Source of the DNA: a virus
DNA length: 64,000 nucleotides
Strand: one strand, 5' to 3'
Virus record (IMG/VR): IMGVR_UViG_3300031965_000007
Span: 1-64,000 of that record
Shown: positions 1 to 64,000 of the stretch, one piece after another
Position numbering within the stretch: position 1 is the stretch's first letter
Layout: each line of letters begins with the position of its first letter
Made by a program: the position numbers and the translations under genes
The notes under the pieces: model-generated
Told to the model about the DNA's origin: nothing
The model's database searches: none
The model's input: the letters and a program-made list of their open reading frames with translations, nothing else

Positions 1-131
1 TGGTGCCAGTCTAGGTAGGCTTTGCAGTAGGCCGCAGACGATGACTCGAAGCACATGTCGCGGCGGTTGTAGCCGTCAGTGAAGCCGTCGAAGTAGGCTT
101 TGCGGAACACGCCGATGTCGATCAAGGTCAT
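1..131 (-). CDS. hypothetical protein, runs off the window edge
   Basis: ATG at 131 overlaps the stop of 128..496 (ATGA coupling); frame open to the edge (MTLIDIGVFRKAYFDG...). Confidence 0.5.
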   Translation of the reverse strand, partial: MTLIDIGVFRKAYFDGFTDGYNRRDMCFESSSAAYCKAYLDWH

Positions 132-496
132 GACTTTCGCCCTTCAGGTTTGCGCTTAGAGACGATGCCTCGTTGTCTTGCAGCCGAAGCGTACGACGTT
201 GCTTCAACGCCTGATCCTGGGTAAACCTCGAAGTTAGACCAGTCGCCTGTGCGCAGCTCGTGAAGCTCGTACTTGTTAGGGTCGCGCGCGATCCAGTGCG
301 GAGCATCGGTTGCTTCGGTTGTCACCCAGATGAACGTGCTGCTGAGCGCGTTGACGAAGCGCCACATCGTGACCTCTTCGATCACAACGCATTCGACAGC
401 GACTAGGTCGCTGTCGTCGTAGCCGTTGCCTTGTGCGTCGACTTTCGCTTTCACGAAGTCGATTGCTGCGGCGAGGCTCTGCAGCTGAAAATGCAT
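128..496 (-). CDS. hypothetical protein (probably early)
   Basis: 122 aa ORF with AAGGAG RBS upstream of ATG, directly downstream of a hammerhead. Confidence 0.75.
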   Translation of the reverse strand: MHFQLQSLAAAIDFVKAKVDAQGNGYDDSDLVAVECVVIEEVTMWRFVNALSSTFIWVTTEATDAPHWIARDPNKYELHELRTGDWSNFEVYPGSGVEATSYASAARQRGIVSKRKPEGRKS

Positions 497-513
497 GTTG
501 GTTCTCCTTTTGT

Positions 514-583
514 GGTCTCGTCAGTGCGAGCATCCGCTCGCATACGCGCAAAGGCGCTGTCGCGCCGCGTGCACGTTTCGACC
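514..583 (-). ncRNA. type II hammerhead ribozyme (HHR-1)
   Basis: Minus strand: GGUC-GAA-ACGUGCA..(GGCGC GACA GCGCC)..UGCGCGU-A^-UGCGAGC GGAU GCUCGCA-CUGACGA-GACC. Intact CUGAnGA and GAAA core, stems I/II/III pair, GUA cleavage triplet (cut between 543 and 542). Confidence 0.9.
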
Positions 584-597
584 TGCGGTGTCTACGA

Positions 598-1176
598 TCA
601 CTCTGCGCTGCGAAGGTGCGCGACAGGCAGGAACAGCTTCGCCTTGCTCGGCGTCATCACTGCGCACTTGCTGCCGACCTGCTTGATGACGCGCAGCTCG
701 TCCAGCTCGTCTGCTTCGAGCAGCCCGACGTACGCCTCGCGGCGCTTCTCTGTGATCTGCACGATGTTGCCAGGATCGAACGTCTTGTTGAAGCCGCCGC
801 TTGCTGCGCGCGTTCGCTTCCAGTCGTCGTCCAGCGTCGGAACTTGCTCCGACAGCTTGCCGAGTACGTCTGCCAGCGCTTGCGTCTCGTCCTCGAAGGT
901 GTCGCCGAGGTCGCGCTGGATGCGCGCCGACGCCTTGATCAGCCGAAGCACGCGCACAGTGAGCATCGCTTTGTCGGAGCGCTTCTCGCGCTTGCCGTTT
1001 TCGCTATCGTCGTCGTCATCGTCGTCTGCGTCATCATCGATCTCCACCTCGCGCGCTTCCTCGCGGCCTTTCTTGCTGCGGGCTGCGCGATCTTCCGTTG
1101 CAGTCGGAAGCGCAGGCGAGCGAGCTGGCTTGGCTTTGGGAGCAGTGGTGCGCGCGGTGTTGGTCGTCTTTGCCAT
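598..1176 (-). CDS. hypothetical protein with basic N-terminus and acidic tract
   Basis: 192 aa ORF, AAGGAG RBS, lies between two hammerheads. Confidence 0.8.
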   Translation of the reverse strand: MAKTTNTARTTAPKAKPARSPALPTATEDRAARSKKGREEAREVEIDDDADDDDDDDSENGKREKRSDKAMLTVRVLRLIKASARIQRDLGDTFEDETQALADVLGKLSEQVPTLDDDWKRTRAASGGFNKTFDPGNIVQITEKRREAYVGLLEADELDELRVIKQVGSKCAVMTPSKAKLFLPVAHLRSAE

Positions 1177-1196
1177 TGTGGTATCTCCTTTTTGTG

Positions 1197-1249
1197 GAAC
1201 TCGTCAGTGCGCGCATTGCACGCGCAGACGCCGTGAAGGCGTTTCGTTC
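1197..1249 (-). ncRNA. type II hammerhead ribozyme (HHR-2)
   Basis: Minus strand: GAAC-GAA-ACGCC UUCAC GGCGU-C^-UGCGCG UGCAAUG CGCGCA-CUGACGA-GUUC. Intact core, GUC triplet (cut between 1227 and 1226); stem II can extend by AUCUCC/GGAGAU over the RBS. Confidence 0.9.
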
Positions 1250-1462
1250 TTGGAGATCCGTTATCCGTATTCAGTTGTCAGTGATCGCCCGACTGAGCGG
1301 TGGAACGCTTCGCAGCGTGCCGGCGGAGTGACGCGTCTCCCGACGCTTCGTGTGCCGCCTTCTCTCAGAGACCCTGCCCCGAGAACAACAGTGTACGCGA
1401 TCGCAAAGCACTTTGCGCACTTTTCGCACGTTTTTTTGATCGCCGTGCTGCGCACGGGGGGC

Positions 1463-1645
1463 TACGTGCGCGCACGTAAGGGGCGCGTAAAACGAACGCG
1501 TACGCGCGTACGTGCGCGCGCGTAGCCCAGCAGCCCCGAGCTTTGCAGCGCGCTACGCAGGGGCGCGCAGGGGCTGTAGCGGGGGCGCTAGGGGCACCTG
1601 TGCAAAAAAGCTACGCGAAAAACGTGACAGCGCGCGGATCCGCGC
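1463..1645. repeat. palindromes and alternating purine-pyrimidine tract in the divergent intergenic region
   Basis: Perfect palindromes TACGTGCGCGCACGTA (1463-1478), CGTACGCGCGTACG (1499-1512), GCGCGGATCCGCGC (1632-1645); 29-nt RY tract 1496-1524. Confidence 0.8.
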
Positions 1646-1680
1646 AGTAGTGTAGCGTTTCTGTACTGTATGTGCGCTAC

Positions 1681-1709
1681 TTGACAAGCGTGCTTACCCG
1701 TGCTACTTG
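1681..1709 (+). promoter_or_regulatory. putative sigma70-type rightward promoter
   Basis: TTGACA, 17-nt spacer ending in TGC, then an imperfect -10 (TACTTG), upstream of the first rightward gene. Confidence 0.45.
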
Positions 1710-1749
1710 CGCTTACCCTTGTCTAATCCGCGCTTACACGCGGAAAACA

Positions 1750-1775
1750 GGGGCAGATCTGAGGGGCAGATCTGA
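1750..1775 (+). repeat. 13-bp tandem direct repeat GGGGCAGATCTGA x2
   Basis: Exact copies at 1750-1762 and 1763-1775, immediately before the RBS of 1792. Confidence 0.85.
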
Positions 1776-1791
1776 AAGAGGAGGGGCAACC

Positions 1792-2643
1792 ATGGCTGTG
1801 AATCCCAGACTTGTGGCCGTTTCAGAGATGACGAAATCCGCGGGGCTAATCACTTGGTGGAGACTATCGGGATCTGTTTCGCTGGAAACACTCGCCAATC
1901 GTTGGCAGGGAGATCAGAAGCTCCTTCCAAACCCAGTTTCAGACTCCGTTGCGCTCCATCGCGCGATGCGTCACTACGAAGCGCGGGACGTGTTTCTCGA
2001 CAAGATGCCGCGCATGACCGGCTACGCGGTCGTCCACGTGCGGCACAGCAAGCCTGGGCCTCTTGGTGTGCCTCAGGATCCTGTCTACGAGACGCGCTTG
2101 AAGGTGTGGATCGACAAGCAAGAGCAGCTACAGTGTACCGACCTGTCGGAGCTGAAGCCGCTTTACGCTCGGTACCAGGAGTGCGCGCAGCGACTCGAGG
2201 CGGTTGAGCTATCCACATGGCTGATCAAGATGGCAGACCATTACAAGTCTGTGCGGCTACGAGACGGCGGCGGCATCTACTTCGTGCCCGAGACCCACGT
2301 TGATGCGTGGCGGCACGTGGCGCAGCTGATCGAACACGCGTCTCAGAGCACGATCTATGAGGTGCCTGCTGTTCGCAGCGAGAAGGCTGTAGAAGCGATT
2401 CTTGCGGCCGTTGTTTCGGAAGCGACGTCGCAAGTGGAGTCGATCTCTAAAATGCTCGGCGACTCAGATGAGTCTCCTCTCGGCCGTCGTGCGTTGATCT
2501 CACGACAGAAGGCGTGCTCCGACATCCTGAGCAAGGTGGCTCACTACGAAAGTCTGCTAGGCACCCGCCTTACGGACCTGCGCGGTATGATCAAGGCACT
2601 CGAGGGGCGGCTAGTTGAAGCGTTACTGGTACAGGACGCATGA
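1792..2643 (+). CDS. conserved phage protein (DUF6744-like)
   Basis: GxITWW N-terminus and LRDGGGIYFVP motif; GAGG RBS before ATG 1792. Confidence 0.55.
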   Translation: MAVNPRLVAVSEMTKSAGLITWWRLSGSVSLETLANRWQGDQKLLPNPVSDSVALHRAMRHYEARDVFLDKMPRMTGYAVVHVRHSKPGPLGVPQDPVYETRLKVWIDKQEQLQCTDLSELKPLYARYQECAQRLEAVELSTWLIKMADHYKSVRLRDGGGIYFVPETHVDAWRHVAQLIEHASQSTIYEVPAVRSEKAVEAILAAVVSEATSQVESISKMLGDSDESPLGRRALISRQKACSDILSKVAHYESLLGTRLTDLRGMIKALEGRLVEALLVQDA

Positions 2644-3233
2644 AGTCGTCTCGCCTTACCCTGATTAGCTTGAACGCCAAGACAGTCGCTAGGCGGTATC
2701 GGCGGCGTGTGTGGTGGGTAAGCGTAGAAGACCTCGAGCAAGAAGCTCTCGCAGCGCAACTGGCAGCGGAGCGCACATTCGATCTAAGCAAGGGGGAGTT
2801 TGGCGGCTACGCGTGGCGCGCAGCGGTGCTGGCGTGCCATAGGTACGTCTTGTCGCAATCGGCGCCTGTGAGCGGTCGTCACGACCCTTCGGTCCTGAAA
2901 GGCTTGTACCGCGAGGAGTTTGCGAGCGAGTCTAACGACGCGGATCAGCGAAAGCGTTACGCCGTGGTACCAGGGCAAGGTAACGAGGACCTATCGCTCG
3001 AGGAGGCTATCGATCGTGCCAGGCTGGCTGTGCGCGTTCGTAGGCGGTTGAGGCAGGTGCTCGGGAAGCAAGGCGAGAAGTTCGCGCTCGGCATGCTGAC
3101 GCGCGAGTTCACGCCGCGCGAAGTAGCCCGTGATCATTCGGTAGAGGTGCAGCGCGTTTACAGTGCTGTGCGATCGATCCGTGATAAGGTCTCAGCCGAC
3201 CAAGTCCTATACGACCTGTGGAGAGAACTGTGA
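2640..3233 (+). CDS. sigma70/ECF-like RNA polymerase sigma factor
   Basis: Region-2-like EDLEQEA...FDLSKGEFGGYAWR and C-terminal HTH (TPREVARDHSVEVQRV). Confidence 0.7.
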   Translation: MKSSRLTLISLNAKTVARRYRRRVWWVSVEDLEQEALAAQLAAERTFDLSKGEFGGYAWRAAVLACHRYVLSQSAPVSGRHDPSVLKGLYREEFASESNDADQRKRYAVVPGQGNEDLSLEEAIDRARLAVRVRRRLRQVLGKQGEKFALGMLTREFTPREVARDHSVEVQRVYSAVRSIRDKVSADQVLYDLWREL

Positions 3234-3961
3234 TGGCATCGAAGAAGCAAAAGGCTGCAGTGAAGAGAGCCCCTAGCGATCCAAAGCCTGCTGCACCAGA
3301 CGGCGAGATGATCACTGTCAGTATGGACGACATCGTCCCGACGTTCACGAAGGACACCAATCCGAACAGGATGAGCGATCAGGAGTTCGGGTCGCTTGTT
3401 CTCTTCATGAAGGAAGAAGGCGCGATCCAAACTGTCCTCGTCACACGCAGCAAGAAGAAAGGCAAGTATGACCTGATCGACGGGCACCACCGGTTCTGGG
3501 CTGCGCAGCAGATTGGTCGCAAGTCCTTGCCTGCGATCGTCAGCGAGGCGTCGATCAACAAAGCGAAAGCGATCGGTATCGGCTTGAATCGTATTCGCGG
3601 AGAGCTGGACTTGTCGGTGTCTGGCGATGTGATGATCAGCATCATGGAAGCCACGAAGTGGACGTCTGACCAGCTCTCCCTACTCACAGGCTTCTCGTCG
3701 GATGAGATCGAAGCCCTGACTGAGAGAGCCATCCACGACTCGGACGAAGTGCTCGAGGAAGTCTCGTTGAACCCGGTTGACGACGACGATCCTGCAGAAA
3801 CGAACACCAAGCCATATGTCCTAGAGATCACGTTCGCAGACAAAGCGACGTACCAGCTCTGCAGAAAGAAGCTTAGGAAGGCGGCAGGACCTGGCCGAGA
3901 CCTGGCAAAGGGTCTTCTGACTGTTCTGGGAGAGGATGCCGATGGGCAAGAAATCAGTTGA
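3233..3961 (+). CDS. ParB/Srx-like nuclease domain protein
   Basis: NPNRM...YDLIDGHHRFWAA...LNRIRG. Confidence 0.85.
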   Translation: MASKKQKAAVKRAPSDPKPAAPDGEMITVSMDDIVPTFTKDTNPNRMSDQEFGSLVLFMKEEGAIQTVLVTRSKKKGKYDLIDGHHRFWAAQQIGRKSLPAIVSEASINKAKAIGIGLNRIRGELDLSVSGDVMISIMEATKWTSDQLSLLTGFSSDEIEALTERAIHDSDEVLEEVSLNPVDDDDPAETNTKPYVLEITFADKATYQLCRKKLRKAAGPGRDLAKGLLTVLGEDADGQEIS

Positions 3962-4232
3962 CACCGATCGCGGCACAGATCAAGTTGCGGTGATGAAAGC
4001 CAACGGCTACCTACCTGCCGCTGAGGTAGCCAAGCGGCTAGGAGTGTCGCGGCAGACACTGGCCAGGTGGGCTGAGGATGGGGCGATCGATGCCGAACTG
4101 GTTGCTCACCGTCGATACATCAACGTGAGGTCCTTGGTCGATCACATCGGGGCTAAGCAAGCCCGGCTGTTCGGTTTTCTGAAGAAGAAGGCAGAGGGAG
4201 AAGCACATGTCGAAGACAGTCAAGATCAGTAA
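3942..4232 (+). CDS. HTH DNA-binding protein (MerR/Xis-like)
   Basis: AEVAKRLGVSRQTLARWAEDG. Confidence 0.8.
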   Translation: MGKKSVDTDRGTDQVAVMKANGYLPAAEVAKRLGVSRQTLARWAEDGAIDAELVAHRRYINVRSLVDHIGAKQARLFGFLKKKAEGEAHVEDSQDQ

Positions 4233-4599
4233 GGACTCGAAAGAAGCACTCGCCGAGATCGCGGCCCTCAAAGGCGTCTCGTACGATGAAGCAGCAGACT
4301 TCTTGATCGGTGTGGCCGCGTCGCGTCGCCGCGCGCTTGCCAAGTACCAGGAGTCGAAGGCTGGCACAGCACCAGCCAAGCCCAAGAAGAAAGCTGCCAA
4401 GGCCGAGGCAGTTCCCAAGACCAAGAAGAAGGCCAAGAAAGCAAAGACGGAGAAGACGGCCAAGGCCGACGCGTCCTCGAAGAAGTCGAAGAAGGTCACA
4501 ACGACCGAGAAGAAGTCGAAGAAGCCGCCGACCGAGAAGAAGCCGAAGAAGCAAGCAGCGGCTGCGGAAGGTGGCGACGAGGAAATCGTACTGGGCTGA
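4207..4599 (+). CDS. lysine/alanine-rich histone H1-like protein
   Basis: Long K/A/P-rich low-complexity tail; GGAG RBS. Confidence 0.6.
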   Translation: MSKTVKISKDSKEALAEIAALKGVSYDEAADFLIGVAASRRRALAKYQESKAGTAPAKPKKKAAKAEAVPKTKKKAKKAKTEKTAKADASSKKSKKVTTTEKKSKKPPTEKKPKKQAAAAEGGDEEIVLG

Positions 4600-4606
4600 G
4601 GAACTT

Positions 4607-6052
4607 GTGCTGATCGCTGTCGAAAACCTGCGCGCGAAACTTCTTGAGGCGAGTGAAGCAGACGAGAAGTGGCTCGACAAGATCTTGTCGTTCAAGACGA
4701 AGAGCTACCTCGCGAACAGGTATGGCGACGGGCGTGTCAGGCTACTCGATTCTCGATCGAAGTCGTTTCCTGCAGGGCTCGTTGGCGCGGTGCGCAAGCG
4801 GGCCAAGAAGGACGGCAAGCGCGTCGAGTTGGTAGATCGCAGGGTTGCACCTACGCCTTCAGATCCAACGGCGCTGGTAGACTGGCTACGTGATCACCAG
4901 CTTGGCGCGCTTGCCGCGGCCAAGAAGTTCAATCGCGGCGTGTTTCACCACGTCACAGGATCAGGCAAGACCGAGATCATGGTCGGTCTCACCGAGTTGT
5001 ATCCCACACGGTGGCTCATCCTCGTACACGCAAAGGACTTGCTGCATCAAACGGCTGAGCGCTTTCGCAAGCGCACTGGCGAGCGCGTTGGCATTGTCGG
5101 CGACGGCCAGATGCAACTCGGCAAGCGCATCACAGTCGCGATGTTCCAGTCGGTGCATTCCGGGCTCACCGGCCAGCACAAGGCAGCGATGCGGGCCTTC
5201 CTGGATGCGCAGAAAGGCGTCTTGGTCGACGAATGCCACGTCGTGCCGGCTGCAACGTATTGGCAGGTCATGATGGCGCTGCCGAACGCCTACTTCAGGT
5301 ACGGGTTCTCAGGGACGCCGTTCGCACGCGGCGATCAGAAGAGCCTCTACGTAGTTGCTACGCTCGGACCCGCCATTCACCGGGTGTCGGCAGAAGAGCT
5401 GGTAAGCAAAGGGCTTTTGGCGAAGCCGAAGATTCGCCTCGTGCCAGTGAAGCACGACGTTGACCCAAGCTCAAAGACATGGGACCAGGTCTACAAGTCG
5501 CACATCGTTCGCAGTCGTCGTCGGAATAAGGCGATCATTTCTGCAGCTCAGATCGCCAAGAAGCCGTGCCTCCTGTTCGTAAAGGCGCTCGAGCACGGGC
5601 GATACCTGGAGAAGGAGATCAGGGCTCAAGGGATCGACGTCGAGTTCATCTGGGGCAAGCATGTGACACCAGAACGTCGTGCGGCGCTGCGTCGCTTGGT
5701 GCACGGAGACATTGACGTTCTGATTTGTAACGTTATCTTTCAGCAAGGGATCGACATCCCAGAGCTTCAGTCAGTCATCATCGGGTCTGGCGGCAAATCA
5801 GAGATCATGGTCTTGCAGGACACTGGTCGAGGCATGCGACGTCACGACGCGTCAGGCGCAGTGATGAAAGACGAGTTCGAAGTCTTCGACATACAAGATC
5901 GTGGTTGTGGGTGTGCGGGCAGGCACAACTCGTGCAGATGGCTCGAGAAGCATACAAAAGATCGCTTGCGCGCCTATGCCACTGAGCAGTATCCTGTGTT
6001 CGTTACGAATCTGGGCTTGGGAGGAGCGAGAAAGAGGAAGGTGCCGTCATGA
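4607..6052 (+). CDS. SF2 DExH helicase (UvsW-like)
   Basis: TGSGKT, DECH, SGT, QDTGRGMR motifs; start GTG 4607 inferred. Confidence 0.9.
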   Translation: MLIAVENLRAKLLEASEADEKWLDKILSFKTKSYLANRYGDGRVRLLDSRSKSFPAGLVGAVRKRAKKDGKRVELVDRRVAPTPSDPTALVDWLRDHQLGALAAAKKFNRGVFHHVTGSGKTEIMVGLTELYPTRWLILVHAKDLLHQTAERFRKRTGERVGIVGDGQMQLGKRITVAMFQSVHSGLTGQHKAAMRAFLDAQKGVLVDECHVVPAATYWQVMMALPNAYFRYGFSGTPFARGDQKSLYVVATLGPAIHRVSAEELVSKGLLAKPKIRLVPVKHDVDPSSKTWDQVYKSHIVRSRRRNKAIISAAQIAKKPCLLFVKALEHGRYLEKEIRAQGIDVEFIWGKHVTPERRAALRRLVHGDIDVLICNVIFQQGIDIPELQSVIIGSGGKSEIMVLQDTGRGMRRHDASGAVMKDEFEVFDIQDRGCGCAGRHNSCRWLEKHTKDRLRAYATEQYPVFVTNLGLGGARKRKVPS

Positions 6053-6231
6053 TGACTGATCGAGAGCTACAGAGGATCGAGCGAGAGTTGTGCGAACGCG
6101 TCGGCAACGGCATGGATGTCGTAGCGACTGCCGACTTCGCAACACGCGCCTTGACTCGCATGCTCGCCGAGGTGCGCCGCCTCCATTCGGAAAATGCTCA
6201 GCTTCAAGCGAAAACACGCCTAGTCGCATAA
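6049..6231 (+). CDS. hypothetical protein
   Basis: ATGA overlap with helicase stop; AAGG RBS. Confidence 0.55.
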   Translation: MMTDRELQRIERELCERVGNGMDVVATADFATRALTRMLAEVRRLHSENAQLQAKTRLVA

Positions 6232-6351
6232 GTCCCATATCCCAGAGGGAGGACTTATGCTGCGACAGGTTGATCCTAGTCTCGTACGTGCACACCATGC
6301 GGGCACACGCTCTCGGCTGTTACCTCCTTTTTCAGCCGATGCTTCGCTTGG

Positions 6352-7101
6352 GTGTGTACCTACGAGGCTAGAATCGTGACGGCCGGCCTACGCGGCGGCG
6401 CGCAGGACGGTTGGACAGGTGTGGTGGTACGGTTTGGTGACATCCTGCCTCCGTACCCAGACGCATCGACGATCAAGCCACCGCGCATACCAGCACCGCC
6501 GCTGCTCCAAGGGGATACCGAGGATCAGCTGGCAGTTACTCTCTTGCGTGCGTACAAAGCGACCGCGCTGGTCTACTACGGCAGGTACCGCGGAAAGCAC
6601 CACTCGCGCCTGCGTACGCGAGATCTGCAAGCTGAAGTGCGTGCGCTCCGCGCCTTGCGCTCGTCGTCGGTCTTCTACTGCGGCAAAGAGGTGCGGCCGC
6701 ACATCTGGTGCAAGGTAGCCTTCACGACGTGGAAGCTCTACGGCCCGCGTCGCTTTCGCACGACCACGCCACCGATCGCATGGGTCTTCCACAAGGATCG
6801 GTACGAGAAGCTTGAGTGGCTGTACGTGGACGCCGACGAGCAGGCACGCGGAACACGCGTTGCGCTGACGCGTACGCACATTTATTTGATCCGTAGGTAT
6901 GAAAGGCTGAAGGTGGAGCTGATCGCTGCTTCACGGTTGCTGGGGGTGAAGCTGCGGCAAGGGCACGTAGAGAACGTAGTCGACGAGGTACTTCCGCGTC
7001 GTGTATACCGCAAGCTCGTCGCGCGCGCTCGCGAGGAGTCGGAGCAGCGACAGATGGTTATCAACGACGCCTACGAGCAAGGCGATTTTCTGTGGGCATG
7101 A
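6352..7101 (+). CDS. hypothetical protein
   Basis: 249 aa ORF filling the gap before the DnaB-like gene; start uncertain. Confidence 0.6.
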   Translation: MCTYEARIVTAGLRGGAQDGWTGVVVRFGDILPPYPDASTIKPPRIPAPPLLQGDTEDQLAVTLLRAYKATALVYYGRYRGKHHSRLRTRDLQAEVRALRALRSSSVFYCGKEVRPHIWCKVAFTTWKLYGPRRFRTTTPPIAWVFHKDRYEKLEWLYVDADEQARGTRVALTRTHIYLIRRYERLKVELIAASRLLGVKLRQGHVENVVDEVLPRRVYRKLVARAREESEQRQMVINDAYEQGDFLWA

Positions 7102-7114
7102 AAAGGGGGATGGC

Positions 7115-8401
7115 GTGGCCGGAAAGGAGGTCTCGTATGGACTTGACCCTTCGTTTGAGAGATCAGTGGCGAAGCTTTGCGCTTCGTCACCAAAGTTTTT
7201 TGGCTCTGTTGGGCACGAGATCGACCCAGAGTCGATAGTCGACGACGCAGCGCGCTTGGTGATCAAGACTGCGCGAGTCATCTACAAGGCAAATGGGCGC
7301 GGCCCAGCTCACGAGACTGTCTTGCTACAGCGCCTTCGCAGACTGAACAGCGAGGGATCGGTAACCAAGAAGCAGATCAACAGCGTACTAGACCTGTTGA
7401 TTGACGCAAACGACCTGTCTGTGATCGACGTGAAGGACGAGCTGGTTCCTGTGATCAGGCGTCGACTCGAATCAGAGGTTGTGAAGCAGGTTGTCGACTC
7501 GTACAGCGCGCGGAAAGGTTTGAGCAAGGTTGCAGAGAAGATCGCACGTGTTGAGCGTGTAGGGCTGGTCGATTCATCAGTAGGCCTTCGACTCGGCAAA
7601 GAGAGTTTTGTGGAAATCGACCGTGTGCGGCGCGTGCACAAGATGCCGCTCGGCATACCTGAGCTGGACGCGGTACTTCGTGGAGGTCCACCTCGCGGCA
7701 CCATGACACTCTTCATCGCTGGCCAGGGTGGCGGCAAGTCCATGATGAAGAGTCATACGATCTCTCACAACCTGCGCTTTGGCATGTTCTGGTGCTACGC
7801 GTCGCTCGAGCTACCTGTAGTGGAGGTCATGGCACGTACGAAGGCTAACCTAACAGGCGTGCCCACGAACGTGATCGCTTCTGGCGACTTCAAAGCAGCC
7901 CGACAGGAGCTAACTCGGTTACACCCGACGCTGGGCACGTTGCTCGTTCAGCACTTTTCGCCGAAGCACACCACGTTCGCTGACATCGCGGCTTGGGTAG
8001 CTGACTGCGAGTCTGCCGAGGGCTACCCAGTCGACGGGCTTGCGATCGACTACATCGACAAGCTCGGTAGCCGCAACTCGAAAGACAACGAGTACATCGT
8101 GCAGGGTGCGCAAGCAGAGGAGTTTCGTATCTGGTGCGAAGACGGTGGCAAGTGGGGGCTCAGCGGATCTCAGGCAACCATGAAGAACAAGGATCCGCGG
8201 CGTAAGATCGGACTTGGTGATGTTCGCGACAGCTCGCGAAAGGTCGACGTCGCCGACTTAGTGATCACGCTCAACAAGAATGCCGAGGGTGACATGATCG
8301 AATACTTCGTGGGCAAGAACAGGTACGGCCCTGCGGACGTATCTGTAGGGCCCCTGCCACACGATTGGGATCACGGTAGAATGGTGATCATCGACGACTA
8401 G
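7115..8401 (+). CDS. DnaB-like replicative helicase
   Basis: Walker A GQGGGKS, SLE motif, Walker B AIDYID, C-terminal KNRYG. Confidence 0.9.
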   Translation: MAGKEVSYGLDPSFERSVAKLCASSPKFFGSVGHEIDPESIVDDAARLVIKTARVIYKANGRGPAHETVLLQRLRRLNSEGSVTKKQINSVLDLLIDANDLSVIDVKDELVPVIRRRLESEVVKQVVDSYSARKGLSKVAEKIARVERVGLVDSSVGLRLGKESFVEIDRVRRVHKMPLGIPELDAVLRGGPPRGTMTLFIAGQGGGKSMMKSHTISHNLRFGMFWCYASLELPVVEVMARTKANLTGVPTNVIASGDFKAARQELTRLHPTLGTLLVQHFSPKHTTFADIAAWVADCESAEGYPVDGLAIDYIDKLGSRNSKDNEYIVQGAQAEEFRIWCEDGGKWGLSGSQATMKNKDPRRKIGLGDVRDSSRKVDVADLVITLNKNAEGDMIEYFVGKNRYGPADVSVGPLPHDWDHGRMVIIDD

Positions 8402-8412
8402 GTGAGGACAAG

Positions 8413-8604
8413 ATGAGTCAGCTAGAGATGCTTGCGTATACAGATCGCAACGGCAACAAGAAGATCGCGGTCAGGCTACCTAGCAAGAGGACCTTGATCT
8501 TTGCAGACCAGGTCGTGTTCGACGTGACGACTGCGTCTGTGACAGACAACGGAAGCGTCGAGAGCGCTCTCAAAGAAATGGCAGATGCTCTCGGCCAAGA
8601 GTGA
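8413..8604 (+). CDS. hypothetical protein
   Basis: GAGG RBS, sits between helicase and primase. Confidence 0.55.
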   Translation: MSQLEMLAYTDRNGNKKIAVRLPSKRTLIFADQVVFDVTTASVTDNGSVESALKEMADALGQE

Positions 8605-9481
8605 GCGCGTCCAAGAGCTGCTCGAAGCAGGTCGAGTTGGATCGCGCTTTACCCGCGTGCAGTGCCCGTTCTGCGAAGACGAAGGGCACCGAGACCGCAA
8701 GCTCTCGCTCTCGTTTGATCAGCGTACAGGATGGTGGAAATGCTTTCGCTGCGATACCAAGGGCAGGATCGGCGAAGACGAAGACTTCTCCGACGACCAA
8801 GGTGACGAGGAAGAAGACGAGGAAGTCGAGTTCGCAATCCCCGAGGAGTTCGTGCCGCTTGCAGGTAACAGGTCGCACTCGCTACGTCCGGCTAGGACGT
8901 ACCTGCGATCGAGGGGGTTGTCGGAGGATGTGTGGAAGCAGTTTCAGCTCCACGCGTGCTGCGAAGGTTGGTACGCTGGTAGGGTGATCATCCCGCACTT
9001 GAGCGTGGACAGGTCTAGGTGGCTTGGGTTCATCTCGAGGATTTGGGCTAAGGCGCCGCCACCAGGTGCAGACGGGCCTATGGCTCAGAAGTACCTCTAC
9101 CCGAAAGGGATGCGGCGTGATCTACTCTACAACCACACAGAGGTTTTAGAGATCACAGAAACACCGCTTCTTCTCGTAGAAGGGTCTTTGGACACGATCG
9201 CGTTGCGTCCGCACTCAGCTGCCTTCCTCGGCGAGATGTCTGAAGAGCAGTACGAAGCGCTGCTCGGCGCTGAGCGTCCCCTGTGTGTTGTGCTAGATGG
9301 TGACGCGTGGATAAAAGGCCACGCGATCGCAATCAAGCTCCAGCTTGCCGGTGCTCGAGCCGGTTCTATCAAGTTGCCTGCAGGTGCAGACCCAGACGAG
9401 TATCCGACCAAGCTCTTGATGAAGCTTGCGAAGAAGAGCATCGGTCGGTTCGACCCTATTGTGATCGAGGAGGAAGACTGA
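8585..9481 (+). CDS. DNA primase (Zn finger + TOPRIM)
   Basis: CPFC...CFRC zinc finger, VEGSLD and LDGD TOPRIM motifs. Confidence 0.9.
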   Translation: MLSAKSERVQELLEAGRVGSRFTRVQCPFCEDEGHRDRKLSLSFDQRTGWWKCFRCDTKGRIGEDEDFSDDQGDEEEDEEVEFAIPEEFVPLAGNRSHSLRPARTYLRSRGLSEDVWKQFQLHACCEGWYAGRVIIPHLSVDRSRWLGFISRIWAKAPPPGADGPMAQKYLYPKGMRRDLLYNHTEVLEITETPLLLVEGSLDTIALRPHSAAFLGEMSEEQYEALLGAERPLCVVLDGDAWIKGHAIAIKLQLAGARAGSIKLPAGADPDEYPTKLLMKLAKKSIGRFDPIVIEEED

Positions 9482-9816
9482 TGGCTAAGAAGAAGCCAGT
9501 GGATCCGCCCAAAGAGGCGCCAATCACTAATACACAAGACGCGATCAAGGAGGTCTGCGCAGAGTTGGAGGATCTGCTACTGCGTAAGAACTCTGCGTAC
9601 GGCGACAGTGCGCTGAAACCGCTTCGCGTGTTCTCGAAGGCAGACACTGTCGAGCAGATCAAAGTACGCCTGGATGACAAGATCTCTAGGCTCAGTCGCG
9701 GGCACGCTCTCCCAGATGAGTCGCTGGACGACACGATCGATGACCTCATGGGGTATCTCGTGCTTCTGAAGATCGCTGTTCGTCGCCGTCAAGCTGTGCC
9801 TGGTACGCGGCTGTGA
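9481..9816 (+). CDS. DUF1599 / nucleotide modification-associated domain 1 protein
   Basis: LLRKNSAYGDS...RLDDKISR...ESLDDTIDDLMGY. Confidence 0.75.
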   Translation: MAKKKPVDPPKEAPITNTQDAIKEVCAELEDLLLRKNSAYGDSALKPLRVFSKADTVEQIKVRLDDKISRLSRGHALPDESLDDTIDDLMGYLVLLKIAVRRRQAVPGTRL

Positions 9817-9912
9817 CCTGAGGTACGACTTCGTGCCGCCAGCGGGCGGCATTCAAGTGCATCAACTGTGAAAAATCGATCAATCGCACAAAGCTAGCCA
9901 GAAGGAGACCGT

Positions 9913-10494
9913 ATGAAGATCAGCTCGTATTCCATTGGTGTCGTTGGTGACGACGTCAAGCTCAACCTCGTGGTCGATGTCGACTCGGTAGAAGCAGCCG
10001 TGGCACTCATCGCAGAGAACGGCGAGGAGCCCAAGAAGGGCAAGAAGAGCAAGACGAAAGCCGCGCCTGCTCCCAAGAAAGGCAAGAAGGCAGCTGAGCC
10101 CGAGGAAGAAGAGGAGGAAGACGACGAGGACGACGAGGACGACGGGGACGAAGACGAGCCCGAGGATGAAGAAGACGATGAAGAAGACGACGAGGACGAG
10201 GACGAGGACGAAGAAGAGGAGGAAGAAGAAAAGCCCAAGAAAGGCAAGAAGGGCAAGGAGTCAGCAGCAAAGAAAGGCCCTGGCGTCAAAGTCAAGATCA
10301 CACCCGAGCTGAAGTCGGCCGAGAAGCTGCGAGCCGTCTTGCAGGTGCTGATGAAGCAGGGCCTCAAAACGAAGAAGGACCTCACCGCGGCGTGCGTTGC
10401 TCTTCAAGGCAAGCTGCCCGTGCTGAAGAACATCACGGATCTCGAGACGCGTGTTCCGCGTGCGGTCGAGCTGATCGACCCGAAGATGAAGTGA
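9913..10494 (+). CDS. hypothetical protein with long D/E tract flanked by K-rich segments
   Basis: AAGGAG RBS; about 45-residue near-pure D/E run. Confidence 0.8.
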   Translation: MKISSYSIGVVGDDVKLNLVVDVDSVEAAVALIAENGEEPKKGKKSKTKAAPAPKKGKKAAEPEEEEEEDDEDDEDDGDEDEPEDEEDDEEDDEDEDEDEEEEEEEKPKKGKKGKESAAKKGPGVKVKITPELKSAEKLRAVLQVLMKQGLKTKKDLTAACVALQGKLPVLKNITDLETRVPRAVELIDPKMK

Positions 10495-10516
10495 CGCGCT
10501 TGCCTTCGGGCATGCG

Positions 10517-10591
10517 GCGCAGGTAGCTCAAGAGGTAGAGCAGTCGCGCTTTCGCGAGGGTATGCGGGTTCGAAACCCGCCCTGCGCTCCA
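10517..10591 (+). tRNA. tRNA-like RNA with aberrant anticodon arm (identity unassignable)
   Basis: Acceptor GCGCAGG/CCTGCGC + T + CCA; D arm GCTC-AAGAGGTA-GAGC; T arm GCGGG-TTCGAAA-CCCGC; anticodon arm TCGCG-CTTT-CGCGA has only a 4-nt loop. Confidence 0.75.
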
Positions 10592-10607
10592 GTGAGAAGA
10601 GGGGATC

Positions 10608-13196
10608 ATGAAGAAGCTAGCTCTGTACCCACAAGGCATGCCGCTAGCAGCGGTTGCTGCGACACCACTCAAGGCACCTGATCCAGGCTGTACAGACTGC
10701 GCGCTTCACGAAACGGCACGACATCGGTGCATGACCATCCCCAAGAAGGTCGAGCCGCACGGTCTCTACGTGATCGGCGAGAAGCCGTCGCGCTTGGAGG
10801 ACACGGCCGGCAAGCCGTTCTACGGTCAGCAGCACCAGCGAGTACGCCAGCTCGTTGAGAAGAGCTGGCGAGGCCCGGTTTCGTACGACTACGCCATTCG
10901 CTGCTCAAACAGCGTCAAGAAGCTCAAACCAAAGCAGCTCGACGCATGCCGGACGTATACGGCTCACGCGTTCGAGCACGCTGCGCCGTCGCGCGTGATC
11001 TGCTTGGGTCCGGAGGCAGCTTACTCAGTGCTCGGCCGACGCGTGCAAGGACTGCAAGTGCGTAGGGCATACGGCTGGGCGCAGAACTGCTTAGGCGATC
11101 TCGTCCCGGTATTCGTGCTGCCCTTGCCGCAGATCTCGTTCTCAAACCCGTTTTGGGCGCGCGAGTTTGCCGAGGACTTAGCTTGGGCGATGAAGGTGGA
11201 GGTCTCGCCTTGGTTCGAGAAAACGTACACGAAGCTGGTTGAGACTCCGCGCCACTCGCGGATCGCTGCAAAGGCACTTAGGAAGTACAACTGGCTGACG
11301 TATGACGTCGAGACGTACGGGCAGATGGGCAACCGCGACTTTAGGATCGAGTCACTGACGTTGCTCGGCGACTCTGACACGTCGTACACCTGGACTACCG
11401 AAGCACTGCGTGATCCGGAAGTGGTCCACCATCTGCGAAAGCTTTTGGCCAAAGCCAACATGTGCACGCAGAACGGCAAATACGACGACAGGTCGATCCT
11501 TCTTGCACTCGACATCAACGTAGAGAACATCTACTACGACACACGCCTCGGGCATAAGCTGCTCTACCCTGACGCTGTCGCAAAGTTGGAGGTGCTGGCA
11601 GAGACGGTCGGCATGGGCGGCCACAAGCTTGAGGCGGCCGCAAAGACTGGCGCGATCAAGAAGGAACTCAACCGACTAGCATTTCCGCTGAGCGAGTTCA
11701 CGCCAAAAGGCAAGCGCCGCAATATACCGCCTCCCAAGTTCAACGTGCCGTCGTCGGTGCTCGATCAGTTGCGGGAAGGTGCCGAGCCTGACGCCTTCAT
11801 GTTCGGGTTTCTGGATCGCAAGACGCTTTACCGGTACAACGCTCGTGACGTTTTCAGCACCCGCGAGGTGGCAGCGCTAGAGAAGCCGATGCTCGAAGAG
11901 CATCCTACGATCTCGCGTGCGTGGGATCTCGTTGTGAAGGACGCAAACAAAGCCGTTCGTTATATCGAGGCATGGGGATTCCCAGTTGATCGAACCGCTG
12001 TTCTTGCTCTCAGCCACAAGTGCGATACGCGACTCGAAGAGCTTGAGAAGGAGATGAAGGAGCACTCCGACGTCAACCCGAACAGCCCGAAGGCGCTCGC
12101 ACAGTACCTGTATGTAGATCTCGGCCTTCCTGTGTCGCGACAAACCGATTCAGGCGCTTGGAGCACTGACGAGGAGTCGCTGGACAAGCTCAAGCACCTG
12201 CACGAGTACCCAGCGCTCCTCCTTGAGCACCGCAAGCTGTCCAAGTTCGCTGGAACGTACGCACGCGGCCTCTTGCGTCACATTCGAGCAGACGGGCGTG
12301 TACACCCGTCGTTCTTGCTCGACGGCGCAGGCACCGGGCGCTTGAGCTGCCAAGGGCCAAACCTGCAGAACATCCCGCGCGCCAAGGGCAGCGAGCTAGG
12401 CAAGATGGCACGCGACTGCTTCGTAGCGCGACCTGGGTACGTACTGATCGAGGCGGACTATTCGCAGCTCGAGCTTCGCATTGCCGCCATGCTCTCTGGC
12501 GACAAGGAGATGATCAAGGACTACGAGAGAGGCATCGACATCCACATGAACGGCGCGACTGAGTGCTGCGAAGTGGCTTGGGGTATCCCGCGCAAGAAGT
12601 GGGACAAGATGTCAGACGACGAGCGTGATCCCTATCGGTCGCAGGTCAAGGCGGTCATCTTCGGCAAGCTCTACGGCAAGTTTGACGTCAGCCTGGCAAA
12701 GGAGTTTGGCGTTTCAGTGAGTGTCATCGTCAGGATCAACAAGACGATTTGGGGTAGGTACAAGAAGCTCGAGCGCTTCATGAGTCAGTGCATCATGGAG
12801 TCACGAAAGACAGGGACGGCTTGGACGTGGTGGGCAGGCGAGCGATCTCGCGTTCGTCCTATACCACGTATCCTAGATCAGGATCCCAATACGCGATCAC
12901 ACTACGAGCGTACCGCCGGCAATACGAGTGTACAGGGTACAGCAGCAGAGTTCGCAACCGCGTCGCTTTGGCCGATTGTTCAGTGGCTCGCGCAGGATCA
13001 GAAGCTGCGGGGGCGCGGTGAGCTGGTGTCGACGGTGCATGATGCGTGCATCCTGCACGTTCCGGAGAAAGTCATGGATCACTCGGCACGCAACATGCAG
13101 AAGATCATGCTCAGCCACGAGTCGGGTGTGGTTCCGCTCGCTGTGGATCTGAAGTGGGGTTACACCTGGGGCAGCATGGAGAAGTTGGCAGCGTAA
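10608..13196 (+). CDS. family A DNA polymerase with N-terminal UDG-like domain and 3'-5' exonuclease
   Basis: CTDCAL..GEKPS..AIRC (family-4 UDG-like); YDVET exonuclease; TGRLS, DYSQLELR, KAVIFGKLYG, VHDA polymerase motifs. Confidence 0.93.
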   Translation: MKKLALYPQGMPLAAVAATPLKAPDPGCTDCALHETARHRCMTIPKKVEPHGLYVIGEKPSRLEDTAGKPFYGQQHQRVRQLVEKSWRGPVSYDYAIRCSNSVKKLKPKQLDACRTYTAHAFEHAAPSRVICLGPEAAYSVLGRRVQGLQVRRAYGWAQNCLGDLVPVFVLPLPQISFSNPFWAREFAEDLAWAMKVEVSPWFEKTYTKLVETPRHSRIAAKALRKYNWLTYDVETYGQMGNRDFRIESLTLLGDSDTSYTWTTEALRDPEVVHHLRKLLAKANMCTQNGKYDDRSILLALDINVENIYYDTRLGHKLLYPDAVAKLEVLAETVGMGGHKLEAAAKTGAIKKELNRLAFPLSEFTPKGKRRNIPPPKFNVPSSVLDQLREGAEPDAFMFGFLDRKTLYRYNARDVFSTREVAALEKPMLEEHPTISRAWDLVVKDANKAVRYIEAWGFPVDRTAVLALSHKCDTRLEELEKEMKEHSDVNPNSPKALAQYLYVDLGLPVSRQTDSGAWSTDEESLDKLKHLHEYPALLLEHRKLSKFAGTYARGLLRHIRADGRVHPSFLLDGAGTGRLSCQGPNLQNIPRAKGSELGKMARDCFVARPGYVLIEADYSQLELRIAAMLSGDKEMIKDYERGIDIHMNGATECCEVAWGIPRKKWDKMSDDERDPYRSQVKAVIFGKLYGKFDVSLAKEFGVSVSVIVRINKTIWGRYKKLERFMSQCIMESRKTGTAWTWWAGERSRVRPIPRILDQDPNTRSHYERTAGNTSVQGTAAEFATASLWPIVQWLAQDQKLRGRGELVSTVHDACILHVPEKVMDHSARNMQKIMLSHESGVVPLAVDLKWGYTWGSMEKLAA

Positions 13197-13208
13197 AAGG
13201 AGGACTGT

Positions 13209-13709
13209 ATGGCGATGAAGAAGAAAAAAGCAGTGGCAGAGCCCAAAAGCGAGCCCGTCGCACAAGACCGGCGTGAGCGCCCGTACCTTGGGCTCAACCC
13301 CGAGGAGATCAAACACGAGTACACTCGCATCTCTGCAGAGCTGGCCCGCTTCGGTGAGATCCTAGCCGATGCGACGCGAGACGCGGCTTTTGCAAAGCAG
13401 AAGAGAGATCAGGTCCATGCATCGGTCTACCTAGACATGGTCGAGGGTGCAGAGGCGCTGCAAGAGAAGAAGCCTTCAGAAGGCGTCCTGAAGGCGAAGA
13501 TCCAAGCGAGCGTCCAGTACCAAGGAGCCGTGCACGCATACATTCGTGCAGAGCACGTGCGGCTGACTGCCTTCTCGGACATGGAGGCTTTGCGAGCCAA
13601 GCGCGACATGGTGATCTCTCTTGGCGCCCACGTACGCCAAGAGCTAAAGTCAGATCCGTCCCTGTATGACGAGGAGGGCACAACCAAAGACGACGAAGAC
13701 GACGAATAG
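13209..13709 (+). CDS. helical protein, possible UvsY-like recombination mediator
   Basis: All-helical character, acidic tail, position between polymerase and SSB/RecA. Confidence 0.4.
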   Translation: MAMKKKKAVAEPKSEPVAQDRRERPYLGLNPEEIKHEYTRISAELARFGEILADATRDAAFAKQKRDQVHASVYLDMVEGAEALQEKKPSEGVLKAKIQASVQYQGAVHAYIRAEHVRLTAFSDMEALRAKRDMVISLGAHVRQELKSDPSLYDEEGTTKDDEDDE

Positions 13710-13764
13710 TGATCGCAGTAACGCAAAGAGCCCCAGAGAGCCCGTAGGCTGAAAGAAGGCGTAG

Positions 13765-14610
13765 ATGGTAAAGGCAAAGAAGAAAAAGACAGGTGCTGGA
13801 CCTGGCTTGCAGTATCAAGGCTACACGAAGGACGATGCAGAGAAGGACGCAGAGGAGCTTGAGCGATCGAGAAACTCTCGCTACATCCGCATCAGGCCGG
13901 GGAAGAACGTCTTCCGTGTGGTTCCCGCTCGCCCTGGTGGTAAGTGGAAGCGCGTCACTTACCGGCACTTCGTGGACGTGCCTGGCGTTGGCACGGTCTC
14001 GTTTACGTGCCCTCGTTACGAGACCAAAGGCAAGCGCAAGTGCGAGAGCTGCGACGACGAGCGAAAGCTCCGCGCAACCAACGACAAGGTTGACGCGAAG
14101 AGAGCAGATCGCATCCAGGCTCAGCGCAAGGTGCTGATCAACGTCGTAGATCGTAACGACGAGGAAGCAGGACCTCGTGTGCTCGAGGTCGGCCGCGGCA
14201 TCGACAAAGACATGGTCGAGATGAAGAAGTTCGAAGACGTCGATTTCGTCGACCCGATCAAAGGCTCGGACTTGATCATCGTGAAGACTGGCGAAGGTCG
14301 TCAGGGCACTCGCTACAAGACCAAAGAAGGCAAGGAGTGCAAGCTTCACGCGTCGCGTGCAGTGATGCAGGATTGGATCGACACCGCGGTTGATCTAGAC
14401 AGCGTTGTTGAGTTGGATTCTGACGAAGACATTGCCGCGAAGCTTCGCGGCGAGTTCTCGCGGGATCGAGATGACAGCGACCGCAAGAACTCTCGCCGCA
14501 AGAAGCCTGCCGACGAGGACGACGATGAGGACGACCTCGACGCCTACGCTTCAGATGACGACGACGAAGAAGACGACGAGGATGAAGACGACGAAGAGAT
14601 TGAGATCTGA
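13765..14610 (+). CDS. single-stranded DNA-binding protein (T4 gp32-like)
   Basis: GKNVFRVVP, H..C..CxxC zinc ligands, DPIKGSDL..KTGEG..TRY, acidic C-tail. Confidence 0.8.
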   Translation: MVKAKKKKTGAGPGLQYQGYTKDDAEKDAEELERSRNSRYIRIRPGKNVFRVVPARPGGKWKRVTYRHFVDVPGVGTVSFTCPRYETKGKRKCESCDDERKLRATNDKVDAKRADRIQAQRKVLINVVDRNDEEAGPRVLEVGRGIDKDMVEMKKFEDVDFVDPIKGSDLIIVKTGEGRQGTRYKTKEGKECKLHASRAVMQDWIDTAVDLDSVVELDSDEDIAAKLRGEFSRDRDDSDRKNSRRKKPADEDDDEDDLDAYASDDDDEEDDEDEDDEEIEI

Positions 14611-14629
14611 CTGAAAGAAGGTCGTCACC

Positions 14630-15730
14630 ATGGCAGCCAAAAAGAAGACGGCGAAGAAATCTGCGCCTAAGAAAAAAGGCAAGCAGAAGGTCTCATCTGC
14701 AAAATCGGCACCGCCCATCAAAGGTGGCGCTGGATCTCAGCTCGCGACCAAACTTCGCACGAAGTACGGCAACAAGATCACAGTCATCAAGGACGAAGAG
14801 GAAGCTCTGGCTCAGATCACTGAGTACATCCCGAGCGGCATCGACGTTCTCGATAACTACGTGATCGGTCGTGGTGGCGGCCCTGTCAGCCGTATCGCAG
14901 AGATCATTGGCGAAGAGGCTTGTGGTAAGACTGCTCTTCTCTACCGGTGGCTAGGCTGTACTCAGCGCGTGGGTGGTGTTGCAGCGCTTGCTGATGCAGA
15001 GTTTTCGTTCGACTCAGATCGAGCACGCGTGCACGGCATCGACACGAGCGAGTTGATCATGGAACAGCCTACCGTTCTTGAGGAAGCTCTCGAGATGGTC
15101 AAGGACACGGTTGGGTACCACAACCCGAAGCACGGGCCGCTCTTGATCGGACTAGACTCCATCGCGAGCATGAACACCAAGAAGGGCATCGGCATGGCTG
15201 TTGGCGACATGCCTGTCGGCGAGGCAGCTCGCATACTCAGCGACGAGCTGCGGGACTTGCCGCCCCTCTTGCGTGCGCATCGAGCCTACTTCGTGTGCAT
15301 CAACCAGATACGACACAAGATCGGCGTTTCGTTCGGCAGCAACATCACGACGCCTGGTGGCAAGTCACTAGCCTTCTACGCGTCTCTGCGCTTGCAGTTC
15401 TTTGGCGGTAAAGCGATCAAGGATAAGCACGGCGACCACATCGGTAAGGTCGTCACTTTGATGGCGATCAAGAACAGGCTCGCTCCGCCGTTCCGAAAGG
15501 CGCGGATCAGGTTCGACTACGCTTCTGGGTACAACAATCTGTGGACCACTGTGGAGCATGCCAAGTCGAGAAAGCTGGTCAAGCCTCGCCGCGGTGGCGA
15601 TCGGCAGAGCAACACGGCCTACATCGAAGCACTCGAGGCACTCGACTGGGACATCAACCCCATCGGTCCGCTTGGGCTGGAAGGCGGGTTGGATGACGCA
15701 GAAGTCGCCGACGACGACGATGACGATTGA
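14630..15730 (+). CDS. recA: RecA/UvsX-like recombinase
   Basis: GEEACGKT, DAE, LDSIA, INQIR, TTPGGKSLAFYASLR, KNRLAPPFR. Confidence 0.93.
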   Translation: MAAKKKTAKKSAPKKKGKQKVSSAKSAPPIKGGAGSQLATKLRTKYGNKITVIKDEEEALAQITEYIPSGIDVLDNYVIGRGGGPVSRIAEIIGEEACGKTALLYRWLGCTQRVGGVAALADAEFSFDSDRARVHGIDTSELIMEQPTVLEEALEMVKDTVGYHNPKHGPLLIGLDSIASMNTKKGIGMAVGDMPVGEAARILSDELRDLPPLLRAHRAYFVCINQIRHKIGVSFGSNITTPGGKSLAFYASLRLQFFGGKAIKDKHGDHIGKVVTLMAIKNRLAPPFRKARIRFDYASGYNNLWTTVEHAKSRKLVKPRRGGDRQSNTAYIEALEALDWDINPIGPLGLEGGLDDAEVADDDDDD

Positions 15731-15871
15731 GCTGAAGTCGCCCATCGCCTCGCTAGGCCTTGGCGCGAACGGCGAGTACGTTGTGATCGATATTCGAACC
15801 AGGGATGGCTTGGCGCGTCGCCTTGTCGTGGGCGCGATTGGCGCATTCGTTGTATCTGGCGCAGGTAAAGC

Positions 15872-16966
15872 ATGAAAGCCGCAGTGATCGCTGACGTACA
15901 CTTGCACAACTTCCCTTGGGCAGGCGGTGTAATAGAGTCCGGGTTGAATGAACGGTGCCGTGCAGTGCTGCGCACCATGCGGCGTGCTGTCGATCTCGCG
16001 AACAAGCAGTCTTGCGAAGACCTGTTCGTTGCAGGTGACCTGTTCGACGTAGACGATCCTACACCGCAAATCGTTGCCGCAGCGATGGCTGAGTTTCGCA
16101 GGTTCAACGGGAACGTGCATCTAGTGGTGGGCAACCACGATCAGCATTCGACTCAGCCTGGCGATCATGCTTTGGGGCCGATGGAGTGGCACGAGACAGA
16201 GAAAGGGAAGATCTACTTCTACGAGTCGCCACAGCATATCGGCGACTATTGCCTATTGCCGTTTCGTCCAGAGCCTGTGATCGACTGGCTAGAGCCTACC
16301 TTGCTTGCGATGAAGCCAAAGCCAGAGACTGTGATTGCACACTTCGGTGTTGCGGATGACGACACGCCTGACTACTTGCTCACAGCTCACGACCAGCTCC
16401 ATGTAGACCAGGCGTTTCGCATCATGGCCAAGGTTGGCGTGCGAGTTCTGATCGTAGGCAACTGGCACAACGCACAGACGTGGAAGCGCGGCGATGCGCA
16501 GATCGTCCAAGTAGGTGCTCTCGCACCTACCGGCTTCGACAACCTAGGGCCTTCGTACGGGCATGTGGTGCTTGTTGATCCTAGTCTCGTCATTCAGAGA
16601 AAGACCGTGCCGGGGCCTCGGTTCCTCAAACTACTTTGGGATCTGTCTGCGCCGGCTGATCTAGAGAAGGCGATCGCTTACCACGGCAGCCATGTCTACG
16701 TGCACCTGGAAGCCTCGCCATCAGACATGTCAGATGCGAAGGCGTGGGTAGCAGAGGTAGCAGCTCGACTTCCGATCAAGCACTTCAAGGTGACTGCTGT
16801 GCGCGCAGAGGTTGTGGCGCAGGCAGCTTCGGCTGCGAAGTCGAGTACGAACGCAGCGACGCGGGAGGTGGCTGTGGCGAGGTACGTGGCGAGGATGCCT
16901 CTCGACACCAACGTTTCGAGGAAAGCGGTTTTGCGGAAGGTACTCAGGTACCTGGAAGGGACGTGA
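15872..16966 (+). CDS. Mre11/SbcD-like metallophosphoesterase nuclease
   Basis: ADVH, GDLFD, GNHD, AHFG, GNWH. Confidence 0.9.
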   Translation: MKAAVIADVHLHNFPWAGGVIESGLNERCRAVLRTMRRAVDLANKQSCEDLFVAGDLFDVDDPTPQIVAAAMAEFRRFNGNVHLVVGNHDQHSTQPGDHALGPMEWHETEKGKIYFYESPQHIGDYCLLPFRPEPVIDWLEPTLLAMKPKPETVIAHFGVADDDTPDYLLTAHDQLHVDQAFRIMAKVGVRVLIVGNWHNAQTWKRGDAQIVQVGALAPTGFDNLGPSYGHVVLVDPSLVIQRKTVPGPRFLKLLWDLSAPADLEKAIAYHGSHVYVHLEASPSDMSDAKAWVAEVAARLPIKHFKVTAVRAEVVAQAASAAKSSTNAATREVAVARYVARMPLDTNVSRKAVLRKVLRYLEGT

Positions 16967-16971
16967 TTGAA

Positions 16972-17523
16972 ATGGGCGATGATTTGTGGCTGGTGACTGA
17001 TCTCGAAACCACAGGCCTCGTGCCTCGCGACCATCTCATTCTCGAGGCAGGTGTGATCGCTATCTCAGCGAAGGACCTGTCTGTGGTGGAAGAGTCCGAG
17101 ACACTCGTCAGGCATGACAAGGACCACATCCTGGAGCGATTGGACGACACGGTGCACGCGATGCACACCAAGAACGGTCTGCTTGCGGATTTCGAGCACT
17201 GCCGAGGGCACTTCGTCTACGGGCACCAAGGGTTGGACGAGTGGCTGGTCGCCTTTGCGAACCGGCTAGGATTCGAGCGCGGAAAGGTGATCCTCGTCGG
17301 CAACACTGTGCACTTCGATCGTTCCTTCTTGGAGCAGCACACGTTCACCTTCCCGACGTATCTTCACTACAGGCACCTCGACGTACGCGCAATGCAGGTC
17401 GCCTATCGAGCGTGGCATGGGCACCACGACGTGTTGGAGTACGAGAAGCCGCACCGAGCCTTGCCTGACGCTCGCCGATCACTCGAGACACTGCGATTTT
17501 TTCGGGATAGGATGGCGGCGTGA
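16972..17523 (+). CDS. orn: oligoribonuclease-like DEDDh exonuclease
   Basis: DLETTGL, MHTKNGL, GNTVHFDRSFL, LHYRHLDV, HRALPD. Confidence 0.85.
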   Translation: MGDDLWLVTDLETTGLVPRDHLILEAGVIAISAKDLSVVEESETLVRHDKDHILERLDDTVHAMHTKNGLLADFEHCRGHFVYGHQGLDEWLVAFANRLGFERGKVILVGNTVHFDRSFLEQHTFTFPTYLHYRHLDVRAMQVAYRAWHGHHDVLEYEKPHRALPDARRSLETLRFFRDRMAA

Positions 17524-19118
17524 GGATTCGATCTGTCTCGATGCAGGACTTCTTGTCGCACAAGGACACCAAGCTGGTGTTCCCTGATCGCGGCATGATT
17601 GTCGTGAGCGGTCCTAATGGCGCTGGCAAGAGCAGCTTGCTGGAAGCTGTTGGTGTCGGCTTTTGGGGTAAGCCTCTGCGCGGACGAGGTCGTCTTGGTG
17701 CGCGATCGCTGAACCTGTGGGCAACGCCGAAAGGCCGAATCGAGATCGAGACAGACGCACTTCGCGCTGTTCGCACAGCCAAGGGCAAGGTGACGTGGTG
17801 GCTAGGAGCCAAGAAGGCCACCAAGTTCGAAAACAACAAGAAGGCTCAAGAAGCGCTTGAAACTGTGATCGGTTCGCAAGCCAACTGGGCCAAGCGCTTC
17901 ATCTTCAGCTCAGAGGCTGCGCTCTTTACGGCGGGTACGGATGCAGATAGAACACGGTTGATCGAAGCTATCTTAGGCCTCGACGGGTTCGACTCTGCTT
18001 CTGACCGCGCGCGTGAGGATCTTCGCGGCATGCTAGTGAAGCAGTCTACGCGCCAACACAGCCTTGATCTGCAGGAAGAGCGCGCGAAGTTCTTGCGCCA
18101 GCGGCTAGCGGAGTTGAGCGACCTGCCTCAGAAAGCTCGGGTAGGCGTGAAGCTTCTCAAACCGTCGACCGTTGACGACTTTGTGACGCAGCTCGAGTGC
18201 CAGGTAGCCGGCGTGCCTAGCCGAGACGAGCTGCGAGAGGCTGCAAGATCGAAAGCCTTCCTCGAAGCAAAGCTCTCGTCTGCTCGTGCGGCAAGCTCGA
18301 CAGGTACCTGCCCGACCTGTGGCCAAGAGATCAACGGCAAGAACAGCGAGCACAAGCCTGCTGACGTCAAGGCGATCAAGGTCAAGCTTCGCAAGGCACG
18401 TCAGTGCGAAGAAGATCTCCGTGCCTCTCACTTGGAAGCAGAGAAAGCGAGTGCTGAGGCTAGAGAGCTTCTGGCAGAAGCAAAGGATTGGCGTCGCCGA
18501 TGGGAGGAGGCGTATCAGCACCGCGTCAAGCTCCTCGAAGAACTGGAGGACTTAGAGGACGAGATCGACTCGAGCAAAGTCAAGCTCGACGCTATGACCG
18601 AAGTTCTCGAAGAGCAGAAGGCAGCTGTGAAAGTGCTTTCTGTTGGCGGCGTACGCGCGCATCTGCTTGAAGACGCTTTGGCAGGCATTGAATCGATCGC
18701 AAACTCGTGGCTCCAGATGTTCTCGAATGCCGGAGACTACCAGCTGCAGGTCAAGCTCAAGCCTTACACCGAGAAGAAGACAGGCGGTAGCAGGCCGGCG
18801 ATCTCTATCCAGGTAGACGGCGTCGCGAACGGCCAAGGGTATCTTGCAGCAAGCAACGGCGAGCGCCGGCGCGTCGACATCGCCCTTCTTCTCGCTTTGC
18901 CTGAAGTGTCTACGTCAGGTGATCTAGGCGTTCTGTTTTTCGACGAGGTGTTTGACGCTCTCGACGACGAGGGGCGAGACGCGGTGTGCGAGATACTCAA
19001 GGAGATCTCAAAGCGGTGCTGTGTGGTTCTGATCACCCACAGCCAAGCTTTGCGTGCTAGGATTGCGCCGATGGCAGACGCGATGTGGCGCGTTGAGGGA
19101 GGAAAGGTCCATGTCTAA
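17520..19118 (+). CDS. Rad50/SbcC-like ATPase
   Basis: GPNGAGKS, CPTC zinc hook in coiled coil, SNGE signature, FFDEVFD, ITH. Confidence 0.92.
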   Translation: MRIRSVSMQDFLSHKDTKLVFPDRGMIVVSGPNGAGKSSLLEAVGVGFWGKPLRGRGRLGARSLNLWATPKGRIEIETDALRAVRTAKGKVTWWLGAKKATKFENNKKAQEALETVIGSQANWAKRFIFSSEAALFTAGTDADRTRLIEAILGLDGFDSASDRAREDLRGMLVKQSTRQHSLDLQEERAKFLRQRLAELSDLPQKARVGVKLLKPSTVDDFVTQLECQVAGVPSRDELREAARSKAFLEAKLSSARAASSTGTCPTCGQEINGKNSEHKPADVKAIKVKLRKARQCEEDLRASHLEAEKASAEARELLAEAKDWRRRWEEAYQHRVKLLEELEDLEDEIDSSKVKLDAMTEVLEEQKAAVKVLSVGGVRAHLLEDALAGIESIANSWLQMFSNAGDYQLQVKLKPYTEKKTGGSRPAISIQVDGVANGQGYLAASNGERRRVDIALLLALPEVSTSGDLGVLFFDEVFDALDDEGRDAVCEILKEISKRCCVVLITHSQALRARIAPMADAMWRVEGGKVHV

Positions 19119-19623
19119 CGAACTAGCGAGGGTACAGGCTGAGCACAAGCCTTGGCAGAAACGCAACTTCCCAGATCAGCAGGCCTGGCAACCTTTGCTA
19201 GGTATTGTCGAGGAGCTAGGCGAACTCGACGACGCGATCTCTGCTGACGACTTCAAAGGCGTGCTCGACAGTATCGCTGACGTGATGATCTACATCGTCA
19301 ACTATTCCAACCTCCGAGGTTGGAACGTGCAGCACATGTGGGATCTACGCGCATCGATCGACGATCAAGATCCGCTGGGGATGATAGGCAAGCTCTGCCA
19401 CCATCACCTCAAGTGGTCGCAAGGTATCCGCGGCCCTGCGGCCAAACACGAATCAGAGAGCCAGCGGGTTCTACGCGGCGTGCTCGCGTACCTCGAGCAC
19501 GTCTTGCAGGGTGCGCAGGACGAAGCGGACTCTGCTACTGTGCCTTCGATCACGCTAGACGTCTGGGTGAATGAGGTCAGCAAGCGGGACTGGCGAAAAC
19601 CACCTGCACATGCCGACCACTGA
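19111..19623 (+). CDS. MazG-like nucleotide pyrophosphohydrolase
   Basis: GIVEELGEL...DSIADVMIY. Confidence 0.75.
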   Translation: MSNELARVQAEHKPWQKRNFPDQQAWQPLLGIVEELGELDDAISADDFKGVLDSIADVMIYIVNYSNLRGWNVQHMWDLRASIDDQDPLGMIGKLCHHHLKWSQGIRGPAAKHESESQRVLRGVLAYLEHVLQGAQDEADSATVPSITLDVWVNEVSKRDWRKPPAHADH

Positions 19624-19640
19624 AGAGAAGGAGCGGTCAG

Positions 19641-20072
19641 ATGACAACCTGTACCAGACGAATCGAATGGGACGCGGCTCACCGCGTCATGCGGCACGAG
19701 TCGAAGTGCGCCACTCTGCACGGCCATCGGTACGCAGCAGAGATCACGTGCCAAGGCGACTTGGACTCAGTCGGCCGTGTCGTTGACTTCGGCGAGATCA
19801 AGCGGTTGGTCGGCGCTTGGGTTGACGAGGTGTGGGACCACACGACGATCTACAACAGCCTCGACACAAAGCTCGAAGCGTTCTTGCTCGACGAGGTCAA
19901 GCAAGGCAAGCGCGAGCCGTACGCCATGGAAGGCGAGCCTACGGCTGAGAATATCGCAGCCGCATTGCTCGAGGTCGCGAACCTGCTCCTTGCGAACGAG
20001 CGAACTGGCTTGCGCGTGATCAAGGTGCGCGTGTGGGAGACACCCAACTGTTACGCGGAGGTGGTGGCGTGA
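19641..20072 (+). CDS. queD: 6-carboxytetrahydropterin synthase
   Basis: AAHR..CATLHGHRY, VDFG, WDH, PTAENIA, VWETP. Confidence 0.93.
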   Translation: MTTCTRRIEWDAAHRVMRHESKCATLHGHRYAAEITCQGDLDSVGRVVDFGEIKRLVGAWVDEVWDHTTIYNSLDTKLEAFLLDEVKQGKREPYAMEGEPTAENIAAALLEVANLLLANERTGLRVIKVRVWETPNCYAEVVA

Positions 20073-20746
20073 AGACGTACTCTGTCAAAGAGATCTTCTT
20101 GACCTTGCAAGGCGAGGGGTTCTGGGCGGGCACGCCTGCCGTCTTCCTTCGTTTCGCAGGGTGCAACATGTGGTCAGGTCAAGAAGATCACCGGGAACGC
20201 GACGCTGCCGCGAATCGTGCAGAGTGCCCGAAGTGGTGTGACACGGACTTCCGAGATGGCGTGAAGATGACGGCGCCTGCCATCTTGGCTAGGATCAACG
20301 AGGTCACGCGCGGCAACAAGGTTCCTTTGATCGTTGTGTCAGGCGGTGAACCGCTCCTGCAACTCGACGAAGCGCTGGTAGCGTCTTTGTACATGTGCAC
20401 ACGCCTCGTGGCAGTCGAGACGAACGGCACTGCGGACATTCCGCCTATCCTCGCAGCGCGGCTATGGGTGACTTGCTCGCCGAAGCAAGCAGCCAAGGAG
20501 CTACGTCTCAACCCTGCGCACGTGTCGGAGTTGAAGGTTGTCTACCCGGCGTACGATCCTCTGCCTTACGTTGAGTGGCTAGGGGCGTTCTTCCCGAAGC
20601 TCTACGTGCAGCCGCAAGCAACTACGCTCAACGTGGGCAGGTCTTTGCTGGATCGGGACTCGATGACGAAGGCTGCCGCCTTCTGCATGAAGAATACGGA
20701 ATGGTGCCTTTCAGTGCAGACGCACAAGATCGTGGGGCTGGCATGA
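20069..20746 (+). CDS. queE: 7-carboxy-7-deazaguanine synthase (radical SAM, long first Cys spacing)
   Basis: EIFLTLQGEG, RFAGCN...CPKWCDTDF, SGGEP, ETNG, SPK, LSVQTHK. Confidence 0.93.
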   Translation: MKTYSVKEIFLTLQGEGFWAGTPAVFLRFAGCNMWSGQEDHRERDAAANRAECPKWCDTDFRDGVKMTAPAILARINEVTRGNKVPLIVVSGGEPLLQLDEALVASLYMCTRLVAVETNGTADIPPILAARLWVTCSPKQAAKELRLNPAHVSELKVVYPAYDPLPYVEWLGAFFPKLYVQPQATTLNVGRSLLDRDSMTKAAAFCMKNTEWCLSVQTHKIVGLA

Positions 20747-21354
20747 GCGACAAGCCTAGGCTCGGTTGGGACGTTGCGTGTTTGCCTGAAGAGGCAGCAG
20801 TGATCACCTTGCTCAAAGCCATCGGAGAAGATCCCCAGCGGGAAGGTCTCTACGACACACCGAAACGCGTCGTCAAAGCGCTACGCGAGATGACATCAGG
20901 AATGCGCGAGGATCCTGCTGCGGTTCTTGCTGTCACGTTCGACGGTGAAGCTTACGACGAAGTGATCTGCGTAGGCGGAATACCGTTCACGTCGATGTGT
21001 GAGCACCATCTGCTCACGTTCTCCGGCAAAGCAGCGGTGGCGTACCTACCGAGCAAGAACGAAGGCGGCAAGTCACGGGTGGTCGGGCTCAGTAAGATCC
21101 CGCGCGTGGTCGACATCTTTGCTCGTCGTCTTCAGCTACAAGAGCGCATGACGATGCAGATCGCAGACGCACTCACCGAGCACCTGAGGCCCAGAGGCGT
21201 AGCTGTCATGGTGGAAGCCGAGCACTCGTGCATGATCTGCAGGGGCGTTCGAAAGTCTGGCGCGCGCATGGGCACGAGCGTGATGCGCGGAGTGTTCAAG
21301 GACGACTCGGCGTCAAGGGCTGAAGTCATTCAAATGATCGAGAGGTGCTCATGA
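20743..21354 (+). CDS. folE: GTP cyclohydrolase I
   Basis: TPKRV, SMCEHH, GLSKIPR, QLQER, HSCMICRG. Confidence 0.95.
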   Translation: MSDKPRLGWDVACLPEEAAVITLLKAIGEDPQREGLYDTPKRVVKALREMTSGMREDPAAVLAVTFDGEAYDEVICVGGIPFTSMCEHHLLTFSGKAAVAYLPSKNEGGKSRVVGLSKIPRVVDIFARRLQLQERMTMQIADALTEHLRPRGVAVMVEAEHSCMICRGVRKSGARMGTSVMRGVFKDDSASRAEVIQMIERCS

Positions 21355-21695
21355 AGGCCAAAGTGATTGCAACGTTTCATGTCGTCGGCTTCCACTACTG
21401 GCCAAAGGCGCCTGAGGAGGTTAGCTACCTGCAGATCAAGCACCGACACCTCTTCAAGATCAAAGGTGAGGCTGAGGTTGTCGACCACGATCGCGAGCTG
21501 GAGTTCCACACGCTGGGTATGACGATGCGGCGTGCGCTCATTGAGTCCTACCAGCCTCACCGATCGATGCAAGGATTCGACTTCGGCGCGCAGTCGTGCG
21601 AACACATCGCAGCAGCGATTCTTTCGTGCGTGCTTGAGTTGTCGGCGTGCGAAGTCTGGGAAGACGACGAGAACGGATCGAGGGTAGAGCGGTGA
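21351..21695 (+). CDS. QueD-like T-fold paralogue, probable DpdL (CDG decarboxylase)
   Basis: GFHYWP, LQIKHRHLF (LxxxHRHxF), REL-EF, SCEHIA, VWEDDENG; lacks the QueD CxxxHGH motif. Confidence 0.7.
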   Translation: MKAKVIATFHVVGFHYWPKAPEEVSYLQIKHRHLFKIKGEAEVVDHDRELEFHTLGMTMRRALIESYQPHRSMQGFDFGAQSCEHIAAAILSCVLELSACEVWEDDENGSRVER

Positions 21696-22819
21696 GAGTC
21701 CTCTACCTGCCGCTCGAGCCTTACCGCGAGCGCTACACAGAGATGCTCGCCACTTGGACGATCGGTCGCTGGGAAAGCAAGGTCGACCTTGTTGTGGTGA
21801 ACGGAGAGCGCCTTCCGGCTTCGTCCGGCGAGATCGATACTGGCTCGGTACTCGATGCGTACGGACGTTCTTACTGGTCTACCACGCAAGTCGCGGCGCT
21901 GGTGGCTCTGCTGCACAAGCAAGCATGCACCGGCAACGACGCGATCTACATCGACGACATGTTCACACCTGGGTATGAAGCGATCCCGTACATCTTGGAT
22001 CAGCTGCCTTTGGCGTGGAGACCTCGGATCTTTTCTCGCAACTTCGCCCAGAGTGTGGATCCGGATGACTTCACGCATGCCATGCGATCTTGGATGCGGC
22101 CTTACGAACAGATGGTGTGCAACTCCTCTACCGGCGTCTTCGTTGCGTCTTCGTGTCACGCAGAGTTGATGTCGGTTGCCAACTTCGACACGATGAAGGT
22201 GCACATCACTGGCTTGCCGTTTGACGCGGATGACGTTCGTCAGCGATTGGGCAAGGCTCCTCAGCCCATCAACCAGCGCCCGAAAAAGGCGATCTACAGC
22301 TCTCGATTCGACGTCGAGAAGAACCCTCACTTGTTCCTCGACATCGTCGAAGCTCTGCACCACCACACCGAGTTTGTGCTCTGCACAGGTGGCGCAGCTG
22401 TACGCGGCCTTCCGACCGCTGTGCGTAGGTTGCGCCACTTCGAAGAGTTTGGGTGGATCCGTGTCGAGCGCGGCTGTACGAAGGCTCGGTACTACCAAGA
22501 GCTCTCCACATCTCGGGTACAGATCAATACCGCGCTGCAGGATTTTGTGTCGAATACAGCGATCGAAGCGAGCACCTTCGGTACCATCACGCTGGCCCCT
22601 GCTTACCGCTCCTTCCCTGAAGCTTTGAGGAACAACCACCATCAGCTCTTCGTCCCTTGGTCAACAGAGGACGCTTGCAACAAGCTCTGCGCGTTGGTGG
22701 ACAACCCCAGTCGCGTTCAGGACGTAGGATGGCTCTCGAGGGTACAGGACAGGACGCTGGACAGGACGCTAGCCTGCATGAAAGGCCAGCTTTACCCGGA
22801 GTGGTGGGAGGAGGACTAG
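21692..22819 (+). CDS. GT-B fold glycosyltransferase
   Basis: SRFDVEKNP, acceptor/donor-site pattern QDFVSNTAIEA, SFPE; translationally coupled to the DpdL-like gene. Confidence 0.8.
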   Translation: MRVLYLPLEPYRERYTEMLATWTIGRWESKVDLVVVNGERLPASSGEIDTGSVLDAYGRSYWSTTQVAALVALLHKQACTGNDAIYIDDMFTPGYEAIPYILDQLPLAWRPRIFSRNFAQSVDPDDFTHAMRSWMRPYEQMVCNSSTGVFVASSCHAELMSVANFDTMKVHITGLPFDADDVRQRLGKAPQPINQRPKKAIYSSRFDVEKNPHLFLDIVEALHHHTEFVLCTGGAAVRGLPTAVRRLRHFEEFGWIRVERGCTKARYYQELSTSRVQINTALQDFVSNTAIEASTFGTITLAPAYRSFPEALRNNHHQLFVPWSTEDACNKLCALVDNPSRVQDVGWLSRVQDRTLDRTLACMKGQLYPEWWEED

Positions 22820-22824
22820 CGATC

Positions 22825-23316
22825 ATGGACGCACGAGGAACACACCCTGCCGGCATACCGCCGTCAGCGCTCTGGTTTGGTCGGGAAGTCGAAGGCTTCC
22901 TGACCAACCTATTCACTGCATTCGTGGCGCACAGGCTGACTGATCCAGAGACCGACCTGCTCAAGGAGCACGAAGAGGTCAAGCAGCTGTTCTTGACAGA
23001 GACCTTCGGTAAACCAGAGGACTTCGCTTGGCTCGATACGTTGATGCCCTGGATCGCAGGAAAAGGTCTCGCCCTAACGAAAGGCGTGATGAGTCACGAA
23101 GCCGAGTCTTGGATCCGGTATCGAGATGCCGTGTACTGCGGCTCTTCGTGCTCACGGCGCATGACGCTGATCGTCAGGTACTTTGACGCTCCATGGGTCG
23201 GCTTGTTGTCGGACGACGATCAGGTCTCGGTTGGCGTGCCGTACCACATGATCACTTGCCAGGTGTCGAGCTGCGTTCTGACCGAGCCTGGCGAGTACAA
23301 ACGGGATCATCTCTAA
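22825..23316 (+). CDS. hypothetical protein in the modification cluster
   Basis: GGAGG RBS; WFGREVEG motif; TAATG coupling to the DpdA-like gene. Confidence 0.65.
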   Translation: MDARGTHPAGIPPSALWFGREVEGFLTNLFTAFVAHRLTDPETDLLKEHEEVKQLFLTETFGKPEDFAWLDTLMPWIAGKGLALTKGVMSHEAESWIRYRDAVYCGSSCSRRMTLIVRYFDAPWVGLLSDDDQVSVGVPYHMITCQVSSCVLTEPGEYKRDHL

Positions 23317-24302
23317 TGCGGATCTACTTAGCAGCCGTCAGTCAGCTCTACTCGAACGGCGGTAAGAACTGGCCGATGGCCGAGGGCCCTGCACACCTGC
23401 ATCGCGTGCTGCTCTCCTACCACCCAGGCTTCAAAAACAACGAGAAGCTCCAGATCGCTTTGCAGCGCGCTGACGAGCCGATCGACTACTGTGTAGACTC
23501 AGGCGCCCACATCTGGCTGGCGTCGTACTTCAAGCACAACAAGAAGGCACCGATCGCTGAGGTTGAGGCGACGTTGGCTAGGTTCATTGCGTCGATCCGT
23601 GCCATGCCGAGAAAGCCGTCCTTCGTTGTGGAGCTTGATCTACAGCGCATCTACGGTATGGACGTCGTGGACGCGTGGCGTCGGGATCTCTGGCAGCCGT
23701 TCGAGCGCGAGACTGGCATACCTGTTTGCTACGTCTGGCACCGAGTGGACGGGACACCGAAGTGGCGTAGCATGTTAGAGGACTCTGGGATCAACTACCT
23801 AGGCTTGAGCGGAGATCGCTCAATCGGTACTGAGATCCGCGCAGCTCTCGTGCTCGAGGCGTACAAGGCTGGCAAGCCTGTGCACGGCTTCGCCTCGGTC
23901 GACACATCGTGGATGAAGAAGGTTCCGTTCTACTCGGTTGACTCGACTTCTTGGGCAGTCGGTGCACAGGTGTTCGGACTTGCTCCGACCTTTGATCCAG
24001 TGGCCGGCAAGATTCGGCAAGTGCACGTTGGCAACAGGGAGTTCAAGCACGCACCGCGGAAGGCTGCGGCAAACCTCATGAAGGCTCGCAACTTCTACGC
24101 GAGCGACATCCTGGAGAAGAAAGATGGCAAGAAAAACTACCCGCGATTCTTCGGCGCGGCAGGAGACGTCTTCCGCAAACTCGAGGAGTGGCACACCGCG
24201 TGGTGGGTCTCCAAAGGTCTCGACTGGGAAGCTCAACTCCGACGCCATAACAACGTCATTGGCGGCTCTCGCGGTGGACACGTCCAAGCCCCTCGAGTTT
24301 GA
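23316..24302 (+). CDS. DpdA/TGT-like deazaguanine DNA transglycosylase
   Basis: LLSY, VDSGAH, ELD, VWH, HGF, FYSVDSTSW motifs of the TGT barrel; context of folE/queD/queE. Confidence 0.75.
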   Translation: MRIYLAAVSQLYSNGGKNWPMAEGPAHLHRVLLSYHPGFKNNEKLQIALQRADEPIDYCVDSGAHIWLASYFKHNKKAPIAEVEATLARFIASIRAMPRKPSFVVELDLQRIYGMDVVDAWRRDLWQPFERETGIPVCYVWHRVDGTPKWRSMLEDSGINYLGLSGDRSIGTEIRAALVLEAYKAGKPVHGFASVDTSWMKKVPFYSVDSTSWAVGAQVFGLAPTFDPVAGKIRQVHVGNREFKHAPRKAAANLMKARNFYASDILEKKDGKKNYPRFFGAAGDVFRKLEEWHTAWWVSKGLDWEAQLRRHNNVIGGSRGGHVQAPRV

Positions 24303-25065
24303 CAAACACGGGATCGTGCAGATCGGCCCGATGCGCATCGGGTTCGTCAAGCCTGGCGCGGTGTCGCAGCGCCGGGACAACCCGCGAGCAATGAGCGAGC
24401 CTGAGTTGAACGCGCTCAGGTCGTCCATCGACTCGCTAGGCTTCAAGAGCTTCGTGCTGGTCGAAGAGCAGAAGCCAGGGCAGTACGGCATCATCGACGG
24501 CCACCACCGCGTGCAGGTGCTCAACGAGAAGAAGGCAGCGCGCATCCCTGTGGTGCTTGTCGACAAAGGGACAGACCCGAACCACGTCGACCTAGCGATG
24601 CTGAGTTTCAATGTTACTGGAAGTCCGAACGGTCCGGTGTTCGTGGACTTCGTCCGAGACCTCGTGGAGCGCATGGGCACGGAGACCGTCGCCTCCCACG
24701 TGGGCATGGAAGCCGGCTTCCTCGACGACCTGGCCAAGACGATGGACGAGGCGCTCGCCGCCGCCACGGAGGCCACGGAGGCCATTTTGGGCAACGCTGA
24801 CGAGGGTGGCGAGGCGGAGCAGTTCTGGCAGGGCAGGCCGCTCCGAATCGAACTGGCGAATACGCCTGAGCACCGGCAGCTCATTGCCGACGTGCGCCGT
24901 CTATCTGGGGCGGAAACAGACGGCCAGGCTGTAATCGCTGCGATGCAGGCTTACGTGTTGGTACACGAAAGTGCGCAGAGTGCGGCGGAAACTTCTGCAG
25001 ACGTGATCGAGTACCCCAAGCTAAAAACGAAGCGATCGCACAAAACTAAGGGGAAGGGAGATTGA
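24274..25065 (+). CDS. second ParB/Srx-like protein
   Basis: NPRAM...YGIIDGHHR; start GTG 24274 preferred over ATG 24124 (shorter overlap). Confidence 0.8.
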   Translation: MDTSKPLEFDKHGIVQIGPMRIGFVKPGAVSQRRDNPRAMSEPELNALRSSIDSLGFKSFVLVEEQKPGQYGIIDGHHRVQVLNEKKAARIPVVLVDKGTDPNHVDLAMLSFNVTGSPNGPVFVDFVRDLVERMGTETVASHVGMEAGFLDDLAKTMDEALAAATEATEAILGNADEGGEAEQFWQGRPLRIELANTPEHRQLIADVRRLSGAETDGQAVIAAMQAYVLVHESAQSAAETSADVIEYPKLKTKRSHKTKGKGD

Positions 25066-25069
25066 TCAC

Positions 25070-25942
25070 ATGTACCAGGTTCGCGTACTCAGAGAGCCGA
25101 CCATCTTGGTCTTGGCTGAGCAGCAACTCAAGATCGACGGCCTCAAAGGTTTCGTTCGTTACCTGAAGGATCAAGGAGGCTGCGGCATCGCGCAAGACTC
25201 ACCAGCGGACCAGCACCCTGTGGAGGTTCTCTTCAGGCATGGAGGCCGCCGCGAGGTGTCTGGGCAGCTACCCGAGCTTCTTACTGACAACGAGATGCTC
25301 TGTGAGGTGGCCGGGCGCAAGTGTTACAACTCCTTCGGCGAGAAGATCGGCCATAGCGCCAATGATGACTACATCGCCAACATTCTGGGAGCGCCGGGGA
25401 AGATCCCGCATGCGTCGGTCCTCTACCATGCGAAGATGACGTTCTTCTTCGCTGGCATCTCTCGCCGCATGACGCACGAGTTGATCCGCCACTACGTAGG
25501 CGCAGACAGATCTGAAGAAGGTTGCCCTTCGCAGGAGAGCACTCGGTACACCGAGCATCCAGGGCACTTCGTTGCTCACCCTCGGATCCTCGACTCAGGC
25601 GCGCAGCTCATAGCGTTCGAGGACGACATGACGGTTGCCTACAGCCAGTATCGCCGCTACGTGGACGACTCGGTTCTTGCGCACGAGTCGGTACACGGCG
25701 TCGGCCCGAAGGGCATGGACCGCAAACGCATCTACGAAGCTGCGGCCTCGTACCTGCCAGGCTGCGCGTCGACATCAATGGTTTGGACGACCAACCCAGT
25801 GGCCTTGCAGAAGATCTTCTTCGAGCGTTGCGACGAGGCAGCTGACCTCGAGTTCCAGCGGTTTGCAAAGCTCCTCAGGGGCATCTGCCACGACCGTTGG
25901 CCAAACCTGTTCCGAGAGTCGAACCCTGCTGCGGCAAGGTGA
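25070..25942 (+). CDS. thyX: flavin-dependent thymidylate synthase-like protein
   Basis: AGRKCY, HASVLYH, ISRRMTHELIRH...SQESTRY, AASYLP. Confidence 0.8.
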   Translation: MYQVRVLREPTILVLAEQQLKIDGLKGFVRYLKDQGGCGIAQDSPADQHPVEVLFRHGGRREVSGQLPELLTDNEMLCEVAGRKCYNSFGEKIGHSANDDYIANILGAPGKIPHASVLYHAKMTFFFAGISRRMTHELIRHYVGADRSEEGCPSQESTRYTEHPGHFVAHPRILDSGAQLIAFEDDMTVAYSQYRRYVDDSVLAHESVHGVGPKGMDRKRIYEAAASYLPGCASTSMVWTTNPVALQKIFFERCDEAADLEFQRFAKLLRGICHDRWPNLFRESNPAAAR

Positions 25943-26764
25943 TCAGGCTCTCCTACAGAGCGGTCTACAAGTCAGCGCGCCTGGCTCAGGGGCCGTTGGT
26001 CTTTCCTGGGTACGGTCAGGTAAGCCATACGTTGATCCGGCAGGCATTCGTCGGCATTCGTAAGATGGACGTCGTGGACTGCTACTTAGCGCGATCACCT
26101 TACTGGTACGCTGGCAGCTACCTGATGATCGAGTACAGCCGTGTGTTCGCTACACGTGGACGGCTTGCTTTTGCTCTCAAAGAACCGCAAAGAGCTAGAA
26201 ACGCGTGCCATATCGACTACTTAGCGCATTCTGCCGAGAGCGCGTGGCGAAGGAGGGTGATCGATGACACCAGAAGTGATCGACCTGAAGGAGTTCAAGC
26301 TCAAGAAGTACGGTGAGATCACAGTCGCTTTCGGCGTACGGGTGGCGGGTAGATGCCGCCTCACTGTGCGGGATGATCGCGGTACAGAGATCTCGATCGT
26401 TATGCGTCACGACGAGATGGCAGAAATGGCTGCCATGATGCTTCACACCGCAACAGAAGCTTTCTTGAAGCAAGGGGACCGAGGATGAGTTCAAGGACAG
26501 AAATAGAGCTATTTTTGGGTGGCGCAGTGCTCTCATTCTGGCTGATCTGCGAATCTCTAGGCGGATGCAACGTGACCAGCGTGCACACCGCGAAGGTGCT
26601 CAAGTCCGCAGGGTACGCAGAGATCGAGGTAGGAGACCACGCCTGGTTCGCGTGTGCCGACTGGTTCGCTACCGAGTTTTCTGCGGTCGGACCTTCTGGC
26701 GAGCCTACCAATGGCGCTGTCTGCTGCGGCGTATTCAAGAACTGCACGATCAGGATCGACTAGC

Positions 26765-26942
26765 TGCGAACCTGGCCAGCGTTTCGGCGGAGACGTCTCG
26801 GGAGAGATTTGAACCCTAGCCCAAGATTTGCGGAAACGACCGTATCGCGTCCGTCCTCGAGTCGCAGAGCCCCTAAGACGGGATGCTTGTCACGTCGCCG
26901 GAAGGGAAGAGCCGGTGCGTCGAAGCGCTGACCAGATTTGCA
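26765..26942 (+). ncRNA. candidate structured ncRNA (about 180 nt)
   Basis: Intergenic; 5' TGCGAA-c-CTGG-c-CAGCGTTTCGGCG pairs with 3' CGTCGAAGCGCTG-a-CCAG-a-TTTGCA, enclosing several internal hairpins; strand assumed from flanking genes. Confidence 0.5.
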
Positions 26943-29900
26943 AGGAGCGGGTGGCATGCAGAAGAGGACCAAGCATCTGATCAAGCAGCACCAGGACAAC
27001 CAGAAGAAGGTGATCGTCGAGTACAAGAGACGACGACCTCTCGAGCCGCTGAAGGAGGCATCCAGATGAGTGCTGCGTCGCAAGCAGAAGAGCAAGAGCG
27101 CAAGGCGGTAGACGCGTTACGGCGAGCCGGCACCCTTGAGACAGAGAACGTTCGTCTGCGCACCAGACTCTCGCGGGCAGAGACCAGAATCCGTCAGCTT
27201 GAAGAGGAACTAGTGGACAAGGACGTAGAGATCAGCAATCTTCGTGCCCATGCCAAAGAAGCCTTTTCCCAGGATGGGCCGTAACGAGCTTCACCACTGC
27301 TGCAAGACCTTGCGCGAACAGGTCTTGCAGGTTGCCGAAGACCTGCAACGAGGTGCTTTTGTAGGCGCTGCCGACAGGCTTCTGGCTGCGATCAAAGAGT
27401 CAGAGGAGTGCCCACCGCAGAAGGTGACGGTTCATTCGGAAAGGGGAGGGACGTGCAGCAAGTAGATCACACACGCGCCACGGTCGGGGACGAGGTTCGG
27501 ATCACAATCGCAGGTAGGCACTTTGCCGGCGAAGTCGTTGCGGTAGAAGGGCCTGGTCTCGCAATGATCGAGCTTACGCAAGGAGACAAGCTCGTAGGAC
27601 CTGTCACCTACAACTTCGGTAGGTACGTCGATGACGACGCGACTGCTGTGCTCGAGCGGCGCAAAGAAGTCCAGGAGTGCGGTCCTTTGCGCCGTTGGTA
27701 CGAAGAGTTCAAGGGCTTGAACTTTTGGCTCGAAGAAGATCCGAATGAGTACGGGTCTGTTTCGATCAGCGGAAGCATGAGTGGCAAGGTTCTGGCGTCG
27801 TTCTTGGAGTGGGTTGCCCAAACCAAGCGCGAGGCCGAACGTGAAGGAGGTCTGCTCGATCAGTGCGAGCGTGACTACGTGAATCGAGAAGAGGAGGATC
27901 AGGATGAAGAAGTTGAAGAAGGCAGCCCGCAAAGTGCGTAACGCCGAAGGCGACGCGTGGTTTGCGGCTGTTCTTAGCGCTTTGCACGGCGGTGCATCGT
28001 CGGAGGTCGCGGTAACTCGCGCTGACGCCGTCATCGCTTCGATGAAGGACAGGTATGGCGAGTCGATCGCCAGTGTGGCCGAAGCGGCCGAGTAAGGAGA
28101 GAAGGACAGCATGGACTACAAGGCATTGCGAAAAGCAGAAGACGCTCTCGACAAAGCGGTCGTGAAGTACGAGGACCAGGAGACTGGTACCAAAGGTCAC
28201 GACCGCGCAGTGCAAGCGGTTGTCGACGCGGCTGTGCAGTGGTCGGCTGCTCGCGAAGCAGAGTGACCTGTACGCAGATGGGCGTGAAGACACCCTGCTA
28301 GCCTTGATCGGTTGGCAGGGTGTTTTGTTGGGAGGGTAAGGGTTATGGCAAAGGGCATAGACAATGTAGAGGATCTGCCTCCAACGTCGTTCCGTAGATC
28401 AGCTGAAGCCGAGGTCTGGGTCAGGGTGGTGTGCTCTTTGCATGAGCACAGCGGTCTCGGCTTGTCTCCTCTAGATGTCGTAGCGCGTGCAGATTCGATC
28501 GTTTCGAAGTTCAGGCAGCGTAACGCGTCGACGCCTCGTCAGCGCGCCCTGCAGCAGGCGAAAGGCAAAGACTATGCCTACTGATCTCAAAGAGCACTTC
28601 GACGCTGGTCCTCTCACAGATCTGCCTGGGCACTGCAAGTGGTGCGGCGGGGTGATACCAGACGGCACTGAGTTCCTCATGCATGATCCTGGGTACGAGC
28701 GGGGCAACGCCGCAGCTGGCGATCCCGTCGCCTTCTGCACAGCTGAGTGCTTGTACAAGGCAGAGCGCATCTTTGACGGCATGACCCAAAGTCAACTGGC
28801 CCAAGTAGAAGCAGCAATCGAGCAGGTACGATCCGAAGACACTACGACGAGGAAGCACTGACATGGACATGAGCATGAAGAAGGCACGCAAGCTGCGAGA
28901 TCCTACGATGCCGTTTCGAGCTTGGGCTCGAAAGCACGTTCGGCGTTCGTTGCTGGCGAATCCCACAGGCAAGCTCGAGCACATCTGCACCGGGCCTCAC
29001 AAGAGCGAATAGGAGCGCGTATGATCTATCAAGAGCACAACGGCATGGAACACCCAGAGCCGGCACCGACCGAAGGGCAGGCAAGGATCCAGCAGTATGG
29101 CAAGCTGCTTGAGATCCGATTCAAAGCAGGCACGACGGACATGTGGATCCAGATGGACGCAGATGCCGTACGATTGGCCCTCTCGCCGGCGTGTTGCTCG
29201 CACGAGACGGATGTGCTGGTGCACGCGGTACGCGGGATGGAAGAAGTCCCAGCCTACAATCCCCCGATATCGAGACGATGAGCTGCATCTACGCCGCAGA
29301 GGTGCACCTGGTTCGCATAGAGTGTGACGAGCCGGGGTGCAACGCGTTCATCAAGCCACACCCCGAGATCTCCCGGTCTGGTTGGTCTAAGAAGGGCGTG
29401 ATCTGGGCAAATGGAGATCAGCTCGAGTGGTACTACTGCCCGGCACACCGGCACACGGAGAACGACGATGGATGAACAATCATGCAAAGACGCTGCGGCA
29501 AGGTTCAGGTCAGCGGGCTGGAACGTAAGGGCTGTTCGGACCAGGTACAGCTGGAACCTAGCCGCGATCACAAAGGAAGATCGGCAGATCTTCTCCGACA
29601 CCGAGAGCGACGTCACACGCTGGATTGCTGGCGACATGATCGCCCGCTTGGCTCAGTCGACGGCTAGCGACATCTCGTACTTGGCAGGCTATGCAGACGC
29701 CACAAAGGACGTGGTTCGGTATCTGCGCTCTGCCGACGTGATTGATTCAGGGATCACAGCCAGCCAGTTCGCGCAACTCGTTGCCTCTCGTATCGAGAGC
29801 GGCGTACACCGACCGACGATCCTTGCCGCGGCCGAACACGATGGCTGAACCGCTATCACCGTACCAGAAGATCATTCGAGCGATGCGAGGTGCGCGCGGG

Positions 29901-32675
29901 CTGACTCTTACGCGAGAGGAGGTCCTTCAGCTCTCGATGGACGACGCGATCGAATCCTTAGCTGACAACGATTGCGCTGATCAAGGGAGGTGCAACCGCT
30001 GCTACCGACTTTTCGGTCTGTCCAAGAATCGATGCAAGTGCAAAGTACGAGGAGAATAGATCATGAAGCTTTGGGCGAAAACAGAAGAGTTCAGCGAAGG
30101 CAAGTTCTTGGTGGTGCGCAGAGATGGTACGATCCCTGCCTGGCCGCACTTCGTGATGGGTGCGCGAGATCCTGCCGTACCACCTGCACTTCGCGCGTAC
30201 GCAGACGCTGCGAGCGACTTGGGTTACGATCTGGAGTACGTGCAGAGCATACGAGATCTTGCAGACGACTTTGACAGGTACAGGGAGCAGGAAGGCGCAG
30301 GTGACGCCGACGCGGCCCCGCATCGAGAAGATGCGCAAGACGTCATTGACGCCATGAGAAGCGTTCGCAAGAACCAACTGATCTGCACTTCCATCAAAGT
30401 TCGCACTTCGCGTAACGAAGGAAAGTAGCCGCGATCAAATGACGGTCAAGGCAACTTTCCGCGTCGTGCACTTCACAAAGTGTGATCGGTACGTCGCAAT
30501 GGCATGGAACTATGACGAAGCGGTTCTGATCAGCACCGTTCCGCACCCAACCTACACCGAGGCGAGGCAAGACTTGCAGGAGACCGCTGCTTCTCTTGGT
30601 GTTGAACTTCAGTGGTTCGACGGCTCGTACAGGTGCGGTGGCGAGGGCTACCCGATCCTCAGCATTGCGAGCGAGTTGGCTTGAAAGGCAGAAGTGATGC
30701 GAGAACAGGCTTGGACAAGCAAAGGCAAGTGGGTCGGAGAAGGTGATCCGCCACCAGCCTCTCCTGCTCTTTCGGTTCCGCACGAACCGTGCGAGATCGA
30801 GAGGTGCGGCGTCTTCGTATGCGCTTGGTGTCAGCGCGCAGTACCTTGGTGCTTCGGCGCATCGAGCGGAGACGACTTCGAAGATCTGCTCTGCAACGAC
30901 TGCTGGTGTGATCGGTACCCTACACCAACCGAGCAAGACGCGGCGTTGGCACGAGGCTGAAACCCGTGACTGATCCAACGCGCTTCCACGTCTACCCGCT
31001 CTACGATGCAGAAGATGCAGAGCACGAGCAGGAGAACCGATCCAAGCCGCAAGTCTTCGCACGCGAGGACGCATGCTGGCTATGCCAGCAAGGTCTGTGC
31101 ACGCAGATCCTTGTGGATGAGAACCTAGTCGTTCACGGATTACTACCAACCTGAAGGGATTCACACCATGAAGCAGAAGATCATTATGAACGGGACACTG
31201 CGCGGCGAAGCTGTGACTGCTGAGATCCTAGACCTCGCAGAGTTCGTCAACAGCCAGCCGAGCGCTCCCATCTTCGTCACGTTCACCGAAGGAAACTCGC
31301 TCGCGCAGGTACGGAAGGAGGAGATCTCGTGGTCGCATGTCACGACGTGGCCCTACGTCGACGACGCTGAGGTCGGGCACATCGACCAGGTCTACGATCA
31401 GTACGAAGTCACTCAAGACGGCACGACTGCCTTGATCCCTAAGCTGACGCGTAGGATGCTGGAGTCTGCTGACAAGGTGGTCGGCGTGCGAAACGGTAAC
31501 CGGTACACCTTGAAGGATCGCAACGGCAAGGTAGGCCAATGAGCGCGAAGTTCGATTGTCAGATTGAGGTCGTTCTGCGCGTGGAGCCGTCTCTACTGGA
31601 TCGTGCCTTGACGCCAGAGTGGCAGGACTCCTTCTACACGTTCGAGGACAGAGAGGCAGTGGCAGCGCACCTGGCCTACAACTTGGTACAAGGTCGATCG
31701 CTATCTTCGCTGGATGGCTGGGCCGACTGCGAGGACTCCGCCGCAACGGTTGAGATCCTGGATGCCACGGCATGGGACTGCGCGAAGCAGTCGGGAGGTT
31801 GACCGCATGATCAAAGATCAAATGGGCGACTACTTGGAAGTTGAGATCGTTGTTCGCATGAGGAACTCGGCCAGCAAAGTCATCGGAACGACAAAGACCG
31901 TCCTTCGATCAGACAAGTCGGCAACATCAATTCAACGATCTCAGATCTCGCACACCTTGACAGCGCTGGTGCGCAAAGAGCTGAAAGATCGCGAAGACGG
32001 AAAAGACGGCGAGATCGACTCTCTCGTGAATACGGGTCGCGTCAGTAGCCGCTTACCAGAGTTGGTCAGCGATCAGCGAGAACCGTCTTCGCACACTGAT
32101 TGGCGGCATAAACTCGCTGAGAGAGCAAACCTCGCACAAACCCTTCTCGACCGCGCCAAGGTGCTGCTGAACCAAGCAGACGGCATGTCTGCAGTGAACG
32201 GCGAATACCAAGAAGAGTGGGAGCAGAACAGGGCGGCGTGGCTCAACGATCTCTCGGTCTATGCTGGTTTTCGCCTAGCAGAATCACGCGGGTATGAGCC
32301 GCTGAGCCGAAAGACCTTCGGCAAGGTGCTAGACAACATCAAAGATGCGTTCAGGCGTGCGGATCGAGATGAGCAGCGCGATTGGCTCGAAGCCGTCAAC
32401 AGCATGCTGAACACGCTCGACCACAACGATTTCTTTGGCTCTGAAGGGCAGTGCGATCCGCGCGGTGACCGCCGTTCGATGGATACTCGCGATTTCGACG
32501 ACGCATGAAGGAAAAGCATGGCACAGGTGTTTTGGCGGATCATGTGCTGGTTAGGTCGCCATCGTGAAGACGTCGCAGGACTCCAAAGCGACGGGCGCGG
32601 AATCCTGATCTGCCGGCACTGCGGCAAACGCCGCGTGACACACGATGTGGCTTGGTTCGACTAAAGGAGCGCAAG

Positions 32676-33062
32676 ATGAAACAGCCTGTTGAAGTAGTTT
32701 GTGCCTTGATCCAAGACTTTCACCGAACCAGCGTATTCCTAGCGAAGAGGTCTTCGTCTTCGCTTCGACCTGATCTCTGGGAGTTCCCAGGCGGCAAGGT
32801 CGAGGAAGGCGAGCCACACGAGCAGGCTCTGCAGCGCGAGCTTGGTGGGAAACTACAAGTCGAATCCACGATTGGTAAGCCGATCACTACCGTATCTATC
32901 GATTTCGAAGTCTCGGCCAGAATCAGTCTCTACGACGTGCGGATCTGGCAAACTCCTCGCGTTACGGCGTTAGATTGGGCGGTCAAGCACATGCCGTTGG
33001 TGCCGAGCTGCTACCTCTTTTACCGACAGGCAGCTCTCTGGCTCGCAACAGACGGAGCGTGA
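32676..33062 (+). CDS. Nudix (MutT-like) protein with degenerate Nudix box
   Basis: WEFPGGKVEEGEPHEQALQRELGGKL (GG/K in place of xEE). Confidence 0.75.
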   Translation: MKQPVEVVCALIQDFHRTSVFLAKRSSSSLRPDLWEFPGGKVEEGEPHEQALQRELGGKLQVESTIGKPITTVSIDFEVSARISLYDVRIWQTPRVTALDWAVKHMPLVPSCYLFYRQAALWLATDGA

Positions 33063-33504
33063 AGTGTGGATCAAGACCGTCAAAGACCTCATGTTCGCAC
33101 TGCGCATGGGTAACTATGCGTGGCCAGGAGGCTACCCACTTTTCTTCCTCACAGCAGACCGCGGCGCGCTCCACCCGAACACGGTTCGATCAGAGCTTTG
33201 GCAGATCGCTCGCGCCGTCCGAGACAAGGACAACGCGCAGTGGCGAGTGATCGCGTGCGACGTCAACTGGGAAGACTCAGAACTGTACGACGCGCACACA
33301 AATGAGAAGATCGAGGCGGCGTACGCGTAGCCCCCGAAAACCTCTACGCCAGATCAAAAACCACCCACCCAGCACCACACGCCGTTTGTGCGTTTCAGAA
33401 CGCATAAGGTGCAGAGGGAGAAGGGATAGGGACAAGAACGAAGAAGTGCGCTAGGCTATCCGCTACACCTGTTGATCCTATCGGCTGCCAAGGCGGAAGA
33501 AGCG

Positions 33505-34251
33505 ATGGCCAGACGCAAATATACGAAAGAGCTGTATGATCGCCTCGTGCAAGGGTTCAGGGAGGCCCCAAATAATTTTTCGCACGCCTCCCGGATCGCT
33601 GGATGTGATCGCAGAGCTGCTCAACGCGCATACGAACTTGGATGGCCTGCGCGATCATGGGCCATACCCATCAAAGACTACCTCGCTGCGGAGAAGGAGA
33701 GGATCCGTGCCGAGCGCCAAAAGCAGCTTGAAGCCCAGCGCGAGAGCGAGTCTGAGATGCGCGAGAAGGCCCAGACTGATGCAATCGCTGCCCAAACGCA
33801 AGAGGCAGCCGGTTCTGCCCAGGCACGCGCCAACGCGCTAGCTCTCGCAGGCGTTATCGGGCGCATCGCAGTGGCGTGCGTCCCACTCTCTGATCGCATC
33901 GCAAAAGCACTCCGCGAAGACATCTCGATGACGCCGCAACAGGCGCTCAAACTCTTCAGCTCCATGGCCTACGTGGTGCGGCAAGGGAACGAGACACTGA
34001 AGCTCGCTCTCGAGATCGAGCGACTGCGGGTAGGCGAGCCCACATCGATCTTCAGGCTCCAGGCAGACGAGATGACGGTAGATGACGTCGCGGATTCCCT
34101 CTCGCACCTTCACCGAACGCTCCAGCGCGCTGTGGCGCGCGGCGAATCCATGGAAACTCTTGAGCAGGCGTTGGAGCACATTCCCGGCAACGACGAGGAT
34201 GAAGACGACGTTGAGGATGACGAAGAAGAGGACGCCGAGGAGCTGCACTAA
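33505..34251 (+). CDS. terminase small subunit (putative)
   Basis: N-terminal HTH-like region, helical body, TAATG-coupled to TerL. Confidence 0.6.
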   Translation: MARRKYTKELYDRLVQGFREAPNNFSHASRIAGCDRRAAQRAYELGWPARSWAIPIKDYLAAEKERIRAERQKQLEAQRESESEMREKAQTDAIAAQTQEAAGSAQARANALALAGVIGRIAVACVPLSDRIAKALREDISMTPQQALKLFSSMAYVVRQGNETLKLALEIERLRVGEPTSIFRLQADEMTVDDVADSLSHLHRTLQRAVARGESMETLEQALEHIPGNDEDEDDVEDDEEEDAEELH

Positions 34252-35780
34252 TGCCCGCCGTGGATCGTGCAGAACTGCAGGCGATGCGCGAAGACCTTGC
34301 GCGCTGGGTGGTTTCGAATCCGCGTGTGGCCCGGAAGGTGGCGCGAGAGTACCGCGATTTGCGTATTCGCGTTGCGCGTATCGACCCGAATGAGTTCGTC
34401 GAGTTCGTGATCAAGGACGAGAAGACTGGCGGTGCTGTATACCAGGAACCGATCCACGAAGAGTTCCAGAGACTGGCAGACGAATACGACCGCTTGATCC
34501 TCTGGGCGCATGTCGAAGGTGGCAAGACCACGCAGCTCGGAATCGGGCGCACTCTGTGGCTCCTCGGCAGAGATCCGAACATGCGCATTGGCGTCGTCTC
34601 CAGCTCCGCCAGAAACCAGGCGTCGAAGATCACCGAGACGCTGAAAAACTACATCGAGAAGTCGCCGCAGCTTCACGCCGTTTTTCCACACCTGCGCCCT
34701 GGCCGAATGTGGACCTCGAGCGCGTTCACAGTCGACCGTACCGTGTTGTCGAAAGATCCGACGGTGCAGAGCACTTCACTCGAGACGTCGTCGCTGACTG
34801 GTTCGCGTATCGACCACTTTTTGATCGACGACATCCTGACGTTCGACAACACCCGCACGCAGGAGCAGCGAGAGCGCGTTCTGCAGTGGCTCATGTCGTC
34901 GACGATCATGGGTCGTGTTGAAGCAGCCGGGCGCGTGATCTTCCTCGGCAACGCCTTCCACCCAGAAGACGCTATGCATAAGCTGGCGCAGAATCTTGGG
35001 TGGCACTTCGCGAAGTTCCCTGTCTACGACGATCGAGGTGAGCCCGCATGGCCTGCCCGCTGGCCGCGAGAACGTATCGAGAAGCGCCGCAGCGAGATCC
35101 ATCCAGACGAGTTCGCGCGGCAGCTCCTCTGCCTGGCGCGCGATGACTCCTCGGGCAGGTTCAAACGAGAGTGGATCCACAAGTGCATGGACCGCGGCGT
35201 GGGGAAGAAGTTCGCGAATGCGCTCAATGCGCTGCCGCCTGGCTACGCGGTCTACACTGGCGTCGATCTTGCAGTAGGCAAGAAGAAGACGTCGGCCCTC
35301 ACCTGCCTCTTTACGATCGTGGTGCACCCAAACGGTGACCGAGAGGTTGTGGCACCGCCGGATACTGGCCGATGGGCAGGTAACGAGATCGTCAGCCGCA
35401 TCATTGACACCCACAACCGCTTCAACTCGATCGTGTATGTCGAGAACAACGGTGTGCAGCAGTACATCGTCGACTTCACGAAGGATCAGTCCGCTGTTCC
35501 GTGCAAGCCGCTCTTCACAGGCAAGAACAAGACGCACCCAGAGTTCGGCATCGAGGGCATGGCCACAGAGATGTCGAATGGCAAGTGGATCATTCCGTCG
35601 TACGGCGACCATCGCTCCCACCCGGAGATCATGGCATGGGCAGACGAGCTGGTTTACTACGACCCTCGAGCCCACGCAGGCGACCGTTTGATGGCAAGCT
35701 GGATCGCGCGGCAAGGAGCGAAGGAGTGGGAGAAGCGCCCGAAGATGCGGACAGGGCGTCTCGATCTCTTGGTGCGCTGA
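34251..35780 (+). CDS. terminase large subunit
   Basis: HVEGGKTT Walker A, LIDD Walker B, GVDLA and DRLMA RNase H-like nuclease motifs. Confidence 0.92.
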   Translation: MPAVDRAELQAMREDLARWVVSNPRVARKVAREYRDLRIRVARIDPNEFVEFVIKDEKTGGAVYQEPIHEEFQRLADEYDRLILWAHVEGGKTTQLGIGRTLWLLGRDPNMRIGVVSSSARNQASKITETLKNYIEKSPQLHAVFPHLRPGRMWTSSAFTVDRTVLSKDPTVQSTSLETSSLTGSRIDHFLIDDILTFDNTRTQEQRERVLQWLMSSTIMGRVEAAGRVIFLGNAFHPEDAMHKLAQNLGWHFAKFPVYDDRGEPAWPARWPRERIEKRRSEIHPDEFARQLLCLARDDSSGRFKREWIHKCMDRGVGKKFANALNALPPGYAVYTGVDLAVGKKKTSALTCLFTIVVHPNGDREVVAPPDTGRWAGNEIVSRIIDTHNRFNSIVYVENNGVQQYIVDFTKDQSAVPCKPLFTGKNKTHPEFGIEGMATEMSNGKWIIPSYGDHRSHPEIMAWADELVYYDPRAHAGDRLMASWIARQGAKEWEKRPKMRTGRLDLLVR

Positions 35781-37062
35781 TTTTCTCTGCGACCGCGAAT
35801 ATCGAGGAGGCCGCACAAGACTACTTTTCGCAGGATCGCGATTCCGCCGCGCCCTACCAGCCAGAGAGGTTGTCCCGAAGTTTAGCGGCGTCAGGGTCTC
35901 GGGTATGGGCTATGCGATGAACCGCACCTTTCTGCCGCTTCGGTGCGTGGAGCAGACACGACTGTCGCGATCCTGCGAACCTTTCGCCTAAGGAGATCAC
36001 CTATGCAAGTCGAGTGGACACGAGAAAGGCCTGCGTCACCTGGCCACTACTGGAAGTACGGCGTCAAGATCGAGCTTGTTCGCGTTGTGGCTGAGAAAGG
36101 GACCTTGCTCGGTCTTGACGGTGACGCCGTTGTGCCGATCAATGAGTACGCCAGTCACGTGCTGTGGGCGCCTGCGGTCCTGCCTGATCCGCCTGTTCGT
36201 AAGGAGGTGCCGCGATGATTTGGTCTGACGGCAAGAAGTACCGCTGTGACCAGTGCCAGAGTAGTTGGCCGCCGCGCCAGCGTTACCTCGTCTGGCCGAT
36301 CCGTGTGTCGTGGCGACCTAGGAGTGGGCAGCAGAAGTTCTTCTCGGCGCATGGTGTAGAGATCGGCTCTGGCGTCATGCCAGGTCAGCGCGTTGAGGAG
36401 ATCTACTTCAAGCGCGTGGTCAGGGTCGGCCCTGTCGTCGTTGTCCTTGGGGACGTAGGATGAGGAAGCACTTGTGGAACGTCGCCTACGTTTACTTCGT
36501 AGGCGGTTCGATCGCTGTCTGGTACGTTGTTCAGGTTGCCATTGATCGCGAGACGGCAAAGAACGGAGCCGACTTCATCGAGAAGATCGCTCGATACGTG
36601 GGGCCGCTATGAAAGTGGTCTGTTCTATGCCAGGCTGCCCGAACGAGAAGGCGGCAACATGCTGGATCGAGAAATGCGCGCGGTCGTTGTGCCAAGAGCA
36701 CTCAATGTCGCATGGCGTCATGGTCGTTTGCCCAGAACACATCTTCCGGATCAGGCAGGCAGCGAGTGACAGTTTGCTACCACCAGAAGACGAGGAAGAA
36801 GACGATGCGAAGGTCGTGCAGAACTGGACGCCGCAGCAGAGACGTCGTCTGCACGCACGGCTCGACAACATGCTCGAGAGCGGCGACCGCATTTTCTTGA
36901 TCGCCTTAGGGCGGAACAAAGACCACACCGAGATCATGCTCGAACGCATGATTGGCAGGTTCCAGCGAACAACGCCGATCGAGATGCTAGGCGCGTTGAC
37001 CCGCGCCTTGCACGACTACCAGAAAGACCTCGACGCGGATTCTGTTGTGGAGGAGATTCCGG

Positions 37063-38163
37063 ATGAAGACTGATCAGCAGATGGAGCCAACACTTCTCGA
37101 CGCACTTGAGACGGCGCTCGGGTTGATCTCGAACGCGTTCGAAGGTGACTGGGAGAAGGCGCCTCCCAACTGGCGCGCTGCGGCTGAGAGATGGCGAGAC
37201 GACTTCATTCGTATCTGTCGCAACGAACCGAACACGGATAGGCTCGGCATCTTGCCGCTGTTCTTCGAAGGTGGGTCTTCGCTCATCTGTGCCAGCATTG
37301 GTGCAGCACCTACCGGCATGCCAGAGAACATCGCTCTGCAGCATACCGACGACAACGGGAAGAAGACGATCACCTTCTTCAAGCCTGTCGAGACGAAGAC
37401 CCAGTATGGTGGTATTCGGCGTTTCCGCGTGGTGCGCGCAGAGCAGACCGGGCAGATACCTAGAATGGTGGCTCAAGGCGTGGTCTTCAGCGATGGCGCT
37501 GTCTCGCTCCACTGGTGCTCGGAGGTTCGATCGACAACAGCCTACGACAGCCTAGAGAACTTCGAGAAGATCCACTTGCACGACGGTACGAACCTGGAGT
37601 GGGAGGACAGGATCTGTTTTTCGTGCGGAGCCACCTTCTTTCGCGATCAACCAACCACCAACAACTGGTGCAGTGCGTGTGGTGCGGATGGCGGTAAGGA
37701 TCCGTACTACGGAACACGCCCCGACCCAAGTCTCGGTAGGTGGTCGAAGGCGATCACTCTCAACACCGTGCTAGAACAGAAGGAGACCAGTATGAGCAAA
37801 CCGCGAGAGATCACGCAGCACCACACGAATGAAGCGAACAAGCGAATCAAGATTCTCGCCGACGAGCGTGACTCAAACAACGGCTGCACTTCTCACCGCT
37901 ACGACATGCTCATCGACGACACAGGCGAGATTGTCGAGCTGCCGTTTCAGCACGGGCCGATCGCAGAGGTTGGCGTCAATGGCGTGACCAACGAAGCCCT
38001 GCTCGCCATTCTCATCGATCGCATGGAAGGATTCCAGACCTCGCCATTCGCATGCCTGGAGAATGGCGAAGCTCTGATCGCTCTGCAAGACGCGCTCGCG
38101 TGGCTCGAGCGTCGCACCAAGGCGCGTGAAGCGCGAGGCGTAGAAGGGACGCACACGGTATGA
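37063..38163 (+). CDS. multidomain protein with C-terminal Tad1-like domain; internal start at 37792
   Basis: C-terminal FQHGP..GVNGVTNEALLAILIDRMEGFQTSPFACLEN..AL..L..AL.WL.RR...R..RGVEGT; AAGGAG RBS before in-frame ATG 37792. Confidence 0.8.
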   Translation: MKTDQQMEPTLLDALETALGLISNAFEGDWEKAPPNWRAAAERWRDDFIRICRNEPNTDRLGILPLFFEGGSSLICASIGAAPTGMPENIALQHTDDNGKKTITFFKPVETKTQYGGIRRFRVVRAEQTGQIPRMVAQGVVFSDGAVSLHWCSEVRSTTAYDSLENFEKIHLHDGTNLEWEDRICFSCGATFFRDQPTTNNWCSACGADGGKDPYYGTRPDPSLGRWSKAITLNTVLEQKETSMSKPREITQHHTNEANKRIKILADERDSNNGCTSHRYDMLIDDTGEIVELPFQHGPIAEVGVNGVTNEALLAILIDRMEGFQTSPFACLENGEALIALQDALAWLERRTKAREARGVEGTHTV

Positions 38164-38717
38164 CAGCCGTGCACCGATACTTCATCGACTTCGAGTTCGC
38201 AGAGAACGGAGAGACGATCAAGCCCATCTCCTTCGCCTGCGTGCCCGAGCACAGGTACGGTGAGGATCCCGATCCTGACTTCTACTGCGTCTTCTCAGAC
38301 GGCTGGCGCCCGGAGGACTGCAACGACTTCGTGCAGAAGCACGTACTGCCGCAGCTTCGTGCAGACCACACGAACACGGTGCCGCGACAGTTTGCTGCGT
38401 CGTACCTCGAGTCTGTTCTCCTGGACGCAGCTAACCGGCATGGCGCGAAGCTCGAGTTCTGGGGCTATTACTGCGCGTACGACTGGGTTGCGCTCGCGCA
38501 GCTCTTCGGCGAGATGATCAGCCTACCGACCGGCTTTCCTCAGCACTGCATGGACCTGAAGCAGGAGATGGAGAGGTTGGGTCTCACGCGATCTGACTTG
38601 CCTGCGCAGGACACAGGCAACCACAATGCGCTCCACGATGCCATGTGGGTACGGGAAGCGTTTCGAATGCTGCAGGATCGGTACTATCCCGAGCCGCCTG
38701 CAAAGGAGTTACGATGA
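38160..38717 (+). CDS. 3'-5' exoribonuclease (RNase AS / Rv2179c-like DEDDh)
   Basis: YFIDFEF, FVQKHVLP, YYCAYDWV, HNALHDA. Confidence 0.85.
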   Translation: MTAVHRYFIDFEFAENGETIKPISFACVPEHRYGEDPDPDFYCVFSDGWRPEDCNDFVQKHVLPQLRADHTNTVPRQFAASYLESVLLDAANRHGAKLEFWGYYCAYDWVALAQLFGEMISLPTGFPQHCMDLKQEMERLGLTRSDLPAQDTGNHNALHDAMWVREAFRMLQDRYYPEPPAKELR

Positions 38718-39369
38718 CCAGCCATGATCGAAGCATGACACCGCAGGATCTACTCACGACGCACTTCGGGCGACCGGCAGAACCTGCAACACCACTTCCT
38801 CTTGATCTAGGTCCAGAGTCGGTCGACAAAAGGCAAGAGGCGGTTGAGCTGACACTTCGCGCTGCGGCAGAGATGGTGGACGCGGAGCTGCAGAGCGTCA
38901 TCGAGCTGATCGAGAAAACGACTGCGCACGCGAAGCGGCTCGAAGACTACCGAGTCTACCTGATCAAGACGCGCCGAGGGCTGCCGGCAATCGCTGCTGC
39001 CTACGCTGCTGCCTACGACGCGAGCAGCGACTGACGAATCCCTCTTGCCAGGCGCAAACTGTTTGGGCTACCTTCTGCGTGTGAGCTTGTTGGTGGCGTT
39101 CCTGGTTGTCGCATGGCTGCTGCTTTCGGCGGAGGCGCTGAGGGTGAGCACACCTGCCACCAGTCTGTACGACCCTGGCTTGCCAGTCTCTGCGTCGCCA
39201 GTCTCTGCGTCGCCTGACCCTTGGCGACGCAGGGGCGCTGACCTGAGCGCTAGCGTACCTTCTTCCAGATACCGCTTTGCCGCAGTGCCCTTCTTTCGAC
39301 CCACGCCGGACAACCGCGCGCGGGTTGCGCCCGCTTCGCAGTGCTGAAAATCCCCGTGTTGCCCCGCAG

Positions 39370-39402
39370 CCCCGCACGACCACAAATCGTGCGGGGTTTT
39401 TT
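39370..39402 (+). terminator. intrinsic terminator
   Basis: CCCCGCACGA-ccacaaa-TCGTGCGGGG followed by TTTTTT. Confidence 0.85.
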
Positions 39403-39670
39403 CAATGCTCGAGGTGTGAAGCATGCGCCACTGGATACGGAGCTGGCACGATGGTAAGACGCCTTGCGATCTCTCGCTACGAGATGCATCGTCGCTGATC
39501 GTTGCTGGCAGGGATCAACTACGCAAGGATACGCTGGATCACATCACGTGTGACACCTGCCGAGACGCCGCAGAGCGGTGTATGTTCTCGGTGGCGCCTT
39601 CGCCCAGAGAGTAGGCACTGCTGACTCACTTGTGGTACAACAGCCCGTCAGCAACCGCGGAACAGGACCT

Positions 39671-41359
39671 ATGAGTAGCGCGACTCACACGAACATGGGC
39701 GCGGTGGGGTCGGCAGTGCCAGACCTTGCCGCAGGGATCGAAGGCGGATCGGGGCCTACCATGCCGATGACTGATCGGCAGCTAGAGCTGGATCGGCTGT
39801 GGCGGTACTACCGCTGCGCCAACTACGAAGGGAGGAAGTACGACTGGAACGGCCAGCCTACTCTGCCGAAGATCGAGCACGAGGTCGTAGCAACAGAAGG
39901 GTTCATGCCTGCCGGCTTCTACGACGCAGGTCAGACGGGCGACTTCCCGCTCAAGTTCCGCAGGCCGACTGCGCCGTTCTACCTAGCGAAAGTGATCGTG
40001 CGTCGCTTCACCTCCCTGCTCTTCAGCCAGAAGAAGCACCCGAAGATCGCAGCCGACGATCCGCTGACCGAGGACTGGCTGACGGGCTTTGCAGATGCCA
40101 CGCGCTTGTGGGTGCAGATGGCGAAGGCACGCAACTACGGCGGAGCCATGGGCTCGTCTGGCCTCGGGTTCAAGATCGTCGAGTCTGTGCCGTACGTCGA
40201 GGTGCACGATCCTCGCTGGGTGAACGTCGACTTCGCTGACCGAGAAGAATTGATCGTGCGGTCCTTCGAGAAGAAGTACCAGTTTCCGAAGGAGGTGATC
40301 AACCCTCTCAACGGCGAGCGAGAGGAGCAGTGGTTCTGGTACCGTCGCGTGATCGACGAAGAACAGGACTCGGTTTGGAACGAAGTGCCTGTCGACAGCT
40401 CCACGTCAGAGGAGCCGCAGTGGGACGCGATCCCTCATCACACCGTGGCGCACAACTTCGGGTTCTGCCCAATCGTGTGGATACAGAACACAGCCATCGA
40501 CGATGCAGTAGATGGTGATCCTGACTGCCACGGCATCTACGACACCATCGAAGCGATCGACGCTTTGTGGTCACAAGCCAATCGAGGCACCGTAGCGAAC
40601 TGCGACCCTACCGTTGCGATCGTCAGCGACGCCGACTTTATGGGCATTCGCAAAGGCAGCGGCAACGCCTTGCAGGTCGAGAAGGGCGGCAGCGTCAACT
40701 ACCTCGAGATGACTGGTGAGGGTGGCAAGGCTGCTGTCGAGCTAGCTGAAAAGCTTGAAGAGAAAGCACTGATCGTCGCGCGGTGCGTACTCGACACGAA
40801 CTTCTCGGGGCCGGCCCGCACAGTCGAAGAGGTCGACAAGAACTACTCGAACATGATCGAGCAGTGCGACGAGCTTCGCGAGCAGTACGGCGAGCGAGGC
40901 GTCAAGCGCCTTCTCGCCATGGTGTTAAAGATCGCGCGTCAGTTCGACCGAACGTGGGTCGACACCACAGGCCCGCTGCCTACACTGGTACGCGGGCTGA
41001 TCAAGCTCCCGAAGAAGCGCGAGACAGACGAAGCGACCGGTCAGTCTGTGTGGCTCCAGCGCCAGGTCGGTCTCGGAGAGCAGATCGAGCTGACTTGGCC
41101 CAACTACTTCGAGCCGAGTCAAGAGGCGATCGGCGCTGCGGTCACAGCCGCTGGCCAAGCAAAGCAGTACGCGCTCGTAGATGCCGAGACGGCAACCAAG
41201 TTCGTTGCACCATTCTTCCAGATCGAAAACATCCGTGAGGTTGTTGAGAAGGCGAAGGCTGATCAGCAGTCTATGGCTGACGCATTCGCAGAGCAAGCAA
41301 CGGCAGCGGGTCAGGGCGGTGTTCTGCCGCCACCTGTCGGCAAGAAGGCGTTTGGCTGA
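39671..41359 (+). CDS. portal protein
   Basis: About 560 aa, first large ORF after TerL, HNFGFCPIVWIQN motif of SPP1-like portals. Confidence 0.85.
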   Translation: MSSATHTNMGAVGSAVPDLAAGIEGGSGPTMPMTDRQLELDRLWRYYRCANYEGRKYDWNGQPTLPKIEHEVVATEGFMPAGFYDAGQTGDFPLKFRRPTAPFYLAKVIVRRFTSLLFSQKKHPKIAADDPLTEDWLTGFADATRLWVQMAKARNYGGAMGSSGLGFKIVESVPYVEVHDPRWVNVDFADREELIVRSFEKKYQFPKEVINPLNGEREEQWFWYRRVIDEEQDSVWNEVPVDSSTSEEPQWDAIPHHTVAHNFGFCPIVWIQNTAIDDAVDGDPDCHGIYDTIEAIDALWSQANRGTVANCDPTVAIVSDADFMGIRKGSGNALQVEKGGSVNYLEMTGEGGKAAVELAEKLEEKALIVARCVLDTNFSGPARTVEEVDKNYSNMIEQCDELREQYGERGVKRLLAMVLKIARQFDRTWVDTTGPLPTLVRGLIKLPKKRETDEATGQSVWLQRQVGLGEQIELTWPNYFEPSQEAIGAAVTAAGQAKQYALVDAETATKFVAPFFQIENIREVVEKAKADQQSMADAFAEQATAAGQGGVLPPPVGKKAFG

Positions 41360-41395
41360 CCACGTCGACAGTGATCGCCAGAGAAAGGATTGACA

Positions 41396-41776
41396 ATGGC
41401 TGCAAAGAAAAAGAGCGCCTTCGCAACACCGTCTGCCATGGCGTTAGTTACGGTGCAAAAGCTAGGCAAGGAGCGCGTTGCACACCGCAAGGCTGCTTAT
41501 GACTCTGCGATCAAGTCAGGTAAGAGTCGCATCGAGGCGGATGCGCATGCCAACAAGGCTGCAAAAAAGTTCGCAGCATCCCAACCAGGCCGAGCGGCCG
41601 CTGAGTCACACGCGCGCACTTTGAACAAGCCGCAGCGCGACTCAGGCAAGGCCATCAAAGAAGATCAACAGCCGAAAAAGCAGGCGCAAGAGCCTGGTCC
41701 GCTCTTGAAGGGAAAGAAAGGCGGCACCTTCCGCATTTCTGGATCAGGGCGCAAGGTTTACGCGAAGAAGCACTGA
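41396..41776 (+). CDS. basic protein with C-terminal GKKGG..F...SG.KVY motif
   Basis: K/A rich; C-terminus GPLLKGKKGGTFRISGSGRKVYAKK. Confidence 0.7.
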   Translation: MAAKKKSAFATPSAMALVTVQKLGKERVAHRKAAYDSAIKSGKSRIEADAHANKAAKKFAASQPGRAAAESHARTLNKPQRDSGKAIKEDQQPKKQAQEPGPLLKGKKGGTFRISGSGRKVYAKKH

Positions 41777-41784
41777 GCCTGACC

Positions 41785-42768
41785 ATGGCAAAGAGCAAAA
41801 GCAAGAAAGGCCGAGGCACTCCCTACATCACTGTAGAGGAGGTTGGGCGGCGTGGATCAGGCCAGCAGCACGTGGTCGAGCACGCCTCGAAGAAGGCTGC
41901 CCACGCCTACGGCATGAAGCAGCGGCGAGCTGGCGCCACCATCTTCGCTCACTCCCAAAAGACCGCAGCAGAGTTCGGCCTTGATCCGCGTAAGACGCCG
42001 GCGTCAGCTGGTCCGCACAACCTTCGCAAGCCGCCTGTCGCAGCGGTCAAGCCGCAGAAAGAGGCGCTGGCCAAGAAGGTCCGAACGCTCAAGGAAGCGC
42101 TGAGGGACACCAAGGCCGCCAAGGTCGAGGAAGGTCTGCACCGGTTGGCAAGCCGTGGAGGTGGCGACTCGAGTAGCCGCCCCAACTTGAGGGTGCTGCA
42201 AGGGGGCAAGGCTACCCCGAAAGCTGCCCCAGCCACCGCAGCGCCGGCACACAGGGCGCAACCCGCCACTAAAACACCCCCGCGCCCTGCGCACGCGCCC
42301 CGCAGCGCCCCGGAAGCGCGTCCCAGCGGGGGGAGTAGCACCCCTGCCCCTTTGCGGGGCGCACAAGGCGCCCACACGGTTGCCACGGCAGCCCGCGCTC
42401 TGACGTCTTCGGCAGCAACGCATGCCCGCATCGAGAGAACGAAGGAGCGCATGCGGCAGAGCGACCCGAAGGAAGCGGTGCGCGAACGCATGAAGCGCGC
42501 TTCCATGGCTGCCCGAGCAATCGATCCGCCAGATCAGAAGACCGCAGCCAAGCACCGCATCGCTGCCACGCGAGCGCGACTTGCCGGAAAGCATGCAGAA
42601 GCAGACAAGCATCATGCTAAGTCCCGCGGCGTAGCACCTGCGCCAGTCAGGAAACCGAGCTTGGCATCGAGCGTGTTGGATGCCGTCACAGGCCCGATCA
42701 TGAAGGGCAAGAAGGGCGGATCGTTTCGGATGTCCAAGTCAGGTCAAAAGGTCTATGTCAAGAAGTGA
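41785..42768 (+). CDS. long basic low-complexity protein with the same C-terminal motif
   Basis: C-terminus GPIMKGKKGGSFRMSKSGQKVYVKK. Confidence 0.7.
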   Translation: MAKSKSKKGRGTPYITVEEVGRRGSGQQHVVEHASKKAAHAYGMKQRRAGATIFAHSQKTAAEFGLDPRKTPASAGPHNLRKPPVAAVKPQKEALAKKVRTLKEALRDTKAAKVEEGLHRLASRGGGDSSSRPNLRVLQGGKATPKAAPATAAPAHRAQPATKTPPRPAHAPRSAPEARPSGGSSTPAPLRGAQGAHTVATAARALTSSAATHARIERTKERMRQSDPKEAVRERMKRASMAARAIDPPDQKTAAKHRIAATRARLAGKHAEADKHHAKSRGVAPAPVRKPSLASSVLDAVTGPIMKGKKGGSFRMSKSGQKVYVKK

Positions 42769-42776
42769 GGTCAGCC

Positions 42777-43001
42777 ATGGTCAGAGCCAAGTTCAAGTGT
42801 GATGCGATCAAGAAGCGCGACGATGTTGAAGGCGCAGAGATCTACATGATCCCAGTCGTCGGCGGAAGCGAGGAGAACGATCAGTTCTTCAAGTACACAC
42901 CGTGGGGGTCGTTCCACATGGGCGTCGTCAGCACCGACACCGCGTCGCTGTTCGAGGTAGGCAAGGAATACTACCTCGACTTCACGCCTGTGAAGGAGTG
43001 A
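42777..43001 (+). CDS. small conserved phage protein
   Basis: VRAKF...SEEN..FFKYTP.G...GKEYYLDF pattern; GAGG RBS. Confidence 0.7.
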   Translation: MVRAKFKCDAIKKRDDVEGAEIYMIPVVGGSEENDQFFKYTPWGSFHMGVVSTDTASLFEVGKEYYLDFTPVKE

Positions 43002-43005
43002 GAGC

Positions 43006-43281
43006 GTGGCGATCTTTCAAACCACCATCGCGTCGCCTGCAGCCTACACGGCTGCCGACGCGCCTAACGTTGTGATCCCCTTCGAGCCGAGGCGCATCAA
43101 GATCGTTCTGTTCGACACAGGTGCCGGAAAGACGGTGGAGGTCAGCTTCGACGGCGTGAACGATCACGCCGCGCTGAGCTTCGACAACGACTTCCTCGTT
43201 TGCGACTTGCACCAGAACGTTCGCAACATCTGGGTGAAGGGCTCGAGCGCTGCGGTCGCGCAGATCATCGCAGAGCAGTAA
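43006..43281 (+). CDS. hypothetical beta-rich protein (possibly virion)
   Basis: AAGGAG RBS, 91 aa. Confidence 0.55.
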   Translation: MAIFQTTIASPAAYTAADAPNVVIPFEPRRIKIVLFDTGAGKTVEVSFDGVNDHAALSFDNDFLVCDLHQNVRNIWVKGSSAAVAQIIAEQ

Positions 43282-43286
43282 TCGGG

Positions 43287-43586
43287 ATGGAGTGCACGTT
43301 CTGCCAGATAGCCAAAGGGCACCGCGTCGCTGAGATCGTCCACAAGACAGATCGATTCGTTGTGTTCCAGCCGATCACGAAAGCGAGTGAGAAGCTCCTG
43401 ATCGTGCCTGCCCTTCACGCTGAGTCTCTCGCCGACTTCCCTTTGCAAGAACTCGGCGAGTGGCTCAGCATCGCGCATCATGTCGCAGACATCGTGAAGG
43501 CGCGAAGCTATCGAATGCAGATCAACGTCAACAACCAGTTCCAGAACGTGCGCCACATCTACATGCAGTTCAGCTATCAGAAGTGA
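43287..43586 (+). CDS. HIT-fold protein with degenerate histidine triad
   Basis: CTFCQI, LLIVP..H, Q.V.HIYMQ in place of HxHxH. Confidence 0.7.
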   Translation: MECTFCQIAKGHRVAEIVHKTDRFVVFQPITKASEKLLIVPALHAESLADFPLQELGEWLSIAHHVADIVKARSYRMQINVNNQFQNVRHIYMQFSYQK

Positions 43587-44059
43587 GAGCCTATGCCGGG
43601 TGTGATCAGGATAGGTGGCAGGATCTACGCCGTTACGCGTGACTTCCGGAGTGAGTTCACACGAGCAGGCGATGCACGACCCTTGGCCACCAACGAGCGC
43701 AACGACAACAATCCGAGCGACGGGACACCCATTGAGCCCGACTCCCCCGACTCACCGTTTCGAGTCGGCACGCCTTATCACGACGTGCACGAAGACGTGT
43801 GGTACAGGGTGGTCGCTCGGCTGAACATCGCTGAAGGCTGGGGTACTGCGGGTTTCTGGATCGCGCGCTGGGGTTGCTTTTACGGCGACGTCCTCAAGTT
43901 GGTGCGCATGGGCTGGCTCGATGCCGCTCTCGAGCACGGCAGCGCGGTGAAGAGGTTTCGGTGTCGTGATGAGATCCGCGTGCTGCGATGGATGGAGGAG
44001 AACGCACCGCCTCCCTCACCTGCGCCTGTGCGGCGCAAGAAGGCTACCAAGAGGCGCAC

Positions 44060-44506
44060 ATGATCATCGCTATCGACTTTGACGACACGCTGGTGGAGCA
44101 GAACGAGGACTACCACGACCTTGAGACGCCCCTCGAGTTCAAGCCAGGTGCCAAGGAAGCAGTGCTCCAGCTGAAAGCAGCCGGACACACACTGGTGCTC
44201 TTCAGTGCACGTGCCAACAAGGCACTGAGGCAGGATTGGGGTCTCAATCCGCTGTGGCGCAACGGTCTTGTGCCGTTCGACCGTTATAGGTGGGCAGCGT
44301 CGTTGGTGACGAACATCCGCAGGTACCAACAGATGCTCACTTTCATCGAAGCCGAGGTGCCCGGCGTCTTTGCTTACGTTGACGACGGCGAGCAAGGTAA
44401 GATTTCGGCTGACGTCTACATCGACGACAAGGCCTTACGCTACGGCCAGTCTGTTGGCTGGCCCAAGATTGCTGTAGCCTACGGTGAGCCAGAAGGAGGC
44501 GAGTAG
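44060..44506 (+). CDS. HAD-superfamily phosphatase-like protein
   Basis: IAIDFDDT, FSAR, K..ADVYIDDK. Confidence 0.8.
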   Translation: MIIAIDFDDTLVEQNEDYHDLETPLEFKPGAKEAVLQLKAAGHTLVLFSARANKALRQDWGLNPLWRNGLVPFDRYRWAASLVTNIRRYQQMLTFIEAEVPGVFAYVDDGEQGKISADVYIDDKALRYGQSVGWPKIAVAYGEPEGGE

Positions 44507-44899
44507 ATGGGATCTCGACACAGACACATACGGAAGTTTGCGAACGGGCAGATGACGCCCGAGGAGTACCACAGCAAGTTCGCCTTCCCACCGCACGCCA
44601 AGTGCCAGGCTTGTCCGTCCAGGCCGATGACACGTGTGATCATCTTGATGGAGATGAAGGAGGCACGCAAGAATCCGCTCATCGATCAGTGGATGCTTGT
44701 AGATCCGGCGTCGTTCATGTCCAACGTCGTGCAGATCAGGGGCAGCGACGGCAAGCCTACTCCCTACTGGCGCGTGTCGGTCGTGTACGCTTGCAAGGCT
44801 TGCACCCCTGCCCTCGAGAAGCAGGCAGCGAAGGCGCCTTCGCACTGCATCGTCGAGATCAACCACGGACCTGACCCAAAGAATAGGATCGTGGCATGA
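44507..44899 (+). CDS. hypothetical protein with two CxxC pairs
   Basis: CQAC and CKAC; GGAGG RBS. Confidence 0.6.
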   Translation: MGSRHRHIRKFANGQMTPEEYHSKFAFPPHAKCQACPSRPMTRVIILMEMKEARKNPLIDQWMLVDPASFMSNVVQIRGSDGKPTPYWRVSVVYACKACTPALEKQAAKAPSHCIVEINHGPDPKNRIVA

Positions 44900-45347
44900 A
44901 GAAGGGCGACGATCTAAAAAGCCGCGTCGCCAACAAGCGCGTCGCCAACAAGCTCAAGAACATGCCTGGCGCGTTCAAACCTCCGAAGGCACCGAAGGCC
45001 GTTCAAGCAACACCGACCAAGCAGAGTACAGCAGTCGATACCAGCTGACGCCAAAACGCCGCACGACTTCTTCTGGTAGAAGTAGCGATCAAGCGTGGGG
45101 GCGAAGACCATGATGTTGCGCAGTAGGATGGTTCACGCACTCGTCCGGTGGGGAGGCGAGGAGCGCGCAGAGCTTGCAGAGAAGAACGACGGCGAGATCC
45201 GGTCTATGGTCGACGACCTGAAGATGCGGCTCGTAGTCGACGACCCTGCTCAAAGAGACGATTGCGATCGCGAAGACTGACGTACCGTCTTGCTGCTCGG
45301 TAGGTCTGGGTGTACGGTGTGCGGATCGACGCACTGAGGAGACTCCT

Positions 45348-45491
45348 ATGCCCGAGACCAAGAAAGGTCGCAAGATCAAGAAGGCAATGAAGGACAGGTA
45401 TGGCAAGAAGAAAGGCGAACAGGTCTTCTACGCCTCTGCCAACAAAGGCACGATCGCTGGCGTGCACGAAAAGAAGACGAGGAAGAAGTGA
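45348..45491 (+). CDS. 47-aa basic phage protein (absent from the ORF track)
   Basis: GAGGAG RBS; MPETKKGRKIKKAMKDRYGKKKGEQVFYASANKGTIAGV. Confidence 0.7.
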   Translation: MPETKKGRKIKKAMKDRYGKKKGEQVFYASANKGTIAGVHEKKTRKK

Positions 45492-46583
45492 CTTGGACTG
45501 TTCGCGGTCTTCGAGCCTCTTACGTCGTTTACATCGACGGCGAAGAGAAGATGTCGACCACTAGCCGATACGGCACTGCCCGACGTCCCGAAGGCGCAAA
45601 GAACCATCGCAAGAGTGCGGTCGGCGAAGCCTTGGTAGTGATGCGCGCGCATCCGACAGGGAAGTTGTGCCAGATCGTCAAACGCTACCCCGTGCAAGCT
45701 CACAAAGATCACGTTCTCTACACGTGGCGGAACGTTGACGGCGCATGGCGCCTGGCCCCCAAACACAAGGAGCTTGCAGCATGAGGGAGTGGGTCGCGAA
45801 GCGTGTTGCGAGGTGGGCAGGCACGTCGGCAGAAGGCGGCTCGCTTCGCGCACCGACAGCCAACCTCGGCATACGCATTCAAGAGAAAGACGGATCCGAG
45901 GTTGTGCTGCTACCTCACGGCGACAGCTTCGACCTGATCAGTGGTAAGGCGGAGTATTACGTTGTACATATCTCGCCCAAGGCCATGATGAAGCTTGCTT
46001 GGTTCACCATTTGGACGTGGTGGATCAAGGGAACGTGGTTCGGCTTCAAGCTCGACGCGTGGAACTGGGCAATGTCAGTGGCGATTGAAGAGACGATGTA
46101 CAGGAGGCTTCGTGCCGACGAGCAAAGAAAAGCGGCGTCGCCTCGCCGTGTTCGCTGATAAGGCAAACTACGTTGATCCACCAGAGCCTGTCACGCTTGG
46201 CGACGTTCTCTACTCCCCTCCCAACCTGGATGACTCCAGGAAGATGTGCCAGAACTGCATCCATTGGCTGCGATCTGGCGCTCAGTGCGAGCTGATGCTT
46301 TCGGATGTCGTGGTGCCGCCAGATGCGATCTGCGGCTACCATGTGTTCGGAACACCTAGGCCGGTAGGACATAGCGAATACTACGCCAGGGAAGGCTTTC
46401 TTGCGATCGACCCAGCACTCTCTGGGTTTGAGCAAGTGAGCGGTGGCACGAGCTGTGATCGATGCAAGTTCTACAGCTCTGCACGCTCGGCCAACTTCGG
46501 TAAGTGCTCTGCGGTGATCGACGACGAAGGCGCTTCTGCCCTCGTCGCAGATAAGGGGTGCTGCGCAAGGTGGAGAGATCGCG

Positions 46584-47510
46584 ATGGCGGCTAGAAAGCG
46601 CTCTACACCTCAGACGAAGATGCAGAATGCGACGATCGCTCACCGACGCACAATGGATCGTGTGTTGGACAGGAGCGTGACGTCTGGTGTGAAGGCAGAC
46701 TTCAACGACGAGATGGCTCGGCTTGAAAAGGATCTACGCCGTGCCTTGCGCAACCGCTCCACGATCAAGTCTACGCGCGGCGAAGTTGCAAACGTCGCCC
46801 GCGTGGTCACTGCGCGCATGAAAGCCTTTGCCGACCACGCCGCTGCGCGCATGGTTGACACGACTGCGGAGACGCAAGCCGAGGCAGTTCGCTCTCTCGC
46901 CAAGTTCCTACACACCGTGCGCCCGAGCGGCACGAAGCTCGACGACGAATCGGCATATCGAGCGATCCTACGGAAGGACACGCGATCTCTGTCTGCGCAG
47001 AGGAGAGCGTCAGGTAAGGCGCTATCCAAGTCGATCGTGTCGCGCATGAAAGAGGTCCTTCACACAGAAAACCTCGAAGGCATTACCTCTCGTGATCTCG
47101 AGCGCCTTACCGTAGATACGGTTCAGCAGCAGTGGTGGCAGATCGATCGCACGATCAGGACAGAGAACAGCGTCTCATTCAATCAAGCCCAGTACAACGC
47201 CTTCCTCGAGCTTGGTGACGAAGCTCGAGGCATCTTCATGCGCTGGACCGAGATGGTGAACGACATCACAGGCCTTCCAATGGACACGCGCGTAGGCAAC
47301 GATTCGTTGGTGCTGCACGGTCAGCTTGCGCCGCCTGGCGGTTCGTTTGTCATGCCGCCGCACCCTCTCGCGCCTAAAGCCATGGTCGGTAAGATCTGGT
47401 ACGCTCCGCCTAACCGACCTAACGATCGAGCTGTACTCACGCCGTGGGCACCTGGTCAAGGTGTGGACGGTTGGCAGTGGCTGAACAGCCGCCGCATCAA
47501 CATTGCATAG
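46584..47510 (+). CDS. head morphogenesis (MuF/gp7-like) protein
   Basis: RTIRTE, D.RVG.DS..LHGQ, PPNRPNDRA. Confidence 0.7.
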   Translation: MAARKRSTPQTKMQNATIAHRRTMDRVLDRSVTSGVKADFNDEMARLEKDLRRALRNRSTIKSTRGEVANVARVVTARMKAFADHAAARMVDTTAETQAEAVRSLAKFLHTVRPSGTKLDDESAYRAILRKDTRSLSAQRRASGKALSKSIVSRMKEVLHTENLEGITSRDLERLTVDTVQQQWWQIDRTIRTENSVSFNQAQYNAFLELGDEARGIFMRWTEMVNDITGLPMDTRVGNDSLVLHGQLAPPGGSFVMPPHPLAPKAMVGKIWYAPPNRPNDRAVLTPWAPGQGVDGWQWLNSRRINIA

Positions 47511-47554
47511 CGAAGGCTGCTCCTGTAGCATCCTGCGCACCAAGGAGACGTGTC

Positions 47555-48157
47555 ATGCCTGTCGATCCGAAGAAGCTCAGCGCCTTTGCCGGCGGGAACA
47601 CCGCCGAGAAGAAAAAGAAGAAGCCTCCTGCTCCGACTTCCCACGAAGAAGAGGACGAGGAAGACCTGGACGAGGATCTCGAGAAAGAGGAAGAGGAGCC
47701 TGAGCCAGGCATGGAAGACGAGATCGCGGAAGGGAACGTCCCTTCCGGCCCGACCAACCCAGGCGCAGTGATCCCTTTCTTCGAACAGTATGCCGACGAG
47801 ATCGAAGCATGCTGCGACGAGTTGGACTACGACGTGCTCATCGACCCAGAACTCGACATGAGCGAAGAGGACGAAGTGATCATGCAGGAAGGCGCAGCGA
47901 TGCTCCCTCCGCGCCTCGCAGGCAACCTCTGGCACCTGACTGACATCGACTACGACGCAGCTCTTGCGATCGGCAAGCATCTCGAAGAGGAGCGCATGTC
48001 GCAAGATGCCGAGAGAACAGCCGGCTGGATCTACAGAATCGGGCAGCTTCTCGCAGCCGATTCGGACGAAGAGATCCCTGCAGAGGACTTCGGAGAAGAG
48101 GCAGAAGACGCTGACTTTTCTGGTGAAGAGGACGACGCAGACATGGTCGGTGCGTGA
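47555..48157 (+). CDS. acidic hypothetical protein
   Basis: AAGGAG RBS; D/E rich. Confidence 0.65.
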   Translation: MPVDPKKLSAFAGGNTAEKKKKKPPAPTSHEEEDEEDLDEDLEKEEEEPEPGMEDEIAEGNVPSGPTNPGAVIPFFEQYADEIEACCDELDYDVLIDPELDMSEEDEVIMQEGAAMLPPRLAGNLWHLTDIDYDAALAIGKHLEEERMSQDAERTAGWIYRIGQLLAADSDEEIPAEDFGEEAEDADFSGEEDDADMVGA

Positions 48158-48686
48158 GATCCGTTGGAGCAGGTCTTGCCTACCTGTGGCATCTAGCGTA
48201 ACCTGAGGTCGTTTTGTACCTCGGACCGCGGCTCCCGGTTCTGGAGCTGATCAGCAAGAAGAGGAGAACAGCCCATGTTTCACGAGCCCGTACCGCCAGG
48301 CCAGCCACGCTCTCTGCGGTCCATTGCAGAGAAGCAGAACGCGTCGTCGAGCTTCGAAGGCGAAATGCCGTACGACGCACAGGCTGGTGCTCCTCCAGGT
48401 ACGCCTGGTGCGAGCGGCACCTACAAGGAAATGGAGCGCAGGTCGATGTCAGCCGAGCGTTCCGACATTCCCACGCCATTCGTCGTCACGTTCCACAAGC
48501 GCGGCGGCCGTAAGTGATCAAGCACAACGCCATCGGGCAGGATTGTGCGATCCAGGACCCGCGTCGCGCTTACGAGAACGCTGAAGGCAGGTACGCAGAC
48601 TGCTGCCAACGTTTGAGCGATCAGCAACGCTACCCAAACGCCGAGCCTGCGACCCCTGATCCAACTCCGTTCAGCACGAGGCGTTG

Positions 48687-49070
48687 ATGGCACACACCTT
48701 CCGAGTGCACGGCGAGATGACGGCGAAGCCCTCGAGCGGATCGCCGTCGGGTTGCGTCAGCTTCTCTGCACCCATCGACGAGTCGATCAGCCTCTCGAAG
48801 GAGCCGGCAACCGCGGAGTACGATCTGACTGCGGACGCGCCACAGGCAGTTGCTTTCGGCGCTCTCTCGCAAGCCAATGTGATCATGATCAAGACCGTTG
48901 GTGGCAAGGTGGCGGCAACGCTGACCAGCGCTGACGGCGCAGCGCAAGTGATTCCTGTCGATTCCTTCGCTCTGATCATGAGCACAACTGTGCCGTACAC
49001 AGCACTCTCGATCACGAGAGCAGCTGGCGTTGCAACCACCGTCAAGATCCTACTTGGCGAGAGAACCTGA
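48687..49070 (+). CDS. putative virion structural protein
   Basis: A/T/S/V-rich beta protein in the head module. Confidence 0.55.
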   Translation: MAHTFRVHGEMTAKPSSGSPSGCVSFSAPIDESISLSKEPATAEYDLTADAPQAVAFGALSQANVIMIKTVGGKVAATLTSADGAAQVIPVDSFALIMSTTVPYTALSITRAAGVATTVKILLGERT

Positions 49071-49085
49071 TCAGGAGCCTGTACA

Positions 49086-49565
49086 ATGACGACGACTTCC
49101 GTAAAGACGCTTCGACTCTCCATGAACCGTGCTAGCCCGAACGAGGTAGCGGACATCCTCCGCCGCATCAAGTTCGGTAACATGCTCGAGCCGATCAAGG
49201 TGACCTTTGCGTCCCTTACCGCAGCAGCTGCGATCGACATCACCACCGCTGCTTCCAAGGCAGGAGCTACGATCGTAGGAGGTCTCACTCTCGCAACATC
49301 TGAGCTTCTGCCTGCCATCGGACAGGTCGTTGGGCTGCGCGTTTCGGCGTCCGGTACCGCAGGATCGCTTGGCGCGTACATCGTGTCAGATTCTGGCGCC
49401 ACTCCGATCGTGCCGCCAGGCGGCGCCGGTGCTGCGGTAGGCATCGCAACGCTGTCTGACGATGGCAAGACTCTCACCTTCCCGAACACGGTCACCGGGT
49501 TCGTGCTCACCTACCTGCCTCGAGCCGCTGTCGACATGGACAGCGACTTCGCACCCAACGTCTGA
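49086..49565 (+). CDS. putative head decoration protein
   Basis: AGGAG RBS; A/G/T rich; upstream of scaffold. Confidence 0.5.
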   Translation: MTTTSVKTLRLSMNRASPNEVADILRRIKFGNMLEPIKVTFASLTAAAAIDITTAASKAGATIVGGLTLATSELLPAIGQVVGLRVSASGTAGSLGAYIVSDSGATPIVPPGGAGAAVGIATLSDDGKTLTFPNTVTGFVLTYLPRAAVDMDSDFAPNV

Positions 49566-49739
49566 CACGATTCACTGGGAATGAGCCCAGTGATCATTTG
49601 AGAGAAACCTCCAACCAAACCATTCTGTAACACGTCCATTCAGGCTCGACGGTGATCCCGTCGTCCATAAACGCGAGTGACGACGGCGGTGAACAGTCGG
49701 AATCTGGGACGGGTCACGGGCAAGAAGGAAGAGATACAG

Positions 49740-50675
49740 ATGGCTGATAAGATCGCTACCGCACCAACACCGAGCCCTGCAGCACCGGCGTCAGCCGTAC
49801 CTGCAGCGCCAATACCTGCAACACCACCTCCGACTGCAGAAGCAGCAACCACGACGCCAGCAGCAGCTGTGCCGACTGACTCTGCTGTACCTGCTGATCC
49901 TGCGACACCAGCGCCCGTCGTGCCCGAAGAGAGCAAGCCCAAGGTTCTCACGATCCCGACGAACGCGATGAAGCAGATCAAGCAAGAGGAGCGTGATCGA
50001 GGACGCGCTGAGACTCTCGCAGAGTTGGACGCCCAGGCCGTAAGCTACGGCTTTGCCAACCACGCAGAGATGGTCGCGTTCGCGCAGTCCAAAAAGAGCG
50101 ATCCCGAACAGCCTGCAACGACAACGGATCAACCTGCCGCAGATCCAGCAGATCCTGCGCAGATGTCTGAGAAAGAAACGCAGGCTCTCATCGCGCTCCG
50201 ACAGGAGAAAGACAAGCTCCTCGAAGAGAAGCGCAAGCTCAACCGAGCGCGCGCACGCGAAGAGAAGCGGAACCGTCAGCTCAGTCGCGATCTCCAGAAC
50301 ATGGAGGCAACGATGGAGCTGAAGCTCGCTGCCAAGGACGCAGGTGTGGAGGATGTCGACTATGCTGTCGAGGTCTTCCGCAGGGCGATCAAAGGCATGT
50401 CGGATGACGAGCTGAAGACCGTGGACGAGTCCAAGTTCTTTCGCGAGTCCCTCCGACAGTCGCATCCGCACTTGTTCAAGGCAGAGGAGAGGCCTGTCAA
50501 CACTGGCACGCCCAACACCTCCACTGCCAAGCCAGGTGCAGCAACGGCTGACCGTTCCTCGAACAACGAGGAGAGCGGCAGCGTGGATGCTCGGAAGCTT
50601 CCGGCAGACGAGTTTCAGAAGCTCCTTCGGAAGCGAGGCCTGTCCAACCCGTCTACGGGTGGCATGCTAGCGTAG
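49740..50675 (+). CDS. capsid scaffolding protein
   Basis: P/A-rich N-terminus, coiled coil, HPHLF motif, directly before MCP. Confidence 0.75.
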   Translation: MADKIATAPTPSPAAPASAVPAAPIPATPPPTAEAATTTPAAAVPTDSAVPADPATPAPVVPEESKPKVLTIPTNAMKQIKQEERDRGRAETLAELDAQAVSYGFANHAEMVAFAQSKKSDPEQPATTTDQPAADPADPAQMSEKETQALIALRQEKDKLLEEKRKLNRARAREEKRNRQLSRDLQNMEATMELKLAAKDAGVEDVDYAVEVFRRAIKGMSDDELKTVDESKFFRESLRQSHPHLFKAEERPVNTGTPNTSTAKPGAATADRSSNNEESGSVDARKLPADEFQKLLRKRGLSNPSTGGMLA

Positions 50676-50756
50676 AGATCCTTGAAGCTGGCGGTTTGGG
50701 TCTGTACAGTCAACAACTGACCTGGCGCTGTCTGGCGCCGCCGACAGAGGAAAGCC

Positions 50757-52160
50757 ATGCCCGACTTTTCAGTAATCCTTCAGAGTCCCGAAGTCCGACA
50801 GATCGTCCAGGAGAACATCCTGGAGCGCGCCTTCCACGACGCGCTCTTTCCTCGGCTCATGTTCCGAGCAGAGGCGTCCCCGGTCCCGTGGCCGGCAGGC
50901 ATCGGTGACACCCAGATCTTCAGCGCGCCCGGTCTCATCCCTGTGGATGCCCGTCCGCTGACGCCTGGCACCGATCCTGACCCGGTGACGTACCCGATGG
51001 AACAGTGGACCGCCCAGCTCCAGCAGTACGCTGGTACGGTCGACACGCACATGCCGACCAGCATGCTGGCGATCATCAACCTGTTCCTGCGCAACGCACA
51101 CCAGCTCGGCATGCAAGCGGCGCAGACGCTCAACCGTGTCGTGCGCAACCGGATGTACGCCGCTGCCCTTTCTGGGTGGACGGTGGCAGACGGTGCACAA
51201 AGCGCAGTGACTGTGCTCCGCGTCAAGCGCCTCAACGGGCTAACGCGTGCGCGCAACCCGTCGATCACAGGCGCTTCTCTCGTGCGCTTCGATGCAGTCT
51301 CCTCGTCGAACCCGCTCTCAGTGACCATTCGCGACACGGCGCCGTCCGACGTGACGCGCAACGTGATCGGATTCACCCCAGATGTGCCTGGTGACGAGTT
51401 CGGTCCTGGCACGATCACGCTCGACGTGGCTGTCACGGTGGACGATCGCGCTTTCGTTTACTCAGAGGATGCAACTCAGATCATCCGAGTAGGCGGCGGC
51501 AACAAGGTCGACGACGTTGGCTCCGCTGATCTTCCCACGCTCTCCGACATCCGGTCAGCGGTCAGCGGTTTCTGGCAACAGAACGTACCGGAGCATCCGG
51601 ACGGCCGCTTCCATTGCCAGCTCGACCCTGTCTCGCAGGGGAAGGTCTTCGCAGATTCGGAGTTCCAGCGCCTGCTCACGGCGTTGCCGGATCACTACAT
51701 GTACCGCCAGTTCGCGCTCGGCGAGCTGCTCAACACGGTCTTCTACCGCAACTCGGAATGCCCAGTTGCTGAGACGGTCGTCGGCGGGCTCACGGCGCAG
51801 TACGATCAGCGCGACCCCTTCGTAGGGGAGCTGTACAACACCGGCGTGGCCACTGGCACCAAGATCCACCGCATGCTCTTCACGGCGCAAGGCGGCATTA
51901 TGGAGTATTACTCCGACCTACAGGCGCTGATCACGGAAGCTGGCATCACCGGTTCTGTGGCAGATCCTCGCATCGTGAACAACGGAATCGAGATCTTCTC
52001 GGAGCGTATCCAGATGCTCATCCGAGCGCCGTTGAACCGCTTGCAGGATCAGGTCGCAACGAGCTGGAAGTTCATCGGCGACTGGCCTGTGCGTACGGAT
52101 GCTGCGGTTGGCAGCCGAGCACGGTTCAAGAGGTTCATCACGATCGAACACGGCGAGTGA
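50757..52160 (+). CDS. major capsid protein
   Basis: 467 aa, position after scaffold, N4-gp56-like features (LQQY.G, LG.QAAQT, PLNRLQ...SWK). Confidence 0.8.
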   Translation: MPDFSVILQSPEVRQIVQENILERAFHDALFPRLMFRAEASPVPWPAGIGDTQIFSAPGLIPVDARPLTPGTDPDPVTYPMEQWTAQLQQYAGTVDTHMPTSMLAIINLFLRNAHQLGMQAAQTLNRVVRNRMYAAALSGWTVADGAQSAVTVLRVKRLNGLTRARNPSITGASLVRFDAVSSSNPLSVTIRDTAPSDVTRNVIGFTPDVPGDEFGPGTITLDVAVTVDDRAFVYSEDATQIIRVGGGNKVDDVGSADLPTLSDIRSAVSGFWQQNVPEHPDGRFHCQLDPVSQGKVFADSEFQRLLTALPDHYMYRQFALGELLNTVFYRNSECPVAETVVGGLTAQYDQRDPFVGELYNTGVATGTKIHRMLFTAQGGIMEYYSDLQALITEAGITGSVADPRIVNNGIEIFSERIQMLIRAPLNRLQDQVATSWKFIGDWPVRTDAAVGSRARFKRFITIEHGE

Positions 52161-52414
52161 TCCGTCCTTAGGGACGGGCAACGCCCGTGCAAGCTCATAC
52201 ATGTTGATGGCTGCGGGCACTTTCTTGGGTCTTGGTGTCCGCAGCCTTTGACGCGTTTTGATCCTTGCATCGGGCTTGGGCAGCAGGCGCGTCGGAACGT
52301 GTAGAGCAACAGGACCAAGGCTCGCCACCTTGTAAATCCAGGCGATAAAAGCCCTCGCGTTCTACAATGGTTCGGCGCCCTGCGTGCCCTACCCCATCCG
52401 AAGGAGATCACATC

Positions 52415-52789
52415 ATGGCAAAAGGCGGCAAAGGAACAATGAACGATCTGGTGGGACCTGCCACGAAAGGCAGCACACCGTCACCGATCGACCCAATCGA
52501 GGCAGCGAAGATCTCGTCTGACGGTCGAGCAAGCTCACCGCCAACAGCATCAGCGCCTGCGGCCTCTGGGTCAGCGCTCGAGCCGTCCGTCCCACCTCCT
52601 GTCGCGTCGACGAGTGCAGGCAAGGTGTACGAAGTGAAGAACACCACAAAGATCACAGTCTCGTGGAAGGGTCAGCAGTGTCGCTTCTCGCCTGGGGACA
52701 CTGTGAGCGAGGACTCCTACGGCGATGGCGCGGTCGAGCGCTTCCGCGAGGGTGGCTTGCTGCTCGAGGAACGCCCGACGAAGTCGTAA
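52415..52789 (+). CDS. hypothetical protein
   Basis: AAGGAG RBS. Confidence 0.65.
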   Translation: MAKGGKGTMNDLVGPATKGSTPSPIDPIEAAKISSDGRASSPPTASAPAASGSALEPSVPPPVASTSAGKVYEVKNTTKITVSWKGQQCRFSPGDTVSEDSYGDGAVERFREGGLLLEERPTKS

Positions 52790-52821
52790 GATGGTAGCGT
52801 GCGCTCAGGAGGGCGCTCTCT

Positions 52822-53229
52822 ATGGCTCTACTGAACAACGCAGAGAAATCGCGCGTACGCTACCATCTTGGGTACCTAGCCTCTGGCTTTGCTGCTTCGC
52901 TCCAGTACGGGTTGCCTCGTCCGCAGCAGACGGTGTTCATGCTGGAAACGGCTATGAACCAGCTGGTCGAGGACGGCGCTCTTGACCGCGTGCGCAGCAT
53001 GCTAGCGATCCTGGACGCCATTGAGAAGAAGATGGTGTGCGCGATCGACCAGCTCGTTGTGAAGCAGCTCGGCAACATCACGATGCGAGACGATCACCAA
53101 GACCTCCTCGAGAAGGAGTATCAGCGGTGGGCGTCTCGACTCGCCGACATCTTCGGCGTTCCCAAGTACGCGTTCTCGGATCGCTCGCGGCGTCGAGGCC
53201 CTGGAAGCAACGTGCCTGTAACGGGGTGA
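52822..53229 (+). CDS. head-tail adaptor (putative)
   Basis: EKSRVRYHLGY N-terminus; synteny. Confidence 0.55.
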   Translation: MALLNNAEKSRVRYHLGYLASGFAASLQYGLPRPQQTVFMLETAMNQLVEDGALDRVRSMLAILDAIEKKMVCAIDQLVVKQLGNITMRDDHQDLLEKEYQRWASRLADIFGVPKYAFSDRSRRRGPGSNVPVTG

Positions 53230-53233
53230 TCAA

Positions 53234-53794
53234 ATGGGTTGCTGTGCATCATGCGGTCAGTCGGTCTGTTACTGCGCAACCGAGCTTGAAGGCACGGCGA
53301 TCGATTGCACCCTCGTCGCGAGTCTGACCAACACGGTCGACTGCATCCGCGACATCGCTACCACGCTCGGCGCTCGACCCTACCAAGTGCTCCTTGTCTG
53401 GACGCGATGGTCAGGTGGCGCGCGCTCTCAGGGCATCGAAGAAGTGATTCGAGAGGAATCGATCCTCCCCACGCCACTCGTCGCTGACATCAGCTCGGTT
53501 GCGCTGAGCATGCAGTCCATCGGCATTGCCGAGGAAGGCGACGTGCGAATCACAGAGATCAGCCCTCGGTTCAACGAAGATTATTTGTCAGGGCGCGGCG
53601 AAGACGGTTCAGCCATTCCGCCTGATCAGAGCTTCTACTGGGAAGTTCGACGACGCACGTCAGACGGGCTGAGCATGCGACGGCGATTCCGCTTGTCAGG
53701 TGCGCCGATGCACGAAGCCACCAAGTTCCAGTGGAAGGTGACACTGAAGAAGATCGCCGAGGACCGTATGCGTAGCAGCGACGTGAGGGGCTGA
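53234..53794 (+). CDS. head closure protein (putative)
   Basis: Synteny; beta-rich. Confidence 0.45.
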   Translation: MGCCASCGQSVCYCATELEGTAIDCTLVASLTNTVDCIRDIATTLGARPYQVLLVWTRWSGGARSQGIEEVIREESILPTPLVADISSVALSMQSIGIAEEGDVRITEISPRFNEDYLSGRGEDGSAIPPDQSFYWEVRRRTSDGLSMRRRFRLSGAPMHEATKFQWKVTLKKIAEDRMRSSDVRG

Positions 53795-54351
53795 TGGCAA
53801 AGGTGAAGGTCGTTGACGGACGAGTTGTGATGCCGCCATTGACGCGGACCGTCCGTATTCCGATCGAGAACTTTGCTGCTTACGAAGCCGAGCTTGGACG
53901 AGAGATCCGACAGCAGGTCTTCGGAAAGTCGATGCCGCAAGCCGGTAAGGCTGTGCGACTCCTTCTGGAGAAGGTCACGATTGATCGCGAGATCTTCTTT
54001 CGCAAGCGCTTTGCTCGATCGTGGCGCGCAGTCATCGGCGCACAACCCTCGAGCGTGCGCGTCTTCAACAAGCAGCCCTACGCCTCTGTGATAGAGTTCG
54101 GCCGGCGTAAGGGTGCGAAAGCGCCCCCAGTTGCAGCTCTGCTTCCGTGGGTGATCGGTAAGCTGGGGATACCGAGGGAGAATGCGCGTTCGGTGGCATT
54201 CCTCATCGCACGCAAGATCTCAGAGAGGGGCATTCCTGCCAGGCCCATTCTGCGCGATCCGGATGTGCAAGCAGAGATTCAGCGAGTCGTGACAGACGCA
54301 GTGAACGTGAAGCTGATCAAGGCTATAAACAAGACGAAGGTGCGCCGATGA
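53794..54351 (+). CDS. neck / HK97 gp10-like protein
   Basis: YASVIEFGR...IARKIS.RGIPARP. Confidence 0.65.
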   Translation: MAKVKVVDGRVVMPPLTRTVRIPIENFAAYEAELGREIRQQVFGKSMPQAGKAVRLLLEKVTIDREIFFRKRFARSWRAVIGAQPSSVRVFNKQPYASVIEFGRRKGAKAPPVAALLPWVIGKLGIPRENARSVAFLIARKISERGIPARPILRDPDVQAEIQRVVTDAVNVKLIKAINKTKVRR

Positions 54352-55046
54352 GTGGTGCTGACGACTCGGTCTTCTTGCAAGAGGACCAGGTAGCAACGAG
54401 ACTGATCACGCGCGCAGACGACGTGGTCGACTATAGCGATGTGCGCACCACAGATTGCTGGCACGCGATCGTTCGCGGAATCTCTGAATACCTGCGCGGC
54501 AAGGTCATCCCGTGGGATGGCGGCGTCTCCTACAGGCTTCTGCAGGTGTACGAAGGTTGGGCTGATCCCGAAGAGCTAGCGATGTGGCCGTCTGCGTGCG
54601 TGCACATGGAGGGGTCTGCGCAGTATGACTACGCCTCTCTCACCAACCAAACTGATCAACTTCCTGACGGCCAAGTGATCCGCATCACAGGCGAGATCTC
54701 GGGTACATTCACAGTGGACGTTTGGTGCACCAACAAAACAGAGCGGCTTGCGCTGGCTGCTCTAATCGAAGACCTCTTGGATCCGGTCGACTGGATGTCT
54801 GGGTTTCGCTTGGTCTTGCCGCACTATCACAATGCGATCATGACCGGCTTGCTCGAGTCCGTATCGATCATCGACAGCCCAGAGTCTGCTGGTAAGCGCT
54901 GGCGCTTAGCCAGTTTTTCCGTCAGCGCCCAGATGTCGAAGCTCAAGCTCGTCGGGTCGGTTCCGCGGTTTGATCCTCGCCTCGATTCGCGTGTCTACGA
55001 CAACCCAACGGAGTACGCGGCAGCTCTGGCAGAGTCAAGTACCTAG
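54348..55046 (+). CDS. tail terminator/completion protein (putative)
   Basis: Synteny directly before sheath. Confidence 0.5.
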   Translation: MSGADDSVFLQEDQVATRLITRADDVVDYSDVRTTDCWHAIVRGISEYLRGKVIPWDGGVSYRLLQVYEGWADPEELAMWPSACVHMEGSAQYDYASLTNQTDQLPDGQVIRITGEISGTFTVDVWCTNKTERLALAALIEDLLDPVDWMSGFRLVLPHYHNAIMTGLLESVSIIDSPESAGKRWRLASFSVSAQMSKLKLVGSVPRFDPRLDSRVYDNPTEYAAALAESST

Positions 55047-55108
55047 CAAAAAGACCCTGTATCAGTTACCGTTCGCCCGAGCATCTCGGGCTCACCCAGG
55101 AGGATTCC

Positions 55109-57166
55109 GTGTCCGGCTTCACTCGACGCTTCAACTATTACCCAGGTACCGAAGTCCTCACCCAGATCGAGGGTGTGAGCATCGTCGACCTGCCGCCTCC
55201 CGGCTCGATCTCAGGTGTTGCGACGGGCGTGGTTGCGGCAGTCGGCGAATGCGCAGACATGACCTATGCCACGTCCGTCGACACCAGCGGCAATGTGTCG
55301 ACGAAGATCGTGCCGCAGGAGGTCCTCAGTGCTCAAGACCTGATCAACAAGTTCGGCGGATTCGACGAAACACTCGGAGAGTTTGGCGTCAGCGGCGGCA
55401 ATCTGTACGCCGCTCTGCGCAGCAAGAGCTTCTCTAGGCTGATTCTCGCAGCCGTCAATCTCTGCTCGGCCAAAGGCGCGCGCGTGTTTCGCCAGCTACC
55501 TGTGTGCCGATCTCAAACGGATGCGGCCGCAGTCGTTCCTGTGCTTGGCGGCACAGTGTCTGCAGGTCGAGAGTTCCGCTCAGGCGCAGGTCGGCTGAAG
55601 ATCGGTGCCAGGCAGGAGTTCACTGCCAACGAGCCCATCACATCCGGAACCGCCGGTTCCTGCACTTCAGGTGCTTCGGCAGTGACGCAGGAGTTCGAGT
55701 CAGGCGCGCTCGACTGGACAACGATCACACGCCCTGACGGCACGCTGGGGGCTGCCAAGGGTGACATCTTTGTTCTCGGGTACAACAATGGTGGCGCGAT
55801 CGCGCCTGTTGCTGAAGGCGGCACGTACCGTGTGGCGTCTACACCTGCTTCCGGCACCACACTGACGATCGAGCGCCTTGACGGCGCAGCGTTCGAGTTC
55901 ACTTCGCAAGCAAACGTGCCTTGGCGTCTGCACTTGGCCAGCGACGCAGATACGGCACTTGTAATCGTACCTGGGGCAGCTGTTCCAGGTGGCTATGCAG
56001 CGGCAGACGCAGGCGGTTACACCGTCCCAATCCGGCCGATCACTGACTCTGCAGGCGCGCAATCTGACGGTACGTACTCTGCCGGCACTGTGCTCGCACC
56101 GGCAGTCGTGCCAGACGCAGCAGACGGCGACTCGTGGGATCCGCTGTCCGGTCTCGGCGCCAGAACCATCGTAGGTGGCACAACCGCTTTCACGGCTGCT
56201 ACGCAAGGGATCAACCCTGTAGCGTCGGCAACCATCGACGCGCTCTACGCCACTGCGATCGACGCGTTCCTCGCAGACGAAGATCCGGTTCGCGACGCCA
56301 ACCTCATCGTTGCAGCACGGACGAGTGCGAACAACCGAACCAAACTCCGCAGTCACGTACTCGAAGCAAGTCAGCGCGGCCGCGGCAGGATTGCTGTGAT
56401 CAGCCCTGACTTGGCACAACAGACGACCACGGCAGTAACCGCGACCGCATCTCCTGGTGTAGGGGCAACTCGCGCAGAGCGTGTCGTGTACGCGTGGCCA
56501 GGCGAGCGTGTCTACGTGCAAGAGGCCGTCGGGTTCAGGCTGAAAGTCGCGACTGGCTTGACCACAATCGACGGCATCCTCGATCTCGCTGCGGACTTTC
56601 GCGCTGCAAGCGTCATGTCCAACTTGGCGCCTGAGCGCAACCCTGGCCAAGCAGCTGAGCCGGTTCCTACGGTCATGGCAACTGTCGTCGGCATTCAGCG
56701 AGGCGTTTCCGGTCTGGGGATCAACGAGTACGTTGCGCTACGTGCAGCCGGCATCATGGCGATGCGTATCGACAGAAGGTCAGGCCCGATCTTCCAGAGC
56801 GGCGTGACATCGTCTCTCACCAGCGGGCAGAAGAACATTTTCCGCCGGCGCATGGCAGACTTCATCCAAGACTCGCTCTCGGAGCGCCTGGTTGGGTTCT
56901 CCAAGCTGCCGCTCACCAACCAGCTCAAGGACGGCGCCGTGGGTGAGGTCGACGCCTTTCTGCTCGAGCTGCAGAGTCCGAACAACCCCGCTGCACAGCG
57001 GATCAACCAGTACCAAGTCGACGACAAGAGCGGTAACACGCCCAATCTCGAAGCGAAAGGCATCTACGTGATCATCACTCGTGTGCGCCTCACGCCGACT
57101 GCGGACTTCATCGTTCTCCAGACAGAGATCGGCGAAAACGTCGTCATTACCGAGCAAGCTGCCTGA
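55109..57166 (+). CDS. tail sheath protein
   Basis: IEGVSIVD N-terminus, C-terminal RRMADFI and LTPTADFIVL. Confidence 0.88.
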   Translation: MSGFTRRFNYYPGTEVLTQIEGVSIVDLPPPGSISGVATGVVAAVGECADMTYATSVDTSGNVSTKIVPQEVLSAQDLINKFGGFDETLGEFGVSGGNLYAALRSKSFSRLILAAVNLCSAKGARVFRQLPVCRSQTDAAAVVPVLGGTVSAGREFRSGAGRLKIGARQEFTANEPITSGTAGSCTSGASAVTQEFESGALDWTTITRPDGTLGAAKGDIFVLGYNNGGAIAPVAEGGTYRVASTPASGTTLTIERLDGAAFEFTSQANVPWRLHLASDADTALVIVPGAAVPGGYAAADAGGYTVPIRPITDSAGAQSDGTYSAGTVLAPAVVPDAADGDSWDPLSGLGARTIVGGTTAFTAATQGINPVASATIDALYATAIDAFLADEDPVRDANLIVAARTSANNRTKLRSHVLEASQRGRGRIAVISPDLAQQTTTAVTATASPGVGATRAERVVYAWPGERVYVQEAVGFRLKVATGLTTIDGILDLAADFRAASVMSNLAPERNPGQAAEPVPTVMATVVGIQRGVSGLGINEYVALRAAGIMAMRIDRRSGPIFQSGVTSSLTSGQKNIFRRRMADFIQDSLSERLVGFSKLPLTNQLKDGAVGEVDAFLLELQSPNNPAAQRINQYQVDDKSGNTPNLEAKGIYVIITRVRLTPTADFIVLQTEIGENVVITEQAA

Positions 57167-57262
57167 ACCTTGAGCTTGCCTCGGTAACGGTGCTAGACTC
57201 GGCACCGTGACCTGGAGGCAGGCTCTGTGGTCAGCAGTCGCACCCTCTGCAAGAGGGGATAG

Positions 57263-57301
57263 GGCTCGCGGATTGGGGTGACACCCAGTTCGCGGGCTTT
57301 T
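57263..57301 (+). terminator. hairpin plus U-tract between sheath and tube
   Basis: GCTCGCGGATTGGG-gtgaca-CCCAGTTCGCGGGC followed by TTTT. Confidence 0.55.
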
Positions 57302-57321
57302 CGCGTTGGGGAGGAAATCAC

Positions 57322-57753
57322 ATGGCCCAGAGGATCAAAGGACAAGAGGTAGAGGTGTTGATGGTCGTCAACGGTCAGCCGAAGACGAACATCACGACCG
57401 TTCGTAACTTTGAGGTCACGCTTCAGACAGAGATCCTCTCCGAAGGTTACCTCGGTGAGACGACGGAGAGGAAGGACTCGATCTTCAAAGGCATTGCTGG
57501 AAAGATCGAGATTCATTTCGACAACCAGGAGATCATGCGCGTCTTCGAAGAGATCGTGAACAAGGCGCGCCGTCGTACGCCAGGCACAAAGATCAACATC
57601 AAGGCGACGTTGAACTTCCCAGGCGGCCAGCGCCCCAGGATCATGATCAACGACGTGGAGTTCGGCGCGCTACCGATGAGCTTCGGCTCGCGCTCAGACT
57701 ACGGTAACGTGAGTCTCGACTTCGAGGCCAGCGAGCCGTCGTTCCTGTACTGA
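57322..57753 (+). CDS. tail tube protein
   Basis: 143 aa beta protein directly after sheath. Confidence 0.75.
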   Translation: MAQRIKGQEVEVLMVVNGQPKTNITTVRNFEVTLQTEILSEGYLGETTERKDSIFKGIAGKIEIHFDNQEIMRVFEEIVNKARRRTPGTKINIKATLNFPGGQRPRIMINDVEFGALPMSFGSRSDYGNVSLDFEASEPSFLY

Positions 57754-57788
57754 TCAACTTCGTTTCAAAGAGAGTCTGTAGGTGATTC

Positions 57789-58345
57789 ATGAATGAAAAT
57801 CGAGTCGAGCATACGTTCACGCTTCCCGAAGGCGTCGCCAAGATCACAGACGTCAAGACGCTGACGCTCGTCGAGCTATCAGCAGACGAAGAGATGATGG
57901 CGACCAACCGTGCACGCGGCGATCAAATCCGCGTGGCATGGGAGCTGCCCAAGGAAGCCTTACGCGCGGTCAACGGCACAAGGTGTGGAACTGGCGACGG
58001 CACGGTCGACAAGATCTGGGTCGCGATGCACCCGAAGGCGCGCAACTTCGTAATGCAAGCCTACAATCATTTGCACAACCCGCAGATGGCTGAGGTGAAG
58101 GATTTTTTGGCGAGCATCGAGAGCAAGGCGTAGTCACCCTTGCGATCTTTGCGATCGCGCTCTCTGAAGAAGAGAACACAAAAGCACAGCAGATCATGAA
58201 GCTTTACGCCTTTCTCGGGCGATACGCGCACCAGGACATCGGCACCTTACGCAAGATGTCGGTACGAGAGTTGGTGTGGCTGGCTAATGAAACGGCTGAG
58301 CTTCTACGCGAAGAAGCAGAAGCACACCAAGTGAACAACGACTGA
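57789..58345 (+). CDS. tail assembly chaperone (57789-58133) with -1 frameshifted extension to 58345
   Basis: In-frame slippery heptamer T TTT TTG at 58103-58109; -1 frame open to TGA 58343-58345, just before the TMP RBS. Confidence 0.75.
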
Positions 58346-58356
58346 GGAGCGGACCC

Positions 58357-60171
58357 ATGGAGCAGATCGTCAGCGTACTTCTTCGCGCCACGGGCGCTTC
58401 TCAGTTCGGCGGCCAAATGGCCCAAATGGTGTCGCACGCCAACGTTGCGCAGCACGCCGTACAGCACTTGAGTAGCACGCTGAACATGGTCAAGATGGCT
58501 GTTGCCGGCGCTGTAGGCGGGTTCACGCTCAACGCGGTGATGAACCTGGGTAAGGAGTTCGAGAACACGCAGAATAAGATGGCCGGCTACCTCACCTCTC
58601 TCGGCGAGGCTCCGGACTTCAATACTGCACTCCAGCAGTCGGCTGACATCTACAAGCAGATCGAGCTGACGAGTGCGGCGTTGCCTGGCGAGGCTGAGGA
58701 CTACGTACGCGTATTCACGACTGCGTTGCCGCAGATCCAGCGATCCATTGGCGGTACGATGGACGAGATGGTGAAGTTTTCGAACCAGGTTGCCGCTGTT
58801 GGCGCCACGTTCGGGATCGACTCCATGCAGATCGCGAACGACATGCGGCGTCTTTTGCAGCCAGGCAAAGGCGGCGCTGGTATGGACGTGCAGCTCTTCA
58901 CACAGATGCTGCCATTCCTTCAACAGATCGAAGGCCAAGCCAACCTCACAACCGAGTCGTTCAACGCCATGGGCGAAGCCCAGCGCGCTGCGTTGCTCAA
59001 GCAAGTGGTATACGGAAACGGTATCTCAGAGATGATCGCCAACGCAGCGAACGGCTGGGAGGCCATGAGCGGCACATTGGCAGCGATCGCCAAAACTGTT
59101 TGGCGGATGGGCACTTCTCCTCTGTTCGACGGCATGAAGCAAGGCGCGCAGGTCCTCGCAGGGTACTTCATGGACGCGGACGGTCAGTTGACGTCCCTCG
59201 GCAACACGTTGGTAGGGGTTACAAGGATCATTTCTGAAGGCCTTGTCGTCGGCGTGCAGACGGCAGCGCGTGGCATCAGCTGGCTGGTAGGCAACTTCGA
59301 GCGGCTCTACAACACTGTCGCAGGCGCCGTGTTGCCGATCTTTCAGACAAAGATCGACATGGTCGTCGCAGCGCTTCCGTCTCTTGGGAGCGCGCTCGAC
59401 TACGCGACCAGCGCGATCATGGGGCTGTGGAATGTGATCCAGCCTCTTCTTCCCATCTTCCAGATACTCACAGACGCAGCGCTTGGCCTTGTGCTGAACG
59501 CAATCGAGCCGATGATGCGCGGTATGGGGGATTTCGTCGAGACGGTTGCGAGCTTCGGCGGGTGGTTTGGCGAGATGATCGGCGAGATCATGTGGTGGCT
59601 TGTGCCGCCTATCCAGTCACTCGGCACAGGTATCGGCAAGCTTATCGAAGGATTGCTGCACTTCGCTGGCCCTGTGATTGGCCTGCTCGTAGGCGGAGTC
59701 CTGAAGATCGCTGAGTACGTCGCACCAGTGGTTGGGTTCTTGATCGATCGCCTTGCAGAGTTCGGCCGAGGTCTAGGGGAGATCCTCTACTGGCTCGGTG
59801 ACAAGATGCGCGCGTGGTTCGGTATGGAGATGACCACCGTCAAGCAGGCCCCTGCAACAAAGAAGCTTGGCGAGGCTGCAGGCGGGATCGCGACTTTCCT
59901 GCGAAACATGAAGGCCGGGATGGCGTGGGCATCTCTAGGTGGCGCCGCTGCGCCTGATCTTTCTGGCTTGAAGAGGCGCGCTCGTACGCCAGGCGCTCGA
60001 GGAGGTACTAAGATCCACCAGGACTTCAGGAATAGCCGCTTCACAATCGATCAGAAGTTCGAAGAAGGCTTTGACCCTGACCGCATCGCGATCTCATTCG
60101 CAAACGATCTGCAACGAATCGGCGAGTTTAGGCTTCACAGCGGGCTCGATCCGCTCTATGCGCTTCGCTAA
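58357..60171 (+). CDS. tape measure protein
   Basis: 604 aa, A/G-rich helical with amphipathic repeats, follows chaperone. Confidence 0.85.
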   Translation: MEQIVSVLLRATGASQFGGQMAQMVSHANVAQHAVQHLSSTLNMVKMAVAGAVGGFTLNAVMNLGKEFENTQNKMAGYLTSLGEAPDFNTALQQSADIYKQIELTSAALPGEAEDYVRVFTTALPQIQRSIGGTMDEMVKFSNQVAAVGATFGIDSMQIANDMRRLLQPGKGGAGMDVQLFTQMLPFLQQIEGQANLTTESFNAMGEAQRAALLKQVVYGNGISEMIANAANGWEAMSGTLAAIAKTVWRMGTSPLFDGMKQGAQVLAGYFMDADGQLTSLGNTLVGVTRIISEGLVVGVQTAARGISWLVGNFERLYNTVAGAVLPIFQTKIDMVVAALPSLGSALDYATSAIMGLWNVIQPLLPIFQILTDAALGLVLNAIEPMMRGMGDFVETVASFGGWFGEMIGEIMWWLVPPIQSLGTGIGKLIEGLLHFAGPVIGLLVGGVLKIAEYVAPVVGFLIDRLAEFGRGLGEILYWLGDKMRAWFGMEMTTVKQAPATKKLGEAAGGIATFLRNMKAGMAWASLGGAAAPDLSGLKRRARTPGARGGTKIHQDFRNSRFTIDQKFEEGFDPDRIAISFANDLQRIGEFRLHSGLDPLYALR

Positions 60172-60183
60172 AGGAGTCCGTGA

Positions 60184-61482
60184 ATGGGCATTCTCGACAG
60201 AGTGAGGTCAGGCCCCGAGGTGGTGAGCAGCGTAAGTGCGTTCATCATTCGGGAGGTGAGTACGTTCGACAGGGTGATCCTCACAGGGCGCGGCTTGCCA
60301 CATCGCCCGTTCAGTTTGTCGACGTCGCAGCGGCTGTCAATGACCTGGTTGCCAGGGTACTCGGTTGCTACGGCGCAGCTTCTAGGTGCCAAAGAAGAGA
60401 CGAGCACGATCAGAGGTAAGTGGAGCGACAAGTACCTAGCGCAGAGCGCTACGTCTGCGCAGGACCTAGGCCCGCTCGGCAACGCTTTTGCCGGCATCGA
60501 CAACGCGATTGGTGCCGCAGCCGCAACGATCGGGCTCGGCAGCACCGGTTTAGGCGGTGCTGTGAACGAAACTGAACCTGTTTCGTACAAGAACCAGCGT
60601 GTAGAGTCTGCGTTCGCAGCAGCAGAGATTGTCGACAACATCGTGCGTACAGGCGCGTTGGTTGACGTGTTCTGGGACAACCACGCACGGCGAGGCTTCA
60701 TCACGAAGTTTGCAAAGGACTGGTACACCTCGCGCGACCTCGAATGGGAGATGGAGTTCACGTGGATCTCTAGGCAAGAGGCCGATCCGCCTGTCACAGC
60801 ACAAGAGCTTGGCATCGGCGACACCGCTTCTCTGTTTCAAGCTCTATCCGACGCGCTCAATCTCGAGGCGCTACCGCCTACCTTCCCAATGGCCAACGAC
60901 GTACTTGCAGACCTGAACGCCGGCTTACTACGCATTGCAAACACCACACAAGCGATCGCAGATACGGTCAACAACACCGCAACGCTAGTCATTGCGCCGT
61001 TCACCATTGCTCGTAACGTGATGGCGTTGTCAGAAACGATCCGCGGGCAGGCTGTCGGCCTTGCAAACACCCTTCGGTCGCGCGTTCCCTCTGGCATGGC
61101 CAAGGTCAAGCGCGACGGGAACAGGCAAGAGGAGCAAGCAGAAAACGCTTCCGACCCGCAGATCGAGAAATCAGAGTACGCTGTGAGCTTCTCTGACGAC
61201 CTGATCGCAAAGGCTTACCTAGCAAACGTTCTCACGGCGTTGAACGAGATCGCGAAGGTAGGCGCAGAGAAGCGCGACGAGTATGCGCAGAAGCTTGATC
61301 GACAAATCGATGCGATTGTGACTGTGCGTGCAGGCCAAGATCTCCGCACTCTATCCGTTACCTACTACGATACGCCGCACGAGTGGAGGAGGATCGCACT
61401 AGCCAACGAGCTGAGTGCCACAGAGATTTTGCCTGGTATGGTTCTAGTGATCCCCAGGCTCTCTGACGGGGAGGGCTGCTGA
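60184..61482 (+). CDS. baseplate/tube initiator with C-terminal LysM-like domain
   Basis: GQDLRTLS..YY.....WRRIALAN......PG..L.IP. Confidence 0.7.
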   Translation: MGILDRVRSGPEVVSSVSAFIIREVSTFDRVILTGRGLPHRPFSLSTSQRLSMTWLPGYSVATAQLLGAKEETSTIRGKWSDKYLAQSATSAQDLGPLGNAFAGIDNAIGAAAATIGLGSTGLGGAVNETEPVSYKNQRVESAFAAAEIVDNIVRTGALVDVFWDNHARRGFITKFAKDWYTSRDLEWEMEFTWISRQEADPPVTAQELGIGDTASLFQALSDALNLEALPPTFPMANDVLADLNAGLLRIANTTQAIADTVNNTATLVIAPFTIARNVMALSETIRGQAVGLANTLRSRVPSGMAKVKRDGNRQEEQAENASDPQIEKSEYAVSFSDDLIAKAYLANVLTALNEIAKVGAEKRDEYAQKLDRQIDAIVTVRAGQDLRTLSVTYYDTPHEWRRIALANELSATEILPGMVLVIPRLSDGEGC

Positions 61483-63197
61483 TGTCTGATTACACCCCGT
61501 ACTACCCGTCGATGATCGCGAACCTTAGGCTGTCGTTTGATCCTACGTTGACGATTCCGACCACTGCGCCAGATCTTTGGTCAATCGACAGCGCGTTGGC
61601 AGCGCCTGCTACACCTGCGCGAGTCAAGAGCGAGCCGCTCGCGATCGCCAAAGGACCTGCGAGCTACATACTCAATAGAGTGCCGTCCGCAGCTACGATT
61701 CAACTTCCTGGGCACAGGCCTGCGGGGCGCTTCACGCTTTCGTTCCCGTTCAAAGACCTGCCTATTGATCCGCGTACAGTGCAGAGTTGCGCTGTGGACG
61801 TGTACGTCGGTACCGTGCTCGCTTCCAACTTCGCTCGCGGTATGGCAGGCGAGGCTCCGTTCGGGGTCAAGTTGAGCGTGCTGGATACAACGGAGTTCTT
61901 CGGTGACACCTCAAACCTTGTGATCAGCGGCATGGTTGATGAGTGGCAAGTCGCGCACAAGGACGACGGCGACATTGTTACCATCATGGGACGGGACCTG
62001 CGCGGCATTCTCATCGACACGCCTGTGCACACCGACCAGAAGACCTCGGACAAGGTCCTGCACTCGCTCGACCACAACCTACCCATCCAGCTGGTCATCG
62101 AGCAGCTCTACAAGACGCACCCGCTCACCGAGCGTATCAAGATACGCACCAGCCTCAGCGAGTGGCCGGGTGGCATCCCGCCAGCACCAGGCGGCAGGGC
62201 GATGCCGCGGCACCGCAAAGGCGCCAAAGGCAAGAAAACAGGTGGGACTGCAGGCAGCTCCTCGAAGGCGTCAAAGCTGTCGTTCTGGGATGTCACAGTG
62301 CAGCTATGCTACCTGGTAGGAGCCATCCCGTCGTTCGTCGGCTCGGAGCTGCACATCCGGCCTTCGAGGTCCTTGTTTGACCAGGCATTGGTCCAGTTCG
62401 ACCCTTCGCGTCCCACGCCGTTCAAAGACGCGCAGCCGCGCGCTCGAGACGCGGTAAGCGGCAAGGCCTTCCCGAAGCCCATCACAGCCAGGCGCATGGT
62501 GTACGGCAGGGACATTGAATCCCTGACGTTTGATCGCAAGTTTGGTGGCTTTCGAAAGCCGCGACAAGTCAGGTGCGTCAACGCAGACGCAACGGTTGAA
62601 GGTAAGTACCCCTCAAACGAGATCGCATCGCGCCTGGTAGCGAGCGGCCAGAAAGCCATGGCAGACATCTTGTGGGTGCCTGTCCACGAGATCGACGACG
62701 AGAAGCGGCTCACCGAGATCGCGCAGGCTGTCTACGAAGAGATCGGTCGCGGCGAGATCGGTGGCACAGTCTCTACCAAAGCATTGTCGAGTTTTGGCGG
62801 CGACAACCGTGACCCCGACTTGCTCAGGCTACGCCCAGGTGACGCGATCGAGTTCGCTACTGACGTACGTACGCTGGCGCGGCAGGCACCGCTCGTTTCC
62901 GAGTTCACAGATCACATGCGAAAGTCGTTCAACACGCAAGTCGCTGACGTTGCCAAGCGTATCGGCGACGTCAACCTCTCGCGAGTGATCATCTCGACAG
63001 CACGAGGAATCATCAACGAGCTGCAGAACTTCTACCGTGTCTCTGCTGTGACGTTTGGCTGGAGCGTAGACGGCTTGCAAGTCGGCTTCGACTTCCAGAA
63101 CTACGTCGTCAAGTCCTTCGACAAGGATGGTAGCCGCAACAAGTCGGGCGGTGTTGTGACCGAAGTCGTCGTGCCGGGCCAAGGATTCAAGAGATGA
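61482..63197 (+). CDS. baseplate hub protein
   Basis: G.VDE...GRDLRG.LID pattern; synteny. Confidence 0.65.
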   Translation: MSDYTPYYPSMIANLRLSFDPTLTIPTTAPDLWSIDSALAAPATPARVKSEPLAIAKGPASYILNRVPSAATIQLPGHRPAGRFTLSFPFKDLPIDPRTVQSCAVDVYVGTVLASNFARGMAGEAPFGVKLSVLDTTEFFGDTSNLVISGMVDEWQVAHKDDGDIVTIMGRDLRGILIDTPVHTDQKTSDKVLHSLDHNLPIQLVIEQLYKTHPLTERIKIRTSLSEWPGGIPPAPGGRAMPRHRKGAKGKKTGGTAGSSSKASKLSFWDVTVQLCYLVGAIPSFVGSELHIRPSRSLFDQALVQFDPSRPTPFKDAQPRARDAVSGKAFPKPITARRMVYGRDIESLTFDRKFGGFRKPRQVRCVNADATVEGKYPSNEIASRLVASGQKAMADILWVPVHEIDDEKRLTEIAQAVYEEIGRGEIGGTVSTKALSSFGGDNRDPDLLRLRPGDAIEFATDVRTLARQAPLVSEFTDHMRKSFNTQVADVAKRIGDVNLSRVIISTARGIINELQNFYRVSAVTFGWSVDGLQVGFDFQNYVVKSFDKDGSRNKSGGVVTEVVVPGQGFKR

Positions 63198-63907
63198 GAT
63201 CACCTACTCGAGCAAGGCGCGGTAGCGGTGTAGCGCCCCCGATGTCTGCGCAGCCAGGCATTGATCCGCGCGTGTGGTTCAGCCTAGCTGTTGTAAAGGA
63301 GTTGGGATGGGATCCAGTTGCCATACCAGGTGTGAGCGGCGGAGTCTTTGCCGACGTTCAGCTTTTGCCAGACGGCGAGCCAGAGACTTGCTTCATCGGA
63401 ATGCCGTACGCCGAAGATGGCGCCGGCGCATGGTTCCCGCTCGAGATCGGTGAGCTGGTTGTTGTGGCTGTCCCAATGGGCGACACAGGTTCTGGCCCTA
63501 CAATCGTTGCCCGTATGTGGCGAAAGTCAGCTGCACCTGTTGCCGCCGATCTAGACTGGGCGCCTGGAGCAGGTGCACAAGAGCCTCCTAGCGACATTTG
63601 GATCCGCGCCAAGCAAGGCAAAGCGATCAAGATTCGCACGCAAGCCGCAGACATCGACATCCGTGTCGAGGTTACAGGCGATGTCGTGATCGAGAATCTT
63701 GGTACGGGTAAGGTCAAACTCGGCTTAGCCGAGACTGCTCAGCCTGTCACCAACGACACGCTACTCACGTTAGCGATTCAAGCTGCGTCGACAGTCCTTG
63801 CAGGTGCGCCAGGTGTCACAGACAACGTTCTGCGAACAGCGGTCGTAGCGGCGTTGAACGCGATCGCAGCTGCACCCACAGGCACAGTCAAGACGGAGGC
63901 AACATGA
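63194..63907 (+). CDS. baseplate central spike (gpV/gp5 OB-fold-like)
   Basis: GAGAWFPLEIGELVVVAVPMGD. Confidence 0.7.
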   Translation: MRSPTRARRGSGVAPPMSAQPGIDPRVWFSLAVVKELGWDPVAIPGVSGGVFADVQLLPDGEPETCFIGMPYAEDGAGAWFPLEIGELVVVAVPMGDTGSGPTIVARMWRKSAAPVAADLDWAPGAGAQEPPSDIWIRAKQGKAIKIRTQAADIDIRVEVTGDVVIENLGTGKVKLGLAETAQPVTNDTLLTLAIQAASTVLAGAPGVTDNVLRTAVVAALNAIAAAPTGTVKTEAT

Positions 63908-64000
63908 GTTGGGGTCTATCACCGTGGGGCTTGCATCCGTACGGGCTCGGCACATCTGTACCGTTCAGCGTGCTGTCCGTAGAAGCTCGAGCAGAGTTAG
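63904..64000 (+). CDS. baseplate-region protein, truncated by the window edge
   Basis: GGAGG RBS, ATGA overlap, open to the end. Confidence 0.5.
   Translation, partial: MSWGLSPWGLHPYGLGTSVPFSVLSVEARAEL

Follow-up and report, generated by a model that had tools for sequence, protein, structure and literature searches.

Predicted hammerhead ribozymes ahead of ribosome-binding sites in an accessory-gene operon of an uncultured phage

Can a phage operon divide its own transcript by means of ribozymes placed directly ahead of its genes? The question is raised by the 92-kb (91,792-bp) genome of an uncultured phage, in which the leaders of two leftward genes, A and B, each contain a hammerhead-like sequence (HH1 and HH2, respectively) followed by a Shine-Dalgarno sequence and a start codon. 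The window, meaning the whole stretch of DNA that was analyzed, is 64,000 nucleotides long, and the features of this locus are collected in Table 1.

HH1 and HH2 have the same order of elements, namely a stem II strand, GAAA, the stem III hairpin, the cleavage site, the stem I hairpin, CUGACGA, and the second stem II strand, with loops closing stems I and III and stem II left open, as in the type II topology. The core nucleotides set out by Perreault et al. 2011 (C3 U4 G5 A6 N7 G8 A9, G12 A13 A14, A15.1, U16.1, and H17) are all present in both, as CUGACGA, GAAA, U16.1, and C17 or A17, and the pairs adjoining the core (1.1-2.1, 10.1-11.1, and 15.1-16.1) are U-A, G-C, and A-U. The stems are free of mismatches. 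In HH1, for which the descriptor gives stems I, II, and III of 8, 4, and 5 bp, stem II is GAAC/GUUC, followed by GAA and stem III (ACGCC/GGCGU), and stem I (UGCGCG/CGCGCA) runs into CUGACGA. In HH2, with stems of 7, 4, and 7 bp, stem II is GGUC/GACC, stem III (ACGUGCA/UGCGCGU) encloses an extra inner hairpin, GGCGC-GACA-GCGCC, and stem I (UGCGAGC/GCUCGCA) again leads into CUGACGA. Both continue into CACAAAA(A)GGAGA and an ATG. Cleavage is predicted at a GUC site in HH1 (C17 at 1227, with a 3′ product from 1226) and at a GUA site in HH2 (A17 at 543, with a 3′ product from 542). For each, the minimum-free-energy fold is the hammerhead three-way junction, and the HH2 fold has a z-score of -2.55. 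The original prediction had described type II hammerheads with full cores, compensatory stem differences, and an order of ribozyme, ribosome-binding site, and gene; this anatomy, as read from the sequence, was correct, and every sequence detail given for the two motifs was found in place. Judged by their anatomy, HH1 and HH2 are genuine type II hammerhead ribozymes.

Table 1. Features of the leftward operon within the window.
Feature	Position	Strand	Basis and remarks
5′ leader and putative promoter/operator region	1250..1430	minus	Sequence; holds repeated motif GTGCGAAAAGTGCGCAAAGTGC (1429..1408)
HH1, predicted type II hammerhead	1197..1249	minus	Sequence, descriptor match, fold; within gene A 5′ leader
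Shine-Dalgarno GGAGA, gene A	1184..1188	minus	Read from sequence; 8 nt before ATG 1176, A/C-rich spacer CACAAAAA ahead
Gene A	598..1176	minus	ORF; 192 aa, acidic low-complexity middle
HH2, predicted type II hammerhead	514..583	minus	Sequence, descriptor match, fold; first base 14 nt past gene A stop
Shine-Dalgarno GGAGA, gene B	503..507	minus	Read from sequence; 7 nt before ATG 496, ACAAAA ahead
Gene B	128..496	minus	ORF; 122 aa
Gene C, start	1..131	minus	ORF open at window edge; ATG at 131 overlaps gene B stop

A strict type II descriptor run over the entire 91,792-bp genome, on either strand, matched HH1 and HH2 only, and 200 dinucleotide shuffles gave a mean of 0.025 matches, with no shuffle containing two. 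When all three topologies were permitted, three matches were found genome-wide; these share one strand and one operon, and their stem sums are 16-18; shuffled genomes had a mean of 0.23 matches, and a stem sum of 16 was reached by 2 of the 35 shuffle matches. A covariance model built from HH1 alone (R1) recovered HH2 with 36.2 bits (E about 6e-9 in 665 kb). The Rfam hammerhead models, proposed beforehand as a check, bore out the motifs in part: RF02276 (Hammerhead_II) aligned with HH1 across all 66 model positions at 21.5 bits, under its gathering cut-off of 37, but gave no match to HH2 up to E=10, nor did it report the hammerhead of the related phage L004. HH1 and HH2 are left unannotated by Rfam's own threshold because their scores fall under the cut-off. 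They are like RF02276 in core and element order and unlike it in scoring below the cut-off and in carrying, in place of the model's pseudoknot-forming 3′ tail, an A/C-rich spacer toward the ribosome-binding site. No other ribozyme of any Rfam family was found elsewhere in the genome at E up to 1.

Three related phages encode homologs of gene A (L004, 34% identity, E 1e-18; L075, 45%; and L077, 40%), as do more distant loci, and in all three phages type II hammerheads occupy the corresponding joints around this gene. Besides HH2 (36 bits), model R1 matched L004 (41 bits) and L077 (32 bits) and, in L075, four sites (37-42 bits); its search of 665 kb found no further intact-core site, and lower matches (21 bits and below) were rejected as missing the core. 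The L075 copy at 4160..4107 directly precedes gene A, which is the position of HH1, and the copies at 6416..6365 in L004 and 721..670 in L077 directly follow the gene A stop, which is the position of HH2; neither L004 nor L077 has a hammerhead before gene A. Plain long hairpins take up the 3′ junction of gene A in more distant relatives. The ribozyme is dispensable at either site, because relatives lack a hammerhead on one side or carry these hairpins instead. A 23-bit Hammerhead_II match in L038, a distant relative, was rejected, as it falls within a coding frame and reads GGAAC in place of the required GAAA.

In alignments fitted to the model, which favors pairing, 100% of cells are paired across the eight clade copies and 9 of the 15 pairs have changed on both sides, a level of covariation reached by none of 500 shuffles; slid controls were paired in 15-57% of cells (15-59% over both the clade and wider-class alignments). 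The alignments of the hammerheads were model-based, those made with MAFFT being structurally wrong. The 11 core nucleotides are intact in seven of the eight copies, the exception being L075 5453..5383, with a U4-to-C change. A wider class of 25 distinct sequences was found at gene junctions of other viral contigs, sometimes arrayed; there, 99.4% of cells are paired and 10 of the 15 pairs are compensatory, and a same-strand ORF begins 0-50 nt downstream of 24 members. Members score 30-60 bits with Rfam Hammerhead_II, and because one array member reaches 60 bits, the class is tied to the curated family. Compensatory changes thus occur in the helices of both the clade set and the wider class, and the loss of core and covariation among relatives, named in advance as contrary evidence, was not the case: the joints keep hammerheads with covarying stems. 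The motifs themselves were directly observed, and so were their positions and their conservation, covariation included.

Searches of viral contigs for close relatives with the gene A, gene B, DUF6744, and DNA polymerase proteins found none, and a DNA pattern search for the ribozyme-RBS joint returned nothing. Nothing was found among GenBank phages by megablast of positions 1-6000, or among phages by tblastn with the closest DUF6744 relative, and the best DNA polymerase matches among GenBank phages had only 25-29% identity. By these comparisons, the phage is an uncultured lineage without a close isolate.

In most type II hammerheads, though not in all, loop I pairs with the 3′ tail that follows stem II, and this pseudoknot, of at least 4 bp, lets them cleave fast at physiological Mg2+. 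It is absent from all eight clade copies, in which the best complementarity is 2-4 bp; of 500 shuffles of the tail, at least 288 did as well. Because the clade copies are without it, their cleavage rates may be low, or cleavage may need another contact.

The operon is a leftward series of small accessory genes extending from the leader at ∼1430 through the circular junction of the contig, over ∼3.7 kb. Gene A, for which no Pfam family was found, has GC by codon position of the coding type and adjoins a DUF6744 gene, an arrangement kept in related phages. Gene B has no Pfam or PHROG match, and a search of 5.8 billion clustered proteins recovered only gene B itself. Gene C is complete at the far end of the contig (L003 14790..14449; 113 aa) and has a homolog in L075. 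The operon carries on at that far end because of a 134-bp terminal repeat, in which positions 1-134 equal the contig tail at 91659-91792 with one mismatch. L075 has the 17-nt core AAAGTGCGCAAAGTGCT of the repeated leader motif at the equivalent position. A search for sigma-70-type promoters found none in the leader region or within the operon; one of the phage proteins contains a Sigma-70 region 2 domain. No intrinsic terminator was found inside the operon. By eye, a terminator-like hairpin with a U-run closes the operon at about 12650-12600 of L003.

Two candidate features of the leader were rejected: the 174-nt leader as a structured RNA, the fold being no better than shuffles (z-score -0.47), and a 64-codon ORF upstream of HH1 (1261..1455) as a gene, its composition by codon position being non-coding and no homolog being found. 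As this sole upstream ORF looks non-coding, HH1 separates no gene pair and sits in the leader, and it would trim a leader rather than punctuate the operon. The original prediction that hammerheads punctuate the operon would apply to HH2, which lies between genes A and B, but not to HH1, nor to most other junctions, at which stop and start codons overlap and there is no ribozyme; only some units would be separated.

Further hammerheads were also expected beyond the left edge, and the terminal repeat did lead to one, of type I rather than type II. This third copy, HH3, is three genes further down the operon, past the circular junction, and precedes gene E; its cleavage is predicted between L003 14156 and 14155. 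Its stem I is open, and its core is the same as that of HH1 and HH2. Rfam RF00163 (Hammerhead_1) scores it at 14.8 bits (E 0.08), under the cut-off of 34; the site is nevertheless the best Hammerhead_1 match in the genome and coincides with the descriptor match. In the predicted minimum-free-energy fold of HH3, a competing hairpin replaces the 4-bp stem I. Each of the three hammerheads occupies a non-coding gap and is on the coding strand, with 28-50 nt from cleavage site to AUG.

The explanation that best accommodates these observations, and is probably correct, is that type II HH1 and HH2 and type I HH3 are genuine ribozymes that cut the transcript of the leftward accessory-gene operon into units. 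From the sequence, we infer as follows how the transcript would be cleaved in vivo, what would become of the fragments, and what the benefit would be. Each ribozyme would fold once its ∼53-70 nt are transcribed and would then cut its own backbone, so that the leader would be discarded and separate mRNAs would arise for gene A, for B-C-D, and for gene E onward. The 3′ products would begin with a 5′-hydroxyl and the stem I hairpin, followed by the unstructured A/C-rich spacer, GGAGA, and the start codon, and the 5′ products would end in the stem III hairpin bearing a 2′,3′-cyclic phosphate. Ends of this chemistry, 5′-hydroxyl and 2′,3′-cyclic phosphate, are the established substrates of RtcB. 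The products would be expected to separate quickly after cleavage, because the 4-bp stem II is the sole helix joining them. The likely benefit would be the uncoupling of adjacent cistrons in stability and translation, with each gene given a fixed 5′ end that does not depend on what lies upstream, which would suit accessory genes that vary among related phages. In T7, host RNase III cuts early mRNA at structured intercistronic sites into separately stable and translated units with 5′-phosphate and 3′-hydroxyl ends, and in the synthetic insulator RiboJ, a hammerhead before the ribosome-binding site fixes the 5′ end whatever the upstream sequence. The likeness to both is one of function only, with no shared ancestry.

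The variation of these genes also lends itself to another reading, compatible with transcript cutting and on balance unlikely, in which the main role of the hammerheads is to mark the exchange of accessory cassettes, which they might also promote. Shared hammerhead sequences would then act as short recombination homologies, and cleavage would make a new cassette work anywhere. Gene content does differ exactly at the joints: L004 has gene A, a hammerhead, and an E-like gene, where the order in the present phage is A-HH2-B-C-D-HH3-E, and L075 has small genes upstream of gene A, some separated by hammerheads, that are missing from the window. However, simple recombination between HH2 and HH3 cannot explain the B-C-D difference, as the two have different topologies and no shared flank. 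The 19 specified bases of stem I and core are identical in 33 viral stretches, but this identity was imposed by the search pattern; the comparison of gene content covers four genomes only, and phage accessory genes vary at many ribozyme-free junctions. An extension of this reading, equally doubtful, is that hammerhead-RBS units are standard joints of exchangeable accessory genes and that the pseudoknot-free form with a 4-bp stem II is adapted to them through fast release. If so, small genes or blocks would travel with their own ribozyme and be expressible anywhere in an early operon, the joints would be sites of gene gain and loss, and the ribozymes would be part of a gene-shuffling architecture beyond RNA-processing signals.

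A further reading is cleavage-gated translation, in which the uncleaved 5′ flank would extend stem II and mask the Shine-Dalgarno until cutting frees the ribosome-binding site. In HH1, the flank GAUCUCC (about 1257..1251) can pair with GGAGAU, and the predicted probability of an unpaired Shine-Dalgarno rises from 0.01 in the uncleaved RNA to 0.33 in the 3′ product; L004 has a weaker version (UGAUC/GAUCA over the Shine-Dalgarno region, 0.32 before and 0.42 after). These accessibility values are thermodynamic predictions only, however, and cleavage does not make the Shine-Dalgarno of HH2 or HH3 more accessible, as it is about 60% unpaired in the uncleaved RNA already. Nor do the eight clade copies share a conserved anti-Shine-Dalgarno sequence. 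A precedent exists in eukaryotic RNA viruses, in which 5′ UTR self-cleavage is needed for translation initiation (PMC13725137), and fungal and plant RNA viruses carry a type I hammerhead in the 5′ UTR directly upstream of the coding region (PMC13725137); those ribozymes serve eukaryotic cap-independent translation, whereas the present ones lie in a bacterial Shine-Dalgarno context in a DNA phage (PMC13725137). General unmasking of the Shine-Dalgarno was rejected, the effect being confined to HH1, and gating by cleavage is a distinctly improbable account of the set.

It is very unlikely that the motifs are inactive relics or chance matches that no longer cleave usefully and act as stabilizing hairpins or do nothing. 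The missing pseudoknot, the Rfam scores below cut-off, the U4-to-C copy in L075, and the plain hairpins substituted in relatives would fit such decay, but the other seven clade copies keep an intact core even though their stems differ, the differences being fully compensated, a pattern that a hairpin function alone would not keep, and the chance expectation is about 0.025 per genome. The least credible proposal is that HH1 and HH2 free a 684-nt gene A RNA and that a host RtcB-type ligase then circularizes it or joins the flanking fragments to each other: gene A is flanked by two same-sense ribozymes giving RtcB-type end chemistry, and Perreault et al. raised the possibility of circles or splicing (PMC3088659), but the phage encodes no RtcB, the spliced or circular products sought by those authors were not found (PMC3088659), relatives have a hammerhead on one side only of gene A, and the ends of the released gene A RNA have no mutual complementarity.

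Transcript cutting, the preferred reading, has published precedents. All three hammerhead topologies have been described, with stem II often as short as 2 bp, and in prophages, clustered same-sense hammerheads flank single genes or short blocks of unknown function, the genes differing between genomes (PMC3088659). These clusters cleave in vivo when expressed in E. coli, and the role proposed for them in 2011 was the processing of long phage transcripts into gene-length mRNAs (PMC3088659). The present locus likewise has several same-sense hammerheads close together and flanking phage genes, and differs from those of Perreault et al. 2011 in that its copies are without the pseudoknot, stem II is fixed at 4 bp, and one copy lies in a 5′ leader. 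In Desulfovibrio vulgaris, three type II hammerheads cleave in vivo and in vitro, as found by cyPhyRNA-seq, and both cleavage fragments were captured in vivo (PMC8782182). These also lie near hypothetical or phage-like genes, and two of them share a strand, with about 300 nt between them (PMC8782182), but there the organism is cultured, the ribozymes are in chromosomal prophage-like regions, and the proof is experimental, whereas the phage hammerheads are predicted here from sequence. The premise of the original prediction that phage hammerheads occur only in isolation was wrong, as clusters were published in 2011 (PMC3088659), and its novelty was overrated, because the prophage clusters and the D. 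vulgaris pair had already been reported.

A layout with ribozymes between genes has been known in phages since 2011, and the present locus adds well-supported examples to a picture that is otherwise unchanged. To our knowledge, the role of hammerheads in bacteria and phages has yet to be experimentally established, although thousands are known. The operon offers a compact test case, with three ribozymes of two topologies within 3.7 kb. The populous group of pseudoknot-free type II hammerheads to which it points falls under the Rfam cut-off and is thus missed by routine annotation. Relatives carry the ribozyme on one, the other, or neither side of gene A, always directly before a ribosome-binding site, and this natural variation would allow mRNA stability and translation to be compared cleanly between loci that have a ribozyme and loci that lack one.

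Two type II hammerhead ribozymes, HH1 and HH2, lie in the leftward operon, and all of the sequence details that the original prediction gave for them are present on the minus strand of positions 1..1500. HH1 opens with the stem II strand GAAC, GAA, and stem III (ACGCC-UUCAC-GGCGU), and continues with stem I (UGCGCG-UGCAAUG-CGCGCA), CUGACGA, and the closing stem II strand GUUC, with C17 at position 1227. HH2 has GGUC/GACC as stem II, UGCGAGC/GCUCGCA as stem I, a 7-bp stem III helix bearing an inner GGCGC-GACA-GCGCC hairpin, and A17 at position 543. The core-adjacent pairs of both are U-A, G-C, and A-U, in agreement with published hammerhead criteria (PMC3088659), and both minimum-free-energy structures are three-way junctions. 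A strict type II descriptor, run on both strands of the whole genome (91,792 bp, 58.7% G+C, with the window as its first 64 kb), matched HH1 and HH2 only; 200 dinucleotide-preserving shuffles gave a mean of 0.025 matches, and none had two. In the Rfam search proposed as a check, Hammerhead_II aligned with the whole of HH1, although the score of 21.5 bits is short of the model's cut-off of 37, and HH2 was not detected.

Coordinates of the hammerheads and associated features (window positions unless a genome or locus is named)
Feature	Location	Strand	Description
HH1	1249..1197	minus	Type II hammerhead, read from sequence
Shine-Dalgarno, HH1	1188..1184	minus	GGAGA after A/C-rich spacer, from sequence
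Gene A	598..1176	minus	ORF with start codon downstream of the HH1 GGAGA
HH2	583..514	minus	Type II hammerhead, element order as HH1
Shine-Dalgarno, HH2	507..503	minus	GGAGA after A/C-rich spacer, from sequence
Gene B	128..496	minus	ORF with start codon downstream of the HH2 GGAGA
HH3	genome 91203..91151 (L003 14204..14152)	minus	Type I hammerhead, relaxed descriptor, outside window, same strand as HH1 and HH2
Terminal repeat	1-134; genome 91659-91792		Direct, one mismatch
Operon end	L003 about 12650-12600		Terminator-like hairpin and U-run
Leader motif	1407-1429	minus	GTGCGAAAAGTGCGCAAAGTGC
Copy of leader motif core	L075 about 5709-5725		AAAGTGCGCAAAGTGCT
Inverted repeat	1459-1528		20 nt, 95% complementary, arms 30 nt apart
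Direct repeats	1556-1574		CGCAGGGGC, twice
Sigma-70 region 2 gene	2640-3233
tRNA gene	10517-10588	plus	47 bits
L075 hammerheads, first to fourth	5383-5453; 4831-4883; 4464-4524; 4107-4160	minus	Type II
Gene A 3'-junction hairpins	L015 about 8000-8100; L005 about 7700-7870; L011 about 3790-3880		Distant relatives
Wider-class examples	L056 1239-3308; L049 12160-12213; L073 914-968 and 2258-2313		Gene junctions of unrelated viral contigs

The IMG/VR record is classed as linear with no end repeats, despite a direct terminal repeat of 134 bp; the repeat shows the genome to be either a complete circle or terminally redundant; the window's left edge is no true genome end, and the leftward operon resumes at 91.7 kb. 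Its order is a leader (about 1430..1250), HH1, gene A, HH2, genes B, C, and D, a third hammerhead (HH3), and gene E. Gene C overlaps the gene B stop codon and spans the contig junction, genes D and E encode products of 80 and 156 aa, and past gene E come a short ORF and more small genes whose stop and start codons overlap, up to a terminator-like hairpin spotted by eye in L003, the far-end piece of the same genome. Searches within the leftward operon unit turned up neither a sigma-70-type promoter nor an intrinsic terminator, and no confident family assignment was obtained for its small genes. HH1 lies in the 5' untranslated leader, since the sole ORF upstream of it has a non-coding base composition at its codon positions and no homolog.

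The leader/promoter region also contains a repeated motif, GTGCGAAAAGTGCGCAAAGTGC, whose 17-nt core, AAAGTGCGCAAAGTGCT, recurs identically in the related phage locus L075; a resembling sequence, GCGCAAAGTGCGC, precedes gene A in another, L077. A phage-specific promoter or operator is a possible role for this motif. Among the products of the divergent rightward genes are a DUF6744 protein, a Sigma-70 region 2 domain protein, a ParB-like protein, helicases, and a DNA polymerase of family A. The polymerase has a uracil-DNA-glycosylase-like domain at its N-terminus, and a tRNA gene lies just upstream of its gene. The divergent intergenic region that separates the leftward operon from the DUF6744 gene contains an inverted repeat, with GC-rich direct repeats nearby. 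This inverted repeat could function as an operator, as an origin, or as a bidirectional terminator, and it gives rise to spurious microRNA-like Rfam matches.

Further cassettes had been suggested as possible past the left edge of the window, and a third hammerhead is indeed found downstream in the operon, although it is of type I rather than type II. HH3 was the one additional site in the genome when the descriptor was relaxed to all three hammerhead topologies. It has stems I (CCCG/CGGG, 4 bp), II (GUCGCU/AGCGAC, 6 bp), and III (ACGCGC/GCGCGU, 6 bp), CUGACGA after stem I, GAAA (with GAA between stems II and III), and A17 as the cleavage-site nucleotide, and it starts two bases past the gene D stop and ends 28 nt upstream of the gene E start, with GGAGA in between. 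Pairing is possible between loop II (GGGC) and a GCCC in the 3' tail, and the stem I 3' strand and tail can form an alternative CGGG-CAAG-CCCG hairpin, favored by the energy model, which would cap the new 5' end of the 3' product after cleavage. HH3 is the top Rfam Hammerhead_1 match in the genome, at only 14.8 bits, and no ortholog supports it; shuffled genomes gave a mean of 0.23 relaxed matches, and its stem total of 16 was reached by 2 of 35 shuffle matches. HH3 is probably real.

Single-protein searches returned no close relatives of the phage. An alignment of DUF6744 homologs used as query yielded 30 viral loci, three metagenome-assembled-genome contigs, and 80 metagenome loci, with the cellular contigs belonging only to Deltaproteobacteria, Myxococcales, and unclassified Proteobacteria metagenome-assembled genomes. 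The three nearest relatives, each also with a gene A homolog, are L075 (JACCDR010911330.1; the closest, with 52% DUF6744 and 45% gene A identity), L077 (42% and 40%), and L004 (41% and 34%). In both L004 and L077 a type II hammerhead follows immediately after the stop codon of gene A, as HH2 does, and there is none upstream of gene A. L075 has four in tandem upstream of its gene A homolog, separated by small unrelated genes, and a plain structured spacer behind it; the fourth abuts the gene A ribosome-binding site, the position of HH1, and the first, which lies in the leader, reads CCGAUGA instead of CUGAUGA, a U4-to-C core variant. A covariance model derived from the single sequence HH1 recovered all of the relatives' hammerheads at 32-42 bits, with no other intact-core match in the sequences scanned. 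In alignments fitted to the model, the eight type II copies of this clade have standard pairs in all cells of the 15 modelled pairs, with both-sided changes in nine; none of 500 shuffles scored as high, and sliding the partner by 1-3 columns left 15-57% pairing. Loss of the core and of covariation in relatives had been named beforehand as a refuting outcome, and the full pairing with compensatory changes decides this check in favor of the ribozymes. In relatives further removed, the gene A 3' junction has no hammerhead but long, nearly perfect hairpins of about 15-17 bp; these may be protein-dependent processing or termination signals in its place.

A search of viral contigs with the HH1 stem I hairpin joined to the core returned 33 stretches (L042-L074), 25 of which contain full type II hammerheads by descriptor, a populous pseudoknot-free class at the gene junctions of unrelated viral contigs. 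In almost all of them an A precedes a stem II of exactly 4 bp, and tandem arrays occur (five in L056, one of them a further model match, and two each in L047 and L073). A same-strand ORF begins 0-50 nt downstream in 24 of the 25, and most sit a few bases past a stop codon. Several have G at position 7, giving the core CUGAGGAG 0-10 nt upstream of AUG, so that the catalytic core could double as a Shine-Dalgarno sequence. Among the 25 distinct sequences, likewise aligned by fitting to the model, 99.4% of cells are paired and 10 of 15 pairs are compensatory, with independent support from stems II and III only, as stem I was imposed by the search pattern. Array members score 30-60 bits in Rfam, and the one above cut-off ties the class to the curated family. 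A loop I/3'-tail pseudoknot was not above chance in any of the eight clade copies, which explains the low Rfam scores; its absence may mean slower cleavage or another tertiary contact.

Self-cleavage at cistron boundaries is the best-supported reading of these sequences, which themselves show the motif, where it is placed, and that it is conserved under selection for pairing. From established hammerhead chemistry, the 3' products would carry a 5'-OH and start with the stem I hairpin, after which come an open A/C-rich leader and the ribosome-binding site, and the 5' products would end in the stem III hairpin with a cyclic phosphate. The HH2 stem III, the longest, would cap the gene A message, and stem II, as the sole helix linking the products, should favor release at 4 bp. 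Cleavage might also unmask the Shine-Dalgarno sequence of gene A, as upstream GAUCUCC pairs with it and its predicted accessibility rises from 0.01 to 0.33 upon cleavage of HH1; HH2 and HH3 have no such predicted gain, so unmasking is better seen as a possibility confined to HH1 than as the general mechanism.

Natural type II hammerheads were described by Perreault et al. (2011), who reported that single genes or short gene blocks of prophages can be flanked by multiple hammerheads, proposed processing to gene-length mRNAs, and demonstrated for one triple arrangement that cleavage occurs in vivo (PMC3088659). Gene-flanking phage hammerheads and the transcript-processing idea have thus been known since 2011; the present case likewise has multiple hammerheads around phage genes. 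Near phage-like genes of D. vulgaris, closely spaced type II hammerheads cleave both in vivo and in vitro (PMC8782182), and 5' UTR self-cleavage drives translation initiation in eukaryotic RNA viruses (PMC13725137). Distinctive here are the missing pseudoknot, the fixed 4-bp stem II, the copy in a 5' leader, the two topologies in one operon, and the variable presence of hammerheads around a conserved gene A among relatives. Gene content varies at the joints. In L004, gene A and its hammerhead are directly followed by a gene whose product matches the gene E product in its C-terminal part (E 2e-9), where B, C, D, and HH3 are interposed in the phage of the window. Upstream of gene A, L075 has small genes, some of them with hammerheads in between, that lack counterparts in the window; a gene C homolog is present elsewhere in L075. 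As a lead from four genomes, ribozyme joints may let accessory genes function at any position.

What the first reader, a model, noticed from the sequence alone, without database searches (positions are those of the whole stretch)
10517..10591. tRNA mimic with perfect acceptor, D and T arms and CCA but a 4-nt anticodon loop
Seen: all elbow and acceptor features are intact, yet the anticodon arm is a perfect UCGCG/CGCGA helix closing CUUU; no 7-nt-loop register pairs. It follows a UUCG hairpin (10501-10512) and ends 16 nt before the DNA polymerase start. Random decay would be unlikely to leave all four stems paired. Inference: a non-decoding tRNA-like RNA, acting as an RNase P/Z processing signal for the polymerase mRNA, a decoy for anticodon nucleases, or a synthetase/RelA ligand.
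Basis: partly seen in the sequence, partly recalled or inferred. Interest (0 to 1): 0.7.

Follow-up and report, generated by a model that had tools for sequence, protein, structure and literature searches.

The report
Phage glycine tRNA without anticodon loop
An uncultured 92-kb phage carries, just before its DNA polymerase gene, a glycine-tRNA-derived gene whose codon-reading loop has shrunk to four bases while the rest is intact; it cannot decode, and it is either a cutting signal in the messenger RNA or a recently disabled tRNA gene.

Summary
Window 10517-10591 is the only tRNA-type gene in this 91.8-kb phage. It scores 47.1 bits against Rfam tRNA (cut-off 29), and ARAGORN calls it 'tRNA-???'. 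It has 21 Watson-Crick pairs, canonical D and T loops, U73 and an encoded CCA. Its anticodon arm is UCGCG-CUUU-CGCGA, and no register gives a 7-nt loop.

It descends from tRNA-Gly(UCC). Phage tRNA-Gly genes (Stenotrophomonas phage S72, two IMG/VR contigs) have the same anticodon stem and T stem, closing the normal loop CUUCCAA.

The element is not conserved. Most related phages have the polymerase gene abutting its upstream neighbour. Only the closest subclade has an 82-113-nt spacer there. In those relatives the spacer holds unrelated, very stable hairpins. One relative (L002) keeps a 21-nt vestige of the tRNA's leader and 5' part.

Best reading (about 0.45): a non-decoding tRNA-shaped RNA excised by RNase P and 3' processing, which cuts the replication-operon transcript just before the polymerase ribosome-binding site. 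Main rival (about 0.35): a recently disabled tRNA gene.

Reads and closer relatives could not be fetched. This scan has noted sealed-anticodon tRNA mimics in other phages before. Here there is no conservation evidence, so interest is moderate.

The parts
10492..10494 (+). Stop codon (TGA) of the upstream 193-aa acidic ORF (9913-10494), a protein of unknown function in the replication module
10497..10516 (+). Leader hairpin CGC-U-UGCC(UUCG)GGCA-U-GCG. It ends at the base before the tRNA 5' end, so it would become the 3'-terminal hairpin of the upstream mRNA after RNase P cleavage.
10517..10591 (+). tRNA-Gly(UCC)-derived, non-decoding tRNA-shaped gene with encoded CCA
   Evidence: Rfam 47.1 bits; ARAGORN tRNA-???; minimum-free-energy cloverleaf; homology to phage tRNA-Gly(UCC)
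10544..10557 (+). Sealed anticodon arm: stem UCGCG/CGCGA (identical to the anticodon stem of phage tRNA-Gly(UCC)) closing CUUU where the homologues have CUUCCAA
10564..10580 (+). T arm GCGGG-UUCGAAA-CCCGC, with a canonical T loop
10588..10591 (+). Discriminator U73 and encoded CCA
   Evidence: glycine identity set in PMC9976931
10592..10607 (+). 16-nt stretch between CCA and the polymerase start, holding the Shine-Dalgarno GAGGGG (10599-10604)
10608..13196 (+). DNA polymerase, 862 aa: uracil-DNA-glycosylase-like domain fused to a family A polymerase
   Evidence: Pfam PF00476 E = 6.5e-85, PF03167 E = 1.4e-6; homologues

Best explanation
The element is a phage tRNA-Gly(UCC) gene whose anticodon loop has been reduced from CUUCCAA to CUUU. 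The acceptor stem, D arm, T arm, elbow bases, U73 and CCA all remain intact, so it cannot read codons.

It lies inside the co-directional replication operon (helicases, primase, unknown ORF, this element, polymerase, SSB, RecA-like). Its transcript is therefore most likely recognised by the enzymes that read tRNA shape. RNase P would cut at 10516/10517. The 3' side would be matured at or just after CCA.

This excises a 75-nt RNA and splits the polycistronic mRNA in two. The upstream message ends in the UUCG hairpin, which protects it from 3' exonucleases. The polymerase message starts about 16 nt before its AUG.

On this reading the tRNA shape is kept as a punctuation or processing element, and decoding was dispensable. 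What is shown: the anatomy, the ancestry and the genomic setting. What is inferred: transcription, cleavage, and selection for this role.
For: 1. Intact tRNA body with a sealed anticodon arm.

2. Ancestry. The anticodon stem TCGCG/CGCGA, the T stem and the 5' acceptor strand are the same as in canonical phage tRNA-Gly(UCC) genes: S72, L170 and L176 for the two stems, S72 and L170 for the 5' acceptor strand. The difference in the loop needs more than one simple mutation (a 3-nt loss plus a substitution), while none of the 42 stem bases is unpaired.

3. Setting. The element has stop codon, hairpin, tRNA-like gene, SD, ATG in that order, and no promoter-like or terminator-like site on its strand.

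4. The spacer is a derived trait of the closest subclade. The polymerase overlaps or abuts its upstream gene (-26 to +19 nt) in 57 of the 68 relatives outside that subclade where the gap could be measured. The window, L002, L003 and L009 (56-62% polymerase identity) have 82-113 nt. The relatives' spacers are unrelated in sequence but very stable: z = -6.1, -8.6 and -3.3, including a perfect 19-bp helix and one of about 23 bp. This fits a site where some RNA structure is kept.

5. In 81 related phage records only six Rfam-level tRNA genes exist. Three have short anticodon loops but intact bodies: the window, L017 and L072. All but one (L086) of the eight tRNA-type genes examined, these six among them, are preceded by a stable hairpin ending 0-6 nt before the 5' end.

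6. L072 (odd loop) and L045 (canonical tRNA-His) share a nearly identical upstream hairpin.

7. RNA cleavage just upstream of ribosome-binding sites may therefore be a habit of this phage.
Against: No second copy of the sealed form was found anywhere, so there is no covariation or conservation evidence.

The nearest relative available (L002) has lost the tRNA except for a 21-nt vestige. The tRNA shape is therefore dispensable in a sister lineage.

Detection by Rfam and ARAGORN needs an intact body. That inflates the share of tRNA-likes with 'loop-only' damage.

The hairpin pairs the -1 to -3 leader bases, which could slow RNase P.

Any embedded tRNA, functional or dead, would be cut in the same way, so cleavage alone would not prove selection.

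No expression data exist, and reads could not be inspected.
Confidence: 0.45

Rival explanations
1. A recently disabled tRNA-Gly gene (pseudogene). A deletion removed the anticodon, the gene has no selected function now, and it will erode as it did in the sister lineage. Any RNase P cleavage is incidental.
For: - The form is unique to this phage.
- L002 keeps only a 21-nt vestige of the same tRNA.
- tRNA genes are rare and sporadic in this phage group, at 6 of 81 records.
- GGA is the rarest glycine codon in the phage at 11.5%, so there is little need for tRNA-Gly(UCC).
- Detection is biased towards intact bodies.
Against: - All 21 pairs are Watson-Crick and all elbow bases are intact. A neutral relic would need to be very young.
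- The loop differs from the ancestral type by more than one event, with no damage elsewhere.
- The spacer is kept at 82-113 nt and is strongly structured in all four subclade members, although the rest of the family packs these two genes tightly.
- Three of six tRNA-type genes in the group show the same kind of lesion.
Confidence: 0.35
2. A tRNA-shaped decoy or ligand. The excised 75-nt RNA, with a glycine-type acceptor end (G1-C72, C2-G71, U73, CCA), soaks up or signals to a host factor that reads the acceptor/T domain. Candidates are a defence toxin acting on tRNA 3' ends or on Gly-tRNA (TacT recognises U73 and G71), GlyRS, the CCA-adding enzyme, EF-Tu or RelA.
For: The acceptor-end identity bases of tRNA-Gly are retained and the body is intact (identity set and TacT determinants in PMC9976931). 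Phage tRNAs are known counter-defence tools (PMC10264068, PMC11464382, PMC11555353, listed). Earlier notes of this scan describe sealed-anticodon mimics in other phages.
Against: - It cannot be a decoy for anticodon nucleases, because the loop they recognise is missing.
- C35 and C36, needed for efficient glycylation, are gone.
- It is a single copy with no promoter of its own.
- The genome has no tRNA-repair, CCA-adding or peptidyl-tRNA-hydrolase gene.
- It is not conserved in relatives.
Confidence: 0.12
3. An assembly or sequencing artefact. The real phage has a normal tRNA-Gly, and bases were lost in the metagenome assembly.
For: It is a single metagenomic record. The loop holds a T3 run. 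Reads could not be checked.
Against: Restoring a canonical loop needs at least 3 extra bases and a changed base, not a homopolymer slip. The region between the D and T stems also differs from the homologues at position 26/27 and in the variable loop. The stems are flawless.
Confidence: 0.04

Closest known systems
Phage-encoded tRNA-Gly(UCC), e.g. Stenotrophomonas phage S72 (PQ492157.1, 25092-25163) and IMG/VR contigs L170 and L176
   Same: 79.5% identity over 75 nt to S72. The anticodon stem TCGCG/CGCGA, the T stem GCGGG/CCCGC, U73 and encoded CCA are the same in all three. The 5' acceptor strand GCGCAGG is identical in S72 and L170.
   Different: The loop is CUUU instead of CUUCCAA. There is one extra base between the D and anticodon stems, and the variable region is 6 nt instead of 4 nt. 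The window's copy stands alone in a replication operon instead of in a Gly-Thr tRNA cluster, and it cannot decode.
tRNA-like processing signals in longer transcripts: the tRNA punctuation of mitochondrial transcripts, plant mitochondrial t-elements (PMC1920247), mascRNA of MALAT1 (from my own knowledge), and tRNA genes co-transcribed ahead of tufB in E. coli (from my own knowledge)
   Same: A tRNA-shaped module sits between coding regions. RNase P and the 3' processing enzymes would define the mRNA ends. t-elements and mascRNA are also non-decoding.
   Different: The known examples are organellar, eukaryotic or bona fide decoding tRNAs. No phage example of a non-decoding one was found in the searched literature. 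Cleavage here is untested.
Hammerhead ribozymes between phage genes
   Same: An RNA-cleaving element placed a few bases before a ribosome-binding site in the same genome.
   Different: The hammerhead is self-cleaving. The tRNA-like element would depend on host RNase P.
Sealed-anticodon tRNA mimics noted earlier by this scan in other phages (e1-5361260, e1-5345864, e1-5872666, e1-5991885)
   Same: A tRNA body with a hairpin-sealed anticodon arm and an encoded NCCA end.
   Different: Those cases are reported as conserved among relatives, and often lie in tRNA arrays or next to Pth-like or aaRS genes. This one is a singleton with no such neighbours and no conservation evidence.

Membership tests
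Canonical tRNA (Rfam RF00005) | Covariance-model score at or above the gathering score | tested here: met
   47.1 bits against 29
Canonical tRNA (Rfam RF00005) | 7-bp acceptor stem, D arm with G18 G19, and T arm with a UUCRA loop | tested here: met
Canonical tRNA (Rfam RF00005) | 5-bp anticodon stem closing a 7-nt loop with U33, a 3-nt anticodon and purine 37 | tested here: not met
   The loop is CUUU (or GCUUUC if the closing G-C pair opens). No 17-nt register pairs.
Bacterial-type tRNA-Gly | Acceptor-end identity set: G1-C72, C2-G71, U73 | tested here: met
   identity set from PMC9976931
Bacterial-type tRNA-Gly | Anticodon identity bases C35 and C36 | tested here: not met
   No C in the loop after CU
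Bacterial-type tRNA-Gly | Sequence homology to known tRNA-Gly genes | tested here: met
   Best database matches are phage tRNA-Gly(UCC) genes with the same anticodon and T stems
tRNA-like mRNA-processing element (t-element or punctuation type) | tRNA-shaped, non-decoding module between coding regions on the same strand | tested here: met
tRNA-like mRNA-processing element (t-element or punctuation type) | Cleavage by RNase P and 3' processing enzymes that defines the mRNA ends | not testable with these tools
tRNA-like mRNA-processing element (t-element or punctuation type) | Conservation of the element among relatives | tested here: not met
   L002 has only a vestige. L003 and L009 have other hairpins. 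Most distant relatives have no spacer.
tmRNA / YrlA-type Y RNA / other Rfam tRNA-like families | Match to the family model | tested here: not met
   Only RF00005 matches, even at E <= 1. ARAGORN finds no tmRNA.
Frameshift-suppressor or altered-codon-size tRNA | Open anticodon loop of 8-9 nt (or 6 nt) with the U33 context kept | tested here: not met
   The 4-nt loop is favoured. The 6-nt alternative GCUUUC lacks the U33/R37 layout.

The most novel reading that the evidence does not exclude
This phage lineage uses 'hairpin plus tRNA-shaped RNA' cassettes as host-RNase-P-dependent punctuation of its operons. It is a bacterial-virus counterpart of mitochondrial tRNA punctuation and plant t-elements. 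Selection acts on tRNA shape only, so anticodon loops are free to collapse, as in three of the six tRNA-type genes in the group. The tRNA module can be swapped for long hairpins that other RNases would cut, or for ribozymes.
Probability: 0.25. Interest if true: 0.65.

Novelty: new variant of a known kind. Interest (0 to 1): 0.38.

Why it matters
If the shape-only reading is right, phage 'pseudo-tRNAs' that annotation pipelines discard would include working RNA-processing signals. These would let a phage borrow the host's RNase P to set mRNA ends and tune expression of a key gene, here the replicative polymerase. That would extend the tRNA-punctuation principle from organelles to viruses of bacteria. 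It would also give a simple, portable processing module for synthetic operons. If the element is only a young pseudogene, it is an ordinary snapshot of tRNA gene decay in a phage that does not need the tRNA.

Tried and rejected
Searches for closer relatives or further copies that found nothing:
- Exact and gapped patterns of the element in IMG/VR. Patterns built on the 5' half plus T arm, or on the anticodon arm plus T arm, found only canonical tRNAs.
- A polymerase-based search of IMG/VR with single proteins.
- tblastn against cultured phages: best polymerase identity about 25-29%.
- GTDB genomes with P0001. A tRNA pattern search there gave only one odd tRNA in a MAG and one chance match inside a gene.
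- The single metagenome scan was wasted. The profile's motifs were generic PolA motifs and returned only about 30-37% identical, distant family A polymerase homologues.

Tools that were not available:
- The genome search does not draw relatives for a virus record.

Ideas rejected:
- Anticodon-nuclease decoy: there is no loop to recognise.
- Doublet or frameshift decoder: the loop is sealed and there is no U33/R37 context.
- tmRNA, Y RNA or another Rfam family: no matches.
- A known ribozyme or RNA family in the relatives' spacers: none.
- A repeated promoter or regulatory motif behind the 11-mer shared with L002: not enriched in the window, and found only in L001, L002 and the S72 tRNA among 167 loci.
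- A phage-encoded CCA-adding enzyme, RtcB or peptidyl-tRNA hydrolase as partner: none in the genome.
- A role in supplying a rare codon: GGA is only 11.5% of glycine codons, and the RNA cannot decode anyway.

My crude gene caller was unreliable, so I did not use its gap list.

Full report
**What is there.** The window belongs to a 91,792-bp IMG/VR virus record rated 100% complete. At 10517-10591 on the + strand there is a 75-nt tRNA-shaped gene, laid out as follows:
- acceptor GCGCAGG/CCUGCGC;
- U8 A9;
- D arm GCUC-AAGAGGUA-GAGC;
- two linker bases AG;
- UCGCG-CUUU-CGCGA;
- GGGUAU;
- T arm GCGGG-UUCGAAA-CCCGC;
- U73 and CCA.

Rfam's tRNA model scores it 47.1 bits (gathering score 29) and treats the loop as a deletion. 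ARAGORN reports 'tRNA-???' with a 2-nt anticodon. It is the only tRNA-type hit in the whole genome.

The cloverleaf with a 4-nt loop is the minimum-free-energy and centroid fold. The loop-closing G-C pair has probability 0.78, and the tetraloop form is 1.2 kcal/mol better than a 6-nt-loop form. None of the six possible 17-nt registers between the D and T stems forms a stem around a 7-nt loop.

A UUCG hairpin (core 10501-10512, extended 10497-10516) abuts the 5' end. CCA ends 16 nt before the ATG of the polymerase, and the Shine-Dalgarno lies within those 16 nt.

**Where it came from.** The best DNA matches are tRNA-Gly genes of Stenotrophomonas phages, at 79.5% over 75 nt. Alignments and two further IMG/VR genes (L170, L176) show canonical tRNA-Gly(UCC) genes. 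These have the same anticodon stem TCGCG/CGCGA, the same T stem, U73 and CCA, and they close the normal loop CUUCCAA. S72 and L170 also share the 5' acceptor strand GCGCAGG.

The window's element also keeps the acceptor-end half of the bacterial glycine identity set (G1-C72, C2-G71, U73). It lacks C35 and C36 (PMC9976931). It is thus a derived tRNA-Gly(UCC).

Getting from CUUCCAA to CUUU takes a 3-nt loss plus a substitution. The element also has one more base before the stem and two more in the variable region than its homologues. A scan of GTDB genomes for the same 5' part plus T arm found no bacterial tRNA-Gly of this type.

**Setting.** The element lies inside a co-directional replication module:
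- SNF2-type helicase;
- DnaB-like helicase;
- primase;
- an acidic 193-aa ORF;
- the tRNA-like element;
- the UDG-PolA polymerase;
- an unknown ORF;
- SSB;
- a RecA-like gene.

No sigma-70-like promoter, and no terminator-like site on its strand, lies next to it.

**Relatives.** The polymerase has about 57 clear relatives in the protein collection, the best at 69% identity. Eighty related IMG/VR loci were fetched. In 57 of the 68 loci outside the closest subclade where the gap could be measured, the polymerase gene overlaps or abuts its upstream neighbour (-26 to +19 nt). Only the closest subclade has a spacer at this place: the window 113 nt, L002 87 nt, L003 93 nt, L009 82 nt (56-62% polymerase identity). 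A few unrelated loci also have a gap.

None of the three relatives has a tRNA there. Their spacers are unrelated in sequence but very stable. L002 has a perfect 19-bp hairpin (z = -6.1). L003 has an outer helix of about 23 bp around two small hairpins (z = -8.6). L009 has two hairpins (z = -3.3).

L002, whose upstream gene ends with the same RVPRAVEL motif, shares 21 nt with the window. These cover the pre-tRNA leader, the 5' acceptor strand and the 5' D-stem strand (Smith-Waterman score reached by 2 of 1000 shuffles). The 11-mer GCAGGTAGCTC occurs in only three of 167 loci: the window's own locus, L002 at this very spot, and the S72 tRNA-Gly. So the tRNA was already present in the common ancestor of the window and L002, and it was destroyed in L002.

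**The wider group.** In the window's genome plus the 80 related records, only six Rfam-level tRNA genes exist. Three are canonical: His, Tyr and Ile-UAU. Three have intact bodies but short anticodon loops:
- the window;
- L017:5101-5178, loop CUAAAC, 46.4 bits;
- L072:2475-2551, loop CUCGUA, G3:U70, 38.3 bits.

Of the eight tRNA-type genes examined (these six plus two weaker hits), all but one (L086) are preceded by a stable hairpin ending 0-6 nt before the 5' end. L072 (odd loop) and L045 (canonical tRNA-His) share a nearly identical upstream hairpin while their flanks do not align. This points to a 'hairpin plus tRNA' cassette.

**Interpretation.** The RNA cannot decode. It still has everything that shape-reading enzymes need. 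As part of a long operon transcript it would be cut out by RNase P at its 5' end and matured at its CCA end. That would leave the upstream mRNA ending in a hairpin and the polymerase mRNA starting just before its ribosome-binding site.

The open question is whether this is what the element is kept for. Four points favour it:
- the flawless body next to a multi-step change confined to the loop;
- the persistence of a strongly structured spacer in all four subclade members, in a phage family that otherwise packs these genes tightly;
- the recurrence of loop-only lesions in the group;

Four points count against it:
- the sealed form is a singleton;
- the sister lineage let the tRNA decay;
- detection favours intact bodies;
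- there are no expression data.

I put the selected-processing reading at about 0.45, a young pseudogene at about 0.35, a decoy or ligand for a factor that reads the acceptor end at about 0.12, and an artefact at about 0.04.

An anticodon-nuclease decoy is unlikely because the recognised loop is absent. The genome has no CCA-adding enzyme, RtcB or peptidyl-tRNA hydrolase. GGA is its rarest glycine codon.

**Novelty and limits.** Four literature searches turned up no description of phage tRNA genes with sealed anticodon arms used as processing signals. Known parallels are organellar or eukaryotic (t-elements, PMC1920247; mitochondrial punctuation and mascRNA from my own knowledge).

This scan has itself noted sealed-anticodon tRNA mimics in other phages. 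Those are unchecked leads, and one was later weakened.

The key test, conservation of the sealed arm, is therefore still open. I rate this as a new variant of a known kind with moderate interest.

Noticed in passing
L072:2453-2551 and L045:2200-2297: A nearly identical hairpin CTGGCCCACG(A/T)CACGGGC sits directly 5' of a tRNA-shaped gene in two related phages. One gene is a canonical tRNA-His(GTG). The other has a 6-nt loop CUCGUA and a G3:U70 pair. The flanks do not align, which suggests a mobile or conserved 'hairpin plus tRNA' cassette.
   Followed up: partly
L017:5072-5210: A second tRNA-like gene with an intact body (Rfam 46.4 bits) and a 6-nt anticodon loop CUAAAC. A 9-bp hairpin precedes it, and the next gene's ribosome-binding site follows about 20 nt later.
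   Followed up: partly
L003:2908-3000: The spacer before the polymerase folds into an outer helix of about 23 bp enclosing two hairpins (z = -8.6). The second hairpin, GAGG-CUCCGAAC-CCUC, looks like a T arm. It has no Rfam match, and it may be a further-eroded tRNA or a different processing element.
   Followed up: partly
L002:336-422: The spacer holds a 6-bp hairpin built from the vestige of the tRNA 5' part, then a perfect 19-bp hairpin with no U tract (z = -6.1). This is long enough to be a double-strand-specific RNase substrate.
   Followed up: partly
window 1189-1249 (-): A sub-threshold Hammerhead_II match (21.5 bits, E = 0.15, gathering score 37) lies 12 nt before the start of ORF 598..1176 on the minus strand.
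   Followed up: partly
window 10608-13196: The replicative polymerase is a fusion of a uracil-DNA-glycosylase-like domain with a family A polymerase. It defines a sizeable uncultured phage group; complete genomes run from about 70 to 111 kb, many near 85-95 kb. Some members carry inserts in the polymerase gene (proteins of 1140-1400 aa with intein or HNH-type Pfam hits).
   Followed up: no
window 10033-10262 (inside ORF 9913-10494): The acidic upstream ORF is 69-77% identical at the DNA level, over about 160-200 nt, to genes of jumbo phages of Burkholderia, Xanthomonas, Ralstonia and Erwinia. One of these is annotated as a single-strand DNA-binding protein in phiRSL1. This hints at a Burkholderiales or Xanthomonadales host.
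   Followed up: no
L168:113-189 (-): A MAG contig labelled Deltaproteobacteria carries an odd tRNA-like gene, called tRNA-Ile(AAU) by ARAGORN. It has the same 5' acceptor and D-stem bases as the window's element, and it lies near the end of the fetched 8-kb stretch.
   Followed up: no
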